A stretch of DNA of 53,201 nt from an uncultured Candidatus Saccharibacteria bacterium (GTDB lineage: Bacteria; Patescibacteriota; Minisyncoccia; Phycocordibacterales; UBA1006), in NCBI GenBank assembly GCA_964415895.1, contig CAYQCC010000007.1, positions 1 to 53,201 of the forward strand. The letters are read 5' to 3'. How positions within the stretch are numbered: the stretch's first letter is position 1; every line of letters starts with the position of its first letter. The notes below the pieces were generated by a model that was not told where the DNA came from, did no database searches, and saw only the letters and a program-made list of their open reading frames with translations. Below, piece by piece: positions 1 through 53,201 of this stretch. Both the position numbers and the translations under genes were made by a program.

Positions 1-1
1 G

Positions 2-307
2 CACAGCACCCTACTGATTTATGTGAAGGGAGAGAAAATGGAAATACCTGCCAATATAGGACAGGGTGCCGTCCATAATCCTATCAATACGCATGTTGAG
101 GATGCCCCAGCAGGAATCATCCATCTGGAATTTTCAGGACTCGTGCGAAACAGCAATACACGGCTCGATGAATTTTTTAAGGCTTGGAATAAAACCATAA
201 GAACGTTTAGCGAGAACGTAACCATGACGGTGAACGGCGAACCAAGCACCGCGTATGAGAATTATTATATGAAGGACGGAGATGTTATAGAGCTCCGGTA
301 TGAATAG
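2..307 (+). CDS. 5'-truncated hypothetical protein (H-x-L-x-I...IPANIG...GIIHLE family, possibly metal-related)
   Basis: Frame is open from position 2 (HSTLLIYVKGEKMEIPANIG...), so the gene probably starts before the window; IPANIG and GIIHLE motifs. Confidence 0.6.
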   Translation, partial: HSTLLIYVKGEKMEIPANIGQGAVHNPINTHVEDAPAGIIHLEFSGLVRNSNTRLDEFFKAWNKTIRTFSENVTMTVNGEPSTAYENYYMKDGDVIELRYE

Positions 308-369
308 TTGGTTACTTTTATTAATTTAATTATCACTATTGTTTCAATGAAATATAAAAAATTATAATT

Positions 370-1395
370 ATGTCCACCCAAACCTATCAATTTCATATTC
401 ATGGAATGCATTGCAATGCGTGCGTTCTTCTGACGGAAAACGAGTTGAAAGATATTCCTAACATCACTTCTGCAAAAGCAAGTCTGAATAATCATTCAGT
501 CGAGGTAGTCGGGGATTTTGGAGACAAAACTCCTGAGCAGATTGCAGAGGAGCTTACGGTTCCATTGAAACCGCTCGGCTATACGGTATCTGTTGAAAAA
601 CAGCAAAGAAAAGGTAACTGGAGCGAGTTCAAAACAGCAGCTCCTATCGCACTTGCATTTGCAGTCCTGTTTGTGTTCCTTCAAAAGATCGGTATGGTAA
701 ATCTGGTGGACGGAGGAAATGTAAACTACAGTACTGCATTCGTCATTGGTATCATTGCTTCGCTCTCCACTTGCATGGCAGTAGTTGGAGGATTACTTCT
801 TTCCATGTCCGCAACCTTTGCAAAGGAAGGTGACAAGATAAAGCCCCAGCTCATGTTCCACGGTGGTCGCCTTGTTTCTTTCTTCATTCTGGGTGGTGCG
901 ATCGGGGCAATCGGATCGGCATTTACTTTGAACACCTCGGCAACGTTCGTCCTTGGAATGGTGATCGGAATCGTGATGCTCATCTTGGGAATCAATCTAC
1001 TTGATGTGTTCCCTTGGGCAAAGCAATTACAGCCATCTATGCCGAAGTTTATCGGAAAGCGTGCTCATGGAGTTTCAAAATACAATCACACCCTTACACC
1101 ACTTTTGGTGGGAGTACTCACATTCTTTCTACCATGTGGATTTACGCAGTCCATGCAGCTCTATACGCTGACCACAGGGAACTTCCTCACAGGTGGACTG
1201 ACCATGCTTGCGTTTGCACTTGGTACGCTCCCCGTACTTGCTATGATTAGTTTCAGTTCGTTTAGTATTCAGAACAATTCAAAAGCAGGAATATTTTTCA
1301 AGACTGCAGGACTCGTCGTTATCCTGTTTGCACTGTTCAATATTATCAACTCATTGGTTGTGCTCGGTCTTATACCGCCAATATTTAATTTCTAG
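370..1395 (+). CDS. Heavy-metal-associated (HMA) domain fused to DsbD_2 / TauE-SafE-like membrane domain
   Basis: N-terminal GMHCNAC metal-binding motif; multi-TM region with STCMAVVGG and FFLPCGFTQ motifs. Confidence 0.85.
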   Translation: MSTQTYQFHIHGMHCNACVLLTENELKDIPNITSAKASLNNHSVEVVGDFGDKTPEQIAEELTVPLKPLGYTVSVEKQQRKGNWSEFKTAAPIALAFAVLFVFLQKIGMVNLVDGGNVNYSTAFVIGIIASLSTCMAVVGGLLLSMSATFAKEGDKIKPQLMFHGGRLVSFFILGGAIGAIGSAFTLNTSATFVLGMVIGIVMLILGINLLDVFPWAKQLQPSMPKFIGKRAHGVSKYNHTLTPLLVGVLTFFLPCGFTQSMQLYTLTTGNFLTGGLTMLAFALGTLPVLAMISFSSFSIQNNSKAGIFFKTAGLVVILFALFNIINSLVVLGLIPPIFNF

Positions 1396-1408
1396 TATAA
1401 TTAAAACT

Positions 1409-1801
1409 ATGAAGATAATAATTATTTCAATCTTGGTCGCACTAATCCTCGTTGGAGGAGCGTTCATGCTGACAAAAGAAAAAAGTGAACCGAAGGCAGA
1501 TACAGCCCCAGTAAATAATGTGTCCATCATAGATGGCAAGCAAATTATTACTATTACTGCCAAAGGAGGTTATAAACCAACTAATAGTGTTGCGAAAGCA
1601 GGTATCTCAACGATTATTCGTTTTGATACTAGGGGAACATTTGATTGTTCATCATCGGTAAACATCCCAAGTATGAACATTTCAAAAATATTACCACAGA
1701 CAGGATCTACAGATATCGATATTGGGATACCGGGGGTAGATGCGCTCCAAGGAACATGTGGAATGGGGATGTATCCATTTTCGATTACGTTCCAAGAATG
1801 A
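1409..1801 (+). CDS. Cupredoxin-domain protein with N-terminal membrane anchor
   Basis: Start moved to ATG 1409 (MKIIIISIL, hydrophobic anchor); C-terminal CGMGM motif and an upstream Cys (FDCSS). Confidence 0.8.
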   Translation: MKIIIISILVALILVGGAFMLTKEKSEPKADTAPVNNVSIIDGKQIITITAKGGYKPTNSVAKAGISTIIRFDTRGTFDCSSSVNIPSMNISKILPQTGSTDIDIGIPGVDALQGTCGMGMYPFSITFQE

Positions 1802-1901
1802 TTAAGACACTTCCGTCAGGAACGACGGTAATTCTTTCATAAAGAAAATATGATGAGATTCCTCGAGTATTAAGGTTCGAACAGCCCTGAACTGGGCGAG
1901 C
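1802..1901 (-). repeat. att-like site B / relic recombinase tail
   Basis: Plus-strand AGGTTCGAAC..CGAGC, 26 nt from TTCGAA to GAGC; minus frame LAQFRAVRTLILEESHH...VS* open for 32 codons and ending 1 nt from the cupredoxin stop. Confidence 0.6.
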
Positions 1902-1906
1902 TAATC

Positions 1907-1937
1907 AAAAAACACCTGTTTATAGGGGTGTTTTTTT
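1907..1937. terminator. Bidirectional terminator-like hairpin after site B
   Basis: AAAAAACACC-TGTTTATAGG-GGTGTTTTTTT. Confidence 0.7.
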
Positions 1938-1960
1938 ATAAAAGGTATATAATAAACTAT

Positions 1961-3226
1961 ATGTTTGCTTACTTAATTCTTGAGATAGTTACAGGTATTA
2001 TTGGCTTATTAGCATTAATTGTATTAATGGTCCATTTGTATAAAAAACCTACCATTCATAAAATTGTAAAACAGCGAGGGATTTATATTCCGATAATATT
2101 ATTTATTGTTGCAGTTTTTGCAGGGTTAATTGCAAACCGTACCTATCCACCAAATTTTGCAATGCCTGTATTTATGCATTCACATGCACCAGGTGGTGTT
2201 CCTGCATCTATTCCTTTTAATAAAATTATAGATTTTTTTATTCATAAAAATCATTTTGAGAAAGTTGCCGATATTTCAACTGACCCAGCATCTGTACCGT
2301 CAACCCCACAGCTTCCAGATGCAGATGGAATTGTCCGCATTCATTTAACTGCAAAGGAAGTTATTTCAGAAATAGCACCAGGAATTTATTTTAATTATTG
2401 GACATATAATGGACAGGTACCTGGTCCGATGTTAAGAGTACGTGAAGGTGATACAGTCGAGTTATCATTAACGAATGATCCATCAAGTTTGCATCACCAT
2501 AATATTGATTTACATGCCGTTACTGGTCCAGGAGGCGGTGCATCAATTACTGATGTAAATCCAGGGGAGACAAAAACATTCAGATGGAAAGCCTTGAATC
2601 CAGGATTGTACGTGTATCATTGTGCAATGCCAAATGTCAGTACACATAATTCACATGGGCAATATGGTTTAATTATGGTTGATCCAAAAGATTCTACTAT
2701 TGGATTATCCAAAGTAGACCATGAGTTTTATATCATGCAGGGTGAATTATATACTGAAGGGCAATTAGGAAAACGTGGGTTGGTTCCATTTGATTCAGAT
2801 GCATTACTTGCAGGAGATCCAAACTATGTAGTGTTTAACGGTAAAATTGAAAGCGCTCCACGAATACATGCAAAGGTTGGTGATACAGTACGTATGTATG
2901 TTGGTAACGGTGGGGTAAATTTAATTTCATCGTTCCATGTAATTGGTGAAATTTTTGACAAAGTATATCCAGAAGCTGCAATAGGTGTCGGGTCATCGGT
3001 ATTTAAAAATGTACAAACAACTGCAGTATTGCCAGGAGGCGCAACAATAGTTGAATTTACAGTTGATGTACCAGGAAAATTTCTATTAGTAGATCATGCG
3101 CTCGCTCGGATGAATAAAGGGGCTTGGGCGGTTCTGGAGGTAACAGGAGATGAACAACCAAGTATTTTTTCTAAAACCAAATCCTTAATGGAGACTGTTC
3201 CTGCAGAAATGGAACATATGCAATAA
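1961..3226 (+). CDS. nirK: Copper-containing nitrite reductase (AniA-like), N-terminally membrane-anchored
   Basis: HNIDLH, YHC, SSFHVIG and VDH motifs supply the type-1/type-2 Cu ligands and catalytic Asp/His; hydrophobic N-terminus; likely start ATG 1961. Confidence 0.9.
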   Translation: MFAYLILEIVTGIIGLLALIVLMVHLYKKPTIHKIVKQRGIYIPIILFIVAVFAGLIANRTYPPNFAMPVFMHSHAPGGVPASIPFNKIIDFFIHKNHFEKVADISTDPASVPSTPQLPDADGIVRIHLTAKEVISEIAPGIYFNYWTYNGQVPGPMLRVREGDTVELSLTNDPSSLHHHNIDLHAVTGPGGGASITDVNPGETKTFRWKALNPGLYVYHCAMPNVSTHNSHGQYGLIMVDPKDSTIGLSKVDHEFYIMQGELYTEGQLGKRGLVPFDSDALLAGDPNYVVFNGKIESAPRIHAKVGDTVRMYVGNGGVNLISSFHVIGEIFDKVYPEAAIGVGSSVFKNVQTTAVLPGGATIVEFTVDVPGKFLLVDHALARMNKGAWAVLEVTGDEQPSIFSKTKSLMETVPAEMEHMQ

Positions 3227-3261
3227 AAGTATGGTGTATTCTAAAATCATTTAGTTACCAT

Positions 3262-3335
3262 AGTTACCTTACATTACCCTTACTAACCTCTGTATATCTC
3301 TCACACAGGTTCGAAGTGTAACCGATAGGCGGAGC
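3262..3335. repeat. att-like site A (putative attL), encodes the last 21 aa of the recombinase
   Basis: Ungapped direct repeat of 12642-12715; 3314-3335 vs 12694-12715 match at 21/22 nt. Confidence 0.85.
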
Positions 3336-5005
3336 ATAGTAGAAAAAACAGACGAAAACTCGTCTGTTTTTTCGTTAGACGATGTAAACAAAGGAGTTTT
3401 ATTAGGTTCGAACTTTGGATTCTCACTCTTCATTGTAATGAATCCATCCAAGAGTGCTTGAACCGATTTTGTATTGATAATACTAATCATTTCATCATTC
3501 CAGACTAGGTTCGAACGAAGTTTAGTAAGAATACTTCTTTTAGAATTAATCTGACCCTTACGCATAACGAATATAAACTCTTCAGCAAGATTAACTATCT
3601 CATTCGCACGAATAGTCCAATCAAGACTCACAGGCTTCTCTGAGGGCTTGTAGCGGGTCTCCAGGTCCAGTAAGTCAGATTTATATTCGTCATCAGTTAT
3701 CATTTTTTCGGCAAGCATCTCTCGGAGCCGTTTCTTTTTTGATTGATAGTCGGTAGCTTCTTTTTGTAGGATTTCTTCCTTGAAGAGGTTTCTATTAACC
3801 TCTTCATCTCTCATTTCCTTAATATGCTTTCTGCACCAGTCTGCAAGTTCTGAAGAAAGAGGTATTTTTTCTCCAACTTCTTTTATTAGGTAATCGGTTA
3901 GTCTTTCATCGCTTACAGATTTGTATTTGAGACCATTCTTCTTTTTCGAATTATTGTAATAATACGAATAATCAAGATACTTAGGGTTTTTCATCTCATC
4001 TATAGGTGTATTACATTGGGGGCAGTGTGTTTTATCCCTATGTGCAAATTTTTTCTTACAATCACAGATGACTTGGTATTTCTTATCAAGACCAATAAAA
4101 TCATTCTCTGGAGAAATTACAAAACCAGAAAATGTAGCCTCGTGTTTCTGAGTCTTCGGGATATTTCTTTTGCCGAGAATCATTTTGATTTCATTATGCT
4201 CATCTTCGGTAATAAGCCTAGGTAAGCTTTTGTCTAGCTCATATCTTTCACCCCCATAAAAGAAGAAGCCTGCATAGGTAGAATCTTTCAAAATTTCATA
4301 TATTCGTGAGGACTGTATTAGTTTGCCTCCAATCTTTTTTCGCTTTACAGTAGTCAATTTAAGCTCTTCTACGGCATACTTATAGAGCTTGCCAGCAGAA
4401 AATTCTTTAGTAAGAAACATCTTTAGAAGAATTTTAACTTTTTCTAACGTTGGCTCATCCACTAGCCATTTTCTATTTCCTTTCTCTTCCGTTTTATCAT
4501 TCAAGAAGCCTAGTGTTGCTACTCCGTGGGGAACACCAATAGAAGCTTTTTTAGCCTGACCTCGTTTTACATTTACTGAAAGGTCTTTAACAAATTGTTT
4601 GCCTTGACCAAACTCTACTGCTAGAACAATCACATTGTCCCAAGGGTAATAAACCTTGTCGTGGGTAATAATAGCTTTTAATACTCCTGAACTCAGGAGG
4701 TCGATAATCTTTCCACCCTCAGTCATATTTCTTGCCAGTCGGTCTGGCTTCCAACAAACTATTGTATCTACCTGACCTTTTTCAATCATCTGTATAAGGC
4801 TGGTAAACCCAGGACGAGCAAATTCTTTCTTTGCAGATTTTGATTCTTCAAATGTCTCAATAAAATCAGGAAGCTTATAAAAATCCACTATTCGCTTCGC
4901 TTCATCTTTTTGAGATTCAATAGAAAGCATCTGCCTATCTTCAGCCTCAGATGACTTTCTGTTGTAACTAGCAGGTTTTAGTTTTGTGAAATCTATATTA
5001 TTCAT
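3269..5005 (-). CDS. Large serine recombinase (resolvase + recombinase + Zn-ribbon/coiled-coil)
   Basis: YNRKSS catalytic Ser motif, DRLARN motif, CDC...CPQC Zn ribbon, coiled-coil region. Confidence 0.92.
   Translation of the reverse strand: MNNIDFTKLKPASYNRKSSEAEDRQMLSIESQKDEAKRIVDFYKLPDFIETFEESKSAKKEFARPGFTSLIQMIEKGQVDTIVCWKPDRLARNMTEGGKIIDLLSSGVLKAIITHDKVYYPWDNVIVLAVEFGQGKQFVKDLSVNVKRGQAKKASIGVPHGVATLGFLNDKTEEKGNRKWLVDEPTLEKVKILLKMFLTKEFSAGKLYKYAVEELKLTTVKRKKIGGKLIQSSRIYEILKDSTYAGFFFYGGERYELDKSLPRLITEDEHNEIKMILGKRNIPKTQKHEATFSGFVISPENDFIGLDKKYQVICDCKKKFAHRDKTHCPQCNTPIDEMKNPKYLDYSYYYNNSKKKNGLKYKSVSDERLTDYLIKEVGEKIPLSSELADWCRKHIKEMRDEEVNRNLFKEEILQKEATDYQSKKKRLREMLAEKMITDDEYKSDLLDLETRYKPSEKPVSLDWTIRANEIVNLAEEFIFVMRKGQINSKRSILTKLRSNLVWNDEMISIINTKSVQALLDGFITMKSENPKFEPNKTPLFTSSNEKTDEFSSVFSTMLRLSVTLRTCVRDIQRLVRVM
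3343..3372. terminator. Terminator-like hairpin inside the recombinase 3' coding region
   Basis: AAAAAACAGACG-AAAACT-CGTCTGTTTTTT, perfect 12-bp stem. Confidence 0.65.
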
Positions 5006-5140
5006 AACAAAAATGAGGTAACGACATTACTTTAGTTGCTACACCAAGCGTGTCATTACCTCGTTTTTATTCACAAAAACACCCATACTAATAATAATTT
5101 CACAGTGTGTTTTTATGGACATATCGCCTGGTGTAGCTCT
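5006..5140 (-). promoter_or_regulatory. Structured leader of the recombinase gene (attenuator-like)
   Basis: Long hairpin ending in CTCATTTTTGTT directly before the ATG; 9-nt complementarity between 5038-5046 and 5129-5137. Confidence 0.45.
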
Positions 5141-5499
5141 TACATTTTATCAAGATAAGGTCTTAATAACAATTAAGCTAACTTGATACAAAACAGTAAA
5201 CTTTATTTTTGGTGATAGGAAGACTCCATAGCCCCCTTACCCCCAAGCTTGGAAGTATTCGTGAAGAAACTTATTTCCGCTGTATCTCGGAGTTTCTTAG
5301 GTCCCACTCTAAGAGCTTTAATCTTAGCTCCCGATATTCCGTCATTCGCCAGGACCACCGTTCACGGCAACGAATGACTTAGAAGAAGTTTACTTCATTT
5401 TCGTATGATGAGGTTTCCTCCATCCTATGAATTAAGCTGGCATCCAAGAGAGGCTCATAGGTTCGCCCACCTTTCTCTCAGGTTTGAGTCATTGCTGAC

Positions 5500-5535
5500 T
5501 CAGAACACTACCCACTGCAATGGGTAGTGTTCTGA
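5500..5535. repeat. Perfect 15-bp inverted repeat
   Basis: TCAGAACACTACCCA-CTGCAA-TGGGTAGTGTTCTGA, immediately downstream of the 55-aa ORF. Confidence 0.85.
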
Positions 5536-5536
5536 A

Positions 5537-5704
5537 TTAATAATGCTTCTGTGGTTTTAGTTTCAAACTTTGGACCATAATTTCAAGAAAAAATTGTCCC
5601 AGATTGTTAATATCCTCGTCGCTTAACTTGCACTCAAAATCTTCACCGTGCGTTTTACGGAGAATTTCTCGAAGTTCAGTTAGTGCTAGTTTGCTGAGGA
5701 CCAT
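5537..5704 (-). CDS. Small 55-aa protein (not in the ORF track)
   Basis: Manual translation MVLSKLALTELREILRKTHGEDFECKLSDEDINNLGQFFLEIMVQSLKLKPQKHY*; co-oriented upstream of the LSR. Confidence 0.65.
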   Translation of the reverse strand: MVLSKLALTELREILRKTHGEDFECKLSDEDINNLGQFFLEIMVQSLKLKPQKHY

Positions 5705-5787
5705 ATTTAGGGGTCCTCTTGTTGCAAAAAAGCAGTCTAGAGGACTGCTTCTATCTTGCTACTTATTCAAATTTACCTCAGCCTGGT

Positions 5788-6627
5788 TTAAGGAATTTGC
5801 TTAATTAATCCAGTTTTAATTTGAGTCTTATTATCCTTGGCTTTTTTAATAATCGACTTAATATAATTTCCTGAATAGGGTTTTCCATCGGGTTTTTTTA
5901 GATTAAACCTGTGGAAAATGTAATTCGCAATTAATTCATCCTTTGCTCTCTCCAAGGCTTTTCTTTTGCCATTAATAGTAAACTTTTCCTTATATTCAGA
6001 TGAAAATCTTAAAGCAAAGGCACTTCTAATTTCTTCAGAAGAGAATGTATCTAGAACTCGAATCCACAATTCAAGCCCGCCAGTATCTGTTTTGGTTGCG
6101 CGTTTTTTTACCTTAGGAACACCTATTCCAATCTCTTTAAATTTTCTCAAAACATCATTTCCTGGAGTTCTTAAGAAATCAAAAATCTGTTGGTTGTCAG
6201 CCCCTGGGATAATTTTCAAATATAGGGCATCAGTGTCTGTTGTATCTTTAGTCCAAAATACATTTCCAAAAGGAATATTTTTATAAGTATCTTCTTGGAT
6301 ATCACCGAAAATAAATAATTCCGAAATCACAGGCTCCCACTCAGGTCGCAGTATTAAGTATTTATATTCAGGGTATTTCTTCGTTAGGGCCTTACGGAAA
6401 CCAATAAAAGCTTTAGACAAGATAGGTTTTTCATTGATAATTTCTTTAACAAAGCTATTTCTCAATACTAAGTTTGTCCAGTCGTATTTATCAATGAGAT
6501 ATTCAAAATCCTGATTATCAATACCGCCAGTTTTTCTGTACTTTACAGCTATTTTCTCGGTCTCTGCACTTGCTATAGTTTCAATGGCAAGATTCTTCCT
6601 ATTGTTGTTTGGTGTAGCATTTCTCAT
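5788..6627 (-). CDS. Hypothetical protein, possible C-terminal DNA-binding helix region
   Basis: 279-aa ORF; basic helical C-terminus; no family recognised. Confidence 0.65.
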   Translation of the reverse strand: MRNATPNNNRKNLAIETIASAETEKIAVKYRKTGGIDNQDFEYLIDKYDWTNLVLRNSFVKEIINEKPILSKAFIGFRKALTKKYPEYKYLILRPEWEPVISELFIFGDIQEDTYKNIPFGNVFWTKDTTDTDALYLKIIPGADNQQIFDFLRTPGNDVLRKFKEIGIGVPKVKKRATKTDTGGLELWIRVLDTFSSEEIRSAFALRFSSEYKEKFTINGKRKALERAKDELIANYIFHRFNLKKPDGKPYSGNYIKSIIKKAKDNKTQIKTGLIKQIP

Positions 6628-6740
6628 CTTCCAATCTTACCAATTTCAAGGAAAAATGATAGAATTAGCATTAACAATTCAATATTGCCGACCTAACCCT
6701 CATCGCTTGCGGTGAGATATGGTCAAATCCGCAAAAGTAT

Positions 6741-6840
6741 AAAGAACCCCTAGTCAGGGTCTGACTTTTGCAGTCCCATCGGGAAACTGGTGGTGTTGCT
6801 CTCTTCGGAGGGCGTACGCTTGGCTAGGGGCTTTTTGTAT
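6741..6840 (+). ncRNA. Putative C4/CI-like antisense RNA (three-way junction)
   Basis: Outer stem CCCCTAGTCA/TGGCTAGGGG, inner hairpin 6771-6789, C(UUCG)G hairpin 6798-6813; ACTTTTGC (6764-6771) is complementary to flanking GCAAAAGT copies. Confidence 0.55.
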
Positions 6841-6888
6841 GGCTAATTCTGGCAAGCGCATTATCAAAAAACCCGCAAAAGTAAAACT

Positions 6889-7110
6889 ATGGAATATTTT
6901 ATACAGGTGGCGATTGTTGCCTTTCTCGTCTGGGAATTTAATAGACGAATTAATAAGCTAGAGCGTCTGGTTTTAAGTCTGGAATTGCGACTTGGCGATA
7001 AGGTAAATAAGCCCAATGATTTTGATAAGTGGGCTGAAGAGCATAAGAAAAAACCTTTTCTATCTAAAGAAGAGTTGGAAAAAGAAAAGCACGAAGCTGG
7101 GGAAATTTAG
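6889..7110 (+). CDS. Small protein with N-terminal TM helix and charged coiled-coil
   Basis: 73 aa; hydrophobic YFIQVAIVAFLVW followed by a charged helix. Confidence 0.65.
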   Translation: MEYFIQVAIVAFLVWEFNRRINKLERLVLSLELRLGDKVNKPNDFDKWAEEHKKKPFLSKEELEKEKHEAGEI

Positions 7111-7505
7111 TCTTGCTGAGAGAGTTTTTCTACCACTCTTCGAGCAATTTCATCGTGATTTAAATCGAAACCAAAAGGAGGAAAATCGTAAAGCTGGGAA
7201 CTATCAAGTCTTGGGTCCGTAGAGAAATCCTTTTTGAATTTTCTCTCAAGAATCCACGCTGTAGCTTTCCAGTCTTTTTCACCAGCTTTCTCAATTTTCT
7301 GTATAAGCTTCTGTTTATATTCAATCACTTTTTGACCCATTTGTTCTGAAAATTCTGAATTTGTACGCTTCCATCCGCACAGGGTATCTTCTGAGATGCC
7401 AGCCAGCATTGAGGCATCTCTTTGAGTCATTCCGTTACCTAGAGCCTCTAGGATTATTGTGACCCTTTCGGGGGTCATTTTGTATGGTTTAGAAGGTTTT
7501 GCCAT
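7107..7505 (-). CDS. Phage terminase small subunit-like HTH protein
   Basis: N-terminal HTH (QRDASMLAGISEDTLCGW) followed by DWKATAWILERKF, a pattern I associate with putative phage TerS proteins. Confidence 0.55.
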   Translation of the reverse strand: MAKPSKPYKMTPERVTIILEALGNGMTQRDASMLAGISEDTLCGWKRTNSEFSEQMGQKVIEYKQKLIQKIEKAGEKDWKATAWILERKFKKDFSTDPRLDSSQLYDFPPFGFDLNHDEIARRVVEKLSQQD

Positions 7506-7584
7506 AGGAAATCATAGGTTGATTTGCTATTGCAGTAGCCTAATTATTATATCAAAAAATGGGTGAAAATGGTAAAATCCACTT

Positions 7585-10500
7585 ATGCACGGGCTACACC
7601 AAGGATACTCTTATCAAGACTTATTATCTGCTTTTTTAATATCAGAAAATCTGCATAAAAAGGATTTTAAAATAGCGATAGAGCAACAAGATTCTATACA
7701 AGACAAGTTTGATGACATTGTAGTTTTTTATGATGGCAGAAAATCTAAATTCCAAGTAAAACACACGTCAGCAAATAATTCAGTTGCAAAGAAAGATTTT
7801 ATAAATAAATCTAGCGACCTTAATTTAGCTGAATTAGCCAAGTCTTTTCTTGATGATAAAAAAACGACTTATATAATTGCCACAAATAGGAATGTTGAAT
7901 CTGACAGTTTCTTTAGCAATCAGGGTGACTCAGGAATATTTTCACTTAAAAATGAATCTTTTCAAATTAGTGGAACTGCTTCTCATAAAAGTTTTACAAA
8001 GAAACTTTTTATTGAATCGTCACTACCTGGAGCTTCCTTTGACCTGAGTAAGCCTGGGAGTCTTGAAAAAGAATTATTGGAATCTTTGCGTACCCAAGTA
8101 GGCATCGGTCAGTATCCAAATAATCAAGTTTCAGAGAGGGATGTTGCTGGTCGTTTAATACTACTAGCTTCTCAATTAAGAAGTACTGGCAAGGGAAAGT
8201 TTTTTGACAGAGATTATATTTTCAAGTATATAAATCTTAATTTTGAATACGGTCATATTGTACAAAATTTCCCATTCATTTCTACAGAGTATAGGCTATA
8301 TAGGACAGAGGTCGTAACAAAAATCCAAGGTCTTTTGTCGGTACATAAATATGCAATTCTTCAAGGTGCGCCTGGTGGTGGAAAATCTCACGTATTTGAT
8401 GACTTGTTTCAAAAGTATAAAGATGAAAAGGTTACAGTTGTCCGTCATTTTTGCTATTTGGAGCCAACAGACCGCCTGGCTCAAGAAAGAATTGTTGTAG
8501 ATGCGATGTATGGTAACTTTCTACATCAACTTGAAAGAAGTGAGCCTAAAATAGCTGAGGAGTTAAAACCCTATTTTTCAGCGACTAAATCAAATCTAGA
8601 AAAGATGCTAATTAAGTTAGCCGAAGCAGGAAAAAAGACTGTTTTGATGGTGGATGGATTAGACCATTTGAATCGAGTAGTTGCTCAGAATAGACTCTCT
8701 GAAGATTTGGTCCAAAGTTTTATTTCTGACCTGTTGGATTTAAAGCTTCCTGAAAATTGTTCCATCTTTATCGCCTCTCAGCCAAGTCTTGAATTGAATC
8801 AAATAATAGAGCATAGAGATGTTGGGGTATACACACTTCTTCCTTGGAGTGAAAAAATGGTTGAGGAATTTTTGAAAAAACATAATGACCATTTGCCGTC
8901 CGAAAGAAAACTTCTCGTAGATAAGGAAATAATAAAGCTTTTATTGCAAAAAACCGAAGGTAATCCTTTGTATCTAACATATGTTCTAAAAGAGGTAATT
9001 AGTTCAAGTAGTGAATCAGATATTCCATCTTTCCTTGAAAAACTACCCCAGCTCAGCAGTGATTTAAATAACTATTATAGATATTTAACAAAAACATCAA
9101 GTGTCTCAGATTTTGCTGTGATGCAAACCTTGGCGTTGCTCGATTTTAGTGTGTCGTCAGAAGAGATAAAAGAAATGTTTCCTCCAATCCAAAAGCCAGT
9201 TATTGAGGCAACAATTAAAAAAATAAAACCAATATTGAAATCAGGGATAGTACACGGAGGTATAAGAATTTATCACGAAAGTTTTCGCCGTTTTATAATT
9301 GAGGAAAGCCATAAGAACAAACAGCAAGATAGTGAGCTATATAAACACATAACAGATTGGCTTGATAAGAAAGGTTTTTATGTCTCCCAAAGAACATACA
9401 GGTATTTAATTCCTTATCTCATTAGGTCGGGCGAAGAAGATAAGGTTTATTCTCTTTTACCAAAAGATTTCATATCGCAAAGTTTGTACTTCTTTCATTC
9501 CCCCGAGAGTATTACTAGCAACCTAAATAGAATTGCGGACTTTGCAGGACTGAAACAAAGATGGGATGTGTACTGTAAGGCTGTTGAATTAAAAAGGGCT
9601 TTACATACTTATACATACGAAAGGGCGGAATCAACAGATGATGTTTATTATCAAGCGATTTTAGACGTGCAGGGCGCGGATATGTTTTGCGAGAGATTAA
9701 TGTTTGATGGAAAGCCAGTTTTTTCTAAACTAGGAGGCATATTAATGTGTCAAAAGGCAGAACATAGTGGAGGAAACCCGCCGTGGGATTTTTATGATGT
9801 TCAAGGAATTTCGATGTCTGTTGGTAGTCCTGCGCAGATTTACCATTTTCAGGAAGTTGAATCAGCTAATTTTCTAAGTTCAATTCGAAAGGCATCAGTT
9901 AAATATGCTATTAGGGTAATGTGGAGATTAATGATGCGAAACAGATTCTTGAATACGGAACAACGTCAAATCAATTGGCTTCTGAACGAATTTGATTTTG
10001 TATTTGGTGTTTCAGCCAACTATAAGGAATTAATTACTCTTCCTATGGCTCGAAAAAAGAAGGCGTGTTTACACTTAGCAGTAGCAAAATACTTGTATAA
10101 GGATGGAAAAAAGAAAGAAGCCAGTCAAATAAGTACAGGTGTATTAAAGACAACAAAAGATAGTAACCAGATTCTTGAAAGCCTAAAACTGGATGGTAAA
10201 ATTGCCAGCCCTGTTTTAATTGGTGATATATCAAAATTAACAGCCTCGATTTTCGGTTTTCAGCATCTATATGACGACAAAGAAGTTCCTGTATTTAAGG
10301 AATGGTATGAGGCTTTACAAATTTTGTCCCACATTAAGCGAGATGAAGTAAAAAATGCAAGAAAATTGATAAATAGAATTGATGGATGGTATCGTGCGTG
10401 GCTCTTGTTTCTTGTCGATTTATCTCTGTTAGAAGCCGAGAATAGTTCGGTTGTAAGGAAAGAAAAAGCTTTCGAGATTATGCTATCTGAACTTGTTAAA

Positions 10501-12234
10501 TATGCAGCCCCTTTCACTGGTACTCCAAGGGCAATGGACCTTTATTCAATTCGGGAATTTTGCACGGATTCTTTTCGTAGAGTATTGATACTTGGAAAGG
10601 ACTTTTCTAATTATGAATTCATATTAAATTCTCTAGGGACAATAAGCTCCGAAACTACTTCTTATCTACAAGGCTCAAGCGATGGTCCGCTAGATGGTGA
10701 AAAATTTAATACACTACTCAAAGAAATTTATTTGTTGTTAGATGAGTCTAAAAGAAAAGTGGTATTGAAAAGATTAAAAGAGAATGTATATAACGGTTTT
10801 GCATCTTCACATTATTATGACTCTTCTTCATTTGAACATTTAAAGTTATCAAGCGTACTTTCTCAAGCGGGAAAAACTAAGGACTCGAAAACAGAGCTCT
10901 TGATGGGCTGTGTCCATCTAGTTGCATACGGACATAGGAAAGATTCTACTCTGTTTGAAATAATCGAACCCATAGGTTTTATTGCTAAGAAAGATTTAGG
11001 CTTTGCAGCTAAAGCTCTATTGAAAACCTATCCCTTGGCTGAGACAGTCTGGAGATATACAGATGGTAGTACTACAAAATGGAGTCTTACTTACTGGATA
11101 GAATCTTTAATTGCCTCAAATGTTAATATGGCTGTTCAGGTAATGACGGAGCTAATAATTAAAGACCCTGGTAGAGATTGGCGGGTAGAGTTAGGCACTG
11201 AGCATCTTTGTAAAAAGTTGGTTGAAGAGAAAGTGTCTATTGCAATAGTGGCAGACCTCTACGAGACCATATTTAGATTAAAGGATACAAGGATTAATGT
11301 TTCAGTGGGATTAGAAATTGCGCAACTCTTAATAGTTTCGGGGAAATATGAACGAGCGCAAAAGATTTTTGACCATATAGCCTATAACCTTTACCACGTT
11401 TCAGTTTTTGAATATGTATCTGAGAAGGAAAATTTCGAAAAGATTCTTTCTTTTGCAAAAAAATACAAATTAAAACTCAAGGACTATCATAAGAAGAATT
11501 TTGAAGCGAATAGGGATAAAACTGCAATGAAAAGTCCGCTTGCCGATATTCCAAAGACTAAAGAGGTGATTGAAAAGTTTAAGTTTAAAGGTCTCGATGC
11601 AGAGGAGATGCAAAGGTTGCTGGATGAAAATCCTAGAGGGCAATTTCTTTATTCTCAAAATGTGCAGAATCTTGGAGAGGCATTGTCTCTAATTGCTAAA
11701 GATAAGCCAGAAAAGAGTCAGAATATTGTACTTTCGTTGGTAAGAACAGGTTTCTATAAGGACCAAGATATTAAAGGATTAATTGCTCTCAGAGAAATCT
11801 TTATCAAAAATGGACAGAAAGAATTGGCTTCATTTGTTTCAATGCTAGGTTTAGTATACGCGCGTGGTAGTGGTGGATGGCACAGCTTGGCTGACAGTCA
11901 ATATAACTATCTAGGTTCTGATGCTTTTAAGTTATCAAAAAAGACAGCGGAAAAGACTCTCTCAAGTGAAATGTCTTATATTTTTTCCAAGGATGGATAT
12001 TTTAGTGGGCCAGTACGACATCTAGTAGAATTTTTCTCACAGGCATCCCAGGTTAGATTGGCTGAAAATATATGGAATGAGGCTTATGATGTTATAAAGT
12101 TTCGATTGCCAACTCCAATAGAACTGGATGAAATGCTTGAAAAAGAAACTCCTAGTCTCACATATAATCTCAGGAAACCAATAAATACCGCCCTTAAAGA
12201 GCTTATAAAAGAGCGACTCAAGATTACTGGTTAG
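7585..12234 (+). CDS. PD-(D/E)xK nuclease-STAND NTPase, Avs/AVAST-like antiphage protein
   Basis: N-terminal GYSYQD..DKFDDIVV..FQVK nuclease motif; Walker A GAPGGGKS, Walker B VLMVDGLDH, STAND GNPLYL; long helical C-terminal region. Confidence 0.8.
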   Translation: MHGLHQGYSYQDLLSAFLISENLHKKDFKIAIEQQDSIQDKFDDIVVFYDGRKSKFQVKHTSANNSVAKKDFINKSSDLNLAELAKSFLDDKKTTYIIATNRNVESDSFFSNQGDSGIFSLKNESFQISGTASHKSFTKKLFIESSLPGASFDLSKPGSLEKELLESLRTQVGIGQYPNNQVSERDVAGRLILLASQLRSTGKGKFFDRDYIFKYINLNFEYGHIVQNFPFISTEYRLYRTEVVTKIQGLLSVHKYAILQGAPGGGKSHVFDDLFQKYKDEKVTVVRHFCYLEPTDRLAQERIVVDAMYGNFLHQLERSEPKIAEELKPYFSATKSNLEKMLIKLAEAGKKTVLMVDGLDHLNRVVAQNRLSEDLVQSFISDLLDLKLPENCSIFIASQPSLELNQIIEHRDVGVYTLLPWSEKMVEEFLKKHNDHLPSERKLLVDKEIIKLLLQKTEGNPLYLTYVLKEVISSSSESDIPSFLEKLPQLSSDLNNYYRYLTKTSSVSDFAVMQTLALLDFSVSSEEIKEMFPPIQKPVIEATIKKIKPILKSGIVHGGIRIYHESFRRFIIEESHKNKQQDSELYKHITDWLDKKGFYVSQRTYRYLIPYLIRSGEEDKVYSLLPKDFISQSLYFFHSPESITSNLNRIADFAGLKQRWDVYCKAVELKRALHTYTYERAESTDDVYYQAILDVQGADMFCERLMFDGKPVFSKLGGILMCQKAEHSGGNPPWDFYDVQGISMSVGSPAQIYHFQEVESANFLSSIRKASVKYAIRVMWRLMMRNRFLNTEQRQINWLLNEFDFVFGVSANYKELITLPMARKKKACLHLAVAKYLYKDGKKKEASQISTGVLKTTKDSNQILESLKLDGKIASPVLIGDISKLTASIFGFQHLYDDKEVPVFKEWYEALQILSHIKRDEVKNARKLINRIDGWYRAWLLFLVDLSLLEAENSSVVRKEKAFEIMLSELVKYAAPFTGTPRAMDLYSIREFCTDSFRRVLILGKDFSNYEFILNSLGTISSETTSYLQGSSDGPLDGEKFNTLLKEIYLLLDESKRKVVLKRLKENVYNGFASSHYYDSSSFEHLKLSSVLSQAGKTKDSKTELLMGCVHLVAYGHRKDSTLFEIIEPIGFIAKKDLGFAAKALLKTYPLAETVWRYTDGSTTKWSLTYWIESLIASNVNMAVQVMTELIIKDPGRDWRVELGTEHLCKKLVEEKVSIAIVADLYETIFRLKDTRINVSVGLEIAQLLIVSGKYERAQKIFDHIAYNLYHVSVFEYVSEKENFEKILSFAKKYKLKLKDYHKKNFEANRDKTAMKSPLADIPKTKEVIEKFKFKGLDAEEMQRLLDENPRGQFLYSQNVQNLGEALSLIAKDKPEKSQNIVLSLVRTGFYKDQDIKGLIALREIFIKNGQKELASFVSMLGLVYARGSGGWHSLADSQYNYLGSDAFKLSKKTAEKTLSSEMSYIFSKDGYFSGPVRHLVEFFSQASQVRLAENIWNEAYDVIKFRLPTPIELDEMLEKETPSLTYNLRKPINTALKELIKERLKITG

Positions 12235-12307
12235 GACTATCTATCGCTAGAGGAGCTTGTTGCTCGTCGATTATTGCTTTTCGAACATCATCCCAGGTGC
12301 GGAGCCA
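12224..12307 (-). repeat. att-like site D / relic recombinase tail
   Basis: TTCGAAC..GGAGC with 26-nt span; minus frame WLRTWDDVRKAIIDEQQAPLAIDSPNQ*. Confidence 0.7.
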
Positions 12308-12311
12308 AGCT

Positions 12312-12342
12312 AAAAGACACCTAATTCACATAGGTGTTTTTT
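12312..12342. terminator. Terminator-like hairpin after site D
   Basis: AAAAGACACCTA-ATTCACA-TAGGTGTTTTTT. Confidence 0.7.
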
Positions 12343-12378
12343 GTTACCGTTGGTAGGCAATCGAACATGTGGTAAAAT

Positions 12379-12624
12379 GTGGATATGAATATGAAATTCA
12401 AATCTCTAATTACTGGTCTTTTAATTTTATCGCCTATGTCCGTCTTTGCGCAAAATCCTGGATTCGGCGCAGAACCAACTCCATTTTTTGAGATGCTATT
12501 TATCAAATCATATTGTACAACACCTTTTGAATGTATACTTAATAATTATATTTTAAATCCATTAATAATATTACCTGTGTTTATAGTCATTGGGGTAGTT
12601 ATTTATAAAAAAATGAAAAAATAA
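12379..12624 (+). CDS. Small membrane protein (signal peptide plus C-terminal TM helix)
   Basis: 81 aa; signal-like N-terminus ending VFA, C-terminal TM with KKMKK tail; upstream TGGTAAAAT extended -10. Confidence 0.65.
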   Translation: MDMNMKFKSLITGLLILSPMSVFAQNPGFGAEPTPFFEMLFIKSYCTTPFECILNNYILNPLIILPVFIVIGVVIYKKMKK

Positions 12625-12641
12625 ATTGAGTTTAATTATTC

Positions 12642-12715
12642 AGTTACCTTATATTACGCTCATCAATCTCTGTATTTCCAATGTATAGATTCTAAGTGTA
12701 ACCGATATGCGGAGC
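12642..12715. repeat. att-like site A' (putative attR), alternative recombinase tail
   Basis: Minus frame LRISVTLRIYTLEIQRLMSVI*, same length as and homologous to the LSR's real tail LRLSVTLRTCVRDIQRLVRVM*. Confidence 0.85.
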
Positions 12716-12794
12716 CCTTGAAAAATGCCTTTATATGGGGTATTTTTTGTTTATCTAAATAGGGTTTAGAACTCAAATCTGTTAAAATGATGCC

Positions 12795-13652
12795 ATGTCT
12801 GAATATCAACCAAAAAATAAGTCCTTTGAGCAATATATACAATTAGGCTACGAGTTTGCTTCTGGGAAAAAATTGTCTGAAAATGAGATGGTTCTTTTAG
12901 AAAAAATATCCGATATAGATACTAGTATTATCAAAATTGATGATATTCTTGACCACGAAGAATACCGAAATAATCGCAAAGCAATTCACCTTATTGATGG
13001 GATAGAAAAGACGATCATAAATGCCAAGCTCGATGAAATTAATGGTGTTCAAGCACTTACTGATTTAATTGAGTTTAGAAAATGCTTTCCTCTTTTCAGT
13101 TACGAAATACTTAAAGTATTTAATAATGACTATATGCGAGGAATATATGAAGGGCAAAAAATTGATAAGGAGTTGGAAGAAATAGAAAATATAACACCAG
13201 AAATGATCCATAAGTATTTTTTAATGACCAAAAAGTTCACGGGAGGTCATATAAGATATGGATTAGAAATCGGGCAACTATTAGGCGGTAAAATCCCTGA
13301 TAAAAGCGTTAGTGAGATTGCCGAAAATTTAGGCATTAATCGACAGATTGTAGATGATTTCGAAGATTATTTTAAAGCCCATCATTATCCATTCGGAGAT
13401 ATTAAAAGGGGTGCAAAAAGACTTCCTGAGATATTATTTACCTTGAAAGGTGGTAGTAGAGAAACTGTTCTAGAGCTTATTACGAAGAAAGATTTTTCAG
13501 GAATAGTAAAACTTGTTTTAAATGAGGAGGTTAGAAAATCGCTCTATGATTATTGTAAAACGAATATAGAGCAATGCGAGCAAATTACAACTGATTTTGA
13601 TTGGGCAAAGATTTCAGTTGATATTGAACAAATACTAAGAAAAGAAATTTAA
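12795..13652 (+). CDS. Polyprenyl synthetase-family protein (divergent)
   Basis: First Asp-rich motif DDILD..R, GQKID, second motif QIVDDFED. Confidence 0.75.
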   Translation: MSEYQPKNKSFEQYIQLGYEFASGKKLSENEMVLLEKISDIDTSIIKIDDILDHEEYRNNRKAIHLIDGIEKTIINAKLDEINGVQALTDLIEFRKCFPLFSYEILKVFNNDYMRGIYEGQKIDKELEEIENITPEMIHKYFLMTKKFTGGHIRYGLEIGQLLGGKIPDKSVSEIAENLGINRQIVDDFEDYFKAHHYPFGDIKRGAKRLPEILFTLKGGSRETVLELITKKDFSGIVKLVLNEEVRKSLYDYCKTNIEQCEQITTDFDWAKISVDIEQILRKEI

Positions 13653-13731
13653 ATTTAAAATTTCACCTAATTCGAGCTCGCTTTTAATCTGAACCCAGTT
13701 AAGGATTCTGAACTTGTCCACGAGAGGGAGT
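13635..13731 (-). repeat. att-like site C / relic recombinase tail
   Basis: TTCTGAAC..GGAGT with 26-nt span; minus frame LPLVDKFRILNWVQIKSELE... open for 31 codons; 16-bp hairpin follows at 13750-13786. Confidence 0.65.
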
Positions 13732-13853
13732 CAACCATTGACATATGATAAAAGGACAGTATTATGCTAAATAATATTGTTCTTTTGCTTTGCGTTTAAT
13801 TGGTTTTCAGAGAAGATCCTGTCTTTTGTGATAGCCAATTAAATACTTACAAA

Positions 13854-14153
13854 ATGGGAACGATTAATATTGAAAATAATGAAACTGATTTGGAAACTTT
13901 TGAATCATTGTGCAAAGAATTCAGAATATACATCGATGAACTAAAAACAAAATGGAAGGTTAATAATAGACCGCCTCAGTTTAAAGATGTGTATGAAATT
14001 TTACGTCCAGATGAGAAAGCGCAAATAGAAAGTCATATCAACAATTGGGACAGATACATAACACCCATTGCAGAAGAGTGGTGGAAACAACGTGGTTATG
14101 GAGTCAATTGGCCAGATGATAATTCAAAGCCAGTAGGATATTATAAGCTTTAA
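13854..14153 (+). CDS. Hypothetical protein (about 99 aa)
   Basis: Likely start ATG 13854; no family recognised. Confidence 0.65.
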   Translation: MGTINIENNETDLETFESLCKEFRIYIDELKTKWKVNNRPPQFKDVYEILRPDEKAQIESHINNWDRYITPIAEEWWKQRGYGVNWPDDNSKPVGYYKL

Positions 14154-14202
14154 TTGAATACGGTTACCAAATTAGTAAAAGACTGTTTTTTAAATAGTCT
14201 TT

Positions 14203-14247
14203 TCATTTACTCAAAATTTTCGATCGAACATTTCCCATGTTTGGAGC
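14203..14247 (-). repeat. att-like site E (degenerate, 1-nt deletion)
   Basis: ATCGAAC..GGAGC with 25-nt span; restoring 1 nt gives LQTWE(N)VRSKILSK*, resembling site D; imperfect hairpin follows at 14254-14282. Confidence 0.55.
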
Positions 14248-14345
14248 TAAATTTAAAACACCTATTACACAGAGATGTTTTAGTTATTCTTTATTTCTTA
14301 AAAATATTAAGATATAAATGGTATTTATTATTTTAACTTTTAACT

Positions 14346-14747
14346 ATGTTTCAAATAACAATTATGTGGATCGTGTCTGTTCTGCAGATCTTAATAGCCC
14401 TTGGATTAATTAATGTATGGATTATTCGATCTGGACGTGCGACAAAATACCGCGGCGCTGGAGCTCAAAACATGAAACAGGAATTTAGTGCGTATGGATT
14501 ACCGGTCTGGACAATGTATGTGGTGGGATTTTTAAAGATGGTAATTGCACTAGTTATGGTTTTGGTGTTGTTCGTACCTTATGTAATGATTCCGTTTGGC
14601 ATTGCTGCTTTTGCGCTACTTGTTATATTAATGCTTGGTGCAATCACCATGCATGTTAAAGTTAAAGATCCATTAGTAAAGGTTCTTCCTGCTATAAGCA
14701 TGTTACTGATGTCGGTACTGGCTTTATGTCTTGTATTGTTAGTATAA
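14346..14747 (+). CDS. DoxX-family membrane protein
   Basis: Four TM helices; F..YGLP.W...VG..K and GAITMH.KVKD motifs. Confidence 0.8.
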   Translation: MFQITIMWIVSVLQILIALGLINVWIIRSGRATKYRGAGAQNMKQEFSAYGLPVWTMYVVGFLKMVIALVMVLVLFVPYVMIPFGIAAFALLVILMLGAITMHVKVKDPLVKVLPAISMLLMSVLALCLVLLV

Positions 14748-14827
14748 AGGATAAAAACACCTAATTTATAAGTGTTTTTTTGTAACGAGTCATTGTATTT
14801 ATAAAAGAGATATGAGATAATTTACTC

Positions 14828-17347
14828 ATGAAACTTAAAGCAACCTTTCGAGCGCTCTTTTTATCTGTATTATTTTTACTCGGTATTTTTTTTGTGACCA
14901 ATAACGCATTGGCAGCAGGAGAACCTGTAGTTATCGACCGCTTCGTAGAAGATATTATGCCGACGTCAGCACTACCAACAGCAGAGGTTACTGACGAGGG
15001 TCTTGCTGCTGTTATTGGAGTTTGGGTTGAATATGGAACTACTGATAGTTATGGATCAGAAGTACAGCGATATAATCTTCATGAATTAACCATTCCAGGT
15101 ATTATTGATGCATCGCTTACTGGATTAACATGTGATACAACTTATCACTATCGTTTCAAGGTTCGAAATAATGGGATGTTGGATGGATACAGTCCTGACG
15201 CGACATTTACCACAACGCCTTGTTATCCAAGTGATAATATTAGTCACTGGACACTGAACGAGGCGAGTGGAACTCGAGTTGATAGTGTTGGGAATAATGA
15301 CCTTTCTCCAATAAATGCACCACTTGCAAAAACAGGACAAGTTAACGATGGGGTAGAGGCAACAGTTGCTGGTACAGATTATCTTTCAATTGCAGATAAT
15401 GCATCGTTAAGTACAGGGGGCGAAACATCATTTACAATTTCCATGTGGGTAAAATTAAATGCAAAAACAGGAACGCAAGTATTTGCTTCTAAATTTTCAT
15501 CTGTAAGCACAGGTGAATATGCTGTTTATTTTGAAAATCTTGCCAACAGGTTTGTGTTTTCTACCTATGGAAATAATCAGAACTATTTTGTATACGCAGA
15601 TGAACTTGGCTCACCTGATATTGGTACTTGGTATTATATTACTGCAACACACAATGCACTTACCAATACAAACTCCATAGCGGTTAATAACGGAGTTGCG
15701 GATACACTTTCAAGTGTTGCAGAACATCAAGATAGTACGGCTAGTTTTTTGATTGGAGCATTTGGCTCAGGACCACTTTACTACGCAAATGCTGTAATTG
15801 ATGAGGTGCGATTTTCAAAGACTGAGCATGGAATAGTTAGTAATAACGCGCCTGTACTTGATGCAACAAGAACTCCAATACTTGGAACGGTTGCTGAAAA
15901 TGCAAGTGTACCAACTGGCGCCGTAGGAATGCAGATAGCAAGTTTGGTTGATTTTACAATACCAGCAGGAGGTCTTGATAACGTTTCTGATATCGACAAC
16001 AGTCCTTCAACAGGTATTGCAGTTACGGCAACAAATTCAAGTCTGACTTGTTATTACTCGATAAACTCAGGGGCGACCTGGACTCTTCTGGGGTCGGTTT
16101 CAAATACATCTGCACGATTACTAAGCGCAGGCGTAACTAATCGAGTTTATTGTCGTGCAGGAACAGGAACATTTGGAACATTTTCAAATGCAATTACGTT
16201 CCGTGCATGGGATCAAACATCTGGAACAAGCGGATCAACCGCAGATACGTCTACGAACGGCGGAACAAGCGCATTCTCATTGGCTACTGACACAGCAGGT
16301 TTGACAATCACATCAGCGGGAAACCATGCGCCAGTTGCGAGTGATGATGAATATACGGTTGATCAAGATTCCATAGGCGTAGCACTTGCAGTAAGGGGTA
16401 ATGATACGGATCCTGATAATGATGCGTTTACCATAACAGATGTTGGTACGCCTGATCAGGGCGGTAATGCGCAAAACATCTTATCAGGAACAGAAATCGG
16501 CTATACGCCTGCAGCAGGCTTTTGTGGTGATGAGGAATTTACGTATGAAATTAATGACGGAAACGGAGAAATAGACGTGGCTACTGTGACGATTCATGTT
16601 GTTAATTGCGACACTGTGACTCAGGCGCCAACATTAGTATCACCAGCAACAGGCACCACCTATTACAATAATGTTCTTCTTCCGATCACGTTCACTCTTC
16701 CTGAAACATTACTTCATAATTCACTTAGGTTGATATTTACATCATCATTAGAAACTTCATTTGTATTAAACTTGAGAGATGCTGCACCAGGAACAAATAC
16801 ATTTAATGTTGATCCAAAAGGAAACATTGATACGTTAACTGAAGTCCTTTCCACGACATCAAACAGTATTCCTGTAGGAACCTATACCGTGACGCTTACA
16901 TATCAGGATGTTTATGGAAATACAGCCGCAAGTGCTACGTCAACAAACGTGATCATTGCAAATCCAATCGTAGCAAGTACTCCGTCATCTGGTTCTGGAT
17001 ATAACCCAGCTCTTGCATGGACGCCAGCCAAATCAACACCTACTGTTGATGTGAAGAAAGCATGTCCTGCTGACAAAGTACTTACACAAAATCTGCGATC
17101 AGGAGCTCGAAACGGAAAGTATGATTCCTACACAAAAGCAATAGTCAAAGAAGCTAAAATTCTTCAGGCACATTTGAATCGATTAGGATTTTCATCAGGA
17201 GCAGAAGATGGAATTCTTGGTCCAAAATCTGATAGTGCTATCAAGAAACTTCAGAAATTCCTTGGTACATTACAAGATGGAAAAGTTGGTCCGCAAACAA
17301 GAGGACTGATTAATAATTCTTGTGGTAATAATGGATTAGGTGCATAA
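14828..17347 (+). CDS. Large secreted surface protein: FN3-like, LamG/ConA-like and Ig-like domains, C-terminal peptidoglycan-binding domain
   Basis: Signal peptide; HWTLNE..DSVGNN and IDEVR LamG motifs; PVASDD..NDTDPD..FTY.IND Ig-like repeat; LQAHLNRLG..DGILGPK..LQ..DGKVGPQT PG-binding tail. Confidence 0.8.
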   Translation: MKLKATFRALFLSVLFLLGIFFVTNNALAAGEPVVIDRFVEDIMPTSALPTAEVTDEGLAAVIGVWVEYGTTDSYGSEVQRYNLHELTIPGIIDASLTGLTCDTTYHYRFKVRNNGMLDGYSPDATFTTTPCYPSDNISHWTLNEASGTRVDSVGNNDLSPINAPLAKTGQVNDGVEATVAGTDYLSIADNASLSTGGETSFTISMWVKLNAKTGTQVFASKFSSVSTGEYAVYFENLANRFVFSTYGNNQNYFVYADELGSPDIGTWYYITATHNALTNTNSIAVNNGVADTLSSVAEHQDSTASFLIGAFGSGPLYYANAVIDEVRFSKTEHGIVSNNAPVLDATRTPILGTVAENASVPTGAVGMQIASLVDFTIPAGGLDNVSDIDNSPSTGIAVTATNSSLTCYYSINSGATWTLLGSVSNTSARLLSAGVTNRVYCRAGTGTFGTFSNAITFRAWDQTSGTSGSTADTSTNGGTSAFSLATDTAGLTITSAGNHAPVASDDEYTVDQDSIGVALAVRGNDTDPDNDAFTITDVGTPDQGGNAQNILSGTEIGYTPAAGFCGDEEFTYEINDGNGEIDVATVTIHVVNCDTVTQAPTLVSPATGTTYYNNVLLPITFTLPETLLHNSLRLIFTSSLETSFVLNLRDAAPGTNTFNVDPKGNIDTLTEVLSTTSNSIPVGTYTVTLTYQDVYGNTAASATSTNVIIANPIVASTPSSGSGYNPALAWTPAKSTPTVDVKKACPADKVLTQNLRSGARNGKYDSYTKAIVKEAKILQAHLNRLGFSSGAEDGILGPKSDSAIKKLQKFLGTLQDGKVGPQTRGLINNSCGNNGLGA

Positions 17348-17422
17348 CAAACAAAAACACCGATTGGTGTTTTTGTTTTAAAATATTATTACCTTATCTT
17401 AAATATGTGATAATATTTAAAT

Positions 17423-18613
17423 ATGATTAATGACCAACTATTACATTTTATCAAAGATGAGTCAGAAAAAGGCTTCAGCAAAGAAGAAATTACCAAAGGA
17501 TTACTAAGTAATAGCTGGTCTGCACAAGACATAGAAGAAGGCTTCAATGCGGTAAAACCTGGGACAAACACTACGGTTCCTCCTACAATAAAAAAACATT
17601 CAAAAATGAGAATCGCTTCATTGATCGTCATTGCTACTGTATTAATATGTCTTATTATTGTCTTTTTTGGGAAACAAGGACCAAACGAAGGTGCTATCGA
17701 GCTGGGAAGTGGCCCCGCTAATTCTGCTACAAAAATATCTTGCAGTAGTGATCAGATACCGCTTATTGCAAATGGAGAGACTGCAGACAGTAAAAGAATT
17801 GATATGGATAAAGATGGAATTGATGAGCTTATTGTTACGTACAGTAGAGAAGTATCTGGATGGGAAGGAATGCCTGACACGATTACCAGGGTTTCGTTTT
17901 TTACATGTGAAAATAATATCTTAAAGGAGTCTTATAAAATTAATCCAGGAATTGTCCTGGGAGAGATCAGCGCCGAAGGCCATATAGGGTTGGCAGTTAA
18001 TACCTATGACGATTGGAGTGTTTTTTTAAAAAATGGTGCAACATTTCATAAGATAATTCCCGAGGAATCCAGAAATGTGGCTCTTAAGAAATATAATATG
18101 CAATTTCAATCCAATAATTACAGACCATTAAAAGTAATTAATAATTCCGTTGAAGAAATTATTCCTGGATTTACTCCAAATTATCCCTATACTGAAGGTG
18201 CGCGACCAGAAATAAAAATAATATATACAGTCAAGGATACTACGATAGTTGTAACAAGCATATCCGACTCCAAAGTTCTTGAGGTGAACGCAAGAGAGAT
18301 AAGGTATCCGACCAATTGGCTGTGTGAATTTAATGACGGCGAAAGCATAAAGCCTTGCGGGAATAATATTCCTGGCAGTCACATGTTTGAATTCACATTT
18401 TACCCTACGGCAAGCAAGGTATCCGAGGACTCGATCTTTCTCCAATCAATTTATCCAGGCGATAATAATTGCTTGAGTTGGATAAAGCAAAACTCTTTTT
18501 TGCACGAAGGATGCATTTCATATGACGGAGGAAAGAATTATGCCGTTTATAGTAATTCTAAAAAAACATCCATAGTTAGTGCGTTCCATACATTCATTGA
18601 TAGAAACCACTAA
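17423..18613 (+). CDS. Hypothetical single-pass membrane protein
   Basis: N-terminal helical module (L..FI..G.S.EEI...L....W...DI), TM helix, extracellular region with an FG-GAP-like DMDKDGIDE motif. Confidence 0.7.
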   Translation: MINDQLLHFIKDESEKGFSKEEITKGLLSNSWSAQDIEEGFNAVKPGTNTTVPPTIKKHSKMRIASLIVIATVLICLIIVFFGKQGPNEGAIELGSGPANSATKISCSSDQIPLIANGETADSKRIDMDKDGIDELIVTYSREVSGWEGMPDTITRVSFFTCENNILKESYKINPGIVLGEISAEGHIGLAVNTYDDWSVFLKNGATFHKIIPEESRNVALKKYNMQFQSNNYRPLKVINNSVEEIIPGFTPNYPYTEGARPEIKIIYTVKDTTIVVTSISDSKVLEVNAREIRYPTNWLCEFNDGESIKPCGNNIPGSHMFEFTFYPTASKVSEDSIFLQSIYPGDNNCLSWIKQNSFLHEGCISYDGGKNYAVYSNSKKTSIVSAFHTFIDRNH

Positions 18614-18647
18614 GAGTGCATATTGTATAAAATAATATAAGGAAATT

Positions 18648-18687
18648 AAAACAAGCTTCTGCATAAATCGCAGAAGCTTGTTTTTTT
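18648..18687. terminator. Bidirectional terminator between convergent genes
   Basis: AAAACAAGCTTCTGC-ATAAATC-GCAGAAGCTTGTTTT perfect stem. Confidence 0.85.
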
Positions 18688-18711
18688 ATTGTTGTTATTA
18701 AAATTAAAATG

Positions 18712-19560
18712 TTAAAGGTATATGAAAACATAACTATTTACTGTCTTAGTCATATGGTCATATCCTAATCCAAACAAACCATTTATAAACTTTACTTTAA
18801 CAGGAATATAGCAACCCCATTCGCCGCGTAACATGCTGCCGTCATTGGTATTGAATCCAATATCGGAATACAGGGAAAATCCTTTTGCTTTTGGAATTTC
18901 CAATGTCTGCATGGCTCCTGCGTTTTTACGATGGTTGTACATCAATGCAGTTGTAAAGATTTTATAACCGAATGTCAGCGCTGCGCCAAAACTGTGATTG
19001 TCCAATTGGTAGTAACCGGCAACTTTTGTATAGGGAACGGAAATTCCTGCTTCAATTGTTGCATAACTGCCTCGCCATATTCCACCGGTTACCAGTGAAA
19101 TTTTACTGGTTGGGCTATACGTAAGTTTTCCACCAAATCCTGAGCCTGGAATCTGTGCCTGCGTCCATGTTTCGAACTGTCCGCTACCCGTAGTTGGTAA
19201 TGGGCGAAGTTCTGTCATAGGACTTGCAATTTTTCCCAGAGAAATCAAAACTTTTTTATGTGGTTTTAGTTTAACGGCAATTACTGCAAATGGTTCAACA
19301 GAACCAGTTTCGTCAATTTCGCCTGCACCAAGTCCGTATAACGACAGCCATTGTTTCGGTCTCCATTCCACAGAGCCACCCAGTCGTACTGTCACAGTTG
19401 CAGATGGTTTTTTGGTTATTACGGATATTTTTGGCGATGTAAGAACGCCAGCATATCCTGTAATGGTAATGTTTCGGATACTGTCATTAAATACATATTG
19501 TCCAAATGACAGTGTCCATGTGATTGCAATCACTAAGATGCTTAAGATAACTTTTTTCAT
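18712..19560 (-). CDS. Secreted beta-rich protein, possibly beta-barrel-like
   Basis: Start moved to MKKVIL (19560); signal peptide; alternating hydrophobic/aromatic strands. Confidence 0.6.
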   Translation of the reverse strand: MKKVILSILVIAITWTLSFGQYVFNDSIRNITITGYAGVLTSPKISVITKKPSATVTVRLGGSVEWRPKQWLSLYGLGAGEIDETGSVEPFAVIAVKLKPHKKVLISLGKIASPMTELRPLPTTGSGQFETWTQAQIPGSGFGGKLTYSPTSKISLVTGGIWRGSYATIEAGISVPYTKVAGYYQLDNHSFGAALTFGYKIFTTALMYNHRKNAGAMQTLEIPKAKGFSLYSDIGFNTNDGSMLRGEWGCYIPVKVKFINGLFGLGYDHMTKTVNSYVFIYL

Positions 19561-19591
19561 TGTGTAATTTTTAGAATTAATAATCATTTCT

Positions 19592-20830
19592 TTAAGAAGC
19601 GATTATTAATCTTGGAATGACTCCAATGTCAGGATAAAATCCGGCTGAAAGCGGTGTGTCATCTATGACCAATCTTATTTTCTGTAAGATTTGTAGTGTG
19701 ACTTCTTGTTCATAATTTGTTACCAATGCGATGAAATGTGCAATGGAAGGATGGTGAATGTCTGGTCCGCCGTAATCAGGATTAGTATACGAAATCGTAT
19801 ACTTTATCTTAGAATCTGTTTGATGAAGTGGTTTTGCTGATATTAATTTCGGTGTAACCGTAATGATAATCAGCATGATGAAACCAAGTCCGAACGAGTG
19901 TTGTTTCTGTAAACCCAAACTGTCCAAGTATCTGCGAAATTCGCGAATACTCATTGTTTTTCCAGCTTTTAAAATCTGCTCTTCTGCTTTTGAAAAAACA
20001 GTCAACATCTTTTTTCTGCGAATTAACACATCAGTCTGGTGAAAGGCTTCGGTCATTCTTGCTCGAATATCAAGTCCCAATATGATTGGCCACAATAATA
20101 ACGATACAAAGAATGATAAAGGCCCTAAGTTAATAGCAGAATCTGGTTTTTGAAGTCCATACCAATATTCCTTATCAATGTCATCTTTAAAGCGTAATCG
20201 CCAAATCAGAAGCATGATAAATGCCACAGGTAGTCCGCGCAGATAAATCTGCAAGAACCAGTATAGAAAGGGAATAAAAACTTTTGGATTCCAATGGAAA
20301 GGTTCAGGATCTTTTTCATGAAGCAGTACCTTTCGCGCTTGTTCCAGAGACATTGTTTCTGGTAATCGCATCGGTCCCATTCCGTGAAATCCACTACCAC
20401 GTTTTTGCTGTTCGGTCCTTGAATTATCGAACATCGTGTATAACTGCGCCTGCATGCCGTTGGTAAATCCAGAAACAATGTTTAAAAGAATTTTTCTACT
20501 TTCGATAGTTTCATCCATTTCTTTTCCATATCGCAGATTAAATAACTGGATCTGTTTAAAGTCATAAATGTAATCGTAAGGATCGTAAATACCTTTTTGT
20601 GCAATTGTCTGCTTACGAAGCGCAATGACACTGTCTTTGTATTTTAGTGCGTTGTGTGGATGAATTTGCATCGTTGCAAAATCTTCCTTTGTATAACCAC
20701 GCATACCAGAAGTGTAATCTTTTGATTCTTTTTCCAGTGTCATGATTCCGTTGAATAATCCTGTCGTCCAAAATATGAACAAGACAGGAATTATAAGGTG
20801 ACGAATCACCCAAATTAATGGCTTGTTCAT
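19592..20830 (-). CDS. Hypothetical multi-pass membrane protein
   Basis: 412 aa with several TM segments; own sigma70-like promoter at 20880-20908. Confidence 0.7.
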   Translation of the reverse strand: MNKPLIWVIRHLIIPVLFIFWTTGLFNGIMTLEKESKDYTSGMRGYTKEDFATMQIHPHNALKYKDSVIALRKQTIAQKGIYDPYDYIYDFKQIQLFNLRYGKEMDETIESRKILLNIVSGFTNGMQAQLYTMFDNSRTEQQKRGSGFHGMGPMRLPETMSLEQARKVLLHEKDPEPFHWNPKVFIPFLYWFLQIYLRGLPVAFIMLLIWRLRFKDDIDKEYWYGLQKPDSAINLGPLSFFVSLLLWPIILGLDIRARMTEAFHQTDVLIRRKKMLTVFSKAEEQILKAGKTMSIREFRRYLDSLGLQKQHSFGLGFIMLIIITVTPKLISAKPLHQTDSKIKYTISYTNPDYGGPDIHHPSIAHFIALVTNYEQEVTLQILQKIRLVIDDTPLSAGFYPDIGVIPRLIIAS

Positions 20831-20984
20831 ATTTTAAATCGTTTAGTTTATAAAATTGAAAAGGAATATTCCTGGCGTTACAATATCACTCATATGTAGA
20901 GATGTCAAATGATACATCTGAGTTTACTAGGAAGGGATATACACATAAAAAACAACTGATATATCAGTTGTTTTTTATGTGTAA

Positions 20985-22340
20985 TTATTTACATCCGTAC
21001 TTATCTTTAACTTCTTGATACAGCTCAGGTGTGGCACCTCGTGCTTTTACTGACCAACAGAACCGTGGGCTGTAAAATAACTTTAGTGAGGATGCAGGAT
21101 TTACTGCATACTTGCCGTTGGTGATAATTCCATTAACTGGCTTTGCGTTCACGTTCAATTTTTTATAAATCATTCCGAATTCAGGACCGTCTGTGAAATA
21201 CTGGTGCATGAAATAGTAATCCGTATTATTGGTTGGTTTATCAAATACAGTTGCCATTTGCTCAAATGCCGAAACCTGACTTACTGAATCGTCGACTGCG
21301 CCACCTCCTGCAGAAAATTCGGTAAACCATAGGCGTCGGTTACCATAAAATGTTTTAAATCCATCGATATCTTTTTGGAGGTTGGTTGCTGCAGTCGATA
21401 CGTTACTTGTGTTAATAGTTGAATAATAATGCGGAATCAATGCATCAAGCCATTGTCCATCATCGCGAATACGTTCAGCATAATATTTATTCCAAGTCTT
21501 CACGTCGCTGTAAATTAATGACGCAGGTCCTGGAATTGGTACTCCATATTTTGGATGAGGCAATCCCCGAGAATCCATCAAAGTATTGATGCTGTCACGG
21601 TATGTGGATAAAAGGCCTATATACTTGTCCATTCCTTGTTTAAAATGTGCACGTTGATAATCAGTGTTAAGCTTGTAAGTAAGCTTGATTTCTACCAATG
21701 CTTGTATATTTTCTGCTACTGTATCAATTGGTTTCCAAGGTTTGTTGGCAAAGCTCCAAAACAATTCTGGTGTAGCCGTTTCCTCGTTACCAAGTTCTAC
21801 AAGAGGAACTTTGAATCCGTGATCTAATAAATAGGTTAGCGTTTTCAAGTTGTCATTGATCATCTCTTGATCAGTTCCTTTATAGTTTACGTGGCGGAAA
21901 TGATCGTCCAGATTTACGACGAATGAAATGCGTGCAACTGGGTTGTTGTTCGGTGCAAAGATGTTTGTAAACGGAATAATGTAGTTTTGAGTTTCGCCGC
22001 CTTGTTTGCCATCATAGCCTGGAAGGTTTATGTGATATGTCCGGGCAACGGTTCCTCCAGGAAATCGAATAATCGCATCGTTTAAATAGCGTGCTGCCTG
22101 GGTAAGTTCTGCCGCAGTGCCTGCTGGGCCATGAGTAACACTGTACATCCACGGCGCATTGTAACCCAGACCTTTATGGATGTCAGATTGGACTACTACA
22201 CTGTCAGCTCCTGGGACAAGGGCGGTTAGTTCTTTTCCAGAATTATTGCGTTGAATAACGCTTACGATTCCAATAATGACTGCAATCACAAGAAGGAAAA
22301 GCACCACATGAGAACCTTTGATTTTTTTGAAAAACTGCAT
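20985..22340 (-). CDS. Membrane-anchored clan GH-A glycoside hydrolase-like protein
   Basis: IRFPGG, ELGNE (acid/base) and WFTEF (nucleophile) motifs; N-terminal TM helix. Confidence 0.7.
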   Translation of the reverse strand: MQFFKKIKGSHVVLFLLVIAVIIGIVSVIQRNNSGKELTALVPGADSVVVQSDIHKGLGYNAPWMYSVTHGPAGTAAELTQAARYLNDAIIRFPGGTVARTYHINLPGYDGKQGGETQNYIIPFTNIFAPNNNPVARISFVVNLDDHFRHVNYKGTDQEMINDNLKTLTYLLDHGFKVPLVELGNEETATPELFWSFANKPWKPIDTVAENIQALVEIKLTYKLNTDYQRAHFKQGMDKYIGLLSTYRDSINTLMDSRGLPHPKYGVPIPGPASLIYSDVKTWNKYYAERIRDDGQWLDALIPHYYSTINTSNVSTAATNLQKDIDGFKTFYGNRRLWFTEFSAGGGAVDDSVSQVSAFEQMATVFDKPTNNTDYYFMHQYFTDGPEFGMIYKKLNVNAKPVNGIITNGKYAVNPASSLKLFYSPRFCWSVKARGATPELYQEVKDKYGCK

Positions 22341-22426
22341 ATATGATAAGTTATCTAATAATAATCCAGTATAACATTCTTGGGCATGGGCTGTATATGG
22401 TGCTTATCGTGTGATATAATTACTGT

Positions 22427-22930
22427 ATGAAAACGAATACAAAAACAATTATTAGTCTTATTGTTGTCATATTAACAATTGTCGCTATTGTTCTGCTTAC
22501 AAAAGGAGGATTAGTGAATCGTGAAAATGATCTGCTTCCCGTTGAGCAAGCAACAGTCTCTGATCTAACATCACCCGTATCAACATTCACATGGCGTTAT
22601 GAAGCGGGTAATATGAGTCTTGATGGGCTACCAAAAACGATTGTGTTTCTGGATGTAATGTATGAAAACAAAAAAATACTGCCGATTCGAATCGAGGAAG
22701 TGGAAGGAAGTTGTAATGATGTCGATCCTAACAAGAAAGAGGATACTGATATGCTAGATGGAACAACAAAGATTCAATGTTATGCGGCAGGATTCGGAGA
22801 ATTATATAAAATAACAAACGGAGCAGATTCATATCAAGTGGTGCGAAAACATATCGAGGAAGGTAACCCAGAGGTTACACCTGTAAATTTTGAATATGAA
22901 AAAATAACAGAGGTTCCGTTATTTCAATAA
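22427..22930 (+). CDS. Hypothetical membrane-anchored protein
   Basis: N-terminal TM helix; Cys pair (GSC..QC). Confidence 0.7.
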   Translation: MKTNTKTIISLIVVILTIVAIVLLTKGGLVNRENDLLPVEQATVSDLTSPVSTFTWRYEAGNMSLDGLPKTIVFLDVMYENKKILPIRIEEVEGSCNDVDPNKKEDTDMLDGTTKIQCYAAGFGELYKITNGADSYQVVRKHIEEGNPEVTPVNFEYEKITEVPLFQ

Positions 22931-23018
22931 TAGAAAAATTAAAAAACCATAATATATGGTTTTTTAATTTTTAATATAATTTTCTTTAATTTTAATTTCT
23001 CTGTGATATAATTTATCC

Positions 23019-25130
23019 ATGAAAACAAAGATATCTGCCTTTTCGACGTTTGTGCTTTTCTGCACACTACTTATTACTTCATCAGCGCGCGCGGCTACAT
23101 TTCCGATCACCCAGGATTTTTCAGGAAGTAAGCCCTCGAGCTGGGAACTACGATCAGCTGCTACATGGAATACAACTGTTTCAGGTGATCAAGCATTACT
23201 TCTGACACCTGCTGTAAACACGCAGAGCGGTCTTGGATTTTTCAATGACTCATTTTCATCAGGACTTGGTATTGTGGCACAGTTTCGATACTACACCGGC
23301 GGAGGAAGTGGGGCTGATGGCATTACATTTTTTCTTGTCGATGGCGATCAAGTAGATCAGACTAATATAGCGGCAGGCGCGTCAGGTGGTTCGCTCGGAT
23401 ATTCTCAGTCAGGAGCGACTCCAGGTGTTCCACATGCATACATTGGTATCGGTTTTGATGAATATGGTAGCTTCATCGCAGTAAATGGTAGTGGTTTCCC
23501 AACAACTCCCAATACGGTTGTAGTCCGAGGAAGTGGTAATGGTACAACTGGATATGGGTATCTTGCTCATACGAATGTTGCAACACTATTCGGACAAAGT
23601 ATTGATGGTGGATGGCGCACAGCACGTGTGACTGTTATTCCTGGATCAGGCAACGCAAAGATTCGTGTGGAAATGAGCTGGGACGAGGGCGTGACATGGA
23701 ACACAGTTATTAATGATTATGTATACAATGTTGCTCCACCAACAAATTTGAAAATGGGATTCACAGGAGGAACAGGTGGATCAAACAATATTCATGCAAT
23801 TGGAAACTTGGAAGTAATTTTACCGGTTGATCTGCAGACACAGGTAACTGTTCCACCGGTAGGAACGTATCATCGTGGTGATGCGTTCACATATACCTAC
23901 ACGGTAACAAACACTAGTGGTAATAGTTCAAGTGATACAACAATCACCAACACTATGCCTATTGGTGCGCTTGGAATAAACAATGTGACGTGGAATCTAA
24001 CATCAACAGCAGGAGTCGGAGCGTCACAATCAGGAACGGGTGCGGATATCGGAACAATTCATACGCCAATTCCCGCAGGTGCTACTGTGACTATTGTTGT
24101 TAATGGAACAGTTGGCGCGCAAATATTAAACACAACAAACCTTAATCATACGATTACTGCAGTGCCTGAAACGGGTGTAAAAGACCCTTCTCCAAGTGAT
24201 GCAATTTCTTCAATTACTGTAACAACGTCCGCGCCGACGGCTGCTCAATCGGCACTTTTGGTAATTACAGACTATGCTTCGTCAGGTGGAACAACCATAG
24301 CGCCAACCCTAGGTGATTATACAACTGCAGGAATTACAGGTGTTACAACGACTATTTTAACCTACTTAAACAGTTTACTTCCAGCAAGCGGTGCAACCAC
24401 TCAAGGCGCAGTTCAAGCACTTGCAACTCTTGCTGCTACTCCTGCTGTGATTACAACAGATGCGTTGAATCTACAACGGTATTCTGCATCATTGAACGGA
24501 AACTTTACGAGCGCAGGAACTCAAACCATTACTGTGTACGGATTCTCGTATGGACCAACAACCGAATATGAATTAGGAACCGTGCATACATCAAGTAGTC
24601 CTGCTCCTACAACCTATTCATTGCCCGTAACAAATCTGGAATGTGGTACAACCTACCACTTCCGTGCATATGTTGAAAATGGAGCGGTAGTGCACTGGGA
24701 AGGTAGTGATAGAACATTCACAACTTCGCCCTGTCCTACAAATGGTTCAGGTGGTGGAATACTTGTTTCGTCTCAGGTAAAAAACTTGATTGATGCTGGA
24801 AATACAAAACTTGCACAGGAATTAAAAAATCAGTATCCAGCTGCGTTTTCAGATCAAGCAACTACATCTACAAATAATACATGCCAGCTCGGAATTATCA
24901 CACGAACTCTACGACTGGGCTCAACAGGTGAAGACGCAAGAAGTCTTCAGAAGTTTTTGAACTGTTCAGGTTTTACTGTCTCAACAGTTGGTCCAGGTTC
25001 AGTTGGAAATGAAACGAATAAAATAGGTGCAAGTAGTGTAAAAGCTATCAAAGCACTTCAGAAGTATTACAAATTGAAGATCGATGGAGTATTTGGAATC
25101 AAGACCAGAACAGTAATTGGAAATAAATAA
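23019..25130 (+). CDS. Secreted surface protein: L-type lectin, DUF11-like, FN3-like and C-terminal peptidoglycan-binding domains
   Basis: GADGITFFL and GFTGGTGGSNNIH lectin motifs; GDAFTYTYTVTN; LRLGSTG..LQKFLN..DGVFG tail. Confidence 0.8.
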   Translation: MKTKISAFSTFVLFCTLLITSSARAATFPITQDFSGSKPSSWELRSAATWNTTVSGDQALLLTPAVNTQSGLGFFNDSFSSGLGIVAQFRYYTGGGSGADGITFFLVDGDQVDQTNIAAGASGGSLGYSQSGATPGVPHAYIGIGFDEYGSFIAVNGSGFPTTPNTVVVRGSGNGTTGYGYLAHTNVATLFGQSIDGGWRTARVTVIPGSGNAKIRVEMSWDEGVTWNTVINDYVYNVAPPTNLKMGFTGGTGGSNNIHAIGNLEVILPVDLQTQVTVPPVGTYHRGDAFTYTYTVTNTSGNSSSDTTITNTMPIGALGINNVTWNLTSTAGVGASQSGTGADIGTIHTPIPAGATVTIVVNGTVGAQILNTTNLNHTITAVPETGVKDPSPSDAISSITVTTSAPTAAQSALLVITDYASSGGTTIAPTLGDYTTAGITGVTTTILTYLNSLLPASGATTQGAVQALATLAATPAVITTDALNLQRYSASLNGNFTSAGTQTITVYGFSYGPTTEYELGTVHTSSSPAPTTYSLPVTNLECGTTYHFRAYVENGAVVHWEGSDRTFTTSPCPTNGSGGGILVSSQVKNLIDAGNTKLAQELKNQYPAAFSDQATTSTNNTCQLGIITRTLRLGSTGEDARSLQKFLNCSGFTVSTVGPGSVGNETNKIGASSVKAIKALQKYYKLKIDGVFGIKTRTVIGNK

Positions 25131-25199
25131 TAATAAAAACCATCGATTACGGTGGTTTTATTATTGCTATAATAGTTATTAGGTATATTATTAAAGTAT

Positions 25200-25898
25200 A
25201 TGAATAAACAAAGCACAATTATCATTTCACTACTCGTAATATTAATAGCGCTCGTTGGATATGTTGCGTTTAAGCCAAAAGAGGTTATGAATAATTCGAG
25301 TGTCGTAATTCCAAGTAATGATGTAGTATTGGACAATAATAGCATTTCTGCAGAACCTATAAAAACGACGCCAACTAAACCTATGTCTGTTCCAACGGGC
25401 TGGAAAGCGTTTACCAGTTCTAATAATGATTTTAGCATTCAGTATCCAACGACATACTTGGCAGAAGAAAGTAATAATGGTGGATATTATAACGAGGTTA
25501 ATCTTCATAATCTGAGTATTCGATTTCCTATAGGTTATCAAAAGGGGACAGATTTTAATGTTGGATTTATTTCAGTCAGTGTTAGTCCAACAACAAATAA
25601 ATGTTATGCTTCTGGCGGACAGGACCAAGACATGACAGCAACAAAAACAATTGGCAGTACTGTATTTCACTATAATCCATCACAACCGACTGATGATAGT
25701 GCGATGGGCGGACAACGAGGAAAGGCATGGTTGTATTCCACTATTCAAAACGGTAAATGTTATCGCATTGAAAAAACAATCGGATATAGAGACGTACATG
25801 GATACGTTGATGAGCCATATAATTATCCAGCGCATTATGACGAAGCAAAGGCAAGTGCAGATTTGGATGCTGTTATTGCAACGCTTGTATTGAAATAG
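25200..25898 (+). CDS. Hypothetical membrane-anchored extracellular protein
   Basis: N-terminal TM; W..F...FSIQYP motif. Confidence 0.7.
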   Translation: MNKQSTIIISLLVILIALVGYVAFKPKEVMNNSSVVIPSNDVVLDNNSISAEPIKTTPTKPMSVPTGWKAFTSSNNDFSIQYPTTYLAEESNNGGYYNEVNLHNLSIRFPIGYQKGTDFNVGFISVSVSPTTNKCYASGGQDQDMTATKTIGSTVFHYNPSQPTDDSAMGGQRGKAWLYSTIQNGKCYRIEKTIGYRDVHGYVDEPYNYPAHYDEAKASADLDAVIATLVLK

Positions 25899-25937
25899 AT
25901 ATATAAAAAACCCTTATTTCCAAGGGTTTTTTATATA

Positions 25938-25966
25938 TTGACATCATCATACATATATGCTATAAT
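25938..25966 (+). promoter_or_regulatory. Consensus sigma70 promoter
   Basis: TTGACA-17 nt-TATAAT with TG extension. Confidence 0.8.
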
Positions 25967-26009
25967 AGATATATTCAGTACATTGTTAAAACATTTAAAA
26001 TAAAACAAC

Positions 26010-26441
26010 ATGAAAAAGCTATTTTTTATTACCGCTATTGCCTTACTTACTTTCGGACACTCTTACGCTGAAGCATCAAAAGATGTTAAAGAATTAAAAG
26101 TGCAAATGAGTAATGGATTTTTAAGAGAATATTCTACTTCAGAAGTAGTAACAAACTATTCCATCGAAACCTCAACTTCTAAATTATCTGGTGATTTTAC
26201 TAAATATTCCTATACAACTGGAATAGATACAATTCTAACAAATTCTGCAACTTATCAATATTTTGCAGGAAAAAAAGATTGTGTAATCATTTCGGTAATA
26301 GAAAGCGGTATTGCTAAAGTATATGTAGATATCAATGCTGATGGAATTTTAGATGAATTCATTAGTGGCGGTAAAAAATACACTGGAAACGCGTATCAAA
26401 AAGGATACGAAACGTTTTTAGATTTTGCGCTTCATGGATAA
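26010..26441 (+). CDS. Hypothetical secreted protein
   Basis: Signal peptide MKKLFF...SYA; own promoter and downstream hairpin. Confidence 0.7.
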   Translation: MKKLFFITAIALLTFGHSYAEASKDVKELKVQMSNGFLREYSTSEVVTNYSIETSTSKLSGDFTKYSYTTGIDTILTNSATYQYFAGKKDCVIISVIESGIAKVYVDINADGILDEFISGGKKYTGNAYQKGYETFLDFALHG

Positions 26442-26589
26442 TATTATCTTCTTTTGAAAGATAGAAATGCGTCTGCTAATTAAAGCAGACGCATTTTTGT
26501 TTTTAAGAGGTTGTTGTTTTTAAATAGTTGACAATCTGCCCATCAGAATTCGTAGTTCTTTACTTTCACATTAATGGTATACTGTTAAC

Positions 26590-26901
26590 ATGAAACCATT
26601 CATAAAAAACTCACTGATTATTGTAGGGCTTATTGTTGTAATTGTGTTACTTGCTCGATTTGTTTTCTTTAAAAAACATTTCGAAGAATTGAGTGCAAAA
26701 TTTGATAGTATGCAGCAATGGCAAGATGATTATCGAAAAAATAATCCAACTGCAACAAAAGAACAAGAAGATGCAGCGTTCAAAGCGGGAATTGCAAATA
26801 TTGAGGTTTGGCAGGCAGAGTTCAAGAAAGATCATCCAGATGCAACAAAGGCCGAAATGGATGCGGCATTTAATGCCATGTTCAAAAAGGAAGATAAATA
26901 A
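26590..26901 (+). CDS. Small membrane-anchored protein with a two-copy internal repeat
   Basis: WQDDYRKNNPTATKEQEDAAF / WQAEFKKDHPDATKAEMDAAF. Confidence 0.7.
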   Translation: MKPFIKNSLIIVGLIVVIVLLARFVFFKKHFEELSAKFDSMQQWQDDYRKNNPTATKEQEDAAFKAGIANIEVWQAEFKKDHPDATKAEMDAAFNAMFKKEDK

Positions 26902-26974
26902 TAGTAGCTTGCTGATTTCTTATAATCAGGTATACTCCCATTATCTAACGAATTATTAATAATCATTATACTTT

Positions 26975-27106
26975 ATGGCAAAACGAGGAACAACATTGGC
27001 GCAGCACGTGAAATCAAAAAATTCACCAAAGACCAAAAAACGACTTGCAGTTAAATTTGCAGCAATCGAAGCAAAAGCAAAGAAAGGAATCTTCAAGAAG
27101 AAATAA
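26975..27106 (+). CDS. 43-aa Lys/Ala-rich basic protein (not in the ORF track)
   Basis: MAKRGTTLAQHVKSKNSPKTKKRLAVKFAAIEAKAKKGIFKKK*, followed directly by terminator AAAACCGCAGGATATGCGGTTTT. Confidence 0.6.
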   Translation: MAKRGTTLAQHVKSKNSPKTKKRLAVKFAAIEAKAKKGIFKKK

Positions 27107-27260
27107 AACCGCAGGATATGCGGTTTTATTTGACTTTTAGCAGATACATATATAATATGTGACTTAATATAATTCCTATTTATCATGATAGGTGGTCAGA
27201 AATGATACCAGAGGAAGACTTCACCTCTTATTACATTGAAGTTGTTCTTAATTAAATAAT

Positions 27261-27827
27261 ATGAACACAATTAATTATTTTCAGGGAGAATATCGATTTC
27301 TCTCAAATTTTTACCCATTCCATTTGGTATTTTGGGGAATCCATTATTCAACAATTGAACATGCTTATCAGGCAGCAAAAAGCAGTAGTTCTTTCGTTAA
27401 ACAGGCAATTGCAAACTGCCAAACACCTGGAAAGGCAAAAGCTTATTTTAAAGACCAAAACATGGAACCAAGCCATCATTGGAATCTTGACTACAAGCTT
27501 ATAACTATGGAAGAACTGCTGCGATTAAAATTCAGCGGTTCTGAGCCGTTAATGTTGCAGGCGCTACTTAAGACTGGCGAAGCCGAACTTATCGAAGGTA
27601 ATGACCATGATGATACGTTTTGGGGTGTTTATAACGGTGTTGGTGAAAATCATTTAGGAAAGCTCTTAATGAAAATCAGAGCTGACCTAAAAGAAGAAAA
27701 GTTAAAGATTGAAGAACTGTTACTGCTGCATGAAGGAAGTAAAAAAACTACAGCAAAAGAACTTGGTATTGATCAACGTCAATTGTATGAAAAAATCGTA
27801 GCGTACGAAATTGTTCACAAAAAGTAA
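27261..27827 (+). CDS. NADAR (YbiA-like) protein with C-terminal Fis-type HTH
   Basis: FLSNFY, TIEHAYQA, LLKTGEAELIEGN..DTFWGV..GENHLGKLLMKIR; tail KKTTAKELGIDQRQLYEKI. Confidence 0.85.
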   Translation: MNTINYFQGEYRFLSNFYPFHLVFWGIHYSTIEHAYQAAKSSSSFVKQAIANCQTPGKAKAYFKDQNMEPSHHWNLDYKLITMEELLRLKFSGSEPLMLQALLKTGEAELIEGNDHDDTFWGVYNGVGENHLGKLLMKIRADLKEEKLKIEELLLLHEGSKKTTAKELGIDQRQLYEKIVAYEIVHKK

Positions 27828-27943
27828 AACCGTTTATTACGGAAAAAGAGTCTGTTTTTGCAGACTCTTTTTATTTTATAGATTTTTTAATTTACCACAC
27901 TGCTTCTTTTGAAGGACTTGTTTTTTCTGTTATAATTACCTAT

Positions 27944-28432
27944 ATGCAAAAAATAACACCCAATTTTTGGTTCGATAAAGATGCAGAAGAAGCCGTAAAT
28001 CTGTATGTTTCATTATTCCCAAATTCATCAATCGGAACTATGTCTCGATTTGGAAAGGAAGGATTCGAATTTCATCATATGCCAGAAGGAACCGTGATGA
28101 CGGTTGATTTTGAATTGAATGGACAGAAATTTCTTGCACTGAATGGTGGTCCGATCTTCCAATTTACTGAAGCGGTTTCATTTATCATTGACTGCAAAGA
28201 CCAAGCGGAAGTTGATCACTATTGGAACGGATTAACTGCAAACGGTGGACAGGAATCGCAGTGCGGTTGGTGTAAGGACAAGTTCGGACTGTCATGGCAG
28301 GTTGTTCCACGACAGTTTGGTGAATTGATGAAGAGCGGAACACCAGAACAAGCATCTCGCGTAATGAACGCAATGTTCCAGATGAAGAAATTTGATATAA
28401 CGAAGCTACAAGCCGCGTACGATGGTGAATAG
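27944..28432 (+). CDS. VOC/PhnB-like protein (3-demethylubiquinone-9 methyltransferase family)
   Basis: QKITPNFWF, LNGGP, CGWCKDKFGLSWQVVP motifs. Confidence 0.9.
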   Translation: MQKITPNFWFDKDAEEAVNLYVSLFPNSSIGTMSRFGKEGFEFHHMPEGTVMTVDFELNGQKFLALNGGPIFQFTEAVSFIIDCKDQAEVDHYWNGLTANGGQESQCGWCKDKFGLSWQVVPRQFGELMKSGTPEQASRVMNAMFQMKKFDITKLQAAYDGE

Positions 28433-28539
28433 GTTTTAAAGCACTCTTTACGGGTGCTTTATTATTACTTGACTATTTATATAATTTACGTTACTATATT
28501 AATATATCTCATCGCTAACGATAAGACGCTCAATTATTT

Positions 28540-29169
28540 ATGGAAAGTTCAAGAAAAGGAGGATTTGGAAAAGGTGGTAATGGTGGAGGATTCCGAAAGT
28601 CAGGTGGATTTAGTGATCGAAAATCATTTTCAAAGCCATCATTCGGTGGTGATTACAACAAAAAACCTTGGGACAAAGGTGGAAAAAGCTTCAATAATGA
28701 TGACCGAGAAATGTTTTCAGCAACATGTAGTGGATGTGGTAAATCATGCCAAGTTCCATTTCGTCCATCATCTGGAAAGCCAGTATTCTGCGATGATTGT
28801 TTTGCAAAACAGCGTAATGACGGTCCAGCACGTGGAGATTCACGACCATCATATAACGACCGAGGTGATCGTAGTGCTCGACCTGTACCATCAGTTTCGT
28901 CTGCAAATAACGACGCACTATCTCGACAGATTCAAACTATCTCAGGAAAATTGGATACATTAATTGATTTGATGTCTAAACAATCACAACCTGCAAAGCA
29001 AACATCTACACCTGTTGTAGTTGCTGCTAAAAAGGAGACTGCACCAAACGTTGAACTAAAAGCTGCTGTTAAAAAAGCGGTAAAAGTTGCAAAAACTGTA
29101 CCAACTGCAAAAGCTCCAGCTAAAAAAGTTGTTGCAAAGAAAGTTGCAAAAACTGCAAAGAAGAAATAA
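28540..29169 (+). CDS. CxxC-x17-CxxC domain protein with Gly-rich N-terminus and Lys/Ala-rich tail
   Basis: MFSATCSGCG..CQVPFRP..GKPVFCDDCF; tail AKKVVAKKVAKTAKKK. Confidence 0.85.
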   Translation: MESSRKGGFGKGGNGGGFRKSGGFSDRKSFSKPSFGGDYNKKPWDKGGKSFNNDDREMFSATCSGCGKSCQVPFRPSSGKPVFCDDCFAKQRNDGPARGDSRPSYNDRGDRSARPVPSVSSANNDALSRQIQTISGKLDTLIDLMSKQSQPAKQTSTPVVVAAKKETAPNVELKAAVKKAVKVAKTVPTAKAPAKKVVAKKVAKTAKKK

Positions 29170-29238
29170 TTTCTTACCAAGAATACTCGCAAAGTCGGGT
29201 ATTTTTGTTATAATCAAACATATTATTAATTAAGCGTT

Positions 29239-29331
29239 TATTTCCTTAAAAACCTCTTTCCAATATTCTGCGTAACGCAAGCGCCCCAAGGGTTTCACCT
29301 CGAATATCTCCAAGAGGTTTTTAAGGAAATA
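29239..29331. repeat. Perfect 20-bp inverted repeat enclosing a branched structure
   Basis: 29239-29258 pairs with 29312-29331; ends 8 nt before the DUF305 ATG. Confidence 0.85.
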
Positions 29332-29339
29332 TCATCTAC

Positions 29340-29999
29340 ATGAAGAAAAACATTTTAATTGGCTTATTGTTGTTAGGAACAGGGTTGTTGGGCGGATGGT
29401 TGATTTGGGGGATGTCTTCTCAGAAGGCTATTGGGATGCATCAAATGCCGGATGGAAGTATGATGAGTAATAATGGATCAAATATGCAAACAATGATGCA
29501 CGATATGAATGCAGCGCTTAGTGGAAAAACAGGCGATGAATTTGATAAGACATTTTTATCTGAAATGATAATTCATCATGAAGGTGCAGTGGAAATGGCG
29601 CAAGCAGTGCTGAAAAATTCAAAACGAGCAGAGTTAATTAAACTAGCAAACGATATTATTTCTGCACAATCGATAGAAATCAATATGATGAAGAATTGGC
29701 AATTTGCATGGTTTAAGAAAACGAGTAATAAAGGATCTTTACCTAACGACTCTTCTGTAGACGCAAAAACTGGTTTAAGATATCCAAGCGGTTTCACTAC
29801 TGATTATTCTAATAAGGATATGGTAGTCAGATATGTCAAAGGAGCTGAATTTATAGACATAGCCGAGAAGCTCGATAATGACCCAACATGTAAAAAGTTT
29901 TTCGAAGGAGAAGAGGCTTTTGGTTTCTGTGTGAAGGGTTATCATGGCGAAGCATCTAACGATGTCTTGGCAGACTTATTTATTAATCTTAACAAATAA
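29340..29999 (+). CDS. DUF305 (ferritin-like, CopM-like) protein
   Basis: Met/His-rich segment; FDKTFLSEMIIHHEGAVEMA..LANDIISAQSIEI..M..W. Confidence 0.85.
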   Translation: MKKNILIGLLLLGTGLLGGWLIWGMSSQKAIGMHQMPDGSMMSNNGSNMQTMMHDMNAALSGKTGDEFDKTFLSEMIIHHEGAVEMAQAVLKNSKRAELIKLANDIISAQSIEINMMKNWQFAWFKKTSNKGSLPNDSSVDAKTGLRYPSGFTTDYSNKDMVVRYVKGAEFIDIAEKLDNDPTCKKFFEGEEAFGFCVKGYHGEASNDVLADLFINLNK

Positions 30000-30004
30000 T
30001 AGTT

Positions 30005-30364
30005 ATGAAAAAAGACAAAGTAATTTACTGGGTAAGTACCATTGCTTTAGCGTTGTTTATCTTGCCAGGAATTTTTTACATTAACAGTGCAATGGCGATC
30101 GAAGGCGTTCGACATCTTGGACTTCCTGAATGGTTCCGCTACGAAACAAGTATTGGAACATTTATTGGTGGGCTGTTATTGATCCTCCCCGTTGGAAAGC
30201 GGTTAAAAGAATGGAACTATGTAGCCCTTGGAATTGTGTATATTTCTGCTTTAATTGCTCATTTGTCAGTAGATGGGTTTGTATTAATGTCATTTGCGCC
30301 TGTGGTTACATTCGTAACCCTATTGATTTCATATATTTACTATCACCGAATTCATCGGAGCTAG
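30005..30364 (+). CDS. DoxX-like membrane protein
   Basis: HLGLPEWF, RLKEWNY..G and AH..VDG motifs. Confidence 0.8.
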   Translation: MKKDKVIYWVSTIALALFILPGIFYINSAMAIEGVRHLGLPEWFRYETSIGTFIGGLLLILPVGKRLKEWNYVALGIVYISALIAHLSVDGFVLMSFAPVVTFVTLLISYIYYHRIHRS

Positions 30365-30472
30365 TAGTAAAAAACCAAGGAATTTTCTTGGTTTTTTACT
30401 TGCACACTGCGTAATTATGTGGTAAGGTTTGTTTTTAGTTCTTTAAATAACCTTTTAAAATTTTAACAAAAA

Positions 30473-30700
30473 ATGGCAAAGAAAACCTCTGGTTTTGTTC
30501 CAAAACAGACCACAACCAACACAAGCGCAGCGAATGCTGGCAACAGAAACGGACAACCTATTAAGCCGAGAGACCGTGGAATCGATATTCTACTAGAAGC
30601 TAAGTTTGATCCAAAAGAAATTGACTCTGGAATTCTGAGTAAGAAATATGATTCAGATCCAGATCATAATAAGCTCTACAGGCCAGACACCGTTTCGTAA
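30473..30700 (+). CDS. Small hypothetical protein
   Basis: 75-aa ORF in its own intergenic space, flanked by hairpins. Confidence 0.5.
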   Translation: MAKKTSGFVPKQTTTNTSAANAGNRNGQPIKPRDRGIDILLEAKFDPKEIDSGILSKKYDSDPDHNKLYRPDTVS

Positions 30701-30785
30701 AAAAACATTTAAACATGTTAAACCTTTTATGGGCTGCGATGATTCGCAGCTTTTTGTTTTCCTGTATTCTGATATACTTCACATT

Positions 30786-32009
30786 ATGTTTAAATCTATG
30801 TCTCGTGATCAGCGTGTAATGATAATTGTGCTGACTCTTATTAATTTTTTGAATTACCTGGACCGTCAGGTGATTTTTCCATTGTTTGCACATTTAAAAT
30901 TGGAGTTTGGACTAACGGATTTTCACCTTGGAGTGCTAGGAACCGTATTTTTATTAGTTCAATCACTGGCAACATTTCCCATGGGATTATTGGCTGATAA
31001 GTTAAGTCGAAAGGTTATTATTGCAGCAGGTGTTGCTGTATGGAGCGTTGCTTCATTTGGATCAGGATTAGTAAATAGTTTTAAAGGGTTGCTCGGTATG
31101 CGCGCAGTTGTAGGTGTGGGCGAGGCAACCTACGCGCCAGCAGCAGTAGCGATGATTACGGATAATTTTCCAGACAAGTATAATGCGCGCATCCAAGGAA
31201 TTTTTAATGTTGGAATGTTGATTGGTGGAACATCTGGTGCGATCATTGGAGGATTGGTAGCGTTTTATTTTAATAATTGGCGTTTGGCATTCTTTATCGT
31301 ATCCATTCCTGGTGTTATTTTGGCATTTCTTGCTTTGAAATTAAAAGATAAACGAGTTGTTCATAACGAACCAGTTCTTCCGTTAAAATCATTAATTAAA
31401 AATCCGGCCTATATCTGGATTATTATCAGTGGAACATTGATTTCATTTGCGTCAGGTGCGTTTATCACGTGGGGAATTGAGTTTATTAGTCGGTACAAGA
31501 ATTACAATGTACGAGATGCATCATTAATTTTGGGTGTTGGTATGATGATCTCGAGTGTCATTGGTGTATTAATTGGCTCCTATGTTGCTGACTGGCTACA
31601 TAAAAAATATGCATGGGGTCGCAGTGTTGTTGTTGCAGTATCGCTGTTAATTTCTGCGCCATTGATGTATTTTGGACTTGCTGATACAAATGCGTTTATG
31701 TTTTTGGTATTCTTTTTCTCGGGGGCCATCTTTCTATCTGTATATTTAGGGCCTGTTACGGCAGTGCTTCATGATGTGGTTCCTAAACAATTTCGAGCGT
31801 CTGCGTTTGCGTTGTATGTGTTATTTATTCACCTTGTCGGCGAGGCGTTCGCACCAGCCATTATTGGTGTGATTTCAGATAAATATAGTTTGCGAACAGG
31901 TCTTGAATTTGCAACATTCTTTGTATTTTTGGCAGGACTTGCTTTTATTCCAGTTGCAAAGATTGTGGCAAAACATCATTCACATATTGTTCAAGCTGAG
32001 TCAGTCTAA
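30786..32009 (+). CDS. MFS transporter (spinster-like)
   Basis: INFLNYLDRQ, G.LADK.SRK and RAVVGVGEA motifs; start moved to ATG 30786. Confidence 0.9.
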   Translation: MFKSMSRDQRVMIIVLTLINFLNYLDRQVIFPLFAHLKLEFGLTDFHLGVLGTVFLLVQSLATFPMGLLADKLSRKVIIAAGVAVWSVASFGSGLVNSFKGLLGMRAVVGVGEATYAPAAVAMITDNFPDKYNARIQGIFNVGMLIGGTSGAIIGGLVAFYFNNWRLAFFIVSIPGVILAFLALKLKDKRVVHNEPVLPLKSLIKNPAYIWIIISGTLISFASGAFITWGIEFISRYKNYNVRDASLILGVGMMISSVIGVLIGSYVADWLHKKYAWGRSVVVAVSLLISAPLMYFGLADTNAFMFLVFFFSGAIFLSVYLGPVTAVLHDVVPKQFRASAFALYVLFIHLVGEAFAPAIIGVISDKYSLRTGLEFATFFVFLAGLAFIPVAKIVAKHHSHIVQAESV

Positions 32010-32029
32010 TAGTAATAAAAAATCCATCG

Positions 32030-32632
32030 TTATGCGATGGATTTTTTATGGTCGTGTTTCATATGAAAGAACTCGTCTGCCAAGTGGTGAATAATATCAC
32101 CAAGAAATATAAATATAGTCATGGCAATGTATCCGTTGAGCGATGAATATTGACTCACATGCGAACTTGCGAATGTTCCAATATACATAGCAATCAACCA
32201 TACGCCGGTTACTGCCAATACTGACATGATGACCTTGTGGTAATGCTTGCCAAACGGCGCAAGCATGCCCCAAATGACGACGTACAGCGCAGGTTGACGA
32301 ATCAATTCATGAGAATAGATAGCAATCGTTCGATACCCTGTGGAAAAGCTCGCCGATAGGATTCCATCGAATAATGAATGAATGAAATTTAATATAACAA
32401 ACAATCCAAGGGTCATCCAAATACCATATTTCTTCGAATGCGTTCCGCAGGTAATCTTTCCAAAATAATATCCTGCAATCAGGTAAATAGGAATGATCCA
32501 AATGTGAGTGAATTCTCCTCGCATATGGAATAACAACATTCCAAATACAATTGTAATCAGTCCGGTTTTTGCTCCAAACCAAATCCTTTCTTTTTTAAGT
32601 GTGGTGCCCGTTTTCATAGTGATATGTGTCAC
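32030..32632 (-). CDS. Membrane protein, ZIP zinc-transporter-like
   Basis: TM helices containing HSLFDG and HELIRQ, resembling ZIP TM4/TM5; His-rich C-terminus. Confidence 0.5.
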   Translation of the reverse strand: MTHITMKTGTTLKKERIWFGAKTGLITIVFGMLLFHMRGEFTHIWIIPIYLIAGYYFGKITCGTHSKKYGIWMTLGLFVILNFIHSLFDGILSASFSTGYRTIAIYSHELIRQPALYVVIWGMLAPFGKHYHKVIMSVLAVTGVWLIAMYIGTFASSHVSQYSSLNGYIAMTIFIFLGDIIHHLADEFFHMKHDHKKSIA

Positions 32633-32682
32633 TATAGCATATAAATCTACGGTCAGTCACAAAATACGGTATACTACGTAAT

Positions 32683-33240
32683 ATGATAATGAATAGGTTG
32701 AACAATCTTTTCGAGCTTTTTGAAGACCACTGCGAACCTGATTCATTTGAACAGTTGTACAGCGAATACTTCACGCCGATCTATCGCTATGTGTTCACGC
32801 GCCTGCATGACAAGGATCTTTCCATGGATATTGTCCAAACAGTATTTATGAAAGCATTTGAACATCGTTCTACTATTAGGTATGCGGAAGGTCTGCGTTA
32901 TTTATATACTATTGCACGAAACCAAGTTATTGATCATTTACGTAAGAAACATGCAATCAGTATGAATGATTTCGATGAATTTATTGAGCACGTTGCCGAT
33001 AGTTCGATTATTCAACCAGAATATTCTGCAATTTCAGGTGATAATGTACAACTGGTTCAGGAACTACTTATGCATTTATCCGAATCACAACGTGAGGCAA
33101 TCACAATGCATTATATTCAGGAATTAGATTATGCGGAAATGGCGTTAATCACAGGGAAATCAGAAAACACATTGCGTCAATCGGTCTCACGTGGTCTGCG
33201 CGCACTTTCGGAGTATTATCAAACATATTATGACAAATAA
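32683..33240 (+). CDS. ECF RNA polymerase sigma factor
   Basis: Region 2 (DIVQTVFMKAF, LYTIARNQVIDH) and region 4 (LSESQREAI..YAEMA..RGLRAL). Confidence 0.9.
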   Translation: MIMNRLNNLFELFEDHCEPDSFEQLYSEYFTPIYRYVFTRLHDKDLSMDIVQTVFMKAFEHRSTIRYAEGLRYLYTIARNQVIDHLRKKHAISMNDFDEFIEHVADSSIIQPEYSAISGDNVQLVQELLMHLSESQREAITMHYIQELDYAEMALITGKSENTLRQSVSRGLRALSEYYQTYYDK

Positions 33241-33706
33241 AAAAATCACAATCGAAAGATTACTAAGCCAATCTCGCGACAGAGTCGAGATTCCTTCGCG
33301 TACTGAATTTAGTTCGTTAATGAACAATGTCACACATGAATCAATTAACCGTAATACACCACAGAAGGGAATAAAATCACCCTTTATAATCATTATGAAT
33401 ATCACAAAAAATAAACTCGTGCTGGCTGGTTCAGTCGCACTCCTTGCTATTATCGTTATTATTCCTACTGTGCGCCATCAACGTATAGTAGCAACACCTA
33501 TGCAGAATGTTGGACAAGAGGCATTTATGCCGACCGATGAACAGTCTGTTGCTGTCATACAGGAATCAAAAGGTGCTGTTAGTGAAGATATCGTTGCGGA
33601 TATTATGAAAGAATTTAACGAGGAAGATGCCGTAACGCAGCAGGAACTTGCTGATGATGGATATATTGAAAGCGATTACGAGGTAGATAGTGCGATTAAC
33701 GGTTAA
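33230..33706 (+). CDS. Putative anti-sigma-like single-pass membrane protein
   Basis: Overlaps the sigma stop; short cytoplasmic N-terminus, TM helix, acidic C-terminus. Confidence 0.6.
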   Translation: MTNKKITIERLLSQSRDRVEIPSRTEFSSLMNNVTHESINRNTPQKGIKSPFIIIMNITKNKLVLAGSVALLAIIVIIPTVRHQRIVATPMQNVGQEAFMPTDEQSVAVIQESKGAVSEDIVADIMKEFNEEDAVTQQELADDGYIESDYEVDSAING

Positions 33707-33718
33707 TAATATAATTAT

Positions 33719-34495
33719 ATGAATACAACATTTTATAAAAAGTTAGGAATGATCGCATTATTGGGGGCAATTATAGTTCCTCAATTTACATTTGCAGCAG
33801 GACCATTAGCAGAACGACGTGCAGCTAATGTAAATGCAGACAAGGGAAGTGCGGCACAATTTTGTACCAATCTTTCCACACGTGCTGATGGATGGGCAAC
33901 AAAAATAGATGCAAAGACTGCCAAAGTGGATATTAATCGAAATGAACAAATAAACAAAAAAGCAGAAAATCGTGCCGATCGTGATGCGCGATTAGACCAG
34001 CACCGAGATGGTTGGGACAATAACCGTAGTGCGCGATTCGCAAAATTGGAGGCAAAAGCTACAACCGATGCTCAAAAGGCAGCTGTAGCCGAGTTTAAAG
34101 CTACTGTGACAGCTGGAATTACAGCTCGACGTACAGCAATTGATTCTGCAATTGCAGCATTCCGTTCAGGAGTTGATGCACTTAATACGTCTAATAAAAC
34201 TGCAATCGATTTAGCGATTACAAACTTTAAAACTGCTTATCAGGCAGCGTTAACAAAGGCAACTGCAGATTGTGCGGCTAAAGTTGACCCAAAAACAGTA
34301 AAAGCAACATTCGAGGCATCAGTTAAAGCTGCGTCTGATACATTTAAGGCTGCAAAAGACGCAATTATCAAAAAATCAGCCGTTGAAGCACTTGCTGCGA
34401 CACGACGCACCGCGGTGAATAAAGCAATCAGTGATTTTAAGGTGGTATTACAAGCGGCTCAGCAAAAATTACAGCTAGCGTTCCCTAAAAAATAA
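33719..34495 (+). CDS. Secreted Ala/Lys-rich coiled-coil protein
   Basis: Signal peptide, two Cys, long helical heptads. Confidence 0.7.
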   Translation: MNTTFYKKLGMIALLGAIIVPQFTFAAGPLAERRAANVNADKGSAAQFCTNLSTRADGWATKIDAKTAKVDINRNEQINKKAENRADRDARLDQHRDGWDNNRSARFAKLEAKATTDAQKAAVAEFKATVTAGITARRTAIDSAIAAFRSGVDALNTSNKTAIDLAITNFKTAYQAALTKATADCAAKVDPKTVKATFEASVKAASDTFKAAKDAIIKKSAVEALAATRRTAVNKAISDFKVVLQAAQQKLQLAFPKK

Positions 34496-34710
34496 CAAAT
34501 GACTTTTTTAATACTCAAAAACCATCCAATTTGGATGGTTTTTGAGTTGAAAATTACTCGGAAATCAGGAATTTTCAAAAATTGGTTTTGTGTCTGTGAA
34601 TCCGAAAAACCGCTCACATTTTCAGGTTGTGACACTAAATTTCGATCTCTTCAGAGCCTTATAAAATAAGGATATTTCTGGATATTACGCCATTACACCA
34701 CGAAAATAGC

Positions 34711-34739
34711 TTGACAGCAAGACCTAGACATGCTATCAT
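34711..34739 (+). promoter_or_regulatory. sigma70 promoter
   Basis: TTGACA-17 nt-TATCAT with TG extension. Confidence 0.7.
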
Positions 34740-34848
34740 GCATTCATACCCATTTCGGGTCTTTTTATTACAGTCTGTTTTTCACTTGTGGAAATTGGAC
34801 AGTAGCAAATATCAGTCACGATGTTCGACGGAGCACACACCGTCAATT

Positions 34849-35514
34849 ATGCCCACATCTATACAAATTATATCAAGTGCTGCCCACATTATCACTAATT
34901 CTTTTAAAAAGTTTAAGGGCGTGCGTAAATCATCAGCAATCGCAATGATTGTTGTAATCGTGACTACGTCAATTTGGGCACAAACTGCTCAAGCTGACGG
35001 ACCTATTGATCTCGTTACAAAAGCCTTAGATTCTGTTATTACTGAATCTAAGCCACTAGAAGAAAAAATCGTCGATGGAATGACTGCAACAGAACGTGCA
35101 GCAAAAATCGATGCCTACTTTGCAAAATATGACTTGCCATTGGCTGGTTATGGAAAAGCATTCGTAGATGCTGCTGACCGTGAAGGTATTGATTGGCGAT
35201 TCGTTGCCTCAAAATGTTTCATCGAGTCAACATGTGGAAAGTTCATGCCAAAGGGTACAAATAACCCATTGGGATGGGGATGTTCTACAGCAGCAAAATG
35301 TATTCGTTTTGAATCATACGAACAGGCTATCGATGAGGTAACTGCCAACTTGGCAGGTAACCGAGAAGGTACTGCAAAATACTATGCAGGAAAAACGCTG
35401 TCACAAAAGATGTCTTTCTATAACTCTGTAAACCCTAAATATCAAACATTGGTATTTCGGACTATGGACAAGATTGCGTCGATTGATGCTCCAGCCGTAC
35501 TTGCAATGAAATAA
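34849..35514 (+). CDS. Membrane-anchored or secreted lysozyme-fold (glucosaminidase-like) cell-wall hydrolase
   Basis: IDAYF..PLAGYG..F..AA...IDWRF..IESTCG..NNPLGWG; start moved to ATG 34849. Confidence 0.75.
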   Translation: MPTSIQIISSAAHIITNSFKKFKGVRKSSAIAMIVVIVTTSIWAQTAQADGPIDLVTKALDSVITESKPLEEKIVDGMTATERAAKIDAYFAKYDLPLAGYGKAFVDAADREGIDWRFVASKCFIESTCGKFMPKGTNNPLGWGCSTAAKCIRFESYEQAIDEVTANLAGNREGTAKYYAGKTLSQKMSFYNSVNPKYQTLVFRTMDKIASIDAPAVLAMK

Positions 35515-35647
35515 TTGCATCAAAAAACTACTCGAAAGAGTGGTTTTTTGTTTCCTTATAGATTTATACGAGAAACAAAAAACCAGCCTGTCATATATTA
35601 TTTTAATATGAGCGAGGTCTGGTTTTTTATTAAATAAAGAACTAAGT

Positions 35648-36229
35648 TCAAGCAGCTTCATTATTTTCTTCATCCTCGTGCTCTTTTTGTTCTATTCCAT
35701 CCAAAATCTTCTTTTCTGGAATTTGCCAGTACTCGCCTGTGTTATCAGGCACATCACATTCTTTATTTCGCTTGAATGTCGCAAAAACCGGAAGCTTGGA
35801 TTTCCAGAGCGCCACTCTGTTTTCGTCAATTCTTTTAACAATTGGCTTTATCTTGATGGAAAACCCATCAAGATCAAAAAGAAATTCAGGATAGGCAAAA
35901 TTATCTGCTTTTTCCTTACAAAAGTCATCTTCTGGCGCGATTCCAATTGTTTCCCAGCGTTCATCGACAATGCTTGGTAAGAATTGCTGTAAGTTGCACG
36001 CAAAATCAAAAACATTTCGATCTTGGATAATATGTCTTTTTTTCAATTGTAAAAAAAGCCACGTAAGTGCGATTCGCGCGCTATCATAATGATCGCCTGC
36101 GAATGCTTTTCTTTGTTCATCTTCTGTTTTATATTTTAAAGCAGGAACAAAGTTGGATGAAAGGTTTTCATTGTGAAAAATTTCCAACGCCTTCCATGCG
36201 ATTTTCTTGTAAATGTTTTCTACTAACAT
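35648..36229 (-). CDS. Hypothetical protein
   Basis: 193-aa ORF filling the gap between terminator and metG. Confidence 0.6.
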   Translation of the reverse strand: MLVENIYKKIAWKALEIFHNENLSSNFVPALKYKTEDEQRKAFAGDHYDSARIALTWLFLQLKKRHIIQDRNVFDFACNLQQFLPSIVDERWETIGIAPEDDFCKEKADNFAYPEFLFDLDGFSIKIKPIVKRIDENRVALWKSKLPVFATFKRNKECDVPDNTGEYWQIPEKKILDGIEQKEHEDEENNEAA

Positions 36230-36333
36230 GATTGATTAAGTTTTTTATTTGGTTAATTACCTTAACTATATCCCTTTGGTAGCTATTGGTCAATTTTCTT
36301 TGGAATTGGCTCTTTTTTATGTATAGTATATAT

Positions 36334-37776
36334 ATGAATGAACAAAAACCCTTTTATATAACAACGACATTGCCGTATGTAAATGCTGATCCACACGTTG
36401 GTTTTGGTATGGAATTGGTGCGCGCAGATGTGCTGGCTCGCTATAAAACTCTTACTGGTCACGAGGTATTTTTCAATACAGGAACTGACGAGCATGGCCA
36501 GAAGCTTCTTGATGATGCAAAAAAAGCAGGCGAAGACGTGAAAGCGTATGTAGATCGATTCGCAAAAGAATTCAAAGGCCTTTCAAGTCTGTTGGATATT
36601 TCATCAGACGTTCATTATATTCGAACTACTGATACTCACCACGAATCTGCTGCGCAGGAATTTTGGAAGCGTGTATCTGACAATGGATACATTTACAAAA
36701 AACCGTATCAGATAAAATACTGTGTCGGGTGTGAACTTGAAAAAACAGATTCAGAATTAGTAGATGGTCAGTGTCCAATTCACCCAACATATACACTTGA
36801 AGTTATTGATGAGGAAAATTATTTCTTCAAACTGTCAGAGTTTCAGCAACCATTGTTAGATTTTTACGCACAGAATCCGCATTTTGTTGTGCCCGATTTT
36901 CGATTTAACGAGATTAAGTCATTTATTGAACGAGGATTGGAAGATTTTTCAATCTCACGCTTGAAATCAAAAATGCCATGGGGAATTTCTGTTCCAGGTG
37001 ATGATACCCAAGTGATGTATGTTTGGTTTGACGCCCTTGTAAATTATATTTCAACACTTGGCTGGCCAGAAGATAATGCTAATTATGAAAAGTTCTGGGG
37101 CAATGGTACTCCGACACAATACTGTGGAAAGGATAACTTGCGACAGCAATCTGCGATGTGGCAGGCGATGTTGATGGCTGCAAAATTACCAAATTCACAC
37201 CAAATTATCATCAATGGATTTTTTACAGGTGAAGGTGGAATTAAAATGTCTAAATCAATTGGCAATGTTGTGAATCCGTATGACGCAGTTGCAGAATATG
37301 GAACAGATGCATTTCGACTATTCGTCTGCAAGGAAGTTTCCATGTTTGAAGATTCGCCGTTTACGATCGAACGATTTGCTGCAGCGTACAATTCAAATTT
37401 GGTAAATGGACTTGGAAACCTGGTTTCGCGAACGCTTACTATGGCGCAATCCTATGATGTTGATATTTCAGATTTGATATTTCCAGAATTTGAAACAATT
37501 GCACATCCTGCATACGAGCGATTTGATTACGCAGAAGTTACGACTTCATTGTGGTCTGAAATTGCGGACTTGGACAAATATATTACTGACACAGAACCGT
37601 TCAAAACATTTAAAGTTGATCCAGATAAAGCTCGGGCCGATGTTCATCATGTTATTACTGGTCTTGCTCGAGTTTCAGTATTGCTTCAGCCGATTATGCC
37701 AACAAGTGCAGCGAAAATTGCAGAGCTTATCAAGAAACGAGAAAAGCCAGCAGAGCCGTTGTTTGTGCGGAAATAA
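36334..37776 (+). CDS. metG: Methionyl-tRNA synthetase (short form)
   Basis: YITTTLPYVNADPHVG (HIGH-like), GTDEHG, YVWFDALVNY, KMSKS; start moved to ATG 36334. Confidence 0.95.
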   Translation: MNEQKPFYITTTLPYVNADPHVGFGMELVRADVLARYKTLTGHEVFFNTGTDEHGQKLLDDAKKAGEDVKAYVDRFAKEFKGLSSLLDISSDVHYIRTTDTHHESAAQEFWKRVSDNGYIYKKPYQIKYCVGCELEKTDSELVDGQCPIHPTYTLEVIDEENYFFKLSEFQQPLLDFYAQNPHFVVPDFRFNEIKSFIERGLEDFSISRLKSKMPWGISVPGDDTQVMYVWFDALVNYISTLGWPEDNANYEKFWGNGTPTQYCGKDNLRQQSAMWQAMLMAAKLPNSHQIIINGFFTGEGGIKMSKSIGNVVNPYDAVAEYGTDAFRLFVCKEVSMFEDSPFTIERFAAAYNSNLVNGLGNLVSRTLTMAQSYDVDISDLIFPEFETIAHPAYERFDYAEVTTSLWSEIADLDKYITDTEPFKTFKVDPDKARADVHHVITGLARVSVLLQPIMPTSAAKIAELIKKREKPAEPLFVRK

Positions 37777-37778
37777 TT

Positions 37779-38927
37779 ATGGAAGGACATACTCCAAAAA
37801 GTAAAATAGAAACAAAAGGCGCTCCAGTAATAAAAGAAGGAGTTGATTTTGTGTTCAAGCAGAATCCCGAACTTAAAAGAATCGCATATGAAAATTTGGG
37901 ATACAGTTATAAGAACTATCGAGGTGACGCTACGCCTGTGATTATTGATTATTTCGGACAAGGTACTGCTGGAGAGATAGGTTTTTCTTCAAAAAATAAG
38001 GGAATTAAAACAGCCGATAAGGCAAAAATAGACGAGCTTGTTAAAAGTTTTTTGAATATCGGACAAGGTAACTTTTTAGAGATACATACTGAAAGCGGCA
38101 TGCGTAGATTTGACTTTCATTTTATTGCAAGAGGTCCAGAGGATACGAGTAGAAAGGGGTATCACGGAGGCATCAGCTTGTTTTTTAAAGACAAGCTACC
38201 TAATCCTGTAGATCTAATAAAATCTATCAATAAAGCATTAAAAGATTATAAGAAAGAAAATTATATTCTTCATGAAGATGGAAGATATATACCTATAAAA
38301 TCGAACTTCACGGAATTTTCGTCTCCTAAAATATATCCAACTTTTTCAAGTAGTTTGGATATTCCAAAGGACTTGTCTGAAAATGACTTCAAAAGATTTT
38401 TTATGAAAGAGTTCAATTCAGAACTAGAAAGGCAAAATAGATTAGAACAAGAATCAACACAGCTCTATTCTAACTATCTCGAAACAATTTTTCCCGAGAG
38501 TAAGGTTAAAGAGATTGTATGGCACGGTACAGATGTTGATTTCAAAAACGAAGGATTCAAGGCAATGCCTCCTTCTTCACATACAAAATGGTTTACAGAT
38601 GAATCATTAGGGAATAGGTTCTATTTCACTAACGATTATAACAAAGCTCAAAAAAGATATTCATTACAAAATGGCAAACCAGGAATAATGGTTGCGGCTT
38701 TGCTAAATCTAAAGAATCCTAAGGACGACGATACTTATGATGGCACAGATTTGAGAGATAAAGATTTATCAGGATACGATTCTTATATTCAAAAAGCCAC
38801 ATACCAAGCCGATGGTACTAAAAATAGTCAGTATTTCGTGGCGTTTGATCCAGAACAAATTCATATTTTGGGTTCGCAATCAGACATTGAAGGATTTAAA
38901 AAGTTTGTTGAATCTAAAGAAAAATAA
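37779..38927 (+). CDS. Protein with ADP-ribosyltransferase-like (ART-PolyVal-like) C-terminal domain
   Basis: WHGT, FYFT, LNLKNP, GYDS and FDPEQI motifs in order. Confidence 0.65.
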   Translation: MEGHTPKSKIETKGAPVIKEGVDFVFKQNPELKRIAYENLGYSYKNYRGDATPVIIDYFGQGTAGEIGFSSKNKGIKTADKAKIDELVKSFLNIGQGNFLEIHTESGMRRFDFHFIARGPEDTSRKGYHGGISLFFKDKLPNPVDLIKSINKALKDYKKENYILHEDGRYIPIKSNFTEFSSPKIYPTFSSSLDIPKDLSENDFKRFFMKEFNSELERQNRLEQESTQLYSNYLETIFPESKVKEIVWHGTDVDFKNEGFKAMPPSSHTKWFTDESLGNRFYFTNDYNKAQKRYSLQNGKPGIMVAALLNLKNPKDDDTYDGTDLRDKDLSGYDSYIQKATYQADGTKNSQYFVAFDPEQIHILGSQSDIEGFKKFVESKEK

Positions 38928-38929
38928 TC

Positions 38930-40351
38930 ATGCAACCAATCAACCCAACAACCTATTGCATTATTGGAATGAGTCCTGGAAACAGTTATTTCAAGGACGA
39001 TGAAATCAAGTATCTTTTGAAAACCACGATTGAACGATATGGTCGCGTGGCTATTATGATCGCCGACATTCCGGCGATTTCAACGTATATGGCGTTTGGG
39101 TATCCTGCGAATCTTGCTCGTCGTACAAAAGCTTTGCCACAGGGAAATTTGCTTAAAAATAGAACCCGAAGAGCAATGCATGAATTAGGTTATTTGGACG
39201 AACAGGTTTGTATTATTGATTGGGAAAACGAAGTAGAAACAAATAGTGAATATAAAAAATCATATCAGCATATTCGAGATCTGTATAATAACAATACTCA
39301 GTTTATGAGCGATGTTGATGAAACAACAAGAGCTGTATTAATTGGATCAAAGCGTGAGATTGCAGATATAAATGTGGCGACAAAAACAGCGGTTCATTAT
39401 TTGCTTTCAGAATTCGCGTTTTTAAATTGGGCGCCAGAATTCTTGAATGTTGAAAAAGTTACATATGTGTATCACAAAAACTGGTTGGTATATGAAAACT
39501 ATATTGCTGGTAAATATGATGGAATTCCAAAAACATCTACTGATTTTGTGTTACTTGAAAATCCATATGAAACATATAATCCGATCTGGGGACTGGAAGA
39601 CGAAAACCAGGGCGAGTATTCCGACGTGTTTGAACGGATCGAATCAACAAAAACGCTTCGCGTAGGATTTACGAATTATATTCCTGCGTTCATGTACGAT
39701 TCTGATTACAATAATTTTTCCGGAATCTTTTACGAGATTATTATCGAGATTGCAAAGAAACACGGTTGGCGCGTTATCTGGACCGAGGAAACAGGATACG
39801 GTGTGATCGTGGATGGGTTGAACAACAATCGCTTTGATTTGTTTGGAAGTGCAGTATGGCCAACACCTGAAAGATTAGCACAAGCTGACTTTTCAAATTC
39901 ACTTTATAAAAGTAATGTGTTTGCGTGGGTGCGATCAGATTTTAATAAAATAAATGATGAAATGAAGTCTGATATGACTATTCGCGTTTCAGTAAAGGAA
40001 AATGATATTTCAGATTCAATTGCAACTGCAGATTTTCCAAGTAATCGACAAGTAAAAGTTCCTCAGCTTTCTGACACGATGGAATTGTTACAATTTGTCG
40101 CCGATGATCGTGCAGATTTTACATTTGTCGAACCCTATATAGCTTCGCAGTTTAATGAGAAATCCAGTATTCAATTAACTCAATCTTCAACTGAACCAAT
40201 TAGGACTTATGATAACAGTTTCATGATAAAGAAAAGTGAGCAGAAGCTTGTCGATTTGATAAATAACGAACTTGCAATCTTGGAGTCTAATGGAACCATT
40301 GAAAAGCTGATTAAAAAGTACACTGGCACTGATGATACGTATATGAGATAA
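38930..40351 (+). CDS. tRNA-dependent cyclodipeptide synthase (NYH-type) fused to a family-3 solute-binding domain
   Basis: GMSPGNSYF, YLLSE and YVYH (AlbC-like S37/N40, Y178/E182, Y202/H203); C-terminal LRVGFTNY.PAF..G...EI..IAK..RADFS.SLY SBP fold. Confidence 0.8.
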   Translation: MQPINPTTYCIIGMSPGNSYFKDDEIKYLLKTTIERYGRVAIMIADIPAISTYMAFGYPANLARRTKALPQGNLLKNRTRRAMHELGYLDEQVCIIDWENEVETNSEYKKSYQHIRDLYNNNTQFMSDVDETTRAVLIGSKREIADINVATKTAVHYLLSEFAFLNWAPEFLNVEKVTYVYHKNWLVYENYIAGKYDGIPKTSTDFVLLENPYETYNPIWGLEDENQGEYSDVFERIESTKTLRVGFTNYIPAFMYDSDYNNFSGIFYEIIIEIAKKHGWRVIWTEETGYGVIVDGLNNNRFDLFGSAVWPTPERLAQADFSNSLYKSNVFAWVRSDFNKINDEMKSDMTIRVSVKENDISDSIATADFPSNRQVKVPQLSDTMELLQFVADDRADFTFVEPYIASQFNEKSSIQLTQSSTEPIRTYDNSFMIKKSEQKLVDLINNELAILESNGTIEKLIKKYTGTDDTYMR

Positions 40352-40358
40352 TAGGTCT

Positions 40359-40769
40359 ATGAAAAAGAATGACTTAACATCACAACAATATAATGTCCTT
40401 GCAGAACGTGGCACAGAGATGCCGTTTTCTGGTGAATACGATAATCATTATGACAAGGGAACTTATGTTTGCGGATGGTGCAATAATCCATTATACAAAT
40501 CCGATGACAAGTTTGATGCGCACTGCGGTTGGCCAGCTTTTGATGACGAAATCCCTGGAGCTGTTGTACGACATTTGGATGCAGATGGACGACGTGAGGA
40601 AATCACCTGTGCACATTGCGGCGGGCATCTTGGTCATGTATTTCAAGGTGAATACATTACACCAAAGAATACTCGTCATTGTGTGAATTCGCTCGCATTA
40701 ACATTTATTCCTGAAGGAAAACCGTTGCCGCCAGTTGCAGACGAAGATGTGTTGAGCTCCCTCTCCTAA
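40359..40769 (+). CDS. msrB: Peptide-methionine (R)-S-oxide reductase
   Basis: GTEMPFSG, CGWC, KFDAHCGWPAF, CAHCGGHLGHVF, RHCVNS. Confidence 0.95.
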   Translation: MKKNDLTSQQYNVLAERGTEMPFSGEYDNHYDKGTYVCGWCNNPLYKSDDKFDAHCGWPAFDDEIPGAVVRHLDADGRREEITCAHCGGHLGHVFQGEYITPKNTRHCVNSLALTFIPEGKPLPPVADEDVLSSLS

Positions 40770-41220
40770 TTTAGGAGAGGGTCGGGGTGAGGTCGTGGCA
40801 TAGAGAAACTAATTAATATTTTATTCAGTATGATTCGAAGAATTATCAGTAACTCACATCGAATACCGAGAAGAAAATCGCTTCGACAAACTCAAACCCT
40901 AGAAGAATCTATTATTTGGAATATTGTTCGCAATAGCAAATTAGGAGTTCGATTTAGAAGACAGGTTAGTATTGGAAGTTATATAGTCGATTTCTATTGT
41001 CCTGAAAAGAAGCTGATTATTGAAATTGATGGATCCCAACATCTAGATAATAAACAATATGATAAGGAGCGAGAGGATTATCTTTTGTCGCTTGGGATGA
41101 AAACCATACGTTTTTGGAATAATGAAATCAATCAAAATATTGATGGAGTTTATATGAGAATCATAAACATTATTAACAACTAACGACCTCACCCTAGCCC
41201 TCTCCTAAATTAGGAGAGGG
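40759..41220. mobile_element. DUF559 endonuclease cassette bounded by 38-bp inverted repeats
   Basis: 40759-40796 and 41183-41220 are inverted copies (35/38 identical), each containing a CCCTCTCCTA/TAGGAGAGGG palindrome. Confidence 0.7.
40830..41183 (+). CDS. DUF559 / very-short-patch-repair-like endonuclease
   Basis: LRQTQTLEE..W..RN..LGVRFRRQ..IGSYIVDFYC..LIIEIDGSQH..YD..R..L..IRFWN. Confidence 0.92.
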   Translation: MIRRIISNSHRIPRRKSLRQTQTLEESIIWNIVRNSKLGVRFRRQVSIGSYIVDFYCPEKKLIIEIDGSQHLDNKQYDKEREDYLLSLGMKTIRFWNNEINQNIDGVYMRIINIINN

Positions 41221-41230
41221 AACAATACAT

Positions 41231-41650
41231 ATGTTTGAAAAACTATTTATGTTGCCGAAACTGGCGAAATATGCGAAAGGAGGTAAAAAATGGATCGATC
41301 TGTTAGGTTTTGATGTGCGTGATATTAAAACCTGTGCCGACAGGATTTCCTGCACTATTTCATTTCCTGAAAAACTTACGGGCAATGATGGAATTATTCA
41401 TGGGGGAATTTTGTGTTTTGTGATGGATTCAATGGCGGGTATTTTTGCGAGCATTATAGAAACAGACTCATCAAAGAAAATATTAACGAAAACAATGTCC
41501 GTATCTTTTGTAAAACCTGTTGTTCCAAAAGCTACTTATACGGTCATTATTACAAAAATATTTGTGAATGAAATACTGGCAAGAATTATAGATGAACACG
41601 AGGAAGAAGTTACAGTAGGCAGGTTAGAGATGATCGCAAAAGAGAATTAA
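41231..41650 (+). CDS. PaaI-family (hotdog-fold) thioesterase
   Basis: GIIHGGILCFVMDSMAG; SVSFVKP. Confidence 0.85.
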   Translation: MFEKLFMLPKLAKYAKGGKKWIDLLGFDVRDIKTCADRISCTISFPEKLTGNDGIIHGGILCFVMDSMAGIFASIIETDSSKKILTKTMSVSFVKPVVPKATYTVIITKIFVNEILARIIDEHEEEVTVGRLEMIAKEN

Positions 41651-41696
41651 GCTTTTATGGTATAATGGATATTATTAGCTTAATTTCAAGATTTTT

Positions 41697-42083
41697 ATGA
41701 TTACACCATATGTAAACAATATTGAAGACGAGACATTGGGAAATGATAATTTCCGAAAAGAAGTGTTCACAGGCGAACACTTGCAAATGACTGTCATGTC
41801 ATTGCTTCCAGGTGAAGATATTGGCGCAGAAGTTCATCCGACAACTGATCAGTTCTTGCGAGTTGAACAAGGAAGTGGAAAAGCACTTATCGGCGAACAA
41901 GAATACGATGTTTCTGATGACTTCGCGATTATTATTCCAGCAGGCATGAATCACAACGTGACTAATACCGGAGAGGTTGTGATGAAGCTCTACAGTATCT
42001 ATACTCCACCAGAACATCCGAAAGGAACGGTTCATAAGGACAAGGCAGAAGCCATGGCTGCAGAAGCGGAACATCATCATTAA
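41697..42083 (+). CDS. Cupin-domain protein
   Basis: GEDIGAEVH..DQFLRVEQG; IPAG..HNV.N..LYSIY.PPEH. Confidence 0.9.
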   Translation: MITPYVNNIEDETLGNDNFRKEVFTGEHLQMTVMSLLPGEDIGAEVHPTTDQFLRVEQGSGKALIGEQEYDVSDDFAIIIPAGMNHNVTNTGEVVMKLYSIYTPPEHPKGTVHKDKAEAMAAEAEHHH

Positions 42084-42126
42084 TCTCAAAATCGGCTAAA
42101 TGCCGATTTTGTGTTAGAGTAATTCC

Positions 42127-42924
42127 ATGAACTTAGATTATATTGATATCCATTCACATTTAAATCTTCCACCGCTTTCTGAAAACCAAGAGGTGACTTT
42201 GGCGAAAATGCGAGAAATGCAGGTTGGAACAATAACCGTGGGTACGGATATGAAGACATCAAAAATGGCGATAGATATAGCTGAACAGAATCCTGATCTA
42301 TGCTTCGCAACAGTAGGGTTTCATCCATGTGATGGATTTGTTCCAAGTCATGATTCCGATTGGGACGAACTTTATAACCTGGCGCAGCATGCACAGGTGG
42401 TAGCGATTGGTGAAACAGGGTTGGATTATTTTCGTGATCAATCCGAAGAATTAAAAACACAACAAACATGGATTTTCAAGAAGCATATTGAACTAGCAGT
42501 AAAAACTAATAAACCGTTAATGATGCATGTTCGCGCATCAAAAGGAACTGATGATGCGCATTATGATGCACTTGAAATATTGAAAAGCGAACGCTATACA
42601 GGTCGTGCAGACTTCCATTTCTTTTCTGGTTCAAGAAGGTGTATGGAGGATATTATTGCAGCTGGCTTTACGGTATCAGTCGACGGTCCAATTACATTTT
42701 CACATGACTATGACGATATGATTCGTGCATGCCCGATCGAATCACTGATGGTTGAAACTGATTCACCATTTGCAGCACCTGTTCCATATCGTGGAAAACC
42801 GTGCGAGCCATGGATGGTTGTTGAGATTGCAAAAAAGATTGCGGAACTAAAACAATTAGATATTGAAACAGTGCGCGTTCAGCTACTTGAAAATACAAAA
42901 AAGTTTTTCAATATCCAGTTTTAA
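42127..42924 (+). CDS. tatD: TatD-family hydrolase
   Basis: DIHSHL, GFHP, AIGETGLD, HVR, HFFSG, ETDSPF. Confidence 0.92.
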   Translation: MNLDYIDIHSHLNLPPLSENQEVTLAKMREMQVGTITVGTDMKTSKMAIDIAEQNPDLCFATVGFHPCDGFVPSHDSDWDELYNLAQHAQVVAIGETGLDYFRDQSEELKTQQTWIFKKHIELAVKTNKPLMMHVRASKGTDDAHYDALEILKSERYTGRADFHFFSGSRRCMEDIIAAGFTVSVDGPITFSHDYDDMIRACPIESLMVETDSPFAAPVPYRGKPCEPWMVVEIAKKIAELKQLDIETVRVQLLENTKKFFNIQF

Positions 42925-42963
42925 AGGGCTAACTTCATTATGAAGCAGCCCTTTAATTTTTTC

Positions 42964-43482
42964 CTATGCAGTTTTATTAATCAGATTCTCACTTAATAGT
43001 TCCGTATAGCTTTCCTGGAATGTGCCATTTTTCTTATACCATGTATAAATGCTTTTTGGACAATATCCATGAAGCAGGTCTCTGCTTGTTAATATGTTGT
43101 AATTGTATGATCGAGCACTTACTGCCGTTTCATACACACATATTCCTCCGTTAATGCCCATTAATAACAAATTTTTAATTGAATTAACTTCTAAATAAGT
43201 ATTTAGTCGTTGGTTAGAGAAACTATCATTTGCATACTTTGTAAACGTACTTACTAATTTTTTTGGAAATGTAGCAATTGCATTACGAAGATCATAAGAA
43301 ATATCTCCATACCCTGCAGATTCTATTATAATGAGCGGAACGTTTTGTTTTTTGTAAAAATTAATAACTTTTACATGGTTAGGAATAATTGTTTCTTTTT
43401 TCTTGTTTAGGAAGCTTTCTTGCATATCTATAATCATGATTGCAAATTCGCTTGTTTTCTTAGTTTGTTTGTTTGCCTTCAT
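42964..43482 (-). CDS. Isochorismatase-family cysteine hydrolase
   Basis: IIDMQ, K..DSF, GINGGICVYETA catalytic triad pattern. Confidence 0.85.
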   Translation of the reverse strand: MKANKQTKKTSEFAIMIIDMQESFLNKKKETIIPNHVKVINFYKKQNVPLIIIESAGYGDISYDLRNAIATFPKKLVSTFTKYANDSFSNQRLNTYLEVNSIKNLLLMGINGGICVYETAVSARSYNYNILTSRDLLHGYCPKSIYTWYKKNGTFQESYTELLSENLINKTA

Positions 43483-43642
43483 GGTTATTATTTTTTGTGG
43501 ACAATATCACTTGTGTGTAGTTATGTCAATACGTCTCATGATGACCAATAAAACCCTCTAGACTTATCCATCAATTTATGTTAAGGTAACCGCACTTTGA
43601 TATTTTCAAAGTGCTTATTAGTTAAATAAATATATATAAAAT

Positions 43643-44215
43643 ATGGCACGAAAAAAGGCAGTTACTCAAGCCTCGACTGAAACGCTGGAGCCTCGAGTTT
43701 ACGAACTCGGCTTCCTATTGTCACCAGCTGTTCGCGAGGAAGATCTTGACTCAAAGGTAGACGAGATCAAAACAATTATCACAAATACGGGAGGTTCAAT
43801 CATCACTGATGGACGACCAGAATTTATTGATATTGCTTATCAAATGGATAAAACTATCGATAACAAGAAAGTTAAATTCAATCAAGGTTACTTTGGTTGG
43901 ATTAAGTTCACTACAACTCCTGACATGATCAAATCAATTCAGGAATTAATGGATAAGAATTTATTGATCATCCGATTCATGCTTACTCTTACGGTGGCAG
44001 AAAACACGATCATCAGCAAAAAACCTCTTTCAAAAATCTTGAAATCAAATGTTCGATCAGAAATGGGCGAAGATGAGATTATTGCAGATGTAGAAGAAGT
44101 TGAGGAAGATGAAATTGATCCAGGAATTGCTGCAGTAGAATTGCAGACTCCAATCAATGAAGTAGAAGACGAAGTGGTCGAACCATTAGCTGAAACTGAT
44201 AAAGAAGCTGAATAA
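43643..44215 (+). CDS. rpsF: 30S ribosomal protein S6 with acidic C-terminal extension
   Basis: YELGFLLSP, IAY.M.K, GYFGWIKF, IIRFML; first gene of rpsF-ssb-rpsR. Confidence 0.9.
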   Translation: MARKKAVTQASTETLEPRVYELGFLLSPAVREEDLDSKVDEIKTIITNTGGSIITDGRPEFIDIAYQMDKTIDNKKVKFNQGYFGWIKFTTTPDMIKSIQELMDKNLLIIRFMLTLTVAENTIISKKPLSKILKSNVRSEMGEDEIIADVEEVEEDEIDPGIAAVELQTPINEVEDEVVEPLAETDKEAE

Positions 44216-44301
44216 AGAAAAGATAAAAATTGGAAAAACTTGTCATCAAAAATGCTTTGGGATATACTCTGATTATTGTTAGAAATAATTAAGAAATCAC
44301 T

Positions 44302-44769
44302 ATGTATATCAATAAAGCAATCATTGCAGGAAATGTAACACGAGATCCCGAACTAAAATCATTGCCATCAGGCATCAAAATTACGACTTTTTCAATCGCA
44401 ACCAATCGTTTCTGGAAAGATGCGACAACGGGTGAACGAAAGGAAATGGCTGAATATCACAATGTTGTGGTATTCGGACGCCAAGCTGAAACATGTGCAC
44501 AATATGTAAAGCGAGGAAGTCAGATTTCAGTTATCGGACGAATTCAAACTCGAAGCTGGGAGCAGGACGGTCAAAAAAAATACCGAACTGAAATCATCGC
44601 CGAGGATGTACAATTCGGATCACGGCCTCAAACAGGGAACAGTGGTTCTGCCACACCTTCTTATTCAAACTCGAATTCAGGTGGTGCACCAGCTCCATCC
44701 AATGATTCGCCAATTGATTATCCAGACGCAGACGCTCTCGACATCAATCCTGACGACATTCCATTTTAA
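44302..44769 (+). CDS. ssb: Single-stranded DNA-binding protein
   Basis: [24 protein letters not shown]-terminal DDIPF. Confidence 0.97.
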
Positions 44770-44795
44770 TCTTACATATTCAGTCAACAAACTGT

Positions 44796-45002
44796 ATGTC
44801 ACAACAACAATGTTATTTCAAATCTAATAATATCAAGTATATTGATTACAAAGATATTGAAATCTTGAAGAAATTCCTTGGTTCAACTGGTAAAATCTTA
44901 CCTCGAAAACGAACAGGAACAACGCTTAAAAACCAACGAGCTCTGTCTCTAGCGGTAAAACGAGCTCGATTTATGGGATTATTGCCATATATCGAAGCAT
45001 AG
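44796..45002 (+). CDS. rpsR: 30S ribosomal protein S18
   Basis: IDYKD...[25 protein letters not shown]. Confidence 0.97.
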
Positions 45003-45097
45003 AGCACAACCCAGTAGGTCATTTTGCGAAATGAAAAAGCCTTATTTATAGGGTTTTTTTGTTGTTTTCACACATATAAATTATGTCAATAGATGAC

Positions 45098-45126
45098 TTG
45101 ACAAATATGTCTAAATATGCTAACAT
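45098..45126 (+). promoter_or_regulatory. sigma70 promoter of the 662-aa orphan
   Basis: TTGACA-17 nt-TAACAT with TG extension. Confidence 0.65.
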
Positions 45127-45257
45127 ATGGGTAATTGGTGTTCCTTGTAAAATATTGATTAATTTAATAATTAGATGATTTTCAGGCCTTAAACCGTTTT
45201 GAGAGTTGAAAATCATCTAATTAAAAACAATTAAATTAATCATTAAAAATCAATATC

Positions 45258-47246
45258 ATGAACACAACAACAACAGTAAACAAATTAGACGCCTTGAAAG
45301 AATTATCAGGCGCAACCACTCTAAGTGGTATGAGAAAAATATTGGAAAAAGCTGGACAAATGCTTTCTCCAACATTCTCAAAAATGGAAAGTGATGAACA
45401 AAACGCGAAAGTAGTAAAGTTCATCATATTTATCATCGCACTGGTAGCCATCTGCATAGTAACATCGTTTGCTTATGCTGGTGGTGATATCGCTATGTCA
45501 CATGGTGGTAGTGCAGCACTTGTATGTGGTGCAGTAGATGCATCACTTGCTATATTTTTATACGCACAAGTGATTAAAGGAAAAGCACGTTGGGGTGCTC
45601 TTGGTTTTGAAATTGTAACATTGGCATTACTTGGTTACTTAATGACTGGGTATTTCGGAAAGGATAATCTTAAAACGGTTACCGAATCCAAAATATCTGC
45701 AGATTATGAAATCGTAAACAAATACAGAACCAGTGTTCAATCTATTGCAGATCAAGCTACTCGCGCAGCACAAAACGCTGCAGAAGTTGCACAATTAGAA
45801 TTCGATCGTGACGGTAAAGGTGTTGTATATGAAAAAGGAATGATGATCGCTGGAATGAAAATAGATAGCGTTCCATCAGCTCCACAATTCACTAAAACAC
45901 CAGACTTTGCTTCATTAAAAGATGCAAACAAATATTTACGCGACGAAAGAAAAAAACTTTCTGATATGATTTCCAAAATAAGCGCTACCGGTACTGCTAT
46001 TCAACAGCAAGTAGGTGGTGTAAATGAAGGATTGAAACAGGCGTTTGTTATGGGTTTATCTCAGCAACAAACAAACAACTTACAGGTATTGTCTGGAACA
46101 TTGACTGCCATTGAAAAAGCTGACATTGCAAATGCTAAATTATCTGAAAGTGTTTTAACGCATGACGATTTAAAAGCAGATGGAATGCAAGGATTATTCG
46201 GATACGGCGCTGACATTATTGTTATATTTTTTATTGTAATGCTTGCATTGCAAAAAGAAAATACAACTAATATCGACAGTGTTCGTGATTCAGAAGGTAA
46301 GTTGTTGGCTCAAGAAATCTTATCTGAAGAAAACATTCCTTTTGATTCTGAAAAAATATCAAACATAAAATTCAAAACACTGCATGAAGCAATAAAAGCT
46401 ATTATGAGTGACGAAACATTAAAGTTATATGTTAAAAAACAAATGAGCTTTAATGAGTATTTGGAATTTATGAGAGATGAGCCTGTTTTAGCTAAAAAAT
46501 TAGGCAGCTCAAAATGGGCATTTAGAGACATTAAAAAAGAGCTGAATAAAAATGAAGAATTTTTATCAGTGGCACAAGATGCCATCCAAATGTCTCCATC
46601 AGCATGGAAAGCAGTAAGTGTGATTGTTAAAGATCCAGGTATTGTTTTTGAAATGGAAGAAACAACAAGAGAAAGTTTCCTTCAAATGCTGTTAAGCTTA
46701 AATGGTAAGTTAGATAAGCCAGCAAAAGTAAGTGAATTTATGGGAAGAATTATCACAAACTATTCTGACCTTTCAAAATCTTATTTAAAAACACTGGAAA
46801 CATGTATTGAAAAGCTTCCAGCAACGCAATTATCTAATTTACAACCTGAATTCATTAAAAACATCTCTGCAGATGTAGCGGCACATTTATGCCCTATGAT
46901 CGACGCCGATTCATCAGTGTTTAATTCCATCGTGAGAGCGTGGAAAGAACAAACAAATGATGATTATCAGTTGATAATAGGAAACGGTGTTGTTAATCAA
47001 CCATTATTCGAAAGATTGTGGAAGCAAGGTATTATTAATGGAGGAATGGATGGATTATTGGCTATGATCCAGGCTTACAAAGCTAAAAAGCAAGAATGTA
47101 ATTCAACTACGGTTGGAAACAAGTTTGTTTCTATAGAGCCAAAGTTCAAAGAATTGGAAACTGCCTTAAACAGTGAAAACACTACAGAATTCTTAAGAAT
47201 TCTGAAAGAATCATTTGTTGCAAAAGTAAGACCAATGAACGCTTAA
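45258..47246 (+). CDS. Hypothetical membrane protein with coiled-coil and helical cytoplasmic regions
   Basis: Three N-terminal TMs, coiled-coil, a fourth TM, then about 330 aa helical C-terminus. Confidence 0.7.
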   Translation: MNTTTTVNKLDALKELSGATTLSGMRKILEKAGQMLSPTFSKMESDEQNAKVVKFIIFIIALVAICIVTSFAYAGGDIAMSHGGSAALVCGAVDASLAIFLYAQVIKGKARWGALGFEIVTLALLGYLMTGYFGKDNLKTVTESKISADYEIVNKYRTSVQSIADQATRAAQNAAEVAQLEFDRDGKGVVYEKGMMIAGMKIDSVPSAPQFTKTPDFASLKDANKYLRDERKKLSDMISKISATGTAIQQQVGGVNEGLKQAFVMGLSQQQTNNLQVLSGTLTAIEKADIANAKLSESVLTHDDLKADGMQGLFGYGADIIVIFFIVMLALQKENTTNIDSVRDSEGKLLAQEILSEENIPFDSEKISNIKFKTLHEAIKAIMSDETLKLYVKKQMSFNEYLEFMRDEPVLAKKLGSSKWAFRDIKKELNKNEEFLSVAQDAIQMSPSAWKAVSVIVKDPGIVFEMEETTRESFLQMLLSLNGKLDKPAKVSEFMGRIITNYSDLSKSYLKTLETCIEKLPATQLSNLQPEFIKNISADVAAHLCPMIDADSSVFNSIVRAWKEQTNDDYQLIIGNGVVNQPLFERLWKQGIINGGMDGLLAMIQAYKAKKQECNSTTVGNKFVSIEPKFKELETALNSENTTEFLRILKESFVAKVRPMNA

Positions 47247-47283
47247 AATTGAAAATTTTCATTAGTTTTATAAAACTAATAGG

Positions 47284-47315
47284 GGTGCGATTACGTAAGT
47301 AATCGCACCTTTTTT
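47284..47315 (+). terminator. Intrinsic terminator
   Basis: GGTGCGATTAC-GTAA-GTAATCGCACC followed by TTTTTT. Confidence 0.85.
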
Positions 47316-47390
47316 GTATGATTTTTTTCTCTAAATGTGCTATACTAATACGTATTAACCAGCATTATATCCTTAATTTGAAACATTATT

Positions 47391-49448
47391 ATGGCAAAAG
47401 ATGAAGAAAAAAAGGCTAAAAAAGTAGAGTCTTATGGAGCAGATTCCATCACAGTCCTAGAAGGGTTGGATCCAGTGCGAAAGCGTCCTGGAATGTATAT
47501 TGGTTCAACAGGAACAGAAGGTCTGCACCACTTAATTACGGAAATCTTCGATAACTCACGAGATGAGGCAATGGCAGGACATGCGAACCATATCGAGGTT
47601 TCGCTTCTTCCAGGTAACCGCGTACGCGTTGTAGATAATGGTCGTGGTATTCCTGTTGGAATCCATTCGAAAACAAAAGTTTCAGCTCTTGAGACTATTT
47701 TAACTGTGCTTCATGCCGGTGGAAAATTCGGTGACGGTGGATATAAAGTTTCTGGAGGTCTTCACGGAGTAGGTTCATCTGTGGTAAATGCGCTTTCAAT
47801 TTATATGCGTGCGGAAGTTCACCTAGGTGGAGAAATTCACATGCAGGAATATTCAATTGGTAAACCAAAAGCAAAAGTAAAAGTTATCGGGAAGACAAAA
47901 TTCCAGGGAACTATCATTACGTTTGAACCTGATATTGAAATTTTCAAGGAGATTAAATTTAACTGGCACAAGATTACGAGTCGTTTACGCGAGCAAGCAT
48001 ACCTTGCAAAGAAATTACGTATTTCTGCAATTGACGCACGTGAATCTACGAATGTTCCAGATCTACTTACAAAAACGTTCTTGATCGATATGGGAATCGA
48101 GCTTCCATCAATGTCGTTCTATTTTGAAAGCGGATTACCATCAATGGTTCTGTCTATGAACATGGGCAAGAAACCAGTTCACCAAAACATGTTTTATGTG
48201 GAAAAAGATATCGATGATATTAATGTAGAAATTGCATTGCAATACGTAGATGATATTGATAGTAAAATTATTCCATTTGCAAACCACATTTTTACAATTG
48301 AAGGTGGACAGCATGTAACGGGATTTAAAACTGCGCTGACACGAACATTAAATACGTATAATAAGGAAAAGAAAATCTTGAAAGACGGTGAAACATTTGA
48401 CGGAGGCGATGTACTTGAAGGGCTAACAGCGGTGATTTCGATCAAGATGCCCGAAATCCAATTCGAAGGTCAAACTAAGGCAAAACTTGGAAGTCCAGAA
48501 GCGCGAGGTGCTGTAGAAACTGTATTTGGAGAAGCACTTTCAACATTCTTTGAGGAACATCCAGATGATGCAAAATCTATTTTGCAAAAGGCAGTACTTG
48601 CGCTTCGTGCACGAAAAGCTGCAAAAGCCGCAAAGGATTCGATCTTACGAAAAGGTGCTCTTGAAGGGTTCACACTTCCTGGAAAACTATCTGATTGTCA
48701 GTCAAAAGACGCTGCAGATTCAGAGTTGTTTATCGTAGAGGGAGACTCTGCGGGTGGAACAGCAAAACAAGGACGTGATCGAAAGACTCAGGCTATTCTT
48801 CCTTTGAAAGGAAAGCCATTGAACGTGGAACGCGCACGACTTGATCGTATTGTTGGATCTGATGAAATTAAACATATCGTTATTGCACTTGGAACATCAA
48901 TCGGCGAAACATTTGATATAACAAAAGCGCGTTATCAAAAGATAATTGTGGCGACAGATGCCGACGTCGATGGTTCACACATTACGACATTGCTGCTTAC
49001 ATTATTTTATCGATATTTGCGACCAGTTATAGAGCATGGATATTTGTATATTGCGCAGCCGCCTTTGTACAAGATCAAAAAAGGAAAGGAAATTGCATAT
49101 GCCTTTTCAGATGATGAACGAGATGCAGTAATCAAAGGTATGGGTGGCGACTCAGCTGTAGTCGTTGATGAGTCTGAAGGAGATGAAGAAGTAGAAGAGA
49201 CAGAAACAACTAAAGCAAAACGATCTAATAAAATATCAACACAACGATATAAAGGACTTGGAGAGATGAACGCAGAGGAGTTATGGGAAACCACCATGGA
49301 TCCAGCGCGACGTATCCTAAAGCAAGTTACAATTGACGATGTGATTGAAGCTGATAAAACTTTTGATATGTTGATGGGAACGGATGTTCCTGCGCGAAAA
49401 TTATTCATTCAGACAAACGCGAAGTCTGTTCTAGATGTAGACTTGTAA
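47391..49448 (+). CDS. gyrB: DNA gyrase subunit B
   Basis: LEGLDPVRKRPGMYIG, GGLHGVG, EGDSAGG, QAILPLKGK, DADVDG, QRYKGLGEMN. Confidence 0.93.
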   Translation: MAKDEEKKAKKVESYGADSITVLEGLDPVRKRPGMYIGSTGTEGLHHLITEIFDNSRDEAMAGHANHIEVSLLPGNRVRVVDNGRGIPVGIHSKTKVSALETILTVLHAGGKFGDGGYKVSGGLHGVGSSVVNALSIYMRAEVHLGGEIHMQEYSIGKPKAKVKVIGKTKFQGTIITFEPDIEIFKEIKFNWHKITSRLREQAYLAKKLRISAIDARESTNVPDLLTKTFLIDMGIELPSMSFYFESGLPSMVLSMNMGKKPVHQNMFYVEKDIDDINVEIALQYVDDIDSKIIPFANHIFTIEGGQHVTGFKTALTRTLNTYNKEKKILKDGETFDGGDVLEGLTAVISIKMPEIQFEGQTKAKLGSPEARGAVETVFGEALSTFFEEHPDDAKSILQKAVLALRARKAAKAAKDSILRKGALEGFTLPGKLSDCQSKDAADSELFIVEGDSAGGTAKQGRDRKTQAILPLKGKPLNVERARLDRIVGSDEIKHIVIALGTSIGETFDITKARYQKIIVATDADVDGSHITTLLLTLFYRYLRPVIEHGYLYIAQPPLYKIKKGKEIAYAFSDDERDAVIKGMGGDSAVVVDESEGDEEVEETETTKAKRSNKISTQRYKGLGEMNAEELWETTMDPARRILKQVTIDDVIEADKTFDMLMGTDVPARKLFIQTNAKSVLDVDL

Positions 49449-49486
49449 TAAAAAACCACTCAATCGAGTGGTTTTTATATTTTTTA

Positions 49487-49687
49487 TTATTTCATTTCTA
49501 AAGCAATAACTGCTTTCAGATCTTCAATCAATAATTGCTTTTCTGCAGCAACTTCAGTCCAGAATGCTTTTAACTCTTTGTCTTTTCCAGCGTCTTTTGT
49601 GTATTCGCTTTGGATGCGCCACAATGATTTCTGCTCTTGTACCAATTGAGTCATTAGGTTATATAGGTTGTTGTTATCTTTTTTCAT
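49487..49687 (-). CDS. Small helical hypothetical protein
   Basis: 66 aa, NLMTQLVQEQKSLWRI..Y..DA; divergent promoter region upstream. Confidence 0.7.
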   Translation of the reverse strand: MKKDNNNLYNLMTQLVQEQKSLWRIQSEYTKDAGKDKELKAFWTEVAAEKQLLIEDLKAVIALEMK

Positions 49688-49816
49688 AGGTTTTTATATT
49701 ATTGGATAATATTTATATTTTACCATAAAAATCCATCTTTCATAAGACATATTGACATAGATATAATATGTGATATGATAATATAGAATTTTATTTACGA
49801 ATGAAAAAATTAAAAC

Positions 49817-50395
49817 ATGAAGAAATTTCTCATCTTATTTGCAACCGTTCTTTTATTGAGCGCTTGCGCTGGTGTTTCTAAAAAGAAAAACGCCAACTCC
49901 TGCTCCATTGTCATCGTTGACGATAAGGTAGCTCACACGTCTGCCGATATCACGATACTGGCATTCAAGGAATCTGCAGAAGGAATTGGAAAACAGCATC
50001 CTGACTGGAACTTGAATCAGATTGATAGTGCTGCCGTTATGGCAACTCTTGATTATGCCAAGAAGCATGATAGGGGCTTTCAATACGTGGCACCGCTTTT
50101 CCAGCTGATAGTGCTTCATTCAGGTGAAGGCAAGTATGCATTGACCGATAGTATTATGCATTATGCCCTTTCTGACATGGACAAGATGTATGCTAACGGC
50201 CCTGAAGTAGCTCATCTCAACCGAAGTGCGATCCTGTACTTCAGGGCAATGTTCCTTTGCCAAGGAGACAACACAGGATTAGTAACTTATGGTCCTTGGC
50301 AAAAAAAATACGACATGCAGCTAAGGGCTCAGGAAAAAAGATTCGAAGATTTTCTGGACCAGCAGACAACGGCAGGAAACTACCCAAAAAATTAA
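49817..50395 (+). CDS. Putative lipoprotein
   Basis: Lipobox LSAC. Confidence 0.7.
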   Translation: MKKFLILFATVLLLSACAGVSKKKNANSCSIVIVDDKVAHTSADITILAFKESAEGIGKQHPDWNLNQIDSAAVMATLDYAKKHDRGFQYVAPLFQLIVLHSGEGKYALTDSIMHYALSDMDKMYANGPEVAHLNRSAILYFRAMFLCQGDNTGLVTYGPWQKKYDMQLRAQEKRFEDFLDQQTTAGNYPKN

Positions 50396-50453
50396 TAGCT
50401 TTTGCTGTTAAACGCAAAAAAAGAAGCAGTCTTAACTGCTTCTTTTTTATTAC

Positions 50454-52211
50454 CTAATTCAACGTTCGTTCGCTAATTTCTGTTTGAAGTTTTGCGAGTA
50501 GTTCATCAATTGAGATGTTCTCGATCTTTAAATCGTTGCGTCCTTCAACAGTTAATGTGTTTGATTCTTTTTCCTTGTCACCAATAATGATTTGGTAGGG
50601 AATCTTTTGCATTTTTGCGGCCCGAACTCGTTTTCCAAGTGAATCATCATCAAGCAATATAATGCGGATGCCGGCGTCTTTCAAGCGCTTATAAACCCCA
50701 TCTGCATATTCACCGTGATGTTCACGTGATACTGGAAGCACTGCAACTTGTACTGGTGTAAGCCATACAGGGAATGCTCCAGCGAAGTGTTCAATCATGA
50801 CACCCATAAATCGTTCAAGGGATCCAGAGATAGCGCGGTGGATAACCACAGGTCGTTCTTTCTCGCCTTTTTCATTGATGAATGAAAGATCAAATCGTTC
50901 TGGAAGATTGAAGTCACATTGAATAGTTGCCAATTGCCATTGTCGGCCAATCGCATCCTTAAACATGAAATCTAGTTTTGGTCCGTAGAATGTCGCTTCG
51001 CCTTCGACTCGTTTATAATTAAGTCCATTTGCAGTAGCTGCAGACTCAAGTGCTCCTTCCGCTGCACTCCACGCCTCTTCTGTTCCTAGGTATGCATCAG
51101 GCGTTTTAGGATCGCGTACTGAAAGTGAAACCCAGTATCCGTCCATCATTCCCATGGTTGTGTAGAACTGTTTAATGATTCCGACAATCGTTGAAACTTC
51201 CTCATTGATTTGCGATACGCGACAGAATAAGTGCCCGTCATCTTGTGTGATTGCTCGCACTCGAGTTAATCCTGAAAGCTGTCCAGTTTTTTCATCGCGA
51301 TACACTGTTGCAGGCTCGAAATAACGAACTGGCATGTCACGATAGGAAAATTGATTGTCTGCAAAGATCTGCATGTGGTGCGGACAGTTCATTGGCTTCA
51401 TGATAAATGATTCATCCTTTCCTTGAACGCGGAATAGTTCGTCACCGAATTTTGCGGCATGCCCTGATGTTTCATACAATGCAACTTTTGCAATATGCGG
51501 AGTCCACACACGTTGGTATCCTTTGTTTTTATGAAGTTCCCACAGGTATTTTTCAACCTCACTACGAATAATCATTCCATTTGGCATAATCAAAGGAAGT
51601 CCTGATCCTACAAGTGGCGACAATGTGAAGAGTTTCATTTGCGTACCAATCTTTCGATGGTCGCGTTTTTCAGCTTCAATGATTTGTGTTTCGTATGCTT
51701 GTAAATCTTCTTTTGTAGAAAATGCCAATCCGTAAATTCGTGTGATCATCTTATTTTTCTCGTCACCACGCCAGTAGGCACCAGCAATGCGATCAAGTTT
51801 GAATGCGTCAGCTTCGATTTCAGTTGCAGGATTATGAACGTGTCCACCTCGACATAGGTCGGTAAATCCACCACATGTATATAGTGTAATTATTTCTCCT
51901 CGAGATACAATTTCATCGATCAGTTCATGTTTGTATATATTTCCCTTAAAGACTTCTTTTGCTTCATCGGCTGAAACTTCTTTATGTGTAAATTCAGTCC
52001 AGTTTTTTAAGTTCTTTCGCATTGATGTTTGGAATTTCTTCAAGTCTTCTTCTGCGATCTTGTCAGTGCCAAAATCAACATCGTAATAAAATCCATTATC
52101 AATCGCAGGTCCAAGCGTTAATTGTGCGTTTGGATAGTATTCCAAAACAGCCTGTGCGAGCAGGTGGGCGAGTGTATGGCGCATAGGCGCTAGGTGTTCG
52201 ATTTGTTCCAT
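50454..52211 (-). CDS. thrS: Threonyl-tRNA synthetase (no N-terminal TGS domain)
   Basis: RHTLAHLLA, DLCRGGH, RDHRKIG, KPMNCP, QDDGHLFC, FYGPK, HRAISGSLERF; start moved to ATG 52211. Confidence 0.96.
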   Translation of the reverse strand: MEQIEHLAPMRHTLAHLLAQAVLEYYPNAQLTLGPAIDNGFYYDVDFGTDKIAEEDLKKFQTSMRKNLKNWTEFTHKEVSADEAKEVFKGNIYKHELIDEIVSRGEIITLYTCGGFTDLCRGGHVHNPATEIEADAFKLDRIAGAYWRGDEKNKMITRIYGLAFSTKEDLQAYETQIIEAEKRDHRKIGTQMKLFTLSPLVGSGLPLIMPNGMIIRSEVEKYLWELHKNKGYQRVWTPHIAKVALYETSGHAAKFGDELFRVQGKDESFIMKPMNCPHHMQIFADNQFSYRDMPVRYFEPATVYRDEKTGQLSGLTRVRAITQDDGHLFCRVSQINEEVSTIVGIIKQFYTTMGMMDGYWVSLSVRDPKTPDAYLGTEEAWSAAEGALESAATANGLNYKRVEGEATFYGPKLDFMFKDAIGRQWQLATIQCDFNLPERFDLSFINEKGEKERPVVIHRAISGSLERFMGVMIEHFAGAFPVWLTPVQVAVLPVSREHHGEYADGVYKRLKDAGIRIILLDDDSLGKRVRAAKMQKIPYQIIIGDKEKESNTLTVEGRNDLKIENISIDELLAKLQTEISERTLN

Positions 52212-52330
52212 AAGTGAATAGACTATAGCATTTAATGTTCGATTTGTGGAGTAGTTTGACATGATACACCATATATGCTATTATAAATTCAGAAGTTATT
52301 TGTATTACATCACTTATTAAAAGTAAAAAC

Positions 52331-52969
52331 ATGAAAAAAGGAATTATTAGATTAGGCATTTATGCCACAGTCGCAATCGGAATCATCTGCATTATTGCAT
52401 CTTGCCATCCTAAGAAAGCGGCGACCGTTCCAATAGAAGCGGCAGCAGCAACGAAGGTAAAACATTTTCCTGAATGGGTTATCAAATCAAATTACACAGA
52501 TCCTGTTAAGTATCAGATTTCGGCGTATGAAGCATTGTGTTGCCAAGATGAAGCAGCTGCAGACAGCACGTATGACACATTGGTGGCGAATATCCTGAAG
52601 CATGTGAAAACAATGACACTTGATAAGATTGATATTGGCGATATTGCATACGCGTATCAATTGCGCGCGTTTTATTTCAATGAAGAGCATACAGCTGAAA
52701 TGATGAAGTCCATACTTCCGTTGCTAGAGCAGCGCGTTCACGGGATCGAGCAACAGGCAAGCCGTGTTAAAAACAAAGAACGAAAAGCAGATTTGGCTGA
52801 TGATGCGTCATTTGAACGAGTTGCAATACTTAATTTAAGAGGCGGAATTCTTTACGGAGGATTTCGAGGTCAATATAATGCACAGATTGACAAATGGGAT
52901 CACCAATTGATTGCTTATGAAAACCGTTTGTATACCGTTATCAAAAAATTAGGAGCTGCCGGTGTTTAG
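52331..52969 (+). CDS. Putative lipoprotein
   Basis: Lipobox-like IASC; promoter TTGACA-17-TATTAT at 52256-52284. Confidence 0.7.
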   Translation: MKKGIIRLGIYATVAIGIICIIASCHPKKAATVPIEAAAATKVKHFPEWVIKSNYTDPVKYQISAYEALCCQDEAAADSTYDTLVANILKHVKTMTLDKIDIGDIAYAYQLRAFYFNEEHTAEMMKSILPLLEQRVHGIEQQASRVKNKERKADLADDASFERVAILNLRGGILYGGFRGQYNAQIDKWDHQLIAYENRLYTVIKKLGAAGV

Positions 52970-53062
52970 TAAAAAAAGAATACCAAAAAAGAAATAAAAA
53001 ATCCTGAACATTGTGTTCAGGATTTTTTATTTCTCAATTTTCAGCTATACTCTCTTTATTAT

Positions 53063-53201
53063 ATGGACATTACATTCTGGAAAGGAATATTTATGGGATT
53101 GTTGATTGCACTGCCGACAGGCGCAGTGAGTTTTATTATCATTCGCCGTATGTATTTGTTCGGAATGAAATCTGGAATGTATTCGGTTATTGGATCAATA
53201 G
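53063..53201 (+). CDS. 3'-truncated LysE-family translocator
   Basis: MDITFWKGIFMGLLIALPTGAVSFIIIRR..G..SG..SVIG; runs off the window end. Confidence 0.65.
   Translation, partial: MDITFWKGIFMGLLIALPTGAVSFIIIRRMYLFGMKSGMYSVIGSI

What the first reader, a model, noticed from the sequence alone, without database searches (positions are those of the whole stretch)
38930..40351. Cyclodipeptide synthase fused to an amino-acid-binding (SBP family 3) domain
Seen: all NYH-class CDPS catalytic motifs in the first 200 aa or so, joined in frame to a complete solute-binding domain, with no signal peptide or TM. Established: CDPSs divert aminoacyl-tRNAs to make diketopiperazines and are usually stand-alone or paired with tailoring enzymes; SBPs are normally exported. 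Inference: a ligand-gated CDPS in which the SBP senses amino acid or product, possibly a signalling system in a symbiont with little secondary metabolism.
Basis: partly seen in the sequence, partly recalled or inferred. Interest (0 to 1): 0.75.

Follow-up and report, generated by a model that had tools for sequence, protein, structure and literature searches.

The report
Cyclodipeptide synthase fused to binding clamp
The gene really encodes, in one chain, an enzyme that makes cyclic dipeptides from charged tRNAs and a cytoplasmic copy of a transporter-type ligand-binding clamp; the fusion is a conserved family of ultra-small (CPR) bacteria that a 2018 survey listed but nobody has tested, so what the clamp binds and does is still open.

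Summary
Observation confirmed. ORF 38930-40351 (+, 473 aa) carries a complete NYH-class cyclodipeptide synthase (CDPS; S15, N18, Y157, E161, Y181, H182) joined to a complete SBP_bac_3 domain. It has no signal peptide or TM segment. Contigs from two independent studies match it without a single difference, so it is not a frameshift artefact.

It belongs to a conserved family. More than 119 relatives have both domains. They occur across Patescibacteria (including code-25 lineages), with scattered members labelled Melainabacteria, Bdellovibrionota and others. Both domains and the linker are under strong purifying selection (dN/dS 0.02-0.14). The protein is more conserved than the neighbouring MetRS and ribosomal protein S6.

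Gondry et al. [quoted passage not shown] They were never tested and no product was predicted.

The clamp descends from an exported ABC-transporter SBP subfamily and keeps its pocket (R315/E401 with Y250, Y290, W310). It lacks the catalytic Glu of cyclohexadienyl dehydratase. Close CDPS relatives with identical substrate pockets exist without the clamp, so the clamp is an add-on.

Best reading (about 0.45): a ligand-gated CDPS that senses an amino-acid-like zwitterion. Product and ligand are unknown. Moderately interesting; a variant of a known kind, not a new class.

The parts
38930..40351 (+). Whole CDPS-SBP fusion gene (473 aa), starting 2 nt after the stop of the upstream ART-like gene
   Evidence: ORF list. 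Both Pfam domains lie in one frame. Independent contigs are identical.
38954..39556 (+). Cyclodipeptide synthase domain (residues 9-209), NYH subfamily
   Evidence: PF16715 99 bits and TIGR04539 114 bits. PDB sequence hits to YvmC 3oqh (E 2e-11) and AlbC 3oqv. The AF2 model has pLDDT about 90.
38972..38983 (+). Catalytic loop G-M-S15-P-G-N18: acyl-enzyme serine (AlbC S37) and the NYH asparagine (AlbC N40)
   Evidence: Alignment to AlbC. Invariant in the family.
39107..39187 (+). Long basic helix (residues 60-86, ...ARRTKALPQGNLLKNRTRRAMHELG), the counterpart of the tRNA-binding helix alpha4 of CDPSs
   Evidence: Helix 60-86 in the AF2 model. A63, K67 and N77 are invariant and R64 is at least 90% conserved. 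The tRNA-binding role is inferred from established knowledge of AlbC.
39398..39412 (+). Y157...E161 (AlbC Y178 and E182), catalytic residues
39470..39475 (+). Y181-H182 (AlbC Y202-H203), the subfamily-defining YH pair
39002..39004 (+). E25, conserved in 97% of fused forms but in only 8% of stand-alone CPR relatives; candidate contact or coupling residue next to the catalytic loop
39479..39481 (+). N184, conserved in 100% of fused forms against 31% of stand-alone forms; flanked by the P2-pocket residues K183 and W185
39557..39625 (+). Interdomain linker (residues 210-232). Its first part, E-N-P-Y-E-T-Y, is conserved in fused forms. Its acidic second part has low confidence.
   Evidence: F206, L208, E210 and P212 are invariant. 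Linker dN/dS is about 0.05. pLDDT is about 60 for residues 210-230. Stand-alone relatives end just before this motif.
39626..40333 (+). SBP_bac_3 (type-II periplasmic-binding-protein fold) clamp, residues 233-468, cytoplasmic
   Evidence: PF00497 74 bits. Foldseek matches closed amino-acid SBPs, for example AncCDT-1 5t0w with TM 0.85. dN/dS is 0.02-0.08.
39872..39874 (+). R315, the counterpart of the alpha-carboxylate-binding Arg (GlnBP R75, HisJ R77, AncCDT-1 R85)
   Evidence: Alignment with E. coli GlnBP, HisJ, LAO and AncCDT-1. Present in 39/39 fused members and in all 15 exported relatives.
39857..39859 (+). W310, replacing the carboxylate-binding Thr/Ser (GlnBP T70, HisJ S72); with Y250 (39677-39679) and Y290 (39797-39799) it forms an aromatic triad
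40130..40132 (+). E401 at the position of the alpha-ammonium-binding Asp (GlnBP D157, HisJ D161, AncCDT-1 D170). I404 (40139-40141) sits where cyclohexadienyl dehydratase has its general acid Glu173.
40004..40006 (+). D359 in the lobe-II ligand loop (position of GlnBP T118 and HisJ T120), invariant in fused forms
36334..37776 (+). Context: methionyl-tRNA synthetase gene upstream
   Evidence: Pfam tRNA-synt_1g 297 bits. MetRS lies directly before the fusion in relative L004 and upstream in L043.
37779..38927 (+). Context: ART-PolyVal-like gene inserted between metG and the fusion; not part of the system
   Evidence: PF18760 31.7 bits. Absent from L004 and L005.
40359..40769 (+). Context: msrB (SelR) downstream
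   Evidence: PF01641 148 bits. Also downstream in L004 and L005 only.

Best explanation
The gene encodes an active, cytoplasmic NYH-type tRNA-dependent cyclodipeptide synthase with a ligand-binding clamp attached to its C-terminus. The clamp was recruited from an exported ABC-transporter solute-binding protein. Shown: the fusion is real. All CDPS catalytic residues and a basic helix at the position of the tRNA-binding helix of CDPSs are kept. The clamp keeps a conserved, closed-type binding pocket with an Arg315/Glu401 charge pair and an aromatic triad (Y250, Y290, W310). Both halves and the linker are under strong purifying selection. Close CDPS relatives with the same substrate pockets work without the clamp. 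Inferred: the clamp binds a small amino-acid-like zwitterion in the cytoplasm. Its opening and closing are passed through the conserved ENPYETY linker and a fixed domain interface near the catalytic loop and P2 pocket (E25, N184). Aminoacyl-tRNAs would then be diverted into a diketopiperazine only when that metabolite is present, or only when it is absent. The cyclodipeptide made is unknown. Its P1/P2 motifs (IGMAWFLY / TAVGKWL) match no characterised specificity group.
For: Domains and catalytic residues are confirmed. Independent contigs are identical. All 119 listed homologues have both domains. The fusion sits in one ORF in about 40 species-representative genomes, and it is intact under code 25 in Gracilibacteria-type lineages. 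dN/dS is 0.07-0.14 for the CDPS domain, about 0.05 for the linker and 0.02-0.08 for the SBP domain. Against relative L004 the protein is 88% identical, compared with 69% for MetRS and 68% for S6. The AF2 models give pLDDT 90.2 / pTM 0.83 and, for a 44%-identical Melainabacteria member, 87.1 / 0.78; values this high point to a fixed two-domain arrangement. The SBP half superposes on closed, liganded amino-acid SBPs with TM 0.85. Pocket mapping shows R315 invariant, E401 at the Asp position and W310 at the Thr/Ser position. The same pocket occurs in exported, signal-peptide-bearing relatives, one of which lies beside an ABC permease and ATPase. Stand-alone CDPS relatives are nested among fused ones and share P1/P2 motifs. 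Residues conserved only in fused forms sit next to the active site. No conserved tailoring or transporter neighbours were found. The DPANN sister clade has a divergent Lrp/AsnC-type regulator beside its stand-alone CDPS in 5/5 loci, a parallel way of coupling the enzyme to small-molecule sensing. From my own knowledge, not checked in the library (one search found nothing): the SBP_bac_3 module of MltF acts as an allosteric ligand-binding regulator of its fused catalytic domain.
Against: No ligand, product or allosteric effect has been measured for any member. I could not read model coordinates or PAE, so the geometry between the clamp cleft and Ser15 is unknown, and the fixed interface rests only on pTM and linker conservation. 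The acidic second half of the linker is low-confidence. The evidence from fused-specific residues rests on only 13 stand-alone sequences. The canonical carboxylate-binding Thr/Ser is replaced by Trp and the lobe-I Asp is deleted, so the ligand need not be a standard amino acid. No RNA data show expression.
Confidence: 0.45

Rival explanations
1. Acceptor-presenting clamp. The SBP domain does not merely sense. It holds a free amino acid or other amine-bearing zwitterion next to the aminoacyl-Ser15 intermediate. The second half-reaction would then use a non-tRNA acceptor, and the product would be a linear dipeptide or an aminoacyl-ligand conjugate, perhaps cyclised afterwards.
For: The pocket keeps the Arg/Glu pair suited to a free zwitterion. 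Residues conserved only in fused forms, E25 and N184, flank the catalytic loop and the P2 pocket, where the second substrate binds. High pTM suggests a fixed interface. CDPSs can accept minimal non-tRNA aminoacyl donors in vitro (PMC7613923).
Against: The P2 motif and every residue needed for the normal second step and cyclisation (E161, Y181) are identical in fused and stand-alone relatives. This argues for the same two-tRNA chemistry with or without the clamp. No geometry is available to show that the cleft faces Ser15.
Confidence: 0.15
2. Passive or structural module. The clamp serves oligomerisation, stability, localisation or product sequestration and hand-off, without ligand-dependent control of catalysis.
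For: Stand-alone relatives function, presumably, without it. No partner genes are conserved.
Against: Conservation is concentrated on canonical ligand-cleft positions (R315, E401, W310, Y290, D359) and is shared with true transporter SBPs. A dN/dS of 0.02-0.08 is hard to explain for a mere scaffold.
Confidence: 0.2
3. Tailoring enzyme. The SBP-fold domain has become catalytic, as in cyclohexadienyl dehydratase or THI5-type enzymes, and modifies the cyclodipeptide. This would parallel the CDPS-P450 and CDPS-methyltransferase fusions.
For: Other C-terminal CDPS fusions are tailoring domains (PMC5816076). SBP folds can evolve into enzymes (bioRxiv 10.1101/157495). AncCDT and CDT structures are among the top hits.
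Against: The CDT general acid Glu173 is I404 here (L/T/I in the family), and Lys100, Asn128 and Thr132 are V330, K356 and I360. The pocket is shared with exported SBPs that sit next to ABC permease and ATPase genes, so those are binding proteins. The AncCDT hits are consensus-like ancestral binders.
Confidence: 0.1
4. Artefact: two separate genes joined by an assembly or frameshift error.
For: None found.
Against: Contigs from three runs of two studies are identical. The single-ORF fusion is found in more than 100 protein clusters and about 40 genomes.
Confidence: 0.01

Closest known systems
[quoted passage not shown] Kerfeldbacteria OGY85379.1 and Ca. Moranbacteria OGI43181.1, listed in Gondry et al. 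2018 (Front Microbiol 9:46, PMC5816076, DataSheet4, sheet 'NYH CDPSs')
   Same: Same family and architecture. The Kerfeldbacteria protein is hit P0035, 62% identical over 100% of the query. The pocket motifs VGLAWFLY/TAVGKWT and IGFAWFLY/TGVGKWE compare with IGMAWFLY/TAVGKWL here.
   Different: Nothing essential differs; the window's gene is another member. Those entries were only listed. They were not expressed, no product was predicted, and the C-terminal domain was not analysed.
Stand-alone NYH cyclodipeptide synthases: YvmC (PDB 3oqh), AlbC (3oqv), Rv2275 (2x9q), BtCDPS (7azu)
   Same: Same catalytic residues (Ser, Tyr, Glu, Tyr), the same N..YH signature and a basic helix at the alpha4 position. 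The sequence match has E 2e-11 to 1e-5.
   Different: Those enzymes are about 230-290 aa single-domain proteins and usually sit in clusters with tailoring enzymes. This one carries a 240-aa clamp, has no conserved neighbours, and is more conserved than housekeeping neighbours.
CDPS-P450 fusion (CDPS 71) and CDPS-methyltransferase fusions (Gondry et al. 2018)
   Same: A C-terminal extra domain on an NYH CDPS. The isolated CDPS part of CDPS 71 was active.
   Different: Those partners are recognisable tailoring enzymes. Here the partner is a non-enzymatic binding fold.
Polar amino-acid ABC-transporter binding proteins (GlnBP, HisJ, LAO, AncCDT-1; SBP_bac_3, class F)
   Same: Two-lobe fold in closed form (TM 0.85), the carboxylate-binding Arg and an acidic residue at the ammonium site.
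   Different: No signal peptide and no transporter genes nearby. Trp replaces the Thr/Ser, the lobe-I Asp is deleted and Glu replaces Asp. The closest relatives are an uncharacterised exported subfamily (28-37% identity) that matches no NCBIfam equivalog.
MltF (SBP_bac_3 regulatory module fused to a lytic transglycosylase)
   Same: A family-3 SBP domain fused to an enzyme. NCBIfam PRK10859 matches residues 228-467 at 38 bits. From my own knowledge, the MltF module binds a ligand and activates the catalytic domain allosterically, which is a functional precedent.
   Different: MltF is exported and membrane-bound, its SBP module is N-terminal, and its catalytic partner is unrelated.
Cyclohexadienyl dehydratase PheC/CDT and CM-CDT fusions (PDB 3kbr, 8cq3)
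   Same: SBP_bac_3 fold, sometimes fused to another enzyme. They are among the structural hits.
   Different: The catalytic Glu173 and supporting residues are absent here.

Membership tests
Cyclodipeptide synthase (Pfam PF16715 / TIGR04539) | Profile score above the curated cut-off | tested here: met
   PF16715 scores 99 bits against 27. TIGR04539 scores 114.3 bits against 45.
Cyclodipeptide synthase (Pfam PF16715 / TIGR04539) | Catalytic Ser37, Tyr178, Glu182 and Tyr202 (AlbC numbering) | tested here: met
   S15, Y157, E161 and Y181 by alignment to AlbC and YvmC. They are invariant in the family.
Cyclodipeptide synthase (Pfam PF16715 / TIGR04539) | NYH subfamily signature N40, Y202, H203 | tested here: met
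   N18, Y181 and H182. Gondry 2018 files family members under NYH.
Cyclodipeptide synthase (Pfam PF16715 / TIGR04539) | Rossmann-like fold related to class-Ic aminoacyl-tRNA synthetases | tested here: inconclusive
   The AF2 model is confident. However, the 50 Foldseek hits listed are all to the SBP half, so the CDPS half was compared with solved CDPSs by sequence only.
Cyclodipeptide synthase (Pfam PF16715 / TIGR04539) | Forms a cyclodipeptide from two aminoacyl-tRNAs | not testable with these tools
   This needs expression and LC-MS. The P1/P2 motifs IGMAWFLY/TAVGKWL match no characterised specificity group.
ABC-transporter solute-binding protein, family 3 (PF00497) | Profile score above the cut-off and a two-lobe hinge fold | tested here: met
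   74 bits against 26.4. TM 0.85 to AncCDT-1 and other closed SBPs.
ABC-transporter solute-binding protein, family 3 (PF00497) | Export signal (signal peptide or lipobox) | tested here: not met
   The domain starts at residue 233 of a protein whose N-terminus is the CDPS core. The highest hydropathy value is 1.39. The exported relatives do have signals.
ABC-transporter solute-binding protein, family 3 (PF00497) | Encoded beside the ABC permease and ATPase it serves | tested here: not met
   No BPD_transp or ABC_tran gene occurs among the ORFs between 33.7 and 43.5 kb or in relatives' loci.
ABC-transporter solute-binding protein, family 3 (PF00497) | Alpha-amino-acid binding motif (Thr/Ser and Arg for the carboxylate, Asp for the ammonium) | tested here: inconclusive
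   The Arg is kept (R315, 39/39). Asp is replaced by Glu (E401: 36 Glu, 3 Asp). Thr/Ser is replaced by Trp (W310). The lobe-I Asp is deleted.
Cyclohexadienyl dehydratase (CDT/PheC) | General acid Glu173 with supporting Lys100, Asn128 and Thr132 | tested here: not met
   The equivalents are I404 (L/T/I in the family), V330, K356 and I360.

The most novel reading that the evidence does not exclude
The clamp is not only a sensor. It places a free zwitterionic metabolite (an amino acid or another amine) beside the aminoacyl-Ser15 intermediate. This widely conserved single-gene module of ultra-small bacteria would then be a tRNA-dependent ligase with a binding-protein-delivered acceptor, and its product would not be a plain two-tRNA diketopiperazine. 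A milder version is also open: it would be the first allosterically gated CDPS, coupling the diversion of charged tRNA to the cytoplasmic level of one metabolite.
Probability: 0.13. Interest if true: 0.85.

Novelty: new variant of a known kind. Interest (0 to 1): 0.5.

Why it matters
CDPSs are treated as stand-alone secondary-metabolite enzymes whose output is set by gene expression and aminoacyl-tRNA supply. None has been shown to be controlled by a ligand. Here a transporter-type clamp is fused to a CDPS, and the protein is kept under stronger constraint than MetRS or ribosomal protein S6. It occurs in organisms that have almost no other specialised metabolism and depend on hosts for amino acids. 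If the clamp gates or feeds the enzyme, that would give a direct post-translational link between metabolite availability and the diversion of charged tRNAs. It would also point to a conserved small molecule made by CPR bacteria, possibly relevant to their episymbiotic lifestyle. The family is small, soluble and single-gene, so the question can be tested directly in E. coli. The interest is tempered because the architecture is already listed in the literature and databases, and because this gene is just one more member.

Tried and rejected
- **Assembly artefact:** rejected by identical contigs from two studies and by family-wide conservation.
- **Cyclohexadienyl dehydratase-like enzyme:** rejected because the catalytic Glu173 equivalent is I404. 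The strong AncCDT hits reflect consensus-like ancestral binders.
- **Product prediction from the Gondry 2018 P1/P2 motif tables:** the motifs (IGMAWFLY/TAVGKWL) match no assigned group. Family members sit in the unassigned NYH sheet. The JGI names 'cyclo(L-tyrosyl-L-tyrosyl) synthase' do not fit the cYY motifs (VGITMLFN/LxFxQLP).
- **Conserved gene neighbourhood (tailoring enzymes, exporters, regulators):** none found across about 60 loci. The largest recurrent neighbour is ribosomal protein L19, in 5 loci. The metG and msrB adjacency is confined to close relatives plus one Absconditabacterales locus.
- **Ligand identity from the nearest exported SBPs:** they are unnamed and match no NCBIfam equivalog. 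The context of one of them (L070) is not informative.
- **Literature search for a characterised CDPS-SBP fusion:** none found.
- **Expression evidence:** the metatranscriptome runs of the same study hold none of the gene's words.
- **Whole-genome searches:** I therefore could not ask what else the window's genome encodes, or how frequent the family is among Patescibacteria.
- **Model coordinates and PAE:** not available to scripts. The distance between the clamp cleft and Ser15 could not be measured.
- **MltF allostery and EhuB pocket comparison:** neither could be backed by a library paper.
Full report
**1. The observation**

The window has an ATG-to-TAA ORF at exactly 38930-40351 on the + strand, encoding 473 aa. 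Pfam places a CDPS domain (PF16715, 99 bits, cut-off 27) on residues 9-194. It places an SBP_bac_3 domain (PF00497, 74 bits, cut-off 26.4) on residues 243-466. NCBIfam TIGR04539 scores 114 bits against a cut-off of 45.

HMMER alignments to the solved CDPSs YvmC and AlbC map the key residues as follows:

| Window residue | AlbC residue |
|---|---|
| S15 | S37 |
| N18 | N40 |
| Y157 | Y178 |
| E161 | E182 |
| Y181 | Y202 |
| H182 | H203 |

This is the NYH signature. The N-terminus runs directly into strand beta1 of the CDPS core. No 19-residue window exceeds a Kyte-Doolittle mean of 1.39, so there is no signal peptide or membrane segment.

Contigs assembled independently from three runs of two studies (wastewater and another metagenome) cover 37600-40786 with no differences or gaps, at 11-61x word depth.

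**2. It is a family, not a one-off**

The 119 best database relatives (51-89% identity, about 460-480 aa) all carry both Pfam domains. Those with names come from Candidatus Uhrbacteria, Kerfeldbacteria, Nomurabacteria, Parcubacteria and the 'Patescibacteria group'.

A scan of one genome per species returned 63 loci. My HMM and ORF analysis of them found:
- **Fused, single ORF:** about 40 genomes. These span many Patescibacteria lineages, several Obscuribacterales/Melainabacteria, Bdellovibrionota, and single MAGs labelled Bryobacterales, Alpha- or Gammaproteobacteria and Woesearchaeota. MAG labels may be unreliable.
- **Code-25 lineages:** in a MAG labelled Peribacteria and in an Absconditabacterales MAG, every in-frame stop is TGA, so the fusion is intact under code 25.
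- **Defective copies:** one locus (L042) has a single in-frame TAG, and one (L059) is an internally deleted remnant.

The nearest genome (85% identity) is labelled Candidatus Paceibacterota, so the window is from a CPR bacterium.

Roughly 60 hits among about 185,000 species means the family is broad but sparse. The search patterns were family-invariant motifs, so recall should be fair.

**3. Selection**

An alignment of 68 fused members has 62% mean column identity.

Comparison with the syntenic relative L004:

| Protein | Identity to L004 |
|---|---|
| CDPS-SBP fusion | 88% |
| MsrB | 87% |
| Cupin | 75% |
| MetRS | 69% |
| Ribosomal protein S6 | 68% |
| TatD | 59% |

Pairwise dN/dS among the window, L004 and L005 (dS is about 1 or more, near saturation):

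| Region | dN/dS |
|---|---|
| CDPS domain | 0.07-0.14 |
| Linker | about 0.05 |
| Clamp | 0.02-0.08 |

Both halves and the linker are functional. The constraint is unusually strong for a 'secondary metabolism' enzyme.

**4. The CDPS half**

All six catalytic and signature residues are invariant in 59 fused and stand-alone relatives. The long helix 60-86 is rich in Arg and Lys. This fits the tRNA-binding helix alpha4 of CDPSs, which is established knowledge and was not tested here.

I used the pocket positions defined by Jacques and Gondry: 33, 35, 65, 67, 119, 185, 186, 200 for P1 and 152, 155, 156, 159, 204, 206, 207 for P2. The window protein reads P1 IGMAWFLY and P2 TAVGKWL. The same procedure applied to the Kerfeldbacteria locus reproduces exactly the motif printed in Gondry's table (VGLAWFLY/TAVGKWT), which validates the mapping.

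These motifs match no characterised specificity group, so the product cannot be predicted. Trp at position 119 and the bulky Phe and Tyr residues suggest a shallow P1, but that is inference.

**5. The clamp half**

AlphaFold2 with the family alignment gives pLDDT 90.2 and pTM 0.83. Only residues about 210-230 are uncertain. A second model, of a 44%-identical Melainabacteria member with its own alignment, gives 87.1 and 0.78. Such pTM values for two equal-sized domains suggest a defined mutual orientation. This is inference, because I could not read coordinates or PAE.

Foldseek superposes the clamp on closed, liganded amino-acid binding proteins (AncCDT-1, a Trp-binding SBP, ArgBP, the cystine receptor) with TM about 0.8-0.85. 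Open forms score about 0.58.

I aligned the family with E. coli GlnBP, HisJ and LAO (fetched) and with AncCDT-1. My residue counts for AncCDT-1 reproduce the numbering used in the CDT paper (D19, A20, D21, Y22, W60, Q100, V173, L198). The canonical cleft positions compare as follows (fused-family counts):

| Canonical position | Window residue | Conservation in fused family |
|---|---|---|
| GlnBP F13 / HisJ Y14 | Y250 | 35/39 |
| F50 / L52 / W60 | Y290 | 39/39 |
| T70 / S72 / T80 | W310 | 38/39 |
| R75 / R77 / R85 | R315 | 39/39 |
| T118 / T120 | D359 | 39/39 |
| D157 / D161 / D170 | E401 | 36 Glu, 3 Asp |
| Y185 / L198 | N429 | 38/38 |
| Lobe-I Asp (D10 / D11 / D19) | deleted | - |

The carboxylate/ammonium charge pair is therefore kept as Arg/Glu. 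An aromatic triad and extra acidic residues surround it. The likely ligand is amino-acid-like and zwitterionic, possibly with a cationic or aromatic part. Its identity is unknown.

**6. Not a dehydratase**

Cyclohexadienyl dehydratase needs the general acid Glu173, which is V173 in the ancestral binder. The equivalent here is I404, and L, T or I in the rest of the family. Lys100, Asn128 and Thr132 are V330, K356 and I360. Membership of that enzyme family is rejected.

**7. Where the clamp came from**

A full HMMER search with the clamp alone found only a few 50%-identity representatives of the fusion. After those came a large group of 275-300-aa stand-alone proteins at 28-37% identity (E 1e-25 to 1e-41). 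This is far better than any solved SBP, where the best is E 1e-14.

The 15 I inspected start with an N-terminal hydrophobic signal-like or lipobox-type sequence. They share the motifs EE.GYG, WP..ER, DGDI, PQ and TF.E, and with them the pocket residues Y250, E286/E287, an aromatic at 290, W310, R315, Q379, T398, E401 and N429.

One of them lies beside an ABC permease and ATPase, together with at least five paralogous SBP genes. None matches an NCBIfam equivalog or carries a name.

The fused clamp is therefore a cytoplasmic derivative of a genuine but uncharacterised transporter-SBP subfamily. It kept that subfamily's pocket, which argues for binding rather than catalysis.

**8. The clamp is an add-on**

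Nineteen loci encode close CDPS relatives of 205-240 aa that stop right after the last core strand. They have no SBP-like ORF within 5 kb. In an ML tree of the CDPS domain, the 13 bacterial stand-alone forms are nested among fused ones. The tree needs 5 state changes, at least 3 of them forced by well-supported branches. A DPANN-archaeal stand-alone clade is sister to the rest.

Fused and stand-alone forms share the P1 and P2 motifs, so the same product is expected with or without the clamp.

Only two CDPS-core positions are conserved specifically in fused forms (small sample of 13 stand-alone sequences):
- **E25** (97% against 8%) lies ten residues after the catalytic Ser.
- **N184** (100% against 31%) lies between the P2-lining residues K183 and W185.

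The first half of the linker (ENPYETY) is also conserved. This hints that the clamp communicates with the active-site and P2 side.

**9. Context**

No neighbourhood is conserved across the family. There are no oxidases, P450s, methyltransferases or exporters.

In the window the gene sits in a tight run: metG, an ART-like gene, the fusion, then msrB. In the 88%-identical relative L004, metG is followed after 2 nt directly by the fusion, so the ART-PolyVal-like gene is a local insertion. metG is also upstream in an Absconditabacterales locus. That is a weak hint toward methionine and no more.

In the DPANN sister clade, a divergent double Lrp/AsnC-type regulator lies immediately upstream of the stand-alone CDPS in 5 of 5 loci. 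Members of that regulator family typically sense amino acids (established knowledge). This looks like a transcriptional counterpart of what the fused clamp may do post-translationally.

**10. Mechanism**

Most likely (about 0.45) is a ligand-gated CDPS. The clamp closes on a cytoplasmic amino-acid-like metabolite and, through a fixed interface near the catalytic loop and P2 pocket, switches the diversion of aminoacyl-tRNAs into a diketopiperazine.

- **Shown:** intact catalytic machinery, a conserved pocket, a dispensable clamp, strong selection, and no tailoring partners.
- **Inferred:** ligand binding, the interface and the allostery.

Rivals:
- A passive or scaffold role (0.2).
- An acceptor-presenting clamp that changes the chemistry (0.15).
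- A tailoring enzyme (0.1).
- An artefact (0.01).

**11. What is known**

Gondry et al. [quoted passage not shown] Their supplementary table lists Ca. Kerfeldbacteria OGY85379.1 and Ca. [quoted passage not shown] Neither was tested and no product was predicted. The Kerfeldbacteria record named in that listing appears among my homologues as hit P0035.

I found no paper that characterises such a fusion. The only characterised CPR CDPS, ParcuCDPS, is a stand-alone XYP enzyme.

Earlier reports of this scan on relatives in other genomes reached the same reading. These are not independent evidence.

**12. Verdict**

The finding is real and correctly described. The gene is a new member of an already-listed but unstudied CDPS variant. 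Its appeal lies in the unanswered and easily testable question of what the clamp binds and whether it gates or feeds the enzyme. Interest 0.5.

Noticed in passing
window 37779-38927: The ART-PolyVal-like gene lies exactly between metG and the fusion, with 2-nt spacers on both sides. In the 88%-identical relative L004, metG is followed directly by the fusion. The junction TAAT(T/C)ATG occurs on both sides of the insert (GGAAATAATTATG and AAATAATCATG, against GGAAGTAATTATG in L004). The ART-like gene therefore looks like a precise cassette insertion into an operon junction.
   Followed up: partly
window 40757-40900 (DUF559 gene 40830-41183): Contigs of three independent runs all break or fork at 40757-40796. 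Summed word depth there is about 2.4 times that of the flanks (122 against 50, 142 against 62, 26 against 11), and one joint connects opposite strands. The inverted repeat at the msrB stop is therefore multi-copy in the genome or community. This fits a small mobile DUF559 (PF04480, 123 bits) unit.
   Followed up: partly
L056, L057, L058, L060, L061 (e.g. L060:3187-4248, minus strand): In DPANN-type archaeal MAGs, the stand-alone CDPS of the sister clade always has a divergent 340-354-aa double Lrp/AsnC-type regulator (two HTH_AsnC domains plus an AsnC_trans_reg domain) immediately upstream. The regulators are 65-73% identical to one another. This is a conserved regulator-CDPS pair.
   Followed up: partly
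L043:3089-4570 and window 36334-37776: A methionyl-tRNA synthetase gene lies directly upstream of the fusion in the window, in L004 and in a distant Absconditabacterales locus (MetRS 35% identical). msrB follows in the window, L004 and L005. This may be chance, or a weak hint that methionyl-tRNA is a substrate.
   Followed up: partly
L059:4980-5576 and L042:5220: There are two decayed copies. One is a 199-aa in-frame chimera in a Kerfeldbacteria MAG (CDPS profile positions 1-102 joined to SBP profile positions 127-241). The other is a copy with a single in-frame TAG, in a MAG labelled Gammaproteobacteria.
   Followed up: partly
L070:1-8741: A 3.4-Mb contig carries at least six paralogous SBP genes of the exported sister subfamily around one ABC permease and ATPase pair. 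They sit next to a spermine-synthase-like gene, a prephenate-dehydrogenase-like gene and a MetH-like gene. The ligand range of this subfamily is unknown.
   Followed up: no
window 38930-40351 vs L041 and L043: The fusion is interrupted by 2 and 11 in-frame TGA codons in a MAG labelled Peribacteria and in an Absconditabacterales MAG. It reads through cleanly with TGA=Gly (code 25). The 'Peribacteria' label of L041 may therefore be a misassignment of a Gracilibacteria-type genome.
   Followed up: partly
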